From an uncultured bacterium (GTDB lineage Bacteria > GCA-001730085): a stretch of DNA of 32,000 nt. Of this stretch, positions 1 through 32,000 are shown piece by piece. The number at the start of each line of letters is the position of its first letter. Within the stretch, counting starts at the first letter, position 1. The translations under genes were made by a program, and so were the position numbers. The notes under the pieces are model-generated. The model did no database searches. It was given only the letters and a program-made list of their open reading frames with translations, and had not been told where the DNA came from. The stretch is from the NCBI GenBank assembly GCA_964565945.1, contig CAZMGY010000003.1, forward strand, positions 30,001 to 62,000. The letters run 5' to 3'.

Positions 1-1
1 T

Positions 2-661
2 AAGATCTTGTTTAACAATGGTGGTGGGATTTTTTACCAAGATGCGCGCAATGGTATTTTTTTGGATCGCGCAACTAACTATTCCGTGATGCGTTCACGG
101 GCCGAAATTGTGTTGCAACCGGGTTACACTGGATCGCCGACTGACTACGATTTTGTGGTTCATAATTCGACTGATCATACCGTGATCAGCGAAGGGAAAA
201 TGTTTATCAAAGGTGATTTTGAAGTGCGTACGCCTGGAGGAGAACGTTTATTGATTGTGAGTGCTCAAGGAGGTAATAACAATAGCCCTGTGATTTTGAT
301 GAGGTCTAATGTTCTGATTGAGGGGGACTTAACGGTTACGGGAACGATCACGGGTAATATTTCTGGTTCTAATGTGACCATTGATAATCTGCGTGTGAAA
401 CGTCAATTGTTGGTGCAGAGTGATGCGGAGTTCAATACAAATGGTCATGTTGTCGATGCCGATGCTAGCCATTTGATTGTGCGGGGCTATTTATGGTCCG
501 ACCATATCCGTTCGACCTTGGGTAATATGTTTGAGGTTCGGGTGAGAAATAACCGCGCGATTGGGCGATTCCGTCGCGGGAATGGTCGGAGTGGGTTTGT
601 GGCGCTCGCCATCCCTGGTGAGGCCCAGGGGCGCAGTTTTGCTGGAAATCCTTATGTGTAA
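2..661 (+). CDS. Hypothetical protein, C-terminal part (ORF open to the left window edge)
   Basis: Frame 2 has no stop between nt 2 and the TTG at 8, so the gene probably starts upstream of the window. Stop is TAA at 659-661. The sequence is Gly/Asn/Thr/Val-rich with repetitive beta-strand-like segments (LIEGDLTVTGTITGNISGSNVTIDNLRV). I recognise no family motif. Confidence 0.45.
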   Translation, partial: KILFNNGGGIFYQDARNGIFLDRATNYSVMRSRAEIVLQPGYTGSPTDYDFVVHNSTDHTVISEGKMFIKGDFEVRTPGGERLLIVSAQGGNNNSPVILMRSNVLIEGDLTVTGTITGNISGSNVTIDNLRVKRQLLVQSDAEFNTNGHVVDADASHLIVRGYLWSDHIRSTLGNMFEVRVRNNRAIGRFRRGNGRSGFVALAIPGEAQGRSFAGNPYV

Positions 662-688
662 CCCCGATCTTAAATGCAATATCTTTCC

Positions 689-717
689 TTGAGCTAAAAT
701 GTGTTTTCGACTATAAT
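689..717 (+). promoter_or_regulatory. Sigma70-like promoter for the LysM/YkuD gene
   Basis: TTGAGC (689-694), 17-nt spacer, TATAAT (712-717), about 45 nt upstream of the start at 762. Confidence 0.5.
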
Positions 718-761
718 GAACGCATCTGTGAGAATGGTTCAAAAGCCAAGGAGGGCTGAGG

Positions 762-1826
762 TTGTTGCGTAATTTACTGCTTGTTATTATTGCTGCATCG
801 CTAATTATTACTTTTTTGTCGTGGAGCAAGAAAGATCCTAAGAAAGAGCCTTCGGTGCGCAAGGTGGACGTAGTGACCTTAGAGGAACGCACTCAGAAGA
901 AAATCAAAAAGCTTCACGAAGTCGCTCTGACCTATCAGCAGGCGGGAGAGTGGAAAGAAGCTTTGCATACTTGGAAAGATATTGTGAATACTTATCCCGA
1001 AGATGAGCAAACGGCCCAGGCTTTGCAGTCCTTAGTGGTTTTGTATCTTAATAAAAGCCAAACCAAGTTTGCCAATATTTATTTTGAAAAGCTCGAACAA
1101 GGATTTCCCGATAGCGAAGCGATGGCTCAGGCTTTGTACGATAAGGCACAGTATGCCGATAAAGGAGGCAATTTGAGTTCTGCTAAGCTGTCCTACCGTC
1201 GCTTGGTTCGCGATTTCTTTTTCTTCGATAAAATAGCCGAGGTGCAAAAGCGTTTGGAAGATTTGAATATAAGCTTATTATTTTCGAAAAAAATAACGGA
1301 AGGAACGAGCCTTTATCAAGTTCAGAGAGGGGATTCTTTGTCAACCATTGCGCATCGCTTTAACACCACGGTCGATTTTTTATTGCAAGCCAATGGTCTT
1401 AAAATTGACAGTGTGATTCATCCTGGTGATCGTTTAAAAGTGTTTAATCCCAAAGTTAAGATTGGTGTGACCATCGATAAGTCACAAAAAAGCATGTTGC
1501 TTACATTTAACAACGAAGTATTGCGTCGTTACAATATTGCGATTGGCAAAGACGGTAGCACACTTGTTGGAAAATTTGCGGTGCAAAATAAACTGAAAGA
1601 TCCTGTTTGGTTTAATGCTGGTCGGGCTATTCCCCCAGATGACCCCCGTAATGTTTTGGGAACGCGGTGGTTAGGTATTGATCGCGATATAGGGATTCAT
1701 GGAACGGTTGAAAAAAAGCATATTTTGGAACAAACTTCAAACGGATGTATTCGCATGAACAACAAAGAAGTCGAACAATTGTATTCGATTCTGCGTGTCG
1801 GTGATCCAGTTGTGATTGTCGAGTGA
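762..1826 (+). CDS. Membrane-anchored TPR-like / LysM / YkuD-family L,D-transpeptidase
   Basis: N-terminal TM anchor (LLLVIIAASLIITFLSW) and TPR-like helical repeats. LysM domain (YQVQRGDSLSTIAHRFNTTVDFLLQANGL..GDRLKV). YkuD catalytic domain with the His/Cys signature (IGIHGT ... TSNGCIRM). GGAGG at 750-754 lies 7 nt before TTG 762. Confidence 0.85.
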   Translation: MLRNLLLVIIAASLIITFLSWSKKDPKKEPSVRKVDVVTLEERTQKKIKKLHEVALTYQQAGEWKEALHTWKDIVNTYPEDEQTAQALQSLVVLYLNKSQTKFANIYFEKLEQGFPDSEAMAQALYDKAQYADKGGNLSSAKLSYRRLVRDFFFFDKIAEVQKRLEDLNISLLFSKKITEGTSLYQVQRGDSLSTIAHRFNTTVDFLLQANGLKIDSVIHPGDRLKVFNPKVKIGVTIDKSQKSMLLTFNNEVLRRYNIAIGKDGSTLVGKFAVQNKLKDPVWFNAGRAIPPDDPRNVLGTRWLGIDRDIGIHGTVEKKHILEQTSNGCIRMNNKEVEQLYSILRVGDPVVIVE

Positions 1827-1847
1827 TAACAATAAAGGAATCCTGTT

Positions 1848-2831
1848 ATGGCTCATGAAGAACGTTTAAATTTTGAAGCGCCTATTTTAGAACTTGAAAA
1901 ACGAATCAAAGAACTGGAATCTTTTGCCAAAAATGAAAGCATTGATTGCGAAGAAGAGCTATCGATGCTGTATTTGAAGCTTGATAAAATCACTAAAGAT
2001 ATCTATTCTCGTTTGGGACCTTGGCAGAGGGTGCAAATATCGCGCCATCCGAAAAGGCCATATACGCGGGACTATATTGACTATCTTATGGATGATTTTG
2101 TGGAAATACGTGGGGATCATCGTTTTGCTGACGATCCAGCGCTCGTGTGTGGCTTTGGACGAATTGATGGACGGACTTTTGCGATGATTGGGCATCAAAA
2201 AGGCCGTGATATTAAAGAAAAAATGGAATGTCATTTTGGTTGTGCACATCCTGAGGGGTATCGCAAAGCCTGGAGAGTGATGCACTTGGCCGAAAAGATG
2301 GGGGTTCCGATTGTGATTTTGGTGGATACACCTGGAGCTTTCCCGGGGATAGCGGCGGAAGAGCGTGGCCAGTCGGAGGCGATTGCGAGCAACATTATGA
2401 ACATGACCAATCTTAAAGTGCCTACCCTTTCGATTATTATTGGCGAGGGTGGAAGTGGAGGTGCATTAGGTGTTGGCTTGACCGATGTGGTTGCCATTAT
2501 GGAAAATGCGTATTATTCCGTGATTTCTCCTGAGGGTTGTTCGGCTATTCTGTGGAAAGATAAGGATAAGGCTGCGGATGCGGCTACGGTTCTTAAAATT
2601 ATGCCAAAAGACTTGCTCAATATGAACATTGTCGACGAAGTGATCAAAGAACCTTTGGGCGGGGCTCATCGTCATTTCGAAAAAGCAGCCGATAATATTA
2701 AGAGTGCTATTTTTAAATACATGCACATCTGTGAAAGTATGTCGATCGAAACTTTGATGGAGCGTCGCTATCAAAAGTATCGTCATATGGGGACTTTCAA
2801 CGAAGGAAGTGCGGGACATGCGTCTTTATAA
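1848..2831 (+). CDS. accA: Acetyl-CoA carboxylase carboxyltransferase subunit alpha
   Basis: Full-length AccA-like sequence: LNFEAPILELEKRIKEL, RHPKRPYTRDYI, and the IIGEGGSGGALG oxyanion region. AAAGGAA lies upstream of the ATG. Confidence 0.95.
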   Translation: MAHEERLNFEAPILELEKRIKELESFAKNESIDCEEELSMLYLKLDKITKDIYSRLGPWQRVQISRHPKRPYTRDYIDYLMDDFVEIRGDHRFADDPALVCGFGRIDGRTFAMIGHQKGRDIKEKMECHFGCAHPEGYRKAWRVMHLAEKMGVPIVILVDTPGAFPGIAAEERGQSEAIASNIMNMTNLKVPTLSIIIGEGGSGGALGVGLTDVVAIMENAYYSVISPEGCSAILWKDKDKAADAATVLKIMPKDLLNMNIVDEVIKEPLGGAHRHFEKAADNIKSAIFKYMHICESMSIETLMERRYQKYRHMGTFNEGSAGHASL

Positions 2832-4257
2832 TACCTTAAAGCGAGCCAAGCAGGACTTTGAATCTTTGCGTGAAGGAAAGGTTTCGATGTATGTCTGTGG
2901 CGTGACGGTGTACGATGAATGCCATTTGGGACATGCGCGGGCCTATGTTAGCTTCGACGTGTTGCGGCGCTATTTGCAATACAAAGGTTATTGCGTGCGC
3001 TATGTGCAAAATTTCACTGATATTGACGACAAAATCATTGCCCGTGCTCAAGAGCAAGGTGCCGAGGATATGGCTCAAGCGGTTAAGGATGTGAGTGAAC
3101 ATTTTATTGAACGTTATTTTGATGTGATGGATGCCTTGGGTGTTTTGCGTGCCGATGAATATCCTAAGGCTACGGAACACATCGAGGACATGATTGCGAT
3201 GATTGTGTCTTTGATCGAGCGTGGGCATGCTTATGACGTCGATGGAGAGATCTTTTTTGCTGTGAACACCTTTGAGTCCTATGGAAAATTATCGGGAAAA
3301 CAGCTCGACGACTTGCAAGTGGGGCAGCGGGTGGATGTGGATGTGCGCAAAAAAAATCCCCTGGATTTTGTTTTATGGAAAGCCCATAAGCCTGGTGAAC
3401 CTGCCTGGAAAAGTCCTTGGGGTTTGGGGCGTCCAGGATGGCATATCGAATGTTCTGCTATGTCGCGGAAGCACTTGGACGGAACTTTTGATATTCATGG
3501 AGGTGGGGTTGATTTGATTTTTCCGCATCATGAAAATGAAATTGCTCAATCGGAAGCCTGCACGGGTGAATGTTTTGCACGCTACTGGATGCATAATGGG
3601 TTTTTGACCATCAATCAAGAAAAGATGTCGAAGTCTTTGGGGAATTTTTTTACCCTTAAAGACATTTACGAGCAATATGCGCCTGAGGTGGTGCGGATGT
3701 TTTTGCTAACCTCGCATTACCGCTCTCCGATGGATTTTAGCGATGAACGCTTGGCAGAAGCGAAGGAGCAGTGTTATCGGGGCTATATGATGCTCAAAAA
3801 TGCAGGTTTAGCCATTACTGGAGAAACCGCGTCGGTCTGGACCGATGAGATGCAGGTAATCAAAGATAAGTGGTTGGCAGGTATGGACGACGATATTAAC
3901 ACTGCCTTGGCGATTGGTTGTTTGTTCGAGATTGTCCACGAAGCCAATGTGTATATGAAAGAGGGGGTGCAAACAGAGGATCAACGCCAGGAACTTAAGG
4001 GCTGGCTTAATTTGTTTGAAGAGATTGCCAGGGTTATGCACCTGTTTCTAAATCCTTACCGTGTGGTGTCCGAAACATCTCCTACATCCGATGATGTTGA
4101 GCGTGAGATACAGCAGTTATTGCTCGAGCGCAAGCAAGCACGGACGGAGAAAGACTGGGGATCGGCGGATGTTTTGCGGGAGCGTTTATTGGCTCTTTAC
4201 GACGATATTGAGCTTGAAGATACGCCCCAAGGGTCTTTGGTTTCGTTCCGTCTTTGA
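2818..4257 (+). CDS. cysS: Cysteine--tRNA ligase
   Basis: Class I aaRS with HIGH-type CHLGHARAYV and KMSKS (EKMSKSLGNFF). The N-terminus MRLYNTLKR is typical of CysRS. I prefer ATG 2818 (GAAGGAAG at 2802-2809) over the ORF-track GTG 2809. Either start overlaps the accA 3' end. Confidence 0.93.
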   Translation: MRLYNTLKRAKQDFESLREGKVSMYVCGVTVYDECHLGHARAYVSFDVLRRYLQYKGYCVRYVQNFTDIDDKIIARAQEQGAEDMAQAVKDVSEHFIERYFDVMDALGVLRADEYPKATEHIEDMIAMIVSLIERGHAYDVDGEIFFAVNTFESYGKLSGKQLDDLQVGQRVDVDVRKKNPLDFVLWKAHKPGEPAWKSPWGLGRPGWHIECSAMSRKHLDGTFDIHGGGVDLIFPHHENEIAQSEACTGECFARYWMHNGFLTINQEKMSKSLGNFFTLKDIYEQYAPEVVRMFLLTSHYRSPMDFSDERLAEAKEQCYRGYMMLKNAGLAITGETASVWTDEMQVIKDKWLAGMDDDINTALAIGCLFEIVHEANVYMKEGVQTEDQRQELKGWLNLFEEIARVMHLFLNPYRVVSETSPTSDDVEREIQQLLLERKQARTEKDWGSADVLRERLLALYDDIELEDTPQGSLVSFRL

Positions 4258-4262
4258 TATAT

Positions 4263-5336
4263 CTATGTCTTGATGGAGGGCATCATCACCAGGCCAATGC
4301 CTATAAAAAGAAGGTTGATCAGCCATGCGGCGAGCAACGGCGGTAAGTATCCGCCATTTCCCATCGAAAGTCCAATAAAGAATGTGCCTTGATAAATAAA
4401 GGCAACCACCAAGCTCGAAATAACGCCGTGCATGATCGAAGATTGACCACTCAAAATAAAAGGAATGCCGACAAACAGAAGCACCAAACTGGCAAAAGGG
4501 TATGCGATGCGAGAATGAAGGAGAACCTCTTGCTTAGAGGTCTCGTAGCCATTAGCTTTAAGTGTGTTGATATAGGACCGCAGTTCGCGGATACTCATTA
4601 TTTCGATGTCGAAGTTTTTTTCGAAAATTTCGGGTTTTTCGGGGATTTGCAAAAACTTTTCGGCAAAATTGTCGACCACTGATTTGTTGATATTTCTTTG
4701 GTTGTAGTTATAGATGGTGCCGTTGTAAAAAATCCAACCGACGCTGGTCCATGTAGCTTTTTCGGCATTGATTCGGCGTGTGATTTTGTCATTTGTGTCG
4801 TACTGCAAAATGATCACGTGAAACATTTCTTTGTGTTCCACATCATACTCTTGGATGAAGTAGGCATTACGATTAGTTTTAAGAGTCACATTTTTTTTGA
4901 TATAACTTTGTTCTTTGTTGGTGTGAAAGTGTTTTTTTTTAAGTATGGTCCCCAAAAAAGAGCTTTGAGGAATGATGAATTCATTCAGGAGGATGTTGGT
5001 GCAAGAGATGATGAGGCCAAAAAACAAAACAGGAAGAATCACGCGATACAGGTGAACGCCAATGGCTTTAAGGGCTGTGATTTCGTTGAAACGTTCTAAG
5101 TTGTTGAAGGTAAAAATGCATCCCAGGAGTACGGCTAAGGGACTTGATTTTAAAATGAACGAGGGAAGAAGGCAAAGGTAGTATTGGATAATAATTGGAA
5201 AGTTGATTTTGTTTCTTAAAATCATATCGAGACTTTCAAACAAATCGATTACAATGATGAGAAGTAAAAAGGCTGCTAAACAATACAAAAAAGAAGGCAA
5301 GCCTTTTTTGAGAATATAACGATCGATGATTAGCAT
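4263..5336 (-). CDS. LptF/LptG-family LPS export permease (YjgP/YjgQ)
   Basis: From the internal Met the protein reads MLIIDRYILKKGLPSFLY..., the canonical LptF/G N-terminus. It is followed by TM helices, a periplasmic beta-jellyroll-sized insert and C-terminal TMs. The longer ORF-track start (5594) runs through the upstream PCD gene in another frame. Confidence 0.85.
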   Translation of the reverse strand: MLIIDRYILKKGLPSFLYCLAAFLLLIIVIDLFESLDMILRNKINFPIIIQYYLCLLPSFILKSSPLAVLLGCIFTFNNLERFNEITALKAIGVHLYRVILPVLFFGLIISCTNILLNEFIIPQSSFLGTILKKKHFHTNKEQSYIKKNVTLKTNRNAYFIQEYDVEHKEMFHVIILQYDTNDKITRRINAEKATWTSVGWIFYNGTIYNYNQRNINKSVVDNFAEKFLQIPEKPEIFEKNFDIEIMSIRELRSYINTLKANGYETSKQEVLLHSRIAYPFASLVLLFVGIPFILSGQSSIMHGVISSLVVAFIYQGTFFIGLSMGNGGYLPPLLAAWLINLLFIGIGLVMMPSIKT

Positions 5337-5355
5337 AAGCGAGCAGTGTTTCCTT

Positions 5356-5634
5356 TCACACCATGCGTTCAACAGCTTTAAGGGCTTCCAAATCAAGTTG
5401 TGTGATACCTTGGGCACTATGGGTGCTATAGCGAAGGGTACATGTTTTGTAGGACAAGGCGATATCGGGATGATGGTTTTGCTGATGAGCGATTCCAGCG
5501 ACCGTGTTGACGAAGGCCATGGTTTCGTAGAAATTGCTAAACTGGAATGTTTTGTGCAAGGCCTGAGAGGCGTAGTTCCAGCCTGAAAAATCATCTAAGG
5601 CTTGTTGAATATTTTTATCGTTTAATATTGTCAT
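5356..5634 (-). CDS. Pterin-4-alpha-carbinolamine dehydratase (PCD/DCoH family)
   Basis: 92 aa from ATG 5634 (MTILNDKNIQQAL...). Carries the family core FVNTVAGIAHQQNHHPDI. Family size fits. Confidence 0.85.
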   Translation of the reverse strand: MTILNDKNIQQALDDFSGWNYASQALHKTFQFSNFYETMAFVNTVAGIAHQQNHHPDIALSYKTCTLRYSTHSAQGITQLDLEALKAVERMV

Positions 5635-5712
5635 GAACTTGAACCTATTACTATGGTACACACTACTCTATTTATGCTAAACGACAGTGATCTAAACGTC
5701 AACTAAAAATTA

Positions 5713-5721
5713 TGCTAGAAT
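5713..5721 (+). promoter_or_regulatory. Extended -10 promoter element upstream of serC
   Basis: TGcTAGAAT (TG 5713-5714, TAGAAT 5716-5721), about 50 nt upstream of serC. The -35 is weak. Confidence 0.35.
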
Positions 5722-5770
5722 ACCCCTTTGCATTGTGTTAAAAGATCTCTAAAAAAAGGAGTGTTAGGTC

Positions 5771-6856
5771 ATGTCTCGTGTCTATAACTTTTCGGCTGGT
5801 CCAGCCATATTACCAGAAACTGTCTTGCAGAAAGCTGCACAAGAATTGCTCGAATATGGATCATCGGGAATGTCGGTGATGGAAATGTCGCATCGTTCGA
5901 AAGACTATGTGACTATTTTTGAGAATGCACGCCAGGGTTTACGTGAGCTCTTGAATTTACCAGGCACACATGAGGTGTTATTTTTGCAGGGTGGAGCCAC
6001 GTTGCAGTTTGCTATGGTGCCACTAAACCTGATGGGAACGCATAAACGTGCGGGTTACACCAACACGGGAGCGTGGTCGAAAAAGGCCATTGCTGAAGCT
6101 AAGATGTATGGGGAGGTTGTGGACTTGGGGGATTCTTCGGACAAGAATTTTAGCTATATTCCCGAAACGGATTGGGCCAACCTTCCTCAAGATTTGGATT
6201 ATGTGCATATTACGAGCAATAATACCATTTATGGAACGACCTATCATCAATGGCCCGATACGGGAAATATTCCTTTAGTGGTTGATATGTCGTCGAATAT
6301 TTTGTCAGACACCATTGATGTGTCTCAGGCTGATTTGGTTTATGCAGGGGCTCAAAAGAATATTGGCCCTTCTGGAGTGACCGTGGTGATTATTCGTAAA
6401 GATCTAGCTGGTCAAGCCTTAAAGATGACACCGTCTCTTTTGAATTACCATAAACACATCGAAGCTGATTCGATGTTGAATACGCCTCCTTGCTATGGGG
6501 TGTATATGGCGGGCTTGGTGTTTGAATGGCTTAAAGAGCGAGGTGGGGTTGTGGCTATGAAAGAGCACAATGAAGTGAAAGCTAAGTTTTTGTATGAGGC
6601 CATTGATGGATCTAAGCTTTTTGCTTCGCTCGTGGCTGAGAAAGATCGCTCGTTGATGAACTTGCCTTTTGTGATTGGATCTGATGAGCTTGATGCTCAG
6701 TTTATTAGTGAAGCCACCGCTGCAGGCTTGGTCAATCTTAAAGGCCACCGTTTGGTAGGGGGGATGCGTGCGAGCATTTACAATGCGATGCCTTTGGCTG
6801 GGGTGCAAGTCTTAGTAGATTTTATGGTCAAGTTCGAAGCTACACATTCGGTCTAG
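5771..6856 (+). CDS. serC: Phosphoserine aminotransferase
   Basis: N-terminus MSRVYNFSAGPAILPE and a full-length class V aminotransferase of SerC size. AAAGGAG lies upstream. Confidence 0.95.
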   Translation: MSRVYNFSAGPAILPETVLQKAAQELLEYGSSGMSVMEMSHRSKDYVTIFENARQGLRELLNLPGTHEVLFLQGGATLQFAMVPLNLMGTHKRAGYTNTGAWSKKAIAEAKMYGEVVDLGDSSDKNFSYIPETDWANLPQDLDYVHITSNNTIYGTTYHQWPDTGNIPLVVDMSSNILSDTIDVSQADLVYAGAQKNIGPSGVTVVIIRKDLAGQALKMTPSLLNYHKHIEADSMLNTPPCYGVYMAGLVFEWLKERGGVVAMKEHNEVKAKFLYEAIDGSKLFASLVAEKDRSLMNLPFVIGSDELDAQFISEATAAGLVNLKGHRLVGGMRASIYNAMPLAGVQVLVDFMVKFEATHSV

Positions 6857-6874
6857 ATTAAATCAAGGCTCTTG

Positions 6875-6907
6875 GCACTTTCTTTTTTTATTAGAAAAGG
6901 GCTTTTG
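6875..6907 (+). terminator. Possible intrinsic terminator between convergent serC and nrdB
   Basis: Imperfect stem GCACTTT (6875-6881) / AAAGGGC (6896-6902), one mismatch, AT-rich loop, followed by TTTT. Confidence 0.3.
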
Positions 6908-6940
6908 TGTGAACGTGTGTAAAATGTTTAAGTTTACCTT

Positions 6941-8005
6941 TTACCACTCTAGGGTGCCGATCGAGTATTCCTTAACTGTTCCTTCGAAGAAGTTAACCTC
7001 GATCATATTGCTCTGCGTGAGCTCGTCGATCCAAGGACAAGGATTTTCGCTGTTCCATTCGGGAGCGAGCCCGATGCTTTCCAAACGTAGATTACCGACA
7101 AACTGCAAGTATTCTTTAAGAACATCGGGGGTTAGGCCTGGGATGCCTTCGCCAATGCAGGTTGCTCCCCAGTTGTACTCCATCTCGACAGCATCGATGA
7201 AGTTCTTATGAATGCGAGATTTGAACTCTTCGGTCCATAACTCGGGTTGCTCATCTTTAAGGGTATTGGTGATGTGCGTGAAGACGCGCAAGTGCATGTC
7301 TTCGTCTTTATTGATGAATTGAATCATTTCGGCACTTCCAGGCATTTTGTTGTTACGACGCAAGACATAAAAAATCAGAAAAGCGCTGTAAAAGTAGATG
7401 CCTTCAAGAATAATGTTGCCCACACAGGCTTCGAGAAAAAGTTGGTCATTTTCAAATGTGCCTGTTTTAAAATTGGGGTCATCAATTTTGCCCATGGCCT
7501 GCAGAACTGTTTTGTTTTTGCTATATAGCTGACGATCTTTGCGGTACATGCCATAAATTTCTTCGGGATCAAGTCCTAAGGCTTCCACCATGGTGGCATA
7601 GCTATGAACATGCAAAGCTTCTTCGAACGATTGACGTATAATTGCCAGGGTAACCTCTGGTGAGGTGATATGGCGTACGATGTTGTTTACCAAGTTATTA
7701 GTTTGCAAACCATCAAGATTTGAAACAAATGCCAAGCTTCGTTTGTAAACATTGCGCTCATTTTCGGTGAGAGCATTGGGATCATTCCACATTTCGACAT
7801 CTTTGGCCATAGGAACTTCTTGAGGCATCCACGTGTTTTTAAGCATGGTGCGAAAGAGTTCATCGGCCCAAGGATGTTTAAGTGGCGAAACTTGCATGAG
7901 GCCATCATTTTGCCCATTGATAATGCGGCGGTTGTTGATGATTTCGGCATTACGGGTAGGGGTATTTTCGGCGCTTTGAATATATTGTTCTAGTTTAGTT
8001 GCCAT
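6941..8005 (-). CDS. nrdB: Ribonucleotide reductase class I small (beta) subunit
   Basis: Ferritin-like R2 with metal-ligand contexts NLDGLQ and EEALHVHSY (E-x-x-H-x-x-x-Y, so the radical Tyr position is retained). It sits immediately downstream of nrdA. Confidence 0.93.
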   Translation of the reverse strand: MATKLEQYIQSAENTPTRNAEIINNRRIINGQNDGLMQVSPLKHPWADELFRTMLKNTWMPQEVPMAKDVEMWNDPNALTENERNVYKRSLAFVSNLDGLQTNNLVNNIVRHITSPEVTLAIIRQSFEEALHVHSYATMVEALGLDPEEIYGMYRKDRQLYSKNKTVLQAMGKIDDPNFKTGTFENDQLFLEACVGNIILEGIYFYSAFLIFYVLRRNNKMPGSAEMIQFINKDEDMHLRVFTHITNTLKDEQPELWTEEFKSRIHKNFIDAVEMEYNWGATCIGEGIPGLTPDVLKEYLQFVGNLRLESIGLAPEWNSENPCPWIDELTQSNMIEVNFFEGTVKEYSIGTLEW

Positions 8006-8039
8006 AGTTTTCTTTTCCTTTAGTTACACAGGAGGTTAT

Positions 8040-10778
8040 TTATTGGCATGCCTCGCAGTCGAGATCTGTGCTTAAGCATGCTTTGATTTCTGTTTCGACG
8101 GCTACGGGAGCTTCTTGATTTTGGGATATTTCGTTAGCTTGTTTTTTGCTACTAACGGTTTTTCCAATTTGCGAAGCGCCTTTGTTGCGCAAGTAATACG
8201 TTGTTTTTAGACCCAATTCCCACGCGGTTGTGTAAACATCACTGAGTGTTTTTCCGCTGGTGGTGTTGATAAACACATTGGTTGAAGCCGATTGATCAAT
8301 CCATTTGGCTCGTAAGGCCGCAGCCTTAATGGTCCAGAGGGGCTCAATTTCAAAACCCTCTTTGTACTTTTGACGAATGGCCAAAGGAATGTCGGAAATA
8401 TTTTGCACCGACCCATCGTTGAGCTTGATTTGATCCAAAATCGCTTGGTTCCATAAGCCAGCATGTTGCAAGTCGTCAATCATGTTGCGGTTAATTACAA
8501 TGAAATTACCCGAAAGATTTTCTTTCATGTAGATATTTTTGTAGGAGGGTTCGGTGCAAGGCATAACCCCCGCAATGTTGGCGATAGTCGCCGTAGGCGC
8601 AATCGCCATGGTGTTGGAATTGCGCATGCCGTACTCTTTCACATGAGCTTTTACAGGAGCCCAGTTGAGCGATTGCTTTTTGCTGATAGGCAATTCTTGG
8701 CGGCGTTCTTTTTCGAGAAGGGCGAGTGTGTCAAATGGGAAAATGCCACGATCCCATTTGCTGCCTTTGTAAGATTGGTATGTACCACGTTCTTTGGCTA
8801 GCTTGGAGCTTCCTAGAATGGCATAGTACGACACCATTTCCATAGAACGATCCGCGAATTCTAAGTTAGCTTCGGAGTCGAAGTTAATTCCACATTGATA
8901 AAGTGCATCTTGATAACCCATCATGCCCAAGCCAATGGGGCGATGTTTCATATTAGAGTTTTTTGCCTCGGTGGTTGGATAGAAATTGTTATCGATCACA
9001 TTGTCGAGCATACAAATACCTGTTTCGACTGTGCGTGCAATTTTTTCTTCATCCAGGTGGCCATTGTTGATCATGTGCCCCAGGTTAATGCTCGCCAAAT
9101 TGCACACGGCTGTTTCTTCATTGGAGGTGTTGAGTGTGATTTCGGTGCACAAGTTAGACGAATGCACGCGACCGCAATGGTCTTGAGGGTTGCGCACATT
9201 GATTGGATCTTTAAAGGTGAGCCAAGGGTATCCTGTTTCGTAAAGCATAGTGAGATGCTTGCGCCACAGATCACGGGCTTTCATGGTGCGTGCCGAAGAT
9301 AAGTTTTTCGATTCATAATACTCGTAACGCTTGTCGAATTCGGTGCCGTAAAGATCATGCAAGTCAGGAACTTCGGATGGTGAAAATAATGTCCAGTTGC
9401 CATCTGCTTGGACCCGCTTCATAAATAAATCGGGGATCCAGCAGGCGGTGTTGATATCGTGAGCGCGACGGCGTTCATCTCCAGTGTTTTTGCGAAGTTC
9501 GTAAAATTGTTCGATATCGCGATGCCAAACTTCCATATAAGCGGCCATGGCACCTTTGCGTTTCCCTCCTTGGTTAACGGCAAGAGCCACATCGTTAAAG
9601 ATTTTGATGAAGGGGATAACTCCTTGAGAGAGTCCATTGGTACCATGAATTTTAGCTCCAGTGGAACGCACAGAGGTCCAGTCGGTTCCAATTCCTCCAG
9701 CCCATTTACTTAAATTGGCATTGTCTCCAAAGACTTTGAAAATACCATTGAGCGAGTCATCCACAGTATTAATGTAGCAGCTGCTCATTTGGCTATGGGT
9801 TGTTCCACTGTTGAACAGGGTGGGGGTTGATGAAATTAAGTCCATTTGAGAGAGCAACTGGTAAAACTCGATCGCTCGGTTATCTCTGTTAGGTTCTTTT
9901 TGGGCTAAGCCCATGGCAACACGCATCCACATCCATTGAGGAAGTTCGTAAATGGCTTGTTTGTTGCTACGGTCACGCAAGAGGTAACGGTCTTCGAGAA
10001 TTTGGAGGCCCAAATACATAAAAAGACGATCGCGCTTGGCAACCAAAGCCTGAGCAATGGTGTCGAGATTGTATTGATCGAGCACGGGCGAAAGCATATC
10101 AAATTCGATCCCTTTTTGAATGTAAGCGGCAAAATTGTCTTTATAGGCTTGTTCAAGATTGTTCGAGGTGAAGGGTGTTTTGAGAACTTGACTATAAAGC
10201 TTATCAAGCACAATGTGAGCCGAAAAATAAGAGTAGTCATAATGATGCTCAATACGTTCGCGTGCAGCATTGGTCACAACTGCGTGAAAGTCTTTGAGAG
10301 TAATTTTGTCGTAAATATGCTGGTGAATCGAAGTGAGTGCTTCAGGTACCGATACGTGATCGAGGTTGGTCGCAAGTATTTCGAGCTTATGCTGCATCTC
10401 TTCGACATCGTAAAGCGTGTGTTTGCCGTCGGGTAAAACGATCCGCAATTCGCGATTCTTGATTTTAGCCAAAACTTTTTCTTGGCGTTTACGTTTGTGT
10501 TGATCTCTGTAGAGGATGTACTTTTTAGCAATTTTATGATGTCCTTCACGGTTGAGAACTTCCTCAACTGTGTCTTGAGTTGTTTCGACATCTGTGAACC
10601 CTTGGGTTCCCCAGTGCTTGTCAAGGTTGTCAATCACCAGCTGAGTGAGTGTTGCCACCATGGTTTTGTCTGAAATGTTGTCGGACAAAAAGGCTTTGTG
10701 AAGGGCTTGAGCGATGCGGGTGGCGTCAAAGTTAACTTTGCGACCATCACGCTTAACTATATATTGTAGGATTGGCAT
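8040..10778 (-). CDS. nrdA: Ribonucleotide reductase class I large (alpha) subunit with N-terminal ATP-cone
   Basis: ATP-cone (IVKRDGRKVNFDATRIAQAL), active-site SNLCTEI, C-terminal Cys pair (CEAC). AGGAG lies 10 nt upstream of ATG 10778. Confidence 0.95.
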   Translation of the reverse strand: MPILQYIVKRDGRKVNFDATRIAQALHKAFLSDNISDKTMVATLTQLVIDNLDKHWGTQGFTDVETTQDTVEEVLNREGHHKIAKKYILYRDQHKRKRQEKVLAKIKNRELRIVLPDGKHTLYDVEEMQHKLEILATNLDHVSVPEALTSIHQHIYDKITLKDFHAVVTNAARERIEHHYDYSYFSAHIVLDKLYSQVLKTPFTSNNLEQAYKDNFAAYIQKGIEFDMLSPVLDQYNLDTIAQALVAKRDRLFMYLGLQILEDRYLLRDRSNKQAIYELPQWMWMRVAMGLAQKEPNRDNRAIEFYQLLSQMDLISSTPTLFNSGTTHSQMSSCYINTVDDSLNGIFKVFGDNANLSKWAGGIGTDWTSVRSTGAKIHGTNGLSQGVIPFIKIFNDVALAVNQGGKRKGAMAAYMEVWHRDIEQFYELRKNTGDERRRAHDINTACWIPDLFMKRVQADGNWTLFSPSEVPDLHDLYGTEFDKRYEYYESKNLSSARTMKARDLWRKHLTMLYETGYPWLTFKDPINVRNPQDHCGRVHSSNLCTEITLNTSNEETAVCNLASINLGHMINNGHLDEEKIARTVETGICMLDNVIDNNFYPTTEAKNSNMKHRPIGLGMMGYQDALYQCGINFDSEANLEFADRSMEMVSYYAILGSSKLAKERGTYQSYKGSKWDRGIFPFDTLALLEKERRQELPISKKQSLNWAPVKAHVKEYGMRNSNTMAIAPTATIANIAGVMPCTEPSYKNIYMKENLSGNFIVINRNMIDDLQHAGLWNQAILDQIKLNDGSVQNISDIPLAIRQKYKEGFEIEPLWTIKAAALRAKWIDQSASTNVFINTTSGKTLSDVYTTAWELGLKTTYYLRNKGASQIGKTVSSKKQANEISQNQEAPVAVETEIKACLSTDLDCEACQ

Positions 10779-10863
10779 AAAACTTCAACTCCTAATATTC
10801 ATCACATAACGCACATCTTTACATAAATAGTAGTGTAAATGTTGTGACGTTTTCATTTTATCT

Positions 10864-10891
10864 ACTGTAGCAACTCCTAGGAGAGGGTCAA
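10864..10891 (-). promoter_or_regulatory. Candidate nrdAB promoter
   Basis: Minus strand: TTGACC (10891-10886), 16 nt, TACAGT (10869-10864), about 85 nt upstream of nrdA. Confidence 0.3.
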
Positions 10892-11066
10892 GGTTTTTCC
10901 CCTTCCGATGAATGGAAGATGCGAAAAATCAGCCTTGAATCAGGTAGTGCTTAGAGAGCTTGGATAAGTTAAAAGATTGTTAAATTGTGTAACTTGTTGT
11001 TTTAAAGAGATATGGATCAAAAATTTTGATGTGAAGATCTCTAGAGAGCAGTTCGGACAATTTTAA

Positions 11067-11096
11067 TTGACGAAGGCATCCTTTTTTAGGTATAGT
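11067..11096 (+). promoter_or_regulatory. Sigma70-like promoter for tRNA-Val (and possibly thrS operon)
   Basis: TTGACG (11067-11072), 18 nt, TATAGT (11091-11096). The tRNA 5' end is 16 nt downstream. Confidence 0.5.
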
Positions 11097-11111
11097 GTGA
11101 GGTCTTGTTGT

Positions 11112-11185
11112 GGGCGATTAGCGCAGTTGGTTAGCGTGCTATCCCGACATGTTAGAGGTCACTGGTTCGAATCCAGTATCGCCCA
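11112..11185 (+). tRNA. tRNA-Val (anticodon GAC), no encoded CCA
   Basis: Hand-folded cloverleaf. Acceptor GGGCGAT/ATCGCCC (7 bp), D stem GCGC/GCGT, T arm ACTGG-TTCGAAT-CCAGT, variable loop AGGTC, discriminator A. Anticodon arm is CTATC-CCGACAT-GTTAG, with anticodon GAC at 34-36. Oddities are C at position 33 and a U-U mismatch at 30:40. Confidence 0.8.
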
Positions 11186-11227
11186 TAAAAATAAACATAT
11201 TTAATAGATTTAAAAAAGAAATGGTTT

Positions 11228-12988
11228 ATGTCTGAAGAATTGTTGGTAGAAGAGCAGATGACCGACTTAGAGCGGATGCGTCATAGTTTAGCGCATGTGC
11301 TGGCTATTGCGGTTAAAGAATTATTTCCCGAAACCAAAACAGGTATTGGTCCTCCGGTTGAGCATGGGTTTTATTATGATTTCGATCGTCCCGAACCTTT
11401 CACTGAAAAAGATTTGCAAAAAATTGAAAAGCGAATGAAAAAAATCATTGCCCGCAATCAAACCTTCCAGCGTGATGAGCTAGACGTTCCTACGGCCATT
11501 CAGACCTTCAAAGACATGGGTGAAAATTACAAAGTTGATTTGATTGAAGGCATTGTGGCTAAAACTGATGCCGACAAAGTGAGCGTCTATCGCACGGGTG
11601 AATTTTTTGATTTGTGCCGAGGGCCTCATGTGGAGCACACCAAAGATTTGGGCGTGTTTAAACTCACAAATATTGCGGGAGCCTATTGGCGTGGCGATGA
11701 AAACAATGCCATGTTGCAACGGATTTATGCGGTGGCTTTCGAAACCCAAGATGAGTTAGATCAACATTTGGAGATGCTTGAGGAAGCCAAAAAACGCGAT
11801 CACCGTAAATTGGGACGTGAGCTTAAGTTGTTCACCATCAATGAAGATATGGGGTCTGGTTTGATTTTGTATCAGCCCAATGGGATGGTGGTCCGTATGG
11901 CCATCGAAGATTTTGAACGTGAAGAGCATCTCAAGCGCGGCTATTGTCAGGTGATGGGGCCAGGTATTGTGAATACCAATATTTGGAAGATATCGGGGCA
12001 TTATCAAATGGGCTACCCGATGTATCTTTTTGAGATTGATGGTCAAGAGTATGGCATTAGGCCGATGAATTGTCCCGCGCACTTGTTGCTTTTTAAAACC
12101 GAAACACGCAGTTACCGCGATTTGCCTTTGCGTATGTTTGAATTGGGCACGGTGTGTCGCTACGAAAAATCGGGTGTTTTGCATGGTTTGTTGCGAGCTC
12201 GTTCGTTCACTCAGGACGATGCGCATATCTTTTGTTTGCCCGAACAACTCAAAGATGAGATTGTTGGTGTGATGGATTTTGTCAAAACCGTCTTTCAAAC
12301 CTTTGGCTTTGATAATTTCGAAGTGGAGCTGAGCACGCGCCCTGATAAGTCGATTGGTTCGGATGAAAATTGGGATAAAGCGACCTTGTCTTTGGAGGAC
12401 GCTCTTGAGGAATTGCAAATTCCCTATGATATTAATGAGGGTGAGGGGGCTTTTTACGGACCCAAAATCGACATCAAATTGCGCGATGCTTTGAATCGTG
12501 TTTGGCAATGTGCAACAATTCAATGCGATTTTTCTCTTCCCGAGCGGTTTGATATTGCTTATATCGGGTCGGATGGGAAAAAACATAGACCCGTGATGTT
12601 GCATCGTGCTATACTGGGTAGCTTGGAGCGTTTTATGGGGATTTTGATTGAGCATTATGCGGGAGCTTTTCCTGTTTGGTTGGCTCCAGTTCAGGTCAAA
12701 ATTTTACCCATTGCTGACAGGCACCACGATTATGCATATGCTATTGTTAAGTGCTTGTGCGAATTAGGTTTACGTGCCGAAGTTGATGAGCGCAACGAAA
12801 AAATTGGATTTAAAATTCGCGATGCACGAAAGCAACGTTTGCCCTATATGTGGGTGGTTGGTGATCAAGAGGTGGCCAATCATACGGTGGCTGTTCGCCA
12901 AAGGGGCAAGGGCGATCGCGGAGCATTAGCTTTAGACGAAATGGTGGAAGAAGTGTGCGAAGCTCATCGTTCGAAAGCTTTGTGGTGA
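11228..12988 (+). CDS. thrS: Threonine--tRNA ligase (no N-terminal TGS domain)
   Basis: Editing/SAD motif MRHSLAHVLA, class II core with zinc-site context RPMNCPAH, and a C-terminal anticodon-binding domain. At 586 aa it starts where the editing domain begins. Confidence 0.95.
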   Translation: MSEELLVEEQMTDLERMRHSLAHVLAIAVKELFPETKTGIGPPVEHGFYYDFDRPEPFTEKDLQKIEKRMKKIIARNQTFQRDELDVPTAIQTFKDMGENYKVDLIEGIVAKTDADKVSVYRTGEFFDLCRGPHVEHTKDLGVFKLTNIAGAYWRGDENNAMLQRIYAVAFETQDELDQHLEMLEEAKKRDHRKLGRELKLFTINEDMGSGLILYQPNGMVVRMAIEDFEREEHLKRGYCQVMGPGIVNTNIWKISGHYQMGYPMYLFEIDGQEYGIRPMNCPAHLLLFKTETRSYRDLPLRMFELGTVCRYEKSGVLHGLLRARSFTQDDAHIFCLPEQLKDEIVGVMDFVKTVFQTFGFDNFEVELSTRPDKSIGSDENWDKATLSLEDALEELQIPYDINEGEGAFYGPKIDIKLRDALNRVWQCATIQCDFSLPERFDIAYIGSDGKKHRPVMLHRAILGSLERFMGILIEHYAGAFPVWLAPVQVKILPIADRHHDYAYAIVKCLCELGLRAEVDERNEKIGFKIRDARKQRLPYMWVVGDQEVANHTVAVRQRGKGDRGALALDEMVEEVCEAHRSKALW

Positions 12989-13019
12989 TGAATGACTTTT
13001 AGATTAGGAGGATACAGCG

Positions 13020-13547
13020 ATCTCTAAGGCAAAACAAGCGTGTATTGGAACTCAGATCTGTGCGGAAGAAGTTCGAGTGATTGATGATCAGGGGACACAG
13101 TTGGGCGTAATGACATTGTCGGACGCCTTAGATAGAGCCAGTGAATCGGGTCTTGAGCTGGTTGAGGTTTCACCCAACGCAAACCCCCCAGTTTGCCGTA
13201 TTATTGACTACGGTAAGTTTAAATATAAGCAAGAAAAAATGATCAAAGACGCCAAAAAAAAACAGAGTGTGATTGTGGTCAAGGAAGTGCGTCTTCGCCC
13301 GCGGATCGAAGAGCATGACTTTCAAGTGAAATTAAAAAATATTATCCGTTTTCTCGAGCATGGGGATCGCATTAAGGTGACGGTCATGTTTCGCGGTCGT
13401 GAGTTAGGTCATCAAGATGTGGGACGACAGTTATTGGATCGCGTGGTGATTGAGGTTGAAGGAATTGGCTCTGCGGAGCGGCTTCCAGCGATGGAAGGGC
13501 GTATGCTGATCATCTTTTTGGTGCCAGAAAAGAAAGGAAAAAAATAA
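13020..13547 (+). CDS. infC: Translation initiation factor IF-3, probable non-AUG (AUC) start
   Basis: Full IF-3 homology: ..[16 protein letters not shown].., [20 protein letters not shown]. The frame is open from 13008. AGGAGG at 13005-13010 is followed 9 nt later by ATC 13020, giving [20 protein letters not shown], which aligns with IF-3 N-termini. The ORF-track GTG 13077 would delete conserved N-terminal residues. ATT 13044 is an alternative start. Confidence 0.88.
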
Positions 13548-13747
13548 TGCCTAAGATTCGTACAAAGCGTGGTGCAGCCAAGCGTTTTAAGTTAAGCAAA
13601 TCTGGTTTAGTGAAGCGTGGGAAAGCTGGCAAAAGTCATATTTTGACGAAAAAAACAACTAAAACCAAGCGCAAATTACGTGAAAAAGTTGTGGTGGCTT
13701 CGGTTCAAGAAGCGAGAACCATTAAGGCAATGTGTCCTTACCTCTAG
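13547..13747 (+). CDS. rpmI: 50S ribosomal protein L35
   Basis: [15 protein letters not shown]... is the classic L35 N-terminus. The ATG overlaps the infC stop (TAATG). Confidence 0.95.
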
Positions 13748-13800
13748 ACTGTGTCGACCAGGTTTTAAAATAAGACCCTTTGCAAGCAAGGAGAAAAACA

Positions 13801-14160
13801 ATGCCCAGATCAACCAATGCGGTGGCTTCGCGTCGCCGTCGGAAACGTGTGCTTAAAAAAGCGAAAGGTTATCGCGGAGGCCGTAGTCGCTTGTTTCGTA
13901 CGGCTGTCGAAGCGGTTCGTTGCGGGATGGCGTATTCGTTTGCGCATCGTCGTAAGAAAAAAGGTGACTTTCGTTCCCTATGGGTTACGAGAATCAAAAT
14001 TGCGGCCAATCAACGGGGTTTGAGTTATAACCGTTTGATCCATGGTCTTGCTCAAGCCAATATTGCCCTCAATCGTAAGATGTTGGCGGATGTTGCTGTC
14101 AATGACCCTAAAGGATTTGATTTAATTGTTGAGCAAGTGCAAGCCTCTCTTGCGGCTTAA
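13801..14160 (+). CDS. rplT: 50S ribosomal protein L20
   Basis: MPRSTNAVASRRRRKRVLKKAKGYRG is the classic L20 N-terminus from ATG 13801. AAGGAG at 13788-13793 is 7 nt upstream. The ORF-track start 13780 is a spurious extension. Confidence 0.95.
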   Translation: MPRSTNAVASRRRRKRVLKKAKGYRGGRSRLFRTAVEAVRCGMAYSFAHRRKKKGDFRSLWVTRIKIAANQRGLSYNRLIHGLAQANIALNRKMLADVAVNDPKGFDLIVEQVQASLAA

Positions 14161-14185
14161 AGCAAAGCAAAAATAATCTTATTTG

Positions 14186-14221
14186 AAAAAGCCCCTGATA
14201 TTATATTAGGGGCTTTTTTTA
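14186..14221 (+). terminator. Rho-independent terminator of thrS-infC-rpmI-rplT
   Basis: AAAAAGCCCCT (14186-14196), 11-nt loop, AGGGGCTTTTTTT (14208-14220), 26 nt after the rplT stop. Confidence 0.8.
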
Positions 14222-14251
14222 TGGCATCAGTTATCATCAGTCATTTTAGAG

Positions 14252-14278
14252 CCTTTTCAAGTTCTACAAACGGAATGA
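14252..14278 (+). repeat. 27-bp direct repeat, copy 1 (contains ATG of an 18-codon uORF)
   Basis: CCTTTTCAAGTTCTACAAACGGAATGA matches copy 2 at 24 of 27 positions. Confidence 0.75.
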
Positions 14279-14406
14279 TTGTCTATGATTTCGTTAGTTT
14301 ATGGTCGATATTTTGTCATCTCGCGGCTTGACCGCGGGATCAATATGTCCACGGCTTTTAACAAAGCAATCTCTTCCCAAAGACGACTTAATTTAGGGTA
14401 CAATAA

Positions 14407-14433
14407 CCTTTTTAAGTGCTACAAATGGAATGA
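14407..14433 (+). repeat. 27-bp direct repeat, copy 2 (contains first in-frame ATG of purQ)
   Basis: CCTTTTTAAGTGCTACAAATGGAATGA. Its ATG is at 14430. Confidence 0.75.
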
Positions 14434-15128
14434 AAGAAAGTATTAAGATGAGCAAAAAAGTGCGTTTTGGGATTGTTGTGTTTCCTGGGTCAAATTGCGA
14501 TAGTGATTGTTTTCATGTGATTCAAAATGTTTTAAAGCAAGAAGCGGTTTATTTGTGGCATAAAGATACGGATTTGCAAAATGTTGATGCCGTAGTGTTG
14601 CCTGGGGGGTTTTCGTATGGGGATTATTTGCGTTGTGGCGCAATTGCCCATTGTTCGCCGATTATGGAGTCGATCAAAACCTTTGTCGCCCAAGGTGGTT
14701 TGGTCTTAGGTATTTGCAATGGGTTTCAGGTATTGTTGGAAAGCGGTTTGTTGCCAGGTGCGATGAAACACAATACCTCCCGTAAGTTTATTTGCAAATA
14801 TGTTGATTTGGTGGTCAATTATAATGAGACACCTTTCACCAATCAATATCAGGTGGGTGAGACCATTCGTATTCCCATTGCGCATAATGAAGGCAATTAT
14901 CATCCTGTACCAGGTCAGGAGTCTTTGGCCGAGTCCAAGCGGTTGTTTGCGTATGCAGACAATCCCAATGGGGCGTATGCCGATATTGCGGGCTTAACCA
15001 ACGAACAAGGCAACGTGCTTGGTATGATGCCGCATCCCGAGCGTTGCAGTGAGGCAGATTTATTGGGCGAAGATGGATTTAAGATTTTTCAAAGTATGGT
15101 TGTGCACTTGCAACGTGTTGCCGTGTGA
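14430..15128 (+). CDS. purQ: Phosphoribosylformylglycinamidine synthase, glutamine amidotransferase subunit
   Basis: VRFGIVVFPGSNCD, LPGGFSYGDYLR, nucleophile elbow GICNGFQ, MMPHPER. The start is ambiguous: ATG 14430 or ATG 14448 (MSKKVRFGIV, which fits PurQ N-termini better). Confidence 0.92.
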   Translation: MKESIKMSKKVRFGIVVFPGSNCDSDCFHVIQNVLKQEAVYLWHKDTDLQNVDAVVLPGGFSYGDYLRCGAIAHCSPIMESIKTFVAQGGLVLGICNGFQVLLESGLLPGAMKHNTSRKFICKYVDLVVNYNETPFTNQYQVGETIRIPIAHNEGNYHPVPGQESLAESKRLFAYADNPNGAYADIAGLTNEQGNVLGMMPHPERCSEADLLGEDGFKIFQSMVVHLQRVAV

Positions 15129-15158
15129 TTGAAGACGTTGTTGAGGGGATAAAACATC

Positions 15159-17384
15159 ATGAAAAAAATTACCCTTTCTAAAGAAATTATCGAAGGGCAT
15201 GGACTGAGTAAATTGGAATACGAGTTGATTTTGAAACTTTTGGGGCGTGAACCGAATATTACAGAGCTTGGTATTTTTTCGGTGATGTGGTCGGAACATT
15301 GCAGCTATAAAAACTCGAAACCGCTTTTAAAACTGTTCCCAACACAGCATGAGCGTATTTTGATTGGAGCTGGCGAAGAAAATGCTGGAGTGGTTGATAT
15401 TGGTGATGGCTGGGGCTTGGTGTTTAAGGTGGAATCGCACAATCATCCATCTGCGATTGAGCCATATCAAGGGGCTGCCACGGGTGTTGGGGGCATTATT
15501 CGCGATATTTTTACGATGGGTGCTCGTCCGATTGCCTGTATGGACTCTTTGCGTTTTGGTTCCCTGAGCGATGAGCGAGTGAAATTTTTATTGAAAGGTG
15601 TGGTCGAAGGGATTGCTGGATATGGCAATTGCATTGGGATTCCAACGGTTGGTGGCGAAATTATGTTTGACGAATCCTACCAAACCAATCCTTTGGTTAA
15701 TGTGTTTTGCTTGGGTGTGGTGAAGCATGAAGACATTGCCCGTGGTGTGGCTTCGGGTGAAGGCAATCGAGTGCTTTACGTAGGGCCTCCAACTGGACGT
15801 GATGGTATTCATGGGGCAACCTTTGCATCGGATGATTTGACTGAAAAATCCTCAGAAAAAAAATCCGCAGTGCAAGTGGGGGATCCCTTTATGGAAAAAC
15901 TTTTACTCGAGGCGTGTTTGGAAGTGATTCAAAAAGGCCTTGTGGTGGGGATTCAAGATATGGGAGCGGCGGGCTTAACCTGTTCGACCTGTGAAACGGC
16001 TAGTCGCGGGAACAGTGGTATTTCTATTGATGTGGCCAAGGTGCCTCAACGTGAAACGGGCATGACACCATATGAGATTATGCTTTCGGAATCCCAAGAA
16101 CGAATGTTATTGATTGTGGAACCTTCCAAAGTGAAGGATGTGCAAGCCGTGTTTGAGCGGTGGGATTTGTATGCTGAGGATATTGGGCAGGTCCAAACTG
16201 GAGATCGGATGAAAGTGTTTAACCATGGTGAATTGGTGGCCGATATGCCAGTGGACGCCTTGGCGGAAAAAGCACCTATGTATGTGCGCGAAGAGGAAGA
16301 GCCCGCTTATTTGAAAGATTTACCTCAAGTGGATGAGGCAAAAGTGGCTCAAAAGCAAGATTATGAAGCATCGATTAAACAATTGTTGGCTGTGCCTAAT
16401 ATTGCCAGCAAGGCTTGGGTCTATGAGCAATATGATCATATGGTAGGCACGAATACCGTGTCTTTGCCAGGCTCGGATGCGGCGGTGATTCGGGTTAAAG
16501 ATACCGATAAATTGGTGGCGATGAAACTCGATGGACAAGGTCGCTACTGTTATGTTGATCCCTATGAAGGTGGCAAAATAGCTGTGGCCGAAGCGGCCCG
16601 TAATGTGGTTTGTTCGGGGGCACGTCCGATTGCGGCGACCGACTGTTTGAATTTTGGAAATCCGATGCACCCCGAAGTATTTTGGGTGTTTCATCGTTGT
16701 GTGGAAGGTTTGGCTGAGGCTTGCCGAAAGTTGGATACTCCGATCATTGGGGGGAATGTGAGTCTTTATAATCAAAACCCCGATGGTGCGATTTTCCCGA
16801 CACCGATTGTTGGTGTTGTTGGTGTGATGAATGATGTTTCTCAGGTGCAACAACGTGTGAATACCCAGTGGTTCAAAAACGAAGGCGATGTGATTATGCT
16901 TTTGGGTGAAACCAAAAATGAAATCGGAGCGAGTGAGTTTTACAAAACTGTTTTAGGTGAAACCGTGGGGCCTTGTCCTAAAATCAATCTGCAAGTCGAA
17001 CATAATCTTTATGAAGCGGTGATTTCTGCGAGTGAGCAAGGTTTGTTGCAGTCGGCGCATGATTGCGCCGAAGGTGGTTTGGCGGTAGCCTTGGTCGAAT
17101 CATGTATATCTGGTCCCGAAGCCTTGGGTGCGACGATCTCTTTTGCCGAATCCTTTGAGCCCAATGTACTGCTGTTTGGCGAAAGTCAAAGTCGGATTAT
17201 TGTGTCTTGTCGTGCGAATGATGAAGCGACTCTGCATAACTTGTGCGAACAACACGGTGTTCCAGTTCAAAAACTAGGACAGGTTGGTGGCGCACAGCTA
17301 ACAATTAATGACTGGATCAGCTGTGCTGTGCAAGACTTGCAGACAATTTGGACCGAAAGTTTCGCATTATTATTGAATGCCTAG
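15159..17384 (+). CDS. purL: Phosphoribosylformylglycinamidine synthase subunit PurL (small PurL)
   Basis: 741 aa with duplicated PurM-like AIRS domains, MWSEHCSYK, and [32 protein letters not shown] lies upstream. Confidence 0.95.
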
Positions 17385-17408
17385 ACCTTTTTGTAGGACG
17401 TGTAAGGT

Positions 17409-17714
17409 ATGAAGTATTTTGGTGGTATAAGTATAGCTTTGCTTGTGGTTAGTGTTGGATGTTCATCTCGAGCGATTTATCGGCCATTGATCAATATTAC
17501 TCCGTATCCACCGTCGCCAGAAAAAACCTTTGAGTTGCAGGTTAAAGAGGATGCTTCTCCTGTGAGTCCGATTGAGCCTTTTCGCTTGAGAACAATGTAT
17601 GGAGGCTACGATCACTCGTCTAATCTGATCAAGAGTACGTTTGGTTATGGCGTTCGTTTGAAAGGAAAACGTGATCATACAGGGATTGACTTTGTGGCAC
17701 CGATCGGTGTTTAG
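17409..17714 (+). pseudogene. Truncated M23-family peptidase lipoprotein (N-terminal 101 codons only)
   Basis: Lipoprotein-type signal (ISIALLVVSVGC). The ORF stops just inside the M23 HxxxD motif (KRDHTGIDFVAPIGV*). No continuation of the domain appears in any frame downstream. The 3' end overlaps the convergent gene by 4 nt. Confidence 0.65.
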
Positions 17715-18205
17715 GCTTTTTGGAGTTGGGTCCACTTTCTCAAGTGGTGTTGCATATAGGGCTGTTTCTTGGGATCGAAATAAGTGAGGACCAAATCACC
17801 CTGTTCAAGTCTTTCGAGGTATTTGGGCTCTGTCCCTAGGCGACTTTGTGTGACATAAGAAATCGAAATCTGAGTGCTATCTTTTTTGCTGCGCACCACA
17901 TTGAGAATGCCTGCTTGAGGAAAGGCATAGGTTGTATTGAGGGGAATGTTGTCAAAAATCATCACACTCATATTGTCTAAAGGTTTATCGGTGGCATAAT
18001 TTCGCATATATCCTTCGTTAGTGAACTCAAATAGTTGATAAGGGGCAAAAAGGATCAAATCTTTGGGCATATCGGGACGAATACCTTGAAAAACCATTTG
18101 CCAGCGCCCCTGGATATCTTCGGACTGAGCGGGACGAAAGCCTTCTTGAGCCCAAGCCGAACTGACCAAGAGACCGATCCAAAGTATAGAGCGCAAAAGC
18201 GACAT
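17711..18205 (-). CDS. Secreted hypothetical protein
   Basis: Signal peptide (MSLLRSILWIGLLVSSAWA/QE). GAGGG lies 9 nt upstream of ATG 18205. 164 aa with no recognisable motif. Confidence 0.6.
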   Translation of the reverse strand: MSLLRSILWIGLLVSSAWAQEGFRPAQSEDIQGRWQMVFQGIRPDMPKDLILFAPYQLFEFTNEGYMRNYATDKPLDNMSVMIFDNIPLNTTYAFPQAGILNVVRSKKDSTQISISYVTQSRLGTEPKYLERLEQGDLVLTYFDPKKQPYMQHHLRKWTQLQKA

Positions 18206-18241
18206 GATGAGTAACCCTCATTAGTATTCAACACTGGGACT

Positions 18242-18270
18242 ACTTTAACATGATTGAATATACTTGACAA
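18242..18270 (-). promoter_or_regulatory. Candidate promoter for the secreted hypothetical gene
   Basis: Minus strand: TTGTCA (18270-18265), 17 nt, TAAAGT (18247-18242). The -35 overlaps the -35 of the divergent plus-strand promoter. Confidence 0.35.
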
Positions 18271-18292
18271 AGGATCGTGGGTTTATTATCGT
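18264..18292 (+). promoter_or_regulatory. Candidate promoter for the Fur-remnant/ATPase unit
   Basis: Consensus TTGACA (18264-18269), 17 nt, TATCGT (18287-18292). A better TATTAT sits at only 14-nt spacing. Confidence 0.4.
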
Positions 18293-18313
18293 AAATAGAA
18301 ATATTTTCTATTT
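18293..18313. promoter_or_regulatory. Perfect 9-3-9 AT-rich palindrome, Fur-family-operator-like
   Basis: AAATAGAAA-TAT-TTTCTATTT lies immediately after the candidate -10, over the expected transcription start, and 6 nt before the Fur-like ATG. Confidence 0.5.
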
Positions 18314-18318
18314 AGGGA

Positions 18319-18564
18319 ATGGTGCTGGAGTATTTGATTCAGCAATTGCAACAATCGGATTAGAAAGTGACTCCTTGGCGCAAAGCCTTGCTGGCTCTTT
18401 TTAAGAGCCAGTCGAAAGCTTTAAGTGTCGGAGGGGTCTACCAGCATTTTAAGTAAAAATTTGATCCTGTTGGCTTGCCAAGTGTCTATCGTAATTTGGA
18501 TGCTTTGTGTGATTTAGGTCTGTTATATGTCATGTGTTCCAATGACGGTCGCCATAAAGTGTAA
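18319..18564 (+). pseudogene. Fur-family (Fur/Zur/PerR-like) regulator remnant: DNA-binding domain only, two in-frame stops
   Basis: Single-frame translation: MVLEYLIQQLQQSD*KVTPWRKALLALFKSQSKALSVGGVYQHFK*KFDPVGLPSVYRNLDALCDLGLLYVMCSNDGRHKV*. It matches the Fur winged-helix pattern (T-x-x-R..L..., S.aTVYRxL..L...GL). In-frame TAG is at 18361-18363 and TAA at 18454-18456. The metal-binding/dimerisation half is absent. Confidence 0.7.
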
Positions 18565-21500
18565 TGTTGAAGGCCTCTGTGGGGATTGCAACGATGAATC
18601 GATATCTATTTAAAAAAATTAAGTGTCTTACGGCACTCATTCTTGTTCAGCTATTGGTGTGGCAGTCGGTGTCGTATGCGCTTAGTCCAGGCTCACATGT
18701 GGTGGATATGTATGCTGAGTTTCAGCATAAAGTGCAGCATGGAGTGCCATGGGCATTGATGAATCAGTCGGCGAAGGAGCATGCGCATGCTCCCGCAAAG
18801 CCCGAACAAAAACCTGTTCCTAAACACGAGCATAAACATGATCATAAGCATGAGTACAAAAAAGTTGAGACCCTTAAATTATTTTATTCCATTCCCAGTG
18901 AATGTTTTGCTTTGGGTTTAGTTATTCTGGTGCTGGCAGTGGTCTTTACTGGAGGATCTTATTGGTTTTTAATGCTTGGTCTGCCTTTACTGATACAGGT
19001 GATATATGACATGGAAGTTACCTTAGAGCTTTATTGGAATAAGAGTGCTCTCAAAAAAGTCTATGATTTTATGCAAAATAGTGCTGGGGTTGTGATTATT
19101 GCGATTGTGCTGTTTGGTTTGATGGAGATATTAGGCCACTTGGTGATGGTTGGTGCTGCGGCGACACCTCTTTTTTGGACCTTCACGGTAATTTCTCTGA
19201 TTGGAGTGATTGTTTATGCTCTTCCTGAGATGAACAATGGATGGAAGGCTGTTTTTAAAGCCATAGATTTTGGTCGTCAAGGCAAGAACCCCATGAGAGC
19301 CTTGGGTATGAGCTTTGTTCGGGGGTTTTCGCTATTTTTATTTATACTTTTACCTCTTTTGGGGATTGTTCATTTAAACCTTGCCTTAGTGGTGTTAATT
19401 GCAGCGTCTGTCCAATTTGCTTATATTTTGAAACGTCAAGCTCGCGAATACCAAATGGAAGCCATGGGGCAGTTGAAAAATCGAGAAATTCCCCGAAATA
19501 TTGTGGTGGTGGCGCTGAATGGAGCAAAACTCCAGCAAAAAGTGATCCTGACCGAAGAAGAGGTTCAGGATATGTTAAATCAAGGGATCGAGGTGACGGC
19601 TTATGTGGCTCAAAATACGTGGGTGCCTCGCATGGATGGTTTGATTGAAGCTGTAATCAATCAAAAGCAGGCCTATGTTGATGAGTCGGAGCTTAATGGG
19701 GAAGAGCAGCTTAAGCTAGTTAAGACCAGTGATCAAATCAAGGGAGGGACTTTTTTGACAGGAGCGCCTATTCATGTGCGCATTTTGCAGGTTGGCGAGC
19801 AAAGCGAAATTGGTCATATTGAATGCTCTCTCAAACGATTTAGCAGCAAAGGTGTGTCGCGAATAGAACGATTTTCTGATAAGGTTGGGCAGTATTTTAT
19901 CTACACCGTGTTCTTTTTTGCTATCGTTGGTTTTTTGGTGAGTTATTTGACTGTTGGCTCCATAACGACAGCATTAATTGGGGCTCTGACCGTCTTTGTA
20001 ATCATATGTCCTTGTGCCTTTTTGATTGGGCAACCTTTAGCCTTTAGTGCTGCGCGCCAGAACTTGGCGGCGACGCATAAGATTAGCGTCAATGACGATC
20101 GTTCGTTTTTAGTGCCGCGTGTGATGGTGTTCGATAAAAGCAATACGATCACCGATGGGGTTGAAATTGATCGTGAGAAGCCTTGGGTGTCATTAGGTGC
20201 CGATATGGATGATGAAAAAGAGAAAGAGCGTATTTTGAAATGGGCCGCGATGGCTGAGTACCCTTATGCACAAAATCAGTATGCTCAAGAGGTGATTGAG
20301 TTGGCAATTCACCATGGTGCCACAGACCGTTTAAAGTTGGAAAATCATAAGAATTCTGTGAAAAGTCAGATTTATGAGAGTGGCAAAGGTCTTAAAGCGA
20401 TCATCAAGGAACCTCATTATGGACATGCTCATGATCAGGAGGTTTACTTGGGGAACTTAGAAACGCTTTTGACAATGGTGACCACAATTCCCGAAGAGCA
20501 ACAGCAAGCTTTGCGCAGACAAGTGGATGAAGTTGTTAATGCTGATTCGGACCAGGTTGTTACACCGATTGTGATGTACGATATTACTCATGAGAAGCCT
20601 TTGCTCGTTTTTCGGATTATTAATCGAATTCGTCCCAAGGTGAAAGAATTTTTGGAGGATTACCGCAACATAGCGAAGCGCAATCCTTATTACACTTTTT
20701 TAAATGGAGTGTCACGTTTATTGTTCCGAACAGATTCTTTTCCTTCACAAACTTTGGCAGTGGTGGCATCGGGTGACCGCAAAGAAGCAGTTCGAAAAAT
20801 TGTTAAAAAAATAGATATCAAGTTAGCTTTGGCCGAAGTGAGCCCTTCGGAAAAAGCTTTGTTTGTGTTACTGCTTAAACATGGTGGATGGCTTGGAAAG
20901 TTCCAAAAAGATTTGGAAAAACGAAAGGATCCCCTGATTTTAACCTATCAAGAATTTCGCACCTATCTTATGGACAAAAGGTATGCCACGAAGAAAGAGG
21001 TTAATGACCTTGAGCAAATTTATCTTAAAGAGCATCAAGGGCCCGAAGATCATGCTTTAAAAACCAATGTGGTTTTCTTTATGGGCGATGGTAGCAACGA
21101 CCGTCAGGCCATGCAAGTGGCTCATGCGGGAATTTCGTTCAATGGAGCACGTTCGGTTGGGCAGGGAGATATTCTTTTGGGAGCCGACAAAAAAGAGCAA
21201 CCGCTTTTTTCACAGGTTAGTTATATTATAAAAACTTTTCGGCGCACCTATGGCATCATTCTAACCAATATTTTCTTGATAGCCTTTGTTTGGAATATTG
21301 TGATACTCACTTTGATTTTTGCAGGAGTGTTAGGACCAGGGTGGGCGGCTCTAATGCATGCTTTGAATACGCTATTTGTTGTGATTTTGGCAATGAAACT
21401 AATGGCGAAACCCAAAGAATTTTTTAAACAAGAGTTTAAAAATATGTTTAAAGGTAAGGTATCTCATGTCGATAAGGAGCCGAAACACAAATCTCAAAAA

Positions 21501-22391
21501 AAGGCTGTTCAGAACCCTAAAAGCAATGTGGCGCAATTGATGACTAAAGAAGGGGTTCGCCCGCAGGCGCTATTTCAGGACGATTGCTGTAGGTCTAGGT
21601 TTCGTGGTCGTGCCCAAGGGGGGCGTGGCGGGCATCATCATGATGATGCTGAAGTCGACCATTGTTGTTCGTCACCAGTTGTCTATCGGCCTCAGTATTA
21701 TCGAGTTCCAGGCCTTTATGAAAGTAGGCCAGTTTTAACAGTTGCACAGTTACTAGGTGGTCAAGTTACTGCATGGCAGCAGTGGGCGGGTGCAATAGCG
21801 GATATGAGACAACTGTTAACCACAATGCAGCAACGCAGAAATAGCAAGCAAGCGAATATTACTTATATGATGGGGCCTCTTTTTGATGACTATGTTCTTG
21901 ATGAAGGTGTCTTTATGGATTGGGTGATGACTCATGCCAATAAGATTCAGTTGATACCCAGTGCCACAGTGGGGGCGATGCACTGGAAAGATGCGCAAGG
22001 CATTTATCGCATTCATATCGATCCTCGGTTGCTTAAAGATAGCGGTATGCAAGGCGTTTTAGCGAGTGAGTTATTGCATGAGCTTTTGGAGATTTATTTT
22101 GTGACGCATGCGCGTGCTCAGGAGCCAATTTGGCATGAGGCCTATACGATAGAGAACCTGGATAAGGCCTCCTTTGAAGCGTCGATATTTGCGTTGCAAA
22201 TTCAACTGCTTCAAGCGTGGGGAATGGATATGAATCGTATTCGTAATGGGTATATTTCTGTGGAGCAACAGTTTTTTGATGGCCGAGCATTTTTTAGTAC
22301 TGGTTTTGATGAGATTAATTCGTCTGTCGCTTCTTCTCGGCCACTTCAAGAGGTGGTTCAAAGTCAGTTTCAAGTGCTTTTTGTCGCATAA
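18564..22391 (+). CDS. Atypical P1B-type (heavy-metal) P-type ATPase fusion protein, 1275 aa
   Basis: A-domain block VPRMDGL..YVDESELNGEEQLKLVK..GGTFL. CPC in a TM helix (VIICPCAFLIGQP, nt 20007-20015). Phosphorylation-site block VFDKSNTITDG (20133-20147). SGDRKEAV, AEVSPSEK and GDGSNDRQAM (21084-21101), then two C-terminal TMs. Additional parts: N-terminal hydrophobic segment, His-rich tract (HAHAPAKPEQKPVPKHEHKHDHKHEYKK), extra TMs, and a ~325-aa C-terminal extension. Confidence 0.85.
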   Translation: MLKASVGIATMNRYLFKKIKCLTALILVQLLVWQSVSYALSPGSHVVDMYAEFQHKVQHGVPWALMNQSAKEHAHAPAKPEQKPVPKHEHKHDHKHEYKKVETLKLFYSIPSECFALGLVILVLAVVFTGGSYWFLMLGLPLLIQVIYDMEVTLELYWNKSALKKVYDFMQNSAGVVIIAIVLFGLMEILGHLVMVGAAATPLFWTFTVISLIGVIVYALPEMNNGWKAVFKAIDFGRQGKNPMRALGMSFVRGFSLFLFILLPLLGIVHLNLALVVLIAASVQFAYILKRQAREYQMEAMGQLKNREIPRNIVVVALNGAKLQQKVILTEEEVQDMLNQGIEVTAYVAQNTWVPRMDGLIEAVINQKQAYVDESELNGEEQLKLVKTSDQIKGGTFLTGAPIHVRILQVGEQSEIGHIECSLKRFSSKGVSRIERFSDKVGQYFIYTVFFFAIVGFLVSYLTVGSITTALIGALTVFVIICPCAFLIGQPLAFSAARQNLAATHKISVNDDRSFLVPRVMVFDKSNTITDGVEIDREKPWVSLGADMDDEKEKERILKWAAMAEYPYAQNQYAQEVIELAIHHGATDRLKLENHKNSVKSQIYESGKGLKAIIKEPHYGHAHDQEVYLGNLETLLTMVTTIPEEQQQALRRQVDEVVNADSDQVVTPIVMYDITHEKPLLVFRIINRIRPKVKEFLEDYRNIAKRNPYYTFLNGVSRLLFRTDSFPSQTLAVVASGDRKEAVRKIVKKIDIKLALAEVSPSEKALFVLLLKHGGWLGKFQKDLEKRKDPLILTYQEFRTYLMDKRYATKKEVNDLEQIYLKEHQGPEDHALKTNVVFFMGDGSNDRQAMQVAHAGISFNGARSVGQGDILLGADKKEQPLFSQVSYIIKTFRRTYGIILTNIFLIAFVWNIVILTLIFAGVLGPGWAALMHALNTLFVVILAMKLMAKPKEFFKQEFKNMFKGKVSHVDKEPKHKSQKKAVQNPKSNVAQLMTKEGVRPQALFQDDCCRSRFRGRAQGGRGGHHHDDAEVDHCCSSPVVYRPQYYRVPGLYESRPVLTVAQLLGGQVTAWQQWAGAIADMRQLLTTMQQRRNSKQANITYMMGPLFDDYVLDEGVFMDWVMTHANKIQLIPSATVGAMHWKDAQGIYRIHIDPRLLKDSGMQGVLASELLHELLEIYFVTHARAQEPIWHEAYTIENLDKASFEASIFALQIQLLQAWGMDMNRIRNGYISVEQQFFDGRAFFSTGFDEINSSVASSRPLQEVVQSQFQVLFVA

Positions 22392-22540
22392 ACCGTTTTT
22401 TAGGGCTAGTCCGACTCAAAGAGCCATCGCGACCTTTCCTTTGGAAAGATATACATTTACCTATTAAAACCACCCTTTGTCAAAAAATATCTTTAGGTAA
22501 ATGTTTTAGAACATTAGGCATAGCGTAAAATTGTCTCTTT

Positions 22541-22569
22541 TAAAAAAGGCTAGTATCTCTCTACTAGCC
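22541..22569 (-). terminator. Orphan rho-independent-type terminator oriented on the minus strand
   Basis: GGCTAGTA (22548-22555), loop TCTCTC, TACTAGCC (22562-22569). The A6 run at 22542-22547 becomes a U-run only on the minus-strand transcript. Confidence 0.45.
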
Positions 22570-22834
22570 CTATATGAAAAACTCCACTCAAGAATACTTT
22601 TAATCCGAGGTTATATAATCAATTTCCATTTCTTTGCATCCGCAATCATGGAAATAGCTAAAAACCTTTTTGTAGAGGTAGACGTGTATCGGGCATTATA
22701 TAGTGTTAACTGTTAGGATAAATGAACGCTTGCAACTATTACAGTAATAACGAAAGCTATTGCAATACGCACAGGCTTTTTTCCTCTAAATAATCGATAC
22801 ACTGATTTTTTTGACTTGGGAACAATTTAGATAC

Positions 22835-22843
22835 TGTTATAAT
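22835..22843 (+). promoter_or_regulatory. Extended -10 promoter upstream of purM
   Basis: TGtTATAAT (TATAAT 22838-22843), about 85 nt upstream of purM ATG 22926. TTGACT at 22811-22816 is too far away (21 nt) to serve as the -35. Confidence 0.4.
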
Positions 22844-22925
22844 GGCTCTTGCGCAACCGCCATAATTGATTACAAATATATTAATGACATAATGGGGTTT
22901 TCCAAAGAGAGGGATTGTTTTTGAC

Positions 22926-23936
22926 ATGGAAGCACAAGATGCCTATAAAGAAGCCGGTGTTGATATTGAGGCTGGCAATCAATTTGTTGGTAAAATTAAA
23001 CAGTCAGTTAAGAGCACCTATCGTCCAGAAGTGTTAGGGGATTTGGGAGGTTTTGGAGGTTTGTTTCAGTTAGATGTGTCTCAATATACACAGCCTATTT
23101 TGGTGAGTGGAACCGATGGGGTTGGAACCAAGATTCGCGTGGCTCAGATGGCGGGCAAGCATGATACGGTGGGTATCGATTTGGTGGCGATGTGCGTGAA
23201 TGACATTATTGTTCAAGGGGCGGAGCCGTTGTTCTTTTTGGACTATGTTGGTGTGGGTCAATTGAATCCAGATGCGATGGCTCAGGTGGTGGAGGGGATT
23301 GCTGAGGGCTGTCGTCAGGCGAGGTGTGCTTTGATTGGTGGAGAAACGGCCGAAATGCCAGGTATGTACCGTGGCGAAGATTATGATTTGGCAGGTTTTT
23401 CTGTTGGAATCGTTAATAAAGACCAAATGATCACGGGCGAAACGATTCAAGATGGTGATGCTTTATTGGGCTTGCCTTCGTCGGGTATTCATAGCAATGG
23501 TTATTCTTTGGTGCGCAAAATAATATTTGAACAAGAAGGCCTATCTTGTGACGATGTTCTTTTTGATGATTTAACGGTGGGGCAAGTGCTTCTTGAGCCT
23601 ACACGGATTTATGTGAAGGCTTTACTAAGCTTAATGAAGAAGGTCGATGTAAAAGGTTTGGTGCACATCACTGGCGGTGGTTTCACCGAAAATATTCCGC
23701 GTGTTTTGCCCGAGGGCTTGCATTTTCAATTAGACGAAGAGGCTTGGCCGAGCTTGCTTATTTTCGAGTACTTGCAAGACAAAGGTCAGTTGAGCCAAGA
23801 TGAAATGCGCCGGACCTTCAATTGTGGTGTGGGCATGGTTATTGTGCTTGCGAAAGAACAGGCCGATTTAGCACAACAGATTTTGAAGGAGCAGTGTGAG
23901 GCTTCATACCGGCTCGGTCGCGTAATTAAGAGGTAA
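22926..23936 (+). CDS. purM: Phosphoribosylformylglycinamidine cyclo-ligase (AIR synthetase)
   Basis: AYKEAGVDIEAGN, SGTDGVGTK, and full-length PurM architecture. Confidence 0.95.
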   Translation: MEAQDAYKEAGVDIEAGNQFVGKIKQSVKSTYRPEVLGDLGGFGGLFQLDVSQYTQPILVSGTDGVGTKIRVAQMAGKHDTVGIDLVAMCVNDIIVQGAEPLFFLDYVGVGQLNPDAMAQVVEGIAEGCRQARCALIGGETAEMPGMYRGEDYDLAGFSVGIVNKDQMITGETIQDGDALLGLPSSGIHSNGYSLVRKIIFEQEGLSCDDVLFDDLTVGQVLLEPTRIYVKALLSLMKKVDVKGLVHITGGGFTENIPRVLPEGLHFQLDEEAWPSLLIFEYLQDKGQLSQDEMRRTFNCGVGMVIVLAKEQADLAQQILKEQCEASYRLGRVIKR

Positions 23937-23939
23937 TCG

Positions 23940-24482
23940 ATGCATTGGTTGGGCATATTGGTTTCGGGTCGTGGTTCGAATATGGATACAATTATCGCAG
24001 CGTGTGAAGAGGGTCGTCTTTTGGCGGAAGTGAAGGTTGTGATTAGTAACAAGGCCGATGCTCCTGCTTTGGATAAGGCGTGCAAAAAAAACATCGAAAC
24101 ATTTTGCCTTCAAGATGAAGATGCTATCGTCTCCTGTTTGCAAGACCATCGAGTCGACTTGGTTTGTTTGGCTGGTTTTATGAAGATCATTAAGCAGCCG
24201 CTTTTGCAAACTTATCCGAATAGGGTTGTGAATATTCATCCTTCGTTGTTGCCCAAATTCCCTGGCTTAAACACCCATCAAAGAGTGTTAGATGCGGGAG
24301 AGTCCGAAAGTGGTTGCACCGTCCACTATGTGGATAAAGGTATCGACACTGGACCGATCATTGCTCAGGCGGTGGTCCCCGTTGCTACGAAAGACACCTT
24401 CGAAACTCTAGCCGTGCGGGTGCTTAAAGAAGAGCATCGCATTTACCCCGAAGCCATCCAAAAGGTTTTGGAATCAATCTGA
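23940..24482 (+). CDS. purN: Phosphoribosylglycinamide formyltransferase
   Basis: ILVSGRGSNM, NIHPSLLPKFPG, GCTVHYVD. It lies 3 nt after purM. Confidence 0.93.
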   Translation: MHWLGILVSGRGSNMDTIIAACEEGRLLAEVKVVISNKADAPALDKACKKNIETFCLQDEDAIVSCLQDHRVDLVCLAGFMKIIKQPLLQTYPNRVVNIHPSLLPKFPGLNTHQRVLDAGESESGCTVHYVDKGIDTGPIIAQAVVPVATKDTFETLAVRVLKEEHRIYPEAIQKVLESI

Positions 24483-27400
24483 TGATGAAACAACGCCTCT
24501 TGTCTCATATGGTCGAATCTCGTTGCCTATCTAAGGTGCGCGCGCACTTGATTCAGAATCGGCCATTGCACCTTTCGGGGCTTTATGGCTCTTTTGTGGG
24601 TGCGTTACTTGCGGCTATACATCAAGATCAAAAAATGCCTTTATGGGTGATTTGTGAGAGTGATGAAGAAACGGAAACTGTGGCGCAAGATATGAGCGTT
24701 TGGATGAAAACGCCTCAAGTTTTTGTTGAGCGAGATGTTCAGGATATGGCTAGTTTGGTTCGGCGTGCTGAGGCCTTGTCTTCGTTGGCACAAAGCGATA
24801 GCGATAGTTTTGTTGTTTCGTCCAAAGCACTTTTTCAGGCGATGCCAGACCCTCTTGTGTTTCAGCAAGGGTGTTGGTCGCTTAAGTTTAATCAAAATAT
24901 CGAACGTTCGTCCGTGTTAGAGAAGTTGGTCAAGAGTGGTTATCAACGTTGTGACATGATTGATGCTCTGGGAGAATTTGCGGTGCGTGGCGGGATAGTC
25001 GATGTGTTTCCTTTGGGCTACGAAGATCCTGTGAGAGTGGAGTTTTTTGACGAAACGATTGAAAATATGTGGGTGATTAACCTAAGCACGCAGCGCTCTA
25101 AGGAGACGATTAAAGAGGTGTCTATTGCTCCTGTTTGGGAACTAAATCCAGATCAACACGCATGGACGTATCGCCTATGGGATCATATTCCTTCGCAAAG
25201 TATTCTTGTGTTAAAGGACCCGATGTCGGTGGAGCGCACCTTGGGTTCTGTGGTGGGAGAAAGCGCTTGGGTGGATCAGTGGTTCCATAAGGCGGCAGAG
25301 GGCAAGCTAACATTGGCTCTATTAACACCCGAGGATCATTGGCTCGAAGAAGAATTGATGATGCATATGCATGCTACCGAAATTCTCGATCATGATGCCG
25401 CTGCTTTACGACGTCATTTGGATAGCTGGAAAGAGTTGAATTTGGAGCGCGTGGTGGTTTGCCAGCATGACAAAGAGCGACGCCATTGGAATGATTTTAT
25501 CGAACAGCATTCGCTGCAAGAGTGGGTGGAGGGTGTTGAGGTAAGGATTGGTTCGATCAGTTCTGGTTTTGTGGTCGAAGAGTGTGGTGTAGCGGTGCTT
25601 GCTGCTTCGGATGTGTTTCCACGTCGTGACGAAGTGTCTAAGAAAAAAGCGCGTAAGCACAGCAGCTTGCCCATTACAAGTTTACTTGATCTCCAATTAG
25701 GGGATTACGTGGTTCATTTGGGGCAGGGGATTGCTCAGTATCAAGGTTTGCATCGTTTAGATAACGAAGGGGCTCTTCGAGATTATATTAAGTTGGAGTT
25801 TCGTGAGGAAGCTATTTTGTATGTGCCGATTGAGCAAGTTGATTTGATTCAAAAATACATTGGTTTGGATTCGGCCCGACCTAAACTGCATAAGCTGGGT
25901 GGTCGATCATGGGACAAAGAGAAACAAAAAACTGAAGAGGCCATCAAAGATTTGGCTGCGGACATAATTAAGGTGCAAGCGGAAAGAAATATGCGCCAAG
26001 GGTTTGTTTATAATCAGTCCAAAGAGCTGGAAGAGCTCTTTGCCAATAGTTTTCCTTACGAGGAGACCGAAGATCAGCAAAAAGCCATTGATGATGTGTA
26101 TGCCGATATGGAGTCGCAATGCCCCATGGATCGTTTGATTTGTGGAGATGTAGGTTATGGGAAAACCGAAGTGGCTATGTGTGCCGCTTTTAAGGCTGTG
26201 ATGCATCATAAGCAAGTGATGGTTTTGGTTCCCACAACGGTTTTGGCTTTTCAGCATTTTCGTAATTTTGAAGATCGAATGAAAGATTTTCCGATTAAAG
26301 TCGAAATGCTTTCGCGTTTTCGTTCGCGCAGTGAGCAAAAAGAGATCATTGAACATCTTAAATTGGGTCAAGTGGACATTGTGATTGGGACGCATCGTCT
26401 TTTGCAAGATGATATGGGCTTTCGTGATTTGGGCTTATTGGTGATTGATGAAGAGCAGCGTTTTGGTGTGGCTCATAAAGAAAAGATTAAGAGATTTCGC
26501 AGTGTGATTGATATTTTGACAATGTCGGCAACACCCATTCCACGAACCTTATATATGTCTTTGACGGGAATGCGTGACATGAGTGTTATTCATACGCCGC
26601 CACGTGAGCGTTTGCCTGTGCATACCGAAGTCTGTGGCTTTGATGAAAAGGTGATTGTGCGTGCCATTCAGTTTGAAGTGAACCGCCAAGGTCAGGTTTT
26701 TGTGCTGCATAATCGGGTTAAAAATATTGATAAGTTTTCCAAGAAAATCGCTCAATTAGTTCCACAAGCGCGTGTCAAGTATGGTCACGGACAAATGACG
26801 GAAAAACAACTGGAATCGACCATTATAGATTTTGTGGGTCATAAGTTTGATGTATTGGTATGCACAACCATTGTGGAGTCGGGAGTCGATATCCCTAATG
26901 CCAATACTATTATTATTAATAATGCCGACCTTTTTGGTTTGGCCGATTTGTATCAATTGCGTGGACGTGTCGGGCGAAGCAACCACAAAGCATACGCCTA
27001 CCTTATGGTGAATCCTAACAAGCATTTGCCCAGCGATGCCCAGCAACGTTTGCAAGCGATTAAGGAGTATTCTGGTTTGGGTGTGGGGTATCGGATTGCC
27101 ATGAGAGACCTTGAGCTGCGAGGGTCGGGAAACTTGTTGGGCCAGGAGCAAAGTGGTCATATTGCACGGATTGGTTTTGATTTGTATTGCTCTCTCTTAC
27201 GCAGGTACACCAAACAAATGAAAGGAGAGGTTCCTGATGTGATACCGGCGTCGGTTGATCTTAAAATGGATATTACGGTTGAGCCCGAGTTTATTCCTTT
27301 GATGGGGGAACGTTTGGATGTCTATCGTCGGATTGCCAGTGCGGCTAGCGAACAGGAGTTGCGTGAGGTGAAAATTTTTGTCGAAGATCATTATGGGCAT

Positions 27401-27598
27401 CATTTGCCCGAAAATCTGTTACTATTGTTTGAACTTTCCAAACTGAAGATTGTGGCGGCGATGGAAGGTTACACACACATTGGACGCCGACGCAATCTTC
27501 TTGATTTAGTTAAACCAGAAAAGCACCAAGTGGAAATTTTACCAGATGCATCGATGGATCCGCGTGCTTTGCTCGATTTGATTTGGAGTTTGCTCTAA
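24482..27598 (+). CDS. mfd: Transcription-repair coupling factor
   Basis: RNAP-interacting/CarD-like segment (GDYVVHLGQGIAQYQGL), SF2 helicase motifs GDVGYGKTEV and DEEQRFG, and QLRGRVGRS. Its ATG overlaps the purN stop by 1 nt. Confidence 0.95.
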   Translation: MMKQRLLSHMVESRCLSKVRAHLIQNRPLHLSGLYGSFVGALLAAIHQDQKMPLWVICESDEETETVAQDMSVWMKTPQVFVERDVQDMASLVRRAEALSSLAQSDSDSFVVSSKALFQAMPDPLVFQQGCWSLKFNQNIERSSVLEKLVKSGYQRCDMIDALGEFAVRGGIVDVFPLGYEDPVRVEFFDETIENMWVINLSTQRSKETIKEVSIAPVWELNPDQHAWTYRLWDHIPSQSILVLKDPMSVERTLGSVVGESAWVDQWFHKAAEGKLTLALLTPEDHWLEEELMMHMHATEILDHDAAALRRHLDSWKELNLERVVVCQHDKERRHWNDFIEQHSLQEWVEGVEVRIGSISSGFVVEECGVAVLAASDVFPRRDEVSKKKARKHSSLPITSLLDLQLGDYVVHLGQGIAQYQGLHRLDNEGALRDYIKLEFREEAILYVPIEQVDLIQKYIGLDSARPKLHKLGGRSWDKEKQKTEEAIKDLAADIIKVQAERNMRQGFVYNQSKELEELFANSFPYEETEDQQKAIDDVYADMESQCPMDRLICGDVGYGKTEVAMCAAFKAVMHHKQVMVLVPTTVLAFQHFRNFEDRMKDFPIKVEMLSRFRSRSEQKEIIEHLKLGQVDIVIGTHRLLQDDMGFRDLGLLVIDEEQRFGVAHKEKIKRFRSVIDILTMSATPIPRTLYMSLTGMRDMSVIHTPPRERLPVHTEVCGFDEKVIVRAIQFEVNRQGQVFVLHNRVKNIDKFSKKIAQLVPQARVKYGHGQMTEKQLESTIIDFVGHKFDVLVCTTIVESGVDIPNANTIIINNADLFGLADLYQLRGRVGRSNHKAYAYLMVNPNKHLPSDAQQRLQAIKEYSGLGVGYRIAMRDLELRGSGNLLGQEQSGHIARIGFDLYCSLLRRYTKQMKGEVPDVIPASVDLKMDITVEPEFIPLMGERLDVYRRIASAASEQELREVKIFVEDHYGHHLPENLLLLFELSKLKIVAAMEGYTHIGRRRNLLDLVKPEKHQVEILPDASMDPRALLDLIWSLL

Positions 27599-28828
27599 GC
27601 TTTCTAACGGCCTTAATGTTCACAAACTCGCGGAATCCCAAAGTGCAACAGTTCGAAGGCAAAGCTGGACTCTTTGATTCCTCCAAAGGGAAGGCGTGGG
27701 TCGGACTTGACAAAGCTATTCACAAAACAAGCTCCAGCATCCAGTTGTTCACGGGAAAAATTAAGCCCTTTTGGCTAGGTCTTTGGTGAATATCGCCGAA
27801 CCTAGGCCAAAGGAGCTTTGCTTAGCGAGTTGAATTGCTTCGGCCTCATCCTTGGCTTTGATTAAAGCGCCCACTGGGCCAAACAGTTCCTCGTTGAAAG
27901 CCACCATGTCCAGTTTGACGTCTCCCAGCAATGTGGCGGGGTATAAGGCTCCAGGATGTTCGGGTAAAGTTCCTCCACAGAGTAAGGTTGCACCTTGCTC
28001 CAAATAACGGGTGACTTGGTCGTGCAGTTTATCGCGTAGAATCGACACGAGCCATGGGGGCAATCGTGGTGGGGATCCAGAAGTTCTCCCAAACCTTGTG
28101 ATTTAAAGAGCTGTGTCATCTTTTCGGCAAATGCGTCATAAAGCGATTCTTCGATAATAAATCATTTGGCTACAATACAACGTTAGTCTCCATTGATCAG
28201 GCGAGAGGCTGTGCAGGTTTGTGCCGCAAGTTCAATATCTGCATCAATCAAAACGACATAGGGGTCGCTGCCTCCTAATTCGAGAACCGACTTTTTAAAA
28301 ACGGCACTGGTTTCGAGGACCACGTTTTTTATCACCAGTGCTGAACCGACCATATTGGAAAGATGTTTGAGCAGGTCAGTGTTACCCGCTATTAGGGCTG
28401 GAGCAAGAAAACGGAATACTTGCCACAAAGGGCAATTCCAGGGCATGACCGCCAAAATGGTACCTAAAGGTTGGTAGCTAATAAAACTGGTGGTGTTGGC
28501 AATATCGACGGGTTCATCGGCCAAAAACTGAGTGGCATGTGTGGCGTAATATTCATAGACCATGGCGCACTTTTCGACTTCACCCTTGGCGTGTGACAAA
28601 GGTTTTTCCATTTCGGCCGTGATGAGTTCTCCATAAACTTGGGTGTTATCTTTGAGGAGTTAGGCCATTTGATTTATCAGTTTGGAGCGATTTTCGAACG
28701 AAGTGGTTTTCTAGCTGGCAAACACCTTGTGAACTTCTTGCATGATTGTATGGATACCGTCTGTCGAATGAGTCTCCTAGATGGCAAGGGTTTTTGAGTG
28801 TGTAGGGCTTAAGGGCTGTCATAGGCAT
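27599..28828 (-). pseudogene. Decayed NAD(P)-dependent aldehyde dehydrogenase (succinate-semialdehyde dehydrogenase-like)
   Basis: ALDH motifs are spread over at least 5 ORF fragments in three frames. These include PLGTILAVMPWNCPLWQ, LELGGSDP, NGD*RCIVAK*FIIEE (catalytic Cys context), EELFGPV, SFGLGSAIFT, PFGGIKES and EFVNIKAV. In-frame stops are at 28711-28713 (TAG at the conserved Trp), 28660-28662 (TAA), 28183-28185 (TAA at the GQ position) and 28162-28164 (TGA at the KR position). There are frameshifts near 28065, 27762 and 27640, and a ~35-aa internal deletion between the NVV and KKSVLELGG blocks. The left boundary is approximate. Confidence 0.85.
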
Positions 28829-29040
28829 GAGAGAGCACCTTTCTTATGCAGAAAACTATTATTTAAGTTTTTCCACAAGTTCTTGATCGACAGCAGTGTC
28901 GACATCGACAATCACAGCGGTTCCTCACATCTCAATAAACTTAAGTCATTCCGACTATTGTACTTTAACTTAGGTTGCTTCTCAATGCAGATGCTTACAA
29001 ATCTCTAGGCGTTTGTTGTGTTTGAAAGGCTAAGGCTTAG

Positions 29041-29070
29041 GTGACTCCAGACATAAAATAGGCTAGAATA
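29041..29070 (+). promoter_or_regulatory. Candidate promoter of the sugar-modification cassette
   Basis: GTGACT (29041-29046), 18 nt, TAGAAT (29065-29070), 27 nt upstream of ATG 29098. GGAGAGG serves as the RBS. Confidence 0.35.
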
Positions 29071-29097
29071 GGTTTTTGAGAGTTTTATGGAGAGGTT

Positions 29098-30117
29098 ATG
29101 ATGAGTTCTAAAGTTTGTTTAGCGATGATAGGCCTGGGTTATTGGGGGCCTAATATTTTACGTAATTTTGGTCAGATTAAAAATGTTGAGGTTAAGTATA
29201 TTTGCGACTTAAATGAGGTTAAGCTGAATGAATACGCAAAAAGATACCCAGAATCTCATAAAACACAACGCTATTCCGATGTGCTTTATGACCCTGATGT
29301 GCAAGCGGTGGTGGTGGCCACGGCGGCGTCGTCTCATTTTGAGTTGGCTTCACAAGCGCTAAAGGCTGGCAAGCACGTGTTTGTCGAAAAACCACTTACC
29401 TTGGATTCAGCCGAAGCCGAACAATTGGTGATTTTGGCCCGAGAGCAGCAAAAGCAGTTAATGGTGGGGCACCTATTAATGTATCACCCCGCTGTTGAGT
29501 ACATGAAAAGCTATATGCAAAGTGAGGAGTTTGGTGATTTGTGTTACATATATACCACCCGTGTTAACTTGGGCAAGGTACGCTCTGTCGAAAATGCCCT
29601 ATGGTGTTTAGCCCCTCACGATATTTCGGTCATCTTGCATTTGACTGGAATGGTTCCCGAGCAAGTCTTTGCCCAGGGAGAGTCTTATTTGCGAAAAGGT
29701 GTGGAAGATGTGGTGTTTTGTTCGATGCGTTTTCCTAATCAAGTGATGGCTCATATGCATGTGAGTTGGTTGGATCCGCATAAAATTCGCAAAATGACAG
29801 TGGTGGGCTCCAAGCGCATGTTGGTGTTTGATGACATGCAACCAGTTGAGAAAATCAAAATTTATGACAAAACCTTTGTGGCTCAGGCGGGATTTGATAC
29901 TTACGATGAAGAGTATTTAACTATGTCCAATGGCGGTGTTTATATTCCTGAGTTGCGCCGAGATGAACCTTTGCGTTTGGAATGTGAACATTTTATTCAA
30001 TCCATCACTCAGAATACTTCGCCTTTGAGTGATGGTCAAAACGGTTACGAAGTGCTAAAAGTTTTGGTGAATGCGCAAAAGTCGCTTAGCGCGACAATGC
30101 TTTCGAAAGAGGTTTGA
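29098..30117 (+). CDS. Gfo/Idh/MocA-family NAD-dependent sugar oxidoreductase (WbpB-like)
   Basis: Rossmann N-terminus (AMIGLGYWGPNILRNF), the EKP motif (VFVEKPL), and a C-terminal alpha/beta domain. Gene context is acetyltransferase + DegT aminotransferase + 2-epimerase. Confidence 0.85.
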   Translation: MMSSKVCLAMIGLGYWGPNILRNFGQIKNVEVKYICDLNEVKLNEYAKRYPESHKTQRYSDVLYDPDVQAVVVATAASSHFELASQALKAGKHVFVEKPLTLDSAEAEQLVILAREQQKQLMVGHLLMYHPAVEYMKSYMQSEEFGDLCYIYTTRVNLGKVRSVENALWCLAPHDISVILHLTGMVPEQVFAQGESYLRKGVEDVVFCSMRFPNQVMAHMHVSWLDPHKIRKMTVVGSKRMLVFDDMQPVEKIKIYDKTFVAQAGFDTYDEEYLTMSNGGVYIPELRRDEPLRLECEHFIQSITQNTSPLSDGQNGYEVLKVLVNAQKSLSATMLSKEV

Positions 30118-30120
30118 TTT

Positions 30121-30819
30121 ATGGTGCAACAGATTGCAGTAACAGCTGTGATAGATCCCAGTGTGGTCTTGCCTGAAACGGTGACGATCAAAGACTATGC
30201 CGTGATTCATTCTGGTGTGGTTTTAGATGAGGCTGTGGTGATTTCGGAACATGCGGTAGTTGGTAAGTCCGTGCAGTTATCTGGGGCATCTACAGTTGAA
30301 CGACCTTCGGGGGAATTAATTACTATGATTGGTGCGGGCAGTACTGTTGGGGCCCAGAGCGTGATTGTGCAATCGGCTCGTATTGGCCGTGCTTGTGTGA
30401 TTGCCGATATGGCATTTGTGCGAGAACGTGTGGAAATAGGTGACCGAGTAGTTGTTGGCCAGTTGGTCACGGTGGAGAATGATACGCAGATTGGATCGGG
30501 TACCAAGATTCAGGCCAAAGCTTATGTGACGGCTTACTCCGAAGTAGGGCAAGACGTGTTTTTGGCTCCCTGCGTGGTGACCACTAATGATAATTTTATG
30601 GGGCGAACCGAAAAACGTCACGCTCTTAAAAAGGGAGCTGTGATTAGGGATCGAGCTCGCATTGGTGGAGGTGCAGTTCTTTTACCAGGTATCGAAATAG
30701 GAGAAGAGGCGGTGGTGGGTGCGGGATCCGTGGTGACGCGTTCGGTGGAGGCTGGCCAAGTAGTTTGGGGGAATCCTGCTCGAGTTCAACGCAATGTGCC
30801 TAATGAGGAAAAGTTATAA
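30121..30819 (+). CDS. Left-handed beta-helix (hexapeptide-repeat) N-acetyltransferase (WbpD-like)
   Basis: Repeated [LIV]-G-x-x-x-x hexapeptide pattern throughout (IGAGSTVGAQSVI, IGDRVVVGQLVTV, IGGGAVLLPGIEIGEEAVVGAGSVV). Confidence 0.8.
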   Translation: MVQQIAVTAVIDPSVVLPETVTIKDYAVIHSGVVLDEAVVISEHAVVGKSVQLSGASTVERPSGELITMIGAGSTVGAQSVIVQSARIGRACVIADMAFVRERVEIGDRVVVGQLVTVENDTQIGSGTKIQAKAYVTAYSEVGQDVFLAPCVVTTNDNFMGRTEKRHALKKGAVIRDRARIGGGAVLLPGIEIGEEAVVGAGSVVTRSVEAGQVVWGNPARVQRNVPNEEKL

Positions 30820-31929
30820 ATGAAATTTTTTGATCCTAAACCAGAGTACGAAGCCTGTCGTGAAGCCATTGATCAAGCGATGCGAGCTGTGATTGAACGA
30901 ACCTCCTTTATTCATGGACCCGAGGTAGTGCAATTTGAAGAGTCCGTGGTTAATTATTTGAATTTTGTTCAGCAAGGTCATGCGGTGGCGGTGTCTTCGG
31001 GAACCGACGCATTGGCCTTAGCGCTGGATGCGGCGAATATTGGGCGTAGTGATGAAGTGATCACCACGCCGTTCACCTTTATTGCCACTATCGAAACCAT
31101 TGTACAAGTGGGAGCGACACCTGTTTTTGTCGATATTGACCCCGCAACATTTAATTTGGACTTGAAAGCTTGGGCATCGAAAATTACACCTGCCACGAAA
31201 GCGGTGGTTCCTGTGCATTTATTTGGTCAAGCGGTCAAGATGGATCAGCTGGTTAGAGAGGCCGAACAATACCAAATTTGTGTGATTGAGGATGCGGCTC
31301 AAGCGATGGGAGCTATGTGCCAGGGTCGTCAGGTTGGGACCTGGGGTGCTATGGGCTGTTTTAGTTTTTTCCCTAGCAAAAACTTGGGAGGTTTTGGTGA
31401 TGCTGGTTTGGTGAGTTGCCAAAGCGAGGAACATGCGATCAAGGTGAAGGCCCTACGCGTTCATGGATCTTATGTGAAATATGAGCATCATGATTGGGGT
31501 TATAATTCGCGGATGGACACTTTGCAGGCGGCTGTGTTAATAGAAAAACTTAAGCATTTGGACGTTTGGATTAAGCAGCGCCAAGCCAATGCGACTTATT
31601 ATTTGGAGCAACTTGAAGGCTGTGGCGATCTTGTTTTGCCGCAAACGGCGGAATCTTGCACACACACCTACAATCAATTCTCGGTGCGAACGATGCGTCG
31701 CGATGCTTTGCACTCTTATTTGAAAGAGAAAGGTGTTCCCTCGATGATTTACTATCCCAAACCATTACATTTTCAACCTGTCATGAAGGCCATGGGATGT
31801 GGCGAAGGAGATTTTCCTGTGAGTGAACAGGTGTCGCACGAAATTTTATCTTTACCCATTTATCCGTATTTTACAAGGGATGAACAGGAGAAGGTGATTC
31901 AGGCTATTCAAACTTTTTTTGAGGGCTAA
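30820..31929 (+). CDS. DegT/DnrJ/EryC1/StrS-family sugar aminotransferase (WbpE-like)
   Basis: PLP-lysine context FSFFPSKNLGGFGDAG, the N-terminal FIHGPEV motif, and family size (369 aa). Confidence 0.9.
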   Translation: MKFFDPKPEYEACREAIDQAMRAVIERTSFIHGPEVVQFEESVVNYLNFVQQGHAVAVSSGTDALALALDAANIGRSDEVITTPFTFIATIETIVQVGATPVFVDIDPATFNLDLKAWASKITPATKAVVPVHLFGQAVKMDQLVREAEQYQICVIEDAAQAMGAMCQGRQVGTWGAMGCFSFFPSKNLGGFGDAGLVSCQSEEHAIKVKALRVHGSYVKYEHHDWGYNSRMDTLQAAVLIEKLKHLDVWIKQRQANATYYLEQLEGCGDLVLPQTAESCTHTYNQFSVRTMRRDALHSYLKEKGVPSMIYYPKPLHFQPVMKAMGCGEGDFPVSEQVSHEILSLPIYPYFTRDEQEKVIQAIQTFFEG

Positions 31930-32000
31930 GTGGTGCATAAGATTTTAACTGTGGTGGGTGCTCGACCTCAATTTGTGAAAGCTGGTGCGTTGTCTCCGAC
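31930..32000 (+). CDS. UDP-N-acetylglucosamine 2-epimerase family, N-terminal fragment (runs off window)
   Basis: GTG 31930 follows directly after the upstream stop. The translation VVHKILTVVGARPQFVKAGALSP matches the WecB/WbpI N-terminal signature (ILTVxGARPQFIK). Only 23 codons are visible. Confidence 0.6.
   Translation, partial: MVHKILTVVGARPQFVKAGALSP

What the first reader, a model, noticed from the sequence alone, without database searches (positions are those of the whole stretch)
18564..22391. Giant P1B-type ATPase with an unusual multi-part architecture
The core (about aa 290-950) aligns block by block with heavy-metal P1B ATPases: the A-domain VDES..GE block, CPC in the TM helix before the P-domain, the DK..T phosphorylation block, SGD, SPSEK, GDGSND, and two C-terminal TMs. 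Canonical P1B pumps are about 650-800 aa. This ORF is 1275 aa. It lacks the usual ferredoxin-fold CxxC metal-binding domain. Instead it has a hydrophobic N-terminal segment, a His/Lys-rich tract, apparently two to three extra TM helices before the usual MA/MB pair, a ~65-aa insertion in the P-domain, and a ~325-aa C-terminal cytoplasmic extension. I do not recognise this combination as a described subfamily.
Basis: partly seen in the sequence, partly recalled or inferred. Interest (0 to 1): 0.7.

Follow-up and report, generated by a model that had tools for sequence, protein, structure and literature searches.

The report
New oversized P1B-like metal pump family
This gene encodes a very large, very divergent relative of bacterial heavy-metal export pumps; it keeps the ATP-driven pump machinery but has a rebuilt metal site, two extra membrane helices, two inserts and long tails, and it belongs to a small undescribed family found so far only in an uncultured PVC-group lineage known from a marine bryozoan metagenome.

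Summary
The ORF (18564-22391, +, 1275 aa; the real start is probably Met11, giving 1265 aa) is real. The identical protein is encoded in at least 12 contigs from independent sequencing runs, always between purL and purM, so it is neither a chimera nor a frameshift fusion.

It is a P-type ATPase of the P1B lineage:
- D524, K525, T528, G379-E380, S736-G-D738, K764 and GDGxND are all kept.
- An AlphaFold model of residues 1-960 has pLDDT 81, and its best PDB matches are CopA and ZntA.

It misses every curated P1B subfamily cut-off and lacks several P1B hallmarks:
- There is no HMA domain and no SEHP motif.
- The phosphorylation motif reads DKSNT and the actuator motif reads NGE.
- The M5/M6 ligands are WN and HxxNT, where P1B-1 has YN and MxxSS.

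An exhaustive search of 1.84 billion representative proteins found only four relatives (26-37% identity). Two of the four are annotated, both as 'hypothetical protein' of 'PVC group bacterium (ex Bugula neritina AB1)'. All four share an N-terminal signal-peptide-like helix with a conserved motif, an extra TM hairpin, and 25-aa and 59-aa P-domain inserts. The 190-aa C-terminal domain is shared only with one paralogue clade.

Most likely function: a divalent transition-metal pump with His/Cys-rich regulatory tails. The substrate and the N-terminal topology are unresolved.

The parts
18564..22391 (+). Whole ORF, 1275 aa including the stop codon. The probable real start is Met11 at 18594 (1265 aa).
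18594..18683 (+). N-terminal signal-peptide-like segment (aa 11-40). It has a positively charged n-region (R13, K17, K18, K20), a 13-16 aa hydrophobic core, and small residues at -3/-1 (S-Y-A).
   Evidence: Present in all 5 family members. The AF2 helix 14-39 has low pLDDT.
18675..18704 (+). Family-specific conserved motif [YFW][AG]L[AS]PxSxV (aa 38-47, YALSPGSHVV), directly after the hydrophobic core.
   Evidence: Columns L40, P42 and S44 are invariant. In about 150 kb of related loci the motif occurs only in these ATPases.
18774..18863 (+). Disordered His/Lys-rich tract (aa 71-100, 7 His: KEHAHAPAKPEQKPVPKHEHKHDHKHEYKK). It is a candidate metal-binding regulatory tract.
   Evidence: pLDDT <50. 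The orthologue P0055 has a Cys/His-rich tract here (HKEC/HKGC repeats).
18870..19043 (+). Extra TM hairpin a-b (aa 103-160) with the invariant P141. It is absent from generic P1B pumps.
   Evidence: Insertion relative to 66 generic P1B sequences; family occupancy 0.87. AF2 helices 112-129 and 133-160. Hydropathy in all 5 members.
19083..19478 (+). MA, MB/MB' platform, M1 and M2 (aa 174-305).
   Evidence: AF2 helices 174-194, 200-238, 249-265, 273-305. The CopA equivalog alignment begins at aa 174.
19479..19859 (+). Actuator (A) domain (aa 306-432), with N378-G379-E380 in place of TGE.
   Evidence: Pfam E1-E2_ATPase 83.4 bits. G379 and E380 are invariant in 73 sequences.
19860..20078 (+). M3 and M4 (aa 433-505), with C482-P483-C484. 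C484 is invariant in the family.
20079..21203 (+). P- and N-domains (aa 506-880). Motifs: D524-K-S-N-T528 (phosphorylation site), E565, N571-Q572 in place of the P1B 'HP', G607-x-G609, S736-G-D738, K764, G841-D-G-S-N-D846.
20676..20750 (+). P-domain insertion 1 (aa 705-729, ...YYTFLNGVSRLLFRTDSFP...). It is conserved in all family members.
   Evidence: family occupancy 0.99. N714, S717, F721 and P727 are invariant.
20889..21065 (+). P-domain insertion 2 (aa 776-834, 59 aa, charged and helical), between K764 and GDGSND.
   Evidence: family occupancy 0.93. AF2 helices 777-786, 795-804 and 810-823 have high pLDDT.
21204..21407 (+). M5 and M6 (aa 881-948), with the invariant W910-N911 and H932-x-x-N935(-T936) at the positions of the P1B-1 YN and MxxSS ligands.
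21408..21581 (+). Juxtamembrane amphipathic helix and Lys-rich linker (aa 949-1006).
21582..21671 (+). C-terminal Cys/His cluster (aa 1007-1036: DCCRSRFRGRAQGGRGGHHHDDAEVDHCCS). It is a candidate C-terminal metal-binding site.
   Evidence: The P0056 paralogue has HKHKNPHASCKLC at the equivalent place.
21831..22388 (+). C-terminal alpha/beta domain of unknown fold (aa about 1090-1275). It contains H1172-E-x-x-E1176-x5-H1182.
   Evidence: Homologous only to the C-terminus of the P0056 clade (BLASTP E=3e-5). No Pfam, PDB or Foldseek match. The AF2 model is poor. The coding frame is supported.

Best explanation
The gene encodes a functional, ATP-driven P-type pump descended from the P1B (heavy-metal) lineage. 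It is the founding member of a small, fast-evolving subgroup confined to an uncultured PVC-group lineage. It most likely works by the ordinary Post-Albers cycle. In that cycle D524 is phosphorylated from ATP, the N378-G-E380 loop of the A-domain dephosphorylates it, and an ion bound in the membrane between M4 (C482, C484), M5 (N911) and M6 (H932, N935) moves from cytoplasm to periplasm. At the two M6 ligand positions Met and Ser have become His and Asn. In the paralogues the CPC proline has also moved. The preferred substrate is therefore inferred to be a borderline or harder divalent transition metal (Zn2+, Fe2+, Mn2+, Co2+ or Ni2+ class) rather than the Cu(I) of its nearest sequence relatives. 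The His-rich N-terminal tract and the C-terminal Cys/His cluster are inferred to be cytoplasmic metal-sensing or autoregulatory elements. The extra a-b hairpin, the two P-domain inserts and the C-terminal domain are inferred to be lineage-specific regulatory or assembly modules. What is shown: family membership, retained catalytic residues, architecture, rarity and synteny. What is inferred: transport direction, substrate class, and the role of the tails.
For: Catalytic residues: in an alignment with 6 family members and 66 generic P1B pumps the window protein keeps every universally invariant residue, namely G379, E380, P491, D524, K525, T528, T530, E565, G737, D738, K764, G841, D842, G843, N845, D846 and N911. 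These stay invariant among five family clades that are only 24-39% identical to one another, which argues for purifying selection on catalysis. Profile scores: Pfam E1-E2_ATPase scores 83 bits against a cut-off of 28. TIGR01494 (P-type ATPase) scores 74.7 against 62.3. Fold: the AF2 model of aa 1-960 has pLDDT 80.8 and pTM 0.79. Its top Foldseek hits are LpCopA, ZntA, AfCopA, ATP7B and sCoaT, with E 1e-30 to 1e-25. Ligand positions: C484, W910, N911, H932 and N935 are invariant in the family, whereas 194 of 207 nearest generic hits have CPC/YN/MxxS[SD] there. Metal-binding tails: the His-rich (window) or Cys/His-rich (P0055) N-tract and the C-terminal CC..HHH..HCC (window) or H-x-H..CxxC (P0056) are typical of metal-pump regulatory tails. 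Context of a paralogue: it sits 30 bp downstream of an imelysin (Peptidase_M75) and di-haem oxidoreductase pair, next to an Fbp-like ABC importer, which is a metal/iron neighbourhood. Topology: positive-inside charge counts fit a cytoplasmic location for the tract before helix a. Precedent: the P1B-6-like pump CtpC uses an N...H-N-x-S/T ligand set for Zn/Mn-class metals, and its partner PacL1 has one TM, a disordered linker and a His-rich motif (PMC13460109).
Against: The catalytic motifs deviate from consensus: DKSNT for DKTGT and NGE for TGE. The N-domain SEHP histidine, important for ATP binding in ATP7B (my own knowledge), is replaced by N571-Q572 in this protein and by N or S in the whole family. 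Pfam HAD (PF00702) scores below its threshold. All P1B subfamily models score far below their cut-offs. The gene has diverged much faster than its neighbours: 34% identity against 51-75%. That could mean relaxed constraint or a changed function. There is no metal sensor or chaperone gene beside it, and it sits inside a purine-biosynthesis cluster. The N-terminal segment looks like a cleavable Sec signal peptide. That would place the His-rich tract in the periplasm and clashes with the six TM helices before the A-domain. There is no experimental data at all.
Confidence: 0.6

Rival explanations
1. It is the same pump scaffold with a different topology or direction. The N-terminal segment is a genuine cleaved signal peptide or an N-in signal anchor, so the His-rich tract is periplasmic. 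There it would capture metal for import, or receive exported metal for hand-off to periplasmic metalloproteins. One of the predicted helices a or b would then not span the membrane.
For: All five members have a classic n-h-c signal-peptide layout with small -3/-1 residues, a short (13-16 aa) hydrophobic core and a positively charged N-tip. A conserved L[AS]PxSxV motif follows at the would-be mature N-terminus. The invariant P141 could kink helix b. The paralogue's operon partners, imelysin and a di-haem protein, are families I know as periplasmic (for the Pfam families; the location is my own knowledge).
Against: AF2 and hydropathy give two full-length helices a and b in every member. That makes six TMs before the cytoplasmic A-domain, an even number that forces the preceding tract to be cytoplasmic. 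Charge counts put the pre-a segment (+5) and the b-MA loop (+3) inside. The Cys-rich HKEC repeats of P0055 are more plausible in a reducing cytoplasm. Single-TM proteins with a cytoplasmic His-rich tail do exist beside P1B pumps (PacL1).
Confidence: 0.15
2. It is a neofunctionalised or decaying P1B derivative that no longer pumps transition metals. It could transport a non-metal substrate, or act as an ATP-dependent sensor or scaffold whose tails are the functional part.
For: It is only 34% identical to its syntenic orthologue, while its neighbours are 51-75% identical. The CPC proline position is not conserved among paralogues (CPC, CAC-P, SSC-P). The SEHP motif is lost and the DKTGT glycine is replaced. 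There are large inserts and variable C-terminal tails. It has a housekeeping genomic context. The host genome shows gene decay nearby (Aldedh fragments).
Against: All residues needed for phosphorylation and dephosphorylation, and four polar or thiol residues at the canonical ion site, are invariant across three paralogue clades. The ORF is intact and almost invariant in at least 12 assemblies, with 0-2 amino-acid differences. His/Cys clusters point to metals.
Confidence: 0.15
3. It is an artefact: an assembly chimera, or two genes (a pump and a downstream gene) joined by a sequencing frameshift.
For: The length is unusual, and the C-terminal 327 aa have no database match.
Against: The identical protein is encoded on 12 contigs from at least 5 different SRA runs, in identical context. 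The codon-position GC signature of the C-terminal part matches the rest of the gene, and the other two frames do not. An independent paralogue (P0056 clade) has a homologous C-terminal domain fused to its own pump core.
Confidence: 0.01

Closest known systems
P1B-1 Cu(I) pumps (Archaeoglobus fulgidus CopA, PDB 3j08/3j09/7r0g; Legionella pneumophila CopA, 3rfu/4bbj)
   Same: They are the best sequence matches among solved structures (82 bits for the single sequence, 141 bits for the family profile) and the best fold matches. They share the MA/MB + M1-M6 core, the A/P/N domains, CPC in M4 and an Asn in M5. 194 of 207 nearest database hits are of this type.
   Different: This protein has no HMA domain. 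It has WN for YN, HxxNT for MxxSS, no SEHP, DKSNT and NGE. It adds two extra TM helices, a signal-peptide-like N-terminus, two P-domain inserts and a 327-aa C-terminal extension. It scores 101 bits against a cut-off of 397 for TIGR01511.
P1B-6-like pumps (Mycobacterium tuberculosis CtpC) with the PacL1 partner
   Same: The M5/M6 ligand set is Asn...His/Asn/Ser-Thr rather than Met/Ser. CtpC also has CPC and lacks CxxC domains (PMC13460109). PacL1 has a single TM helix, a disordered linker and a His-rich motif (DLHDHDH), which mirrors the organisation of the window protein's N-terminal module (hydrophobic helix, disordered tract, KHEHKHDHKHE).
   Different: The spacing differs: N-X20-H-x-x-N-T here against the P1B-6 hallmark N-X18-H-N-x-(S/T). 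TM4 is not SCA. The N-terminal region gives no DUF1490 hit. Here the module is fused to the pump in cis rather than being a separate protein. I did not have reference P1B-6 sequences for a tree.
P1B-2 Zn/Cd pumps (Shigella ZntA, 4umv) and the plant pump HMA4 (8q73/8q75; labelled copper-transporting in the PDB entries)
   Same: CPC in M4. Cys/His-rich cytoplasmic tails act as regulatory metal-binding regions in this group (my own knowledge). ZntA is the second-best fold match.
   Different: The M5 Lys and M6 DxG ligands of P1B-2 are absent (see the single P1B-2-type hit P0168). TIGR01512 scores 89.7 against a cut-off of 313.5.
Hypothetical proteins OED34832.1 and OED35388.1 of 'PVC group bacterium (ex Bugula neritina AB1)' (bin AB1_div; Miller et al. 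2016, PMC5041132)
   Same: They are true family members. OED34832.1 (P0055) is the syntenic orthologue between purL and purM. They share the N-terminal motif, the a-b hairpin, both inserts and the WN/HxxN site.
   Different: They are 34% and 27% identical. They lack the C-terminal domain. P0055 carries its Cys/His-rich tract at the N-terminus. Both are uncharacterised and annotated only as hypothetical.

Membership tests
P-type ATPase superfamily (HAD-IC) | Phosphorylated Asp in a DKTGT-type motif | tested here: met
   D524-K525-S-N-T528. D, K and the last T are invariant in 73 aligned sequences. The middle T-G is S-N here.
P-type ATPase superfamily (HAD-IC) | A-domain TGE loop, P-domain TGD and GDGxND motifs | tested here: met
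   N378-G-E380, S736-G-D738 and G841-D-G-S-N-D846. GE, GD and GDGxND are invariant.
P-type ATPase superfamily (HAD-IC) | Curated profile scores above cut-off | tested here: met
   Pfam E1-E2_ATPase scores 83.4 against 28.1. TIGR01494 scores 74.7 against 62.3. Pfam Hydrolase PF00702 scores only 16.3 against 26.4.
P1B (heavy-metal) ATPases | MA/MB + M1-M6 fold, closest to the structures of P1B pumps | tested here: met
   AF2 pLDDT is 80.8. The Foldseek top 14 hits are all P1B pumps.
P1B (heavy-metal) ATPases | 6-8 TM helices in total (PMC13460109, Fig. 1 legend) | tested here: not met
   10 TM helices plus an N-terminal hydrophobic helix.
P1B (heavy-metal) ATPases | Cys-containing tripeptide around the M4 proline (CPC, SPC, CPH, PCP, SCA, CSC) | tested here: met
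   C482-P-C484 in the window protein and P0055. The paralogues have CAC-P or SSC-P, and only C484 is invariant.
P1B (heavy-metal) ATPases | N-domain SEHP(L) motif | tested here: not met
   The H-P columns are occupied by N571-Q572, and by N or S in all five members.
P1B (heavy-metal) ATPases | NCBIfam TIGR01525 subfamily cut-off | tested here: not met
   154 bits against a cut-off of 346.
P1B-1 (Cu+/Ag+) | CPC (M4), YN (M5), MxxSS (M6) | tested here: not met
   The window protein has CPC / WN / HxxNT. TIGR01511 scores 101 against 397.
P1B-2 (Zn2+/Cd2+/Pb2+) | CPC (M4), Lys in M5, DxG in M6 (my own knowledge; illustrated by P0168) | tested here: not met
   There is no M5 Lys and no M6 DxG. TIGR01512 scores 89.7 against 313.5.
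P1B-4, P1B-5, P1B-7 | SPC, PCP and CSC in TM4 respectively (PMC13460109) | tested here: not met
   TM4 is CPC.
P1B-6 | SCA in TM4 and N-X18-H-N-X-(S/T) across TM5-TM6 (PMC13460109) | tested here: not met
   CPC, and N911-X20-H932-A-L-N935-T936. The ligand types are similar but the register differs. No phylogeny with reference P1B-6 sequences was possible.
PacL / DUF1490 (for the N-terminal module) | Pfam DUF1490 match | tested here: not met
   No Pfam family at E<=5 for aa 1-290. The resemblance is in organisation only.
Sec signal peptide (N-terminus) | n-h-c regions, the -3/-1 rule, and experimental cleavage | tested here: inconclusive
   The sequence features are present in all 5 members. 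Cleavage is incompatible with the six TMs before the A-domain. No signal-peptide or topology predictor was available.

The most novel reading that the evidence does not exclude
This is a genuinely new P1B-derived class, in effect a 'P1B-8'. It would have an 11-helix or odd-parity topology, with a conserved cleavable signal peptide or N-out helix placing a His-rich capture tract outside the cell. It would work as a metal importer or as a dedicated metallation pump for periplasmic iron/haem proteins. A zincin-like C-terminal domain (H1172-E-x-x-E-x5-H1182) would act as a metal-sensing autoinhibitor. The three paralogues would have been expanded as an adaptation of an uncultured PVC lineage to life in marine invertebrates.
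Probability: 0.2. Interest if true: 0.75.

Novelty: new variant of a known kind. Interest (0 to 1): 0.55.

Why it matters
P1B pumps are classified, and their substrates predicted, from a handful of TM4-TM6 signatures and from 6-8 TM topologies. This family breaks both rules (C[PA]C / WN / HxxN, and 10-11 helices) while keeping the catalytic engine. It would therefore extend the known sequence space of metal selectivity. It also offers a natural case of a PacL-like 'TM + His-rich tail' module fused to the pump itself. In addition, it is a lineage marker with three paralogues for a poorly known PVC-group clade related to the AB1_div bin from a marine bryozoan. Metal handling in that clade may be part of the association with animal hosts. 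There is no phenotype or biochemistry yet, so the value today is as a well-defined target for expression, topology mapping and structure work.

Tried and rejected
(1) The word-indexed homologue search with the single protein and with the family profile returned only the query's own cluster plus generic P1B pumps. It missed the four true relatives that the exhaustive HMMER search found.

(2) The genome-contig scan with the family alignment used generic patterns (GDGxND, WN...LI[FY]).

(3) The C-terminal domain gave nothing usable. It has no Pfam, NCBIfam or PDB sequence hit. The word-indexed search with the two-clade alignment found nothing, not even the query itself, so that null is uninformative. 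The AF2 model has pLDDT 44. The best Foldseek hit has E = 0.35; the sub-threshold hits to SprT/SPRTN, a putative Zn peptidase and snapalysin are kept only as a lead.

(4) dN/dS within the 90% cluster is impossible, because the variants differ by only 0-2 residues.

(5) The reference paper defining P1B-5/6/7 (Smith et al. 2014, PMC4119550) is not held. The motif definitions were taken from PMC13460109 instead. A literature search on FUPA families gave nothing relevant.

(6) A chimera or frameshift was rejected.

(7) HELLE as a catalytic HExxH-type site was rejected as a conserved feature, because P0056 has RNVLE there.

(8) I considered whether the conserved N-terminal motif is a general sorting signal of the lineage. 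It was not seen in any other ORF in about 150 kb of available loci, but that sample is small.

Full report
OBSERVATION. The window holds an uninterrupted ORF at 18564-22391 on the + strand (1275 aa). It lies between a purL-like gene (15159-17384) and purM/purN-like genes (22926-24482). Public gene calls start at Met11 (1265 aa, P0001). That start is the more likely one, because a GGGGA sits 8 nt upstream of it and the N-termini of the relatives align there. The identical protein is encoded on 12 contigs read from the collection, assembled from different SRA runs. The context is always RNR - thrS - infC - rpmI - rplT - purQ - purL - two small ORFs - this gene - purM - purN - mfd. Variants within its 90% cluster differ by 0-2 residues. 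The GC1>GC3>GC2 codon signature is the same in the C-terminal 327 codons as in the rest of the gene and its neighbours, and it is lost in the other two frames. The ORF is therefore real, and it is neither a chimera nor a frameshift fusion.

WHAT THE CORE IS. Pfam finds only E1-E2_ATPase (aa 362-502, 83 bits). The HAD model is sub-threshold (16 bits against 26). NCBIfam puts it above the generic P-type cut-off (TIGR01494, 74.7 against 62.3). It falls far below every heavy-metal subfamily cut-off: TIGR01525 154 against 346, TIGR01511 101 against 397, TIGR01512 90 against 314. The best solved relatives by sequence are A. fulgidus CopA (82 bits), L. pneumophila CopA, HMA4, ZntA and the P1B-4 pump 7qbz. 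With the family profile the order is CopA (141 bits), then HMA4, LpCopA, 7qbz, ATP7B, ZntA and KdpB.

An AlphaFold2 model of residues 1-960 was built on an alignment of 73 sequences. It is confident (mean pLDDT 80.8, pTM 0.79), and only residues 1-101 are disordered. Its top 14 Foldseek matches in the PDB are all P1B pumps (4bbj, 4umv, 7r0g, 7si7, 3rfu, 7qbz, 8q73 and others; E 4e-30 to 3e-23). In the 73-sequence alignment the window protein keeps every universally invariant residue: G379, E380, P491, D524, K525, T528, T530, E565, G737, D738, K764, G841, D842, G843, N845, D846 and N911.

HOW IT DEVIATES.
- The phosphorylation motif reads DKSNT, not DKTGT.
- The actuator loop reads NGE, not TGE.
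- The N-domain 'SEHP' histidine-proline pair is replaced by N571-Q572.
- No HMA domain is present.
- Measured against 66 generic P1B sequences there are three family-specific insertions: aa 103-147 (a TM hairpin), aa 705-729 and aa 776-834 (both in the P-domain).
- The model shows helices a (112-129) and b (133-160) in front of MA (174-194), MB/MB' (200-238), M1 (249-265) and M2 (273-305). That makes six TM helices before the A-domain and ten in all, plus an N-terminal hydrophobic helix. Reviews give 6-8 TM helices for all P1B pumps (PMC13460109).
- At the ion-site columns, 194 of the 207 nearest database hits read CPC / YN / MxxS[SD], the P1B-1 Cu(I) signature. This protein reads CPC / WN / HxxNT.

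THE FAMILY. The word-indexed search found nothing closer than 74 bits apart from the query itself. The exhaustive HMMER search of 1.84 billion representatives found 10,351 P-type hits, but only five at E<=1e-30: the query and P0055 (1080 aa, 527 bits), P0056 (1197 aa), P0057 (1073 aa) and P0058 (936 aa). The next hit scores 97 bits. A neighbour-joining tree of 212 sequences puts the five in an exclusive clade. Its stem is 0.093 long against a median internal branch of 0.011. The topology is ((window, P0055), ((P0056, P0057), P0058)).

P0055 and P0057 are GenBank OED34832.1 and OED35388.1, both 'hypothetical protein' of 'PVC group bacterium (ex Bugula neritina AB1)'. P0058 comes from the same sample. 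That bin, AB1_div, is a 1.91-Mb, 34.7% GC genome of a deep PVC lineage. It is 90% identical in 16S to 'candidate division NPL-UPA2' and came from a bryozoan metagenome (PMC5041132). P0055 occupies the same purL-purM slot as the window gene, so the two are orthologues. P0056-type genes come from the same run series as the window gene. They are probably a paralogue in the same or a sister organism. So three paralogue clades predate the split of the two organisms.

The window protein is 34% identical to its orthologue, while the flanking housekeeping proteins are 51-75% identical. It is a fast-evolving protein.

All five share these features:
- the signal-peptide-like N-terminus followed by [YFW][AG]L[AS]PxSxV;
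- the a-b hairpin with the invariant P141;
- both P-domain inserts, with N714, S717, F721 and P727 invariant;
- D-K-x-x-T, x-G-E, S-G-D, K764 and GDGxND;
- C484, W910-N911 and H932-x-x-N935.

CPC itself is not conserved. The P0056/P0057 clade has CAC-P and P0058 has SSC-P.

TAILS. Residues 71-100 are a disordered His/Lys tract with 7 His. P0055 has a longer Cys/His tract with HKEC/HKGC repeats at that position, and the other three have acidic or Ser-rich linkers. After M6 come four elements: an amphipathic helix, a Lys-rich linker, a Cys/His cluster (C1008, C1009, H1024-1026, H1033, C1034, C1035), and a domain of about 190 aa. That domain is significantly similar only to the C-terminus of the P0056 clade (BLASTP E=3e-5, 21% identity over 147 aa). 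P0056 precedes its copy with HKHKNPHASCKLC. The domain has no Pfam, NCBIfam or PDB sequence match. Its AF2 model is poor (pLDDT 44) and Foldseek gives nothing significant. The window copy has H1172-E-x-x-E1176-x5-H1182, which has the spacing of the metzincin HExxHxxGxxH motif, and the weak top Foldseek hits are small zincins. P0056 has RNVLE at this site, so this is only a lead.

MECHANISM (best explanation, confidence 0.6). It is a working Post-Albers pump. D524 is phosphorylated and N378-G-E380 dephosphorylates it. The ion site is formed by C482/C484, N911, H932 and N935. Replacing the soft Met/Ser ligands with His/Asn in every member points away from Cu(I), and so does the movable proline. 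Both changes point towards a divalent transition metal (Zn/Fe/Mn/Co/Ni class). This is an inference, supported by analogy with the N...H-N-x-S/T site of P1B-6-like CtpC (PMC13460109). The His/Cys tracts are inferred to be cytoplasmic metal sensors, as in other P1B pumps. The paralogue's position also fits a role in metal supply or detoxification: it lies 30 bp downstream of an imelysin and di-haem pair and beside an Fbp-like importer. That context belongs to the paralogue, not to the window gene. The window gene's own neighbourhood is housekeeping.

UNRESOLVED: TOPOLOGY PARITY. The N-terminus looks like a cleavable Sec signal peptide in all five members: a positive n-region, a 13-16-residue h-region, and small residues at -3/-1. 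That would put residues 41-103 in the periplasm. But six TM helices precede the cytoplasmic A-domain. The charge distribution is +5 before helix a, 0 in the a-b turn, +3 in the b-MA loop, 0 in the MA-MB loop and +6 in the MB-M1 loop. Both observations put that tract in the cytoplasm. Either the N-terminal helix is an N-out TM0, or helix a or b does not span the membrane and the tract is periplasmic. In the first case the arrangement is 'one TM + disordered linker + His-rich motif'. PacL1, the partner of CtpC, has the same organisation, although no DUF1490 homology is detectable here. The second case is rival 1 (confidence 0.15). No topology predictor or model coordinates were available to settle this.

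OTHER RIVALS. Neofunctionalisation or loss of metal transport (0.15) is suggested by the fast divergence and the degenerate motifs. It is opposed by strict conservation of all catalytic and ion-site residues across three paralogue clades. An artefact (0.01) is excluded.

COMPARISON AND NOVELTY. It works like a P1B pump and descends from that lineage, nearest to P1B-1 in sequence. It fails the tested defining features of each subgroup P1B-1, -2, -4, -5, -6 and -7. It also fails general P1B hallmarks: SEHP, 6-8 TM helices and the subfamily profile cut-offs. I could not run a full reference phylogeny, and the paper that defines P1B-5/6/7 was not available. I rate it a new variant of a known kind. 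It is a small, lineage-restricted, architecturally distinct P1B-derived subgroup with no characterised member.

VERDICT. Interest is 0.55. A specialist in metal pumps would find the ion-site signature, the 10-11-helix topology, the conserved signal-peptide-like N-terminus and the fused tails unusual and testable. Still, the basic kind (a P-type metal pump) is familiar, and there is no functional evidence yet.

Noticed in passing
window 17409-17714 (+): A 101-aa ORF with a lipoprotein-type signal (VVSVGC|SS). It ends in '...GKRDHTGIDFVAPIGV', which resembles the start of a Peptidase_M23 HxGxD motif, and then stops. It may be a truncated M23 gene. Pfam gives no support (only DUF4833 at E=0.088).
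   Followed up: partly
window 17711-18205 (-): A 164-aa orphan protein with a signal-peptide-like N-terminus, transcribed divergently from the pump gene. It has no Pfam hit. It is seen on 34 contigs and is absent from the syntenic AB1_div locus L086.
   Followed up: partly
window about 27719-28021 and 28141-28569 (-) (= L001 19126-19428 and 19548-19976): Two adjacent Aldedh (PF00171) fragments of 100 and 142 aa. They look like a broken aldehyde dehydrogenase gene, which suggests ongoing gene decay in this genome.
   Followed up: no
L091 970-7125 (paralogue locus, run SRR19987526): The P0056-type paralogue lies 30 bp downstream of a Peptidase_M75 (imelysin) and DHOR di-haem oxidoreductase pair. 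It is preceded by a HAD hydrolase and followed a few genes later by an Fbp-like ABC importer. In AB1_div the orthologous P0057 also has a HAD hydrolase immediately upstream.
   Followed up: partly
window 22077-22109 (aa 1172-1182 of the pump): H-E-L-L-E-I-Y-F-V-T-H has the spacing of the metzincin HExxHxxGxxH motif, with the second His replaced by Glu. Sub-threshold Foldseek hits of the poor C-terminal model include SprT/SPRTN, a putative Zn peptidase and snapalysin. The motif is not conserved in P0056.
   Followed up: partly
window 22392-22925: A 534-bp, comparatively AT-rich intergenic region lies between the pump gene and purM; the 22001-23000 bin is 38% GC against about 44% elsewhere. It contains three sigma-70-like promoter matches on the + strand in front of purM. 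In AB1_div the equivalent spacer is only 250 bp.
   Followed up: no
window 18391-18412: A short inverted repeat (GGCTCTT-TTT-AAGAGCC) in the 358-bp divergent promoter region upstream of the pump gene, read from the sequence. Its function is unknown.
   Followed up: no
window 11111-11186 (+): A tRNA-Val (GAC) lies just upstream of thrS.
   Followed up: yes

What the first reader, a model, noticed from the sequence alone, without database searches (positions are those of the whole stretch)
19695..21101. Non-canonical catalytic signatures in the ATPase: DKSNT, NGE, AEYP and a P-domain insertion
The invariant P-type motif DKTGT reads DKSNT (20133-20147). The actuator TGE/SGE dephosphorylation motif reads NGE (19695-19703). 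The P1B nucleotide-binding SEHP motif reads AEYP (20253-20264), so the His whose mutation disables ATP binding in human ATP7B is a Tyr. About 65 extra residues (nt ~20874-21071) lie between the SPSEK block and GDGSND. The phospho-acceptor Asp, the CPC, and GDGxND are kept. The protein could be a mechanistically divergent pump, a slow or regulatory ATPase, or a pseudo-enzyme repurposed as a metal sensor or channel.
Basis: partly seen in the sequence, partly recalled or inferred. Interest (0 to 1): 0.65.

Follow-up and report, generated by a model that had tools for sequence, protein, structure and literature searches.

The report
Divergent heavy-metal pump with altered catalytic motifs
This is an intact, selectively maintained gene for a very unusual heavy-metal-type P-type ATPase, found in only two uncultured PVC-group bacteria; it has changed three "invariant" signature motifs but kept every residue that does the chemistry, so it is most likely a working, divergent pump rather than a dead gene.

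Summary
ORF 18564-22391 (+, 1275 aa) reads NGE for T/SGE, DKSNT for DKTGT, has no His-Pro dipeptide anywhere, and carries a 63-aa P-domain insertion (nt 20883-21071). One item is mis-registered: SEHP aligns with A569-Q-N571-Q572, not AEYP, so the His is an Asn, not a Tyr.

An exhaustive HMMER scan found only four relatives before ordinary P1B pumps begin. All come from this organism's sample series or from the bryozoan-associated PVC bacterium AB1_div. The AB1_div orthologue sits at the same purL/purM locus, is about 35% identical, and shares NGE, DKSNT, HP loss and both insertions. Two paralogues keep TGE and DKTGT but also lack HP.

All chemistry-bearing residues are invariant in the family: D524, K525, T528, G379-E380, S/TGD, K764 and GDGxND. 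Synonymous sites are saturated while pN is 0.43. AlphaFold2 gives a confident P1B fold, with CopA and ZntA as top matches.

Best reading: a functional, lineage-restricted P1B-like metal pump with a remodelled nucleotide site. It probably moves a divalent metal, given its M6 HxxNT motif, His/Cys-rich tails, an upstream Fur pseudogene and iron-uptake genes beside a paralogue. A pseudo-enzyme role is not excluded. Gene decay is effectively refuted.

The parts
18564..22391 (+). Whole ORF, 1275 aa; gene callers use M11 (nt 18594), giving 1265 aa. A P1B-like P-type ATPase with a long C-terminal extension.
18594..18704 (+). N-terminal signal-peptide-like hydrophobic helix followed by a motif (S-x-S-x-[AG]-L-[AS]-P-x-S-x-V) conserved in all five family members. 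L40, P42 and S44 are invariant.
   Evidence: topology unresolved
18771..18863 (+). His-rich stretch (KEHAHAP...KHEHKHDHKHEYKK). The orthologue P0055 has a His/Cys-rich stretch at the same place.
18873..19040 (+). Two extra hydrophobic helices upstream of the canonical MA/MB/M1/M2 helices. P141 is invariant in the family.
19695..19703 (+). Actuator-domain motif NGE in place of T/SGE. G379 and E380 are invariant.
20007..20015 (+). CPC in M4, the transmembrane metal site.
20133..20147 (+). Phosphorylation loop DKSNT in place of DKTGT. D524, K525 and T528 are invariant.
20256..20282 (+). N-domain segment E565-Y-P-Y-A-Q-N571-Q572-Y573. E565 is the conserved adenine-contacting Glu. N571-Q572 occupy the His-Pro positions. 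Y573 is invariant in the family.
20382..20390 (+). G607-K-G609, the GxG of the P1B nucleotide pocket, retained.
   Evidence: PMC5089723
20673..20747 (+). Family-specific 25-aa P-domain insertion (AKRNPYYTFLNGVSRLLFRTDSFPS). N714, S717, F721 and P727 are invariant. Predicted helical.
20769..20777 (+). SGD, the TGD motif with the conservative Ser also seen in some canonical pumps.
20841..20855 (+). SPSEK; K764 is the invariant catalytic Lys of HAD motif III.
20883..21071 (+). Family-specific 63-aa P-domain insertion between the PxxK helix and the GDGxND strand. Present in all five members, with F798 invariant. Predicted as three helices plus a short strand, block-mean pLDDT 82-95 except one loop.
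21084..21101 (+). GDGSND, HAD motif IV, canonical.
21291..21296 (+). M5 W910-N911, in place of the YN of Cu(I) pumps; invariant in the family.
21357..21371 (+). M6 H932-A-L-N935-T936. It aligns residue for residue with the HEGST motif of the P1B-4 pump sCoaT (7qbz), and with MxxSS of CopA.
21579..21668 (+). Cys/His-rich cytoplasmic tail: DDCC...HHH...HCC.
21711..22388 (+). C-terminal domain of about 225 aa of unknown function. It shows only a weak match to the paralogue P0056, no other homologue, and a poor structure model.
18316..18564 (+). Remnant of a Fur-family regulator gene: N-terminal winged-helix half only, with two in-frame stops. Its final TAA overlaps the ATG at 18564 (TAATG).
18292..18314 (.). 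Perfect 10+10 nt palindrome (TAAATAGAAA-TAT-TTTCTATTTA) abutting the -10 of a promoter-like site (18264-18292). A candidate operator upstream of the Fur remnant and the ATPase.

Best explanation
The ORF encodes a functional, fast-evolving member of a very small, lineage-restricted offshoot of the P1B (heavy-metal) P-type ATPases. The family is known so far only from this organism and from the bryozoan-associated PVC-superphylum bacterium AB1_div.

I infer that it still runs a Post-Albers-type cycle, as follows:
- ATP binds in an N-domain pocket that keeps the adenine-contacting Glu (E565) and the Gly residues (G607, G609, G630). The His-Pro that normally touches the phosphates has been replaced by Asn571-Gln572, next to a family-invariant Tyr573.
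- Asp524 of DKSNT is phosphorylated with the help of the intact HAD core: K525, S526 (Thr-like), T528, S736-G-D738, K764, and D842/N845/D846.
- Glu380 of NGE catalyses dephosphorylation.

Metal would pass through a transmembrane site made of C482-P-C484 (M4), N911 (M5) and H932/N935/T936 (M6). That site resembles the Co/Fe/Zn-type P1B-4 site more than the Cu(I) site, so a divalent transition metal, possibly Fe(II), is the likeliest cargo.

The His-rich N-terminal stretch, the CC/HHH/CC tail, the two conserved P-domain insertions and the C-terminal domain are probably regulatory or docking elements. The altered motifs probably change kinetics or nucleotide handling rather than abolish catalysis.

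Shown here: gene integrity, fold, conservation pattern, synteny and selective constraint. Inferred: ATP binding mode, phosphoenzyme formation, substrate and direction of transport.
For: (1) Family membership and fold. Pfam E1-E2_ATPase scores 83.4 bits against a cut-off of 28.1. NCBIfam generic P-type TIGR01494 scores 74.7 against 62.3. The best solved relatives are CopA pumps, E about 1e-22. The AlphaFold2 model of aa 11-1000 has pLDDT 77.9 and pTM 0.77. Foldseek top hits are LpCopA 4bbj, AfCopA 7r0g and ZntA 4umw, E 1e-31 to 1e-28.

(2) The variants are conserved, not random. The syntenic orthologue P0055 (nrdA-thrS-infC-rpmI-rplT-purQ-purL-[ATPase]-purM-purN-mfd) shares NGE, DKSNT, HP loss and both insertions at 35% identity.

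(3) The catalytic residues are invariant in all five family members: G379, E380, D524, K525, T528, T530, S736, G737, D738, K764, G841, D842, G843, N845 and D846. Of 41 positions that are at least 93% conserved in 189 canonical P1B pumps, 30 are kept. Three of the 11 changes are metal-specificity residues.

(4) Constraint. Against the orthologue, pS = 0.74 (saturated) and pN = 0.43, giving dN 0.65 and dS above 3. Both ORFs are intact (1275 and 1080 codons), although flanking housekeeping proteins have diverged to 51-75% identity and nearby genes in this window are pseudogenised.

(5) Tolerance of the variants. NGE occurs in 5 and DKSGT in 1 of 189 otherwise canonical pumps. P4 flippases use DGET (PMC4937031). 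T-to-N in the A-domain motif and G-to-N/D in the phosphorylation loop each arose twice in the family, in clade A and in P0056. The tree supporting this has bootstrap values of 100/100/100/82.

(6) HP is absent also in the paralogues that keep TGE and DKTGT (P0057, P0058). HP loss is therefore an old family trait compatible with otherwise orthodox motifs.

(7) Metal link. The M6 HALNT motif aligns with HEGST of sCoaT. There are His/Cys-rich termini. A Fur-family pseudogene ends in a TAATG overlap with the ORF. The paralogue P0204 sits among imelysin, DHOR and FbpABC-like iron-uptake genes.
Against: - No biochemical data exist for any family member.
- The His of the HP motif contacts the ATP phosphates (PMC5089723). 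From my own knowledge, not checked here, its H1069Q mutation in ATP7B is disabling; here it is Asn.
- G-to-N at DKTGT position 4 was not seen in any of 189 canonical pumps.
- Pfam's HAD Hydrolase model does not reach threshold (13.2 bits against 26.4). All P1B subfamily models of NCBIfam score far below their cut-offs.
- The gene evolves about twice as fast as its neighbours.
- Only two clade-A sequences exist, so site-wise selection cannot be estimated.
- The N-terminal topology (a signal-like helix plus six hydrophobic helices before the A domain) does not add up to an orthodox orientation and was not resolved.
- The substrate assignment rests on motif resemblance and gene neighbourhood only.
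Confidence: 0.6

Rival explanations
1. Pseudo-enzyme. The protein keeps the P1B fold and metal site but no longer turns over ATP productively. It would act as a metal sensor, regulator, chaperone-like membrane receptor or passive, gated metal pathway, perhaps signalling through the C-terminal domain.
For: Three signature motifs deviate at once, and the HP motif that contacts the ATP phosphates is gone (PMC5089723). G-to-N in DKTGT is unseen in 189 canonical pumps. The HAD Pfam model is sub-threshold. There is a large unexplained C-terminal domain and two conserved insertions. In AB1_div, canonical-motif paralogues in the same genome (P0057, P0058) could supply the pumping.
Against: A protein that no longer needs phosphoryl transfer has no reason to keep D524, K525, T528, S/TGD, K764, GDGxND and G-E380 invariant over this much divergence. 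HP is missing also in paralogues with fully orthodox TGE and DKTGT. NGE occurs in ordinary Cu pumps. No sensor or output domain is recognisable.
Confidence: 0.22
2. Decaying gene. The motif changes would be early symptoms of pseudogenisation in a genome undergoing reduction.
For: The window holds clear pseudogenes next to and near the ORF: a Fur remnant at 18316-18564 and split aldehyde dehydrogenase fragments at 27761-28611. The ATPase is the fastest-evolving gene of the syntenic block.
Against: A 3.8-kb ORF is intact here and a 3.2-kb one in the orthologue, although synonymous sites are saturated. pN of 0.43 is well below pS of 0.74. The deviant residues are identical in both orthologues. 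The AlphaFold2 model is confident, including the insertions. The sequence is identical in six assemblies.
Confidence: 0.03
3. An active P-type pump that has left metal transport altogether. It would carry a different cargo, or use a different phosphoryl donor or nucleotide, made possible by the rebuilt N-domain and P-domain insertions.
For: The nucleotide pocket is remodelled family-wide, with N-x-Y instead of H-P-L. The A-domain sequence LNGEEQLK resembles the flippase DGET context. The clade-B paralogues have CACP or SSCP instead of CPC. None of the P1B subgroup signatures is fully met.
Against: CPC, N911 and the His/Asn/Thr of M6 are classic soft or borderline metal ligands at the canonical positions. 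There are His/Cys-rich tails, a Fur remnant and an iron-gene neighbourhood. The closest structures are all metal pumps.
Confidence: 0.1

Closest known systems
P1B-1 Cu(I) pumps (A. fulgidus CopA, L. pneumophila CopA, ATP7B)
   Same: These are the best sequence and structure matches. Shared features are CPC in M4, Asn in M5, the overall A/P/N domain order, the MA/MB-type N-terminal helices, and the GDGxND, PxxK and S/TGD motifs.
   Different: There is no HMA metal-binding domain. The protein has WN instead of YN and HxxNT instead of MxxSS. It has no HP motif. It reads DKSNT and NGE. It has two P-domain insertions, two extra N-terminal helices, a signal-like N-terminus and a C-terminal extension of about 330 aa. 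It scores far below the TIGR01511 cut-off (101 against 397).
P1B-4 Co/Zn/Fe(II)-type pumps (sCoaT, PDB 7qbz; from memory also PfeT and CtpD)
   Same: The M6 motif aligns His-x-x-[S/N]-Thr with HEGST without gaps, and the M5-M6 loop is equally short. There is no HMA domain. A divalent-metal context is plausible.
   Different: M4 is CPC rather than SPC. The Glu of HEGST is Ala. The HP, DKTGT and TGE deviations and the insertions are absent from P1B-4 pumps.
P4 lipid flippases (DGET motif)
   Same: They show that a functional P-type ATPase can carry a non-Thr/Ser residue (Asp) before the Gly-Glu of the dephosphorylation loop (PMC4937031). Asn here is the amide analogue.
   Different: Flippases have an unrelated membrane domain, 10 TM helices, a CDC50 subunit and lipid cargo. 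There is no evidence of common descent of this feature.
Plant HMA2/HMA4 C-terminal tails (recalled from memory, not tested here)
   Same: Cytoplasmic C-terminal tails with Cys-Cys pairs and His runs that bind metal and regulate the pump. Here the tail reads DDCC...HHH...HCC.
   Different: The tail here is much shorter and is followed by an additional domain of about 225 aa of unknown fold.

Membership tests
P-type ATPase superfamily (HAD-IC) | Phospho-acceptor Asp in D-K-T-G-T | tested here: met
   D524, K525 and T528 are aligned and invariant; positions 3 and 4 are S and N
P-type ATPase superfamily (HAD-IC) | Actuator loop T-G-E with catalytic Glu | tested here: inconclusive
   G379-E380 are kept and invariant; T is replaced by N. 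NGE is seen in 5 of 189 canonical pumps, and DGET in P4 pumps
P-type ATPase superfamily (HAD-IC) | HAD motifs II-IV: (S/T)GD, catalytic Lys, GDGxND | tested here: met
   S736-G-D738, K764 and G841-D-G-S-N-D846 are all invariant in the family
P-type ATPase superfamily (HAD-IC) | Curated profile thresholds | tested here: met
   TIGR01494 scores 74.7 against 62.3; PF00122 scores 83.4 against 28.1. PF00702 is sub-threshold
P-type ATPase superfamily (HAD-IC) | Formation of an aspartyl-phosphate intermediate | not testable with these tools
   Needs [gamma-32P]ATP labelling of expressed protein
P1B heavy-metal ATPases | (C/S/T)P(C/H/S) motif in M4 | tested here: met
   C482-P-C484
P1B heavy-metal ATPases | HP (SEHPL) motif in the N-domain | tested here: not met
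   These positions are occupied by N571-Q572; there is no HP dipeptide anywhere in the protein; HP is absent in all five family members
P1B heavy-metal ATPases | Adenine-pocket Glu and Gly residues of the P1B N-domain | tested here: met
   E565, G607, G609 and G630 are aligned; their roles are described in PMC5089723
P1B heavy-metal ATPases | Eight-helix topology with MA/MB and best structural match to P1B pumps | tested here: inconclusive
   Foldseek top hits are all P1B pumps. The model shows two additional helices and a signal-like N-terminal helix.
P1B heavy-metal ATPases | Curated subfamily thresholds (TIGR01525, TIGR01511, TIGR01512) | tested here: not met
   154 against 346; 101 against 397; 90 against 314
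P1B heavy-metal ATPases | Cytoplasmic HMA-type metal-binding domain | tested here: not met
   No PF00403 or other metal-binding-domain hit; His-rich and Cys-rich low-complexity stretches instead. This domain is not obligatory for the class
P1B-1 (Cu(I)) | CPC + YN (M5) + MxxSS (M6) | tested here: not met
   CPC is present, but M5 is WN and M6 is HALNT
P1B-4 (Co/Zn/Fe) | SPC (M4) + HEGxT (M6) | tested here: not met
   M4 is CPC. M6 H932 and T936 align, but Glu is replaced by Ala and Gly by Leu

The most novel reading that the evidence does not exclude
A natural lineage of P1B-derived ATPases has rebuilt both the nucleotide pocket (no His-Pro; Asn-x-Tyr instead) and the phosphorylation loop (DKSNT or DKTDT), and added a folded 63-aa P-domain module. 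As a result it either uses a different nucleotide-binding or phosphoryl-transfer regime, or has become a non-pumping, ATP- or phosphorylation-gated metal sensor or conduit. That would be a first natural example of a repurposed heavy-metal P-type ATPase.
Probability: 0.12. Interest if true: 0.7.

Novelty: new variant of a known kind. Interest (0 to 1): 0.4.

Why it matters
DKTGT, TGE and, for heavy-metal pumps, HP are treated as invariant signatures. They are used both to recognise P-type ATPases and to interpret disease mutations; from my own knowledge, H1069Q in ATP7B is the commonest Wilson-disease allele.

A selectively maintained natural family that lacks HP altogether, and that twice independently replaced the Thr of TGE and the Gly of DKTGT, offers a natural experiment. 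It shows which parts of these motifs are truly indispensable, and how ATP can be held in a P1B N-domain without the His.

It also flags that profile thresholds miss this family. The proteins are annotated as hypothetical or carry no name. The practical reach is limited, because the family is known from only two uncultured organisms and nothing has been measured.

Tried and rejected
- Word-indexed homologue search with the whole protein found only its own cluster plus canonical pumps. The same search with the family profile was swamped by canonical pumps and did not recover the relatives.
The window's own genome record and name were therefore not obtained.
- Two metagenome-contig scans with family-specific patterns (IVMY..., N[GF][FV]SRLLFR) found no further relatives.
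- Polymorphism-based dN/dS was impossible: five other assemblies are nucleotide-identical over the gene. Orthologue dN/dS can only be bounded, because dS is saturated.
- C-terminal domain: no Pfam hit, no homologue, only a marginal match to P0056 (E 0.001), and an AlphaFold2 model at pLDDT 49.6, too poor for a fold search. The HELLE string is not a zincin motif, because the His is not conserved in P0056.
- Fur-box search upstream of all family genes gave nothing convincing; the best was 13 of 19 upstream of P0057.
- Rfam and tRNA scans of the window found only tRNA-Val, and nothing in the long intergenic spacers.
- The promoter and terminator scan was not above shuffled expectation.
- A literature search for a HAD phosphatase with Asn at motif I position +3 (DLDNT) found no paper. 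That precedent is not used as evidence.
- Model coordinates are not exposed. The spatial position of the insertions and of N571/Y573 relative to the ATP site, and the N-terminal topology, could not be checked.
Full report
**What is there**

The finding lies in a single ORF, 18564-22391 on the + strand (1275 aa; gene callers start at M11, nt 18594). It sits between purQ/purL and purM/purN in an ordinary chromosomal block that also holds nrdAB, thrS, infC, rpmI, rplT and mfd.

- NGE at aa 378-380 (nt 19695-19703)
- CPC at aa 482-484
- DKSNT at aa 524-528 (nt 20133-20147)
- SPSEK at aa 760-764
- GDGSND at aa 841-846

The gene is nucleotide-identical in five other assemblies from different sequencing runs. 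The odd motifs are therefore not assembly errors.

**Motif registration**

Three independent alignments agree: phmmer against A. fulgidus CopA, MAFFT with nine canonical P1B pumps, and MAFFT with 189 canonical P1B pumps.
- NGE lies under T/SGE.
- DKSNT lies under DKTGT.
- SGD lies under TGD.
- K764 and GDGSND are canonical.

E565 is the conserved Glu of 'ALE', and S-E-H-P aligns with A569-Q-N571-Q572. The His is therefore replaced by Asn, not Tyr. The conclusion still holds, because the protein contains no HP, TGE, SGE or DKT string anywhere.

The P-domain insertion is real: aa 774-836 (63 aa, nt 20883-21071) face gaps in more than 90% of canonical sequences. A second 25-aa insertion lies at aa 704-728.

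**How unusual the variants are**

Among the 189 canonical pumps:
- NGE occurs in 5, QGE in 1 and DKSGT in 1.
- His-to-Gln occurs in 1.
- None has a non-Gly at DKTGT position 4, and none lacks HP in this way.

Of 41 positions that are at least 93% conserved in those pumps, the window protein keeps 30. The 11 changes include S526, N527, N571 and Q572, plus the metal-specificity residues W910, H932 and N935.

**Relatives**

The word-indexed search found only the protein's own cluster. The exhaustive HMMER scan of 1.84 billion representatives found just four relatives before ordinary P1B pumps begin at E about 1e-22:

| Protein | E-value |
|---|---|
| P0055 | 8e-153 |
| P0056 | 1e-122 |
| P0057 | 4e-87 |
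| P0058 | 1e-58 |

P0055 and P0057 are 'hypothetical proteins' of 'PVC group bacterium (ex Bugula neritina AB1)'. This is bin AB1_div of Miller et al. 2016, a 1.9-Mb divergent PVC-superphylum genome (PMC5041132). P0058 comes from the same sample. P0056 and its near-identical cluster member P0204 come from run series that also carry the window's contig.

Two further scans of JGI metagenome contigs with family-specific patterns found nothing more.

A neighbour-joining tree makes the family monophyletic against canonical P1B pumps. Clade A is (window, P0055) and clade B is ((P0056, P0057), P0058), with bootstrap support 100/100/100/82.

**Are the substitutions conserved?**

P0055 is a positional orthologue, with the same nine-gene neighbourhood. 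It is about 35% identical, while the flanking proteins are 51-75% identical. It shares NGE, DKSNT, the loss of HP and both insertions.

| Protein | A-domain motif | Phosphorylation loop | HP motif |
|---|---|---|---|
| window | NGE | DKSNT | absent |
| P0055 | NGE | DKSNT | absent |
| P0056 | NGE | DKTDT | absent |
| P0057 | TGE | DKTGT | absent |
| P0058 | TGE | DKTGT | absent |

All five read E-x(3-4)-[ED]-x-[NS]-x-Y in place of the SEHP segment, with Y573 invariant. All five carry both insertions, WN in M5 and, in the family alignment, H-x-x-N in M6.

P0056 and P0057 are each other's closest relatives (40% identity). The T-to-N and G-to-N/D changes therefore arose twice, which argues that these positions are tolerant or adaptively altered in this family.

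Every residue that carries out phosphoryl transfer is invariant: G379, E380, D524, K525, T528, T530, S736-G-D738, K764 and G841-D-G-x-N-D846.

**Selection**

Against the orthologue, synonymous sites are saturated (pS 0.74, as for all neighbours). pN is 0.43, giving dN 0.65. For the neighbouring genes dN is 0.20-0.43. The gene evolves fast but is clearly constrained; omega is below about 0.2 as a bound.

This contrasts with real pseudogenes in the same window:
- a Fur-family remnant with two in-frame stops directly upstream
- a split aldehyde dehydrogenase

**Structure**

AlphaFold2 on aa 11-1000, with a 47-sequence alignment, gave pLDDT 77.9 and pTM 0.77. Foldseek's best matches are LpCopA (4bbj), AfCopA (7r0g) and ZntA (4umw/4umv).

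In the model, N571 sits at the end of the loop between the first two N-domain helices. I recall this as the position of the HP His in P1B N-domain structures; no solved structure was compared here. The 63-aa insertion is predicted as three helices and a short strand, with block-mean pLDDT 82-95 apart from one loop. The 25-aa insertion is predicted as a helix.

Two extra helices precede MA/MB, and the N-terminus is a signal-peptide-like helix followed by a family-conserved L-[AS]-P-x-S-x-V motif. The resulting helix count does not give an orthodox topology.

**Cargo clues**

- M4 is CPC and M5 is WN.
- M6 H932-A-L-N935-T936 aligns without gaps to HEGST of the P1B-4 pump sCoaT.
- The N-terminal region is His-rich here and His/Cys-rich in P0055. 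The C-terminal tail reads DDCC...HHH...HCC.
- The upstream Fur-family remnant ends in a TAATG overlap with the ATG at 18564, which implies a former regulator-pump operon.
- A perfect 10+10 palindrome abuts a promoter-like -10 element just upstream.
- The paralogue P0204 sits among imelysin, di-haem oxidoreductase and FbpABC-like iron-uptake genes. P0057 lies near an IscA-like gene.

Together these suggest a divalent transition metal, possibly iron. This is inference only.

**Interpretation**

The most likely reading (about 0.6) is a working, lineage-restricted P1B-like metal pump. Its catalytic HAD core and Gly-Glu dephosphorylation loop are intact, its N-domain has replaced the phosphate-contacting His-Pro, and its P-domain has acquired two structured modules.

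Published work supports tolerance at the first TGE position, since P4 flippases use DGET (PMC4937031). It also defines the roles of the retained Glu and Gly residues and of the lost His in the P1B nucleotide pocket (PMC5089723).

The rivals are:
- A catalytically inert sensor or regulator (about 0.2). It cannot be excluded without biochemistry, but it would not explain the invariance of all catalytic residues.
- Gene decay (about 0.03). It is contradicted by synteny, ORF integrity, constraint and shared substitutions.
- A change of cargo or nucleotide (about 0.1). It is possible but has no positive support.

**Classification and score**

The protein passes the generic P-type profile and Pfam's E1-E2_ATPase model. 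It fails every curated P1B subfamily threshold, fails the HP criterion, and fits neither the P1B-1 nor the P1B-4 transmembrane signature.

I therefore file it as working like a P1B pump, but as a new variant rather than a member of any described subgroup. Interest is moderate (0.4). Conserved natural variants of 'invariant' motifs are notable to P-type ATPase specialists, but the family is tiny, comes from uncultured organisms, and nothing has been measured.

Noticed in passing
window 18316-18564 (+): Remnant of a Fur-family regulator (PF01475, 36.2 bits against a cut-off of 23.1). Only the N-terminal winged-helix half is left, with two in-frame stops. Its terminal TAA overlaps the ATG at 18564 (TAATG), suggesting a former translationally coupled regulator-pump operon. 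The AB1_div orthologous locus has no such remnant.
   Followed up: partly
window 18292-18314: Perfect 10-nt inverted repeat with a 3-nt spacer (TAAATAGAAA TAT TTTCTATTTA) abutting the -10 of a promoter-like site (18264-18292). It is unique in the window and absent from the related loci. Possibly the operator of the lost regulator.
   Followed up: partly
window 27761-28063 and 28183-28611 (-): Two adjacent ORF fragments (100 and 142 aa) that both hit aldehyde dehydrogenase (PF00171). A split pseudogene, indicating ongoing gene loss in this genome.
   Followed up: partly
window 17409-17714 (+): A 101-aa ORF with a signal-like start that ends in '...DHTGIDFVAPIGV' followed by a stop. This resembles the start of an M23 peptidase catalytic motif, so it may be a truncated gene. 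There is no Pfam support, and the downstream frames do not continue it.
   Followed up: partly
window 22392-22925: Long (535 nt), AT-rich, ORF-free spacer between the ATPase and purM. It is 42 nt longer than in the otherwise identical contigs L001-L005 (493 nt). No Rfam family matches it.
   Followed up: partly
L091 206-12840 (paralogue P0204 at 3556-7125): The NGE/DKTDT paralogue lies directly after a HAD hydrolase, an imelysin (Peptidase_M75) and a di-haem oxidoreductase (DHOR), and upstream of an FbpABC-like iron ABC importer. A HAD hydrolase also precedes the orthologous P0057 in AB1_div (L089).
   Followed up: partly
window 18594-18704; all five family proteins: A signal-peptide-like helix followed by a strictly conserved L-[AS]-P-x-S-x-V motif is the best-conserved N-terminal feature of the family. 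Together with six hydrophobic helices before the A-domain, it gives a helix count that does not fit the orthodox cytoplasmic orientation. One helix may be cleaved or may not span the membrane.
   Followed up: no
proteins P0102, P0137, P0153, P0210, P0212, P0113, P0126, P0187 (not in the window): Otherwise canonical Cu-type P1B pumps (CPC/YN/MxxSS, HP present) that carry variants of 'invariant' motifs. Five have NGE, one has QGE, one has DKSGT and one has Gln for the HP His. Minor natural variation at these positions exists outside the family too.
   Followed up: partly
window 21711-22388 (+): C-terminal domain of about 225 aa with no detectable homologue except a marginal match to the paralogue P0056. 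The low-confidence model suggests a small beta-sheet followed by helices. Function unknown.
   Followed up: partly
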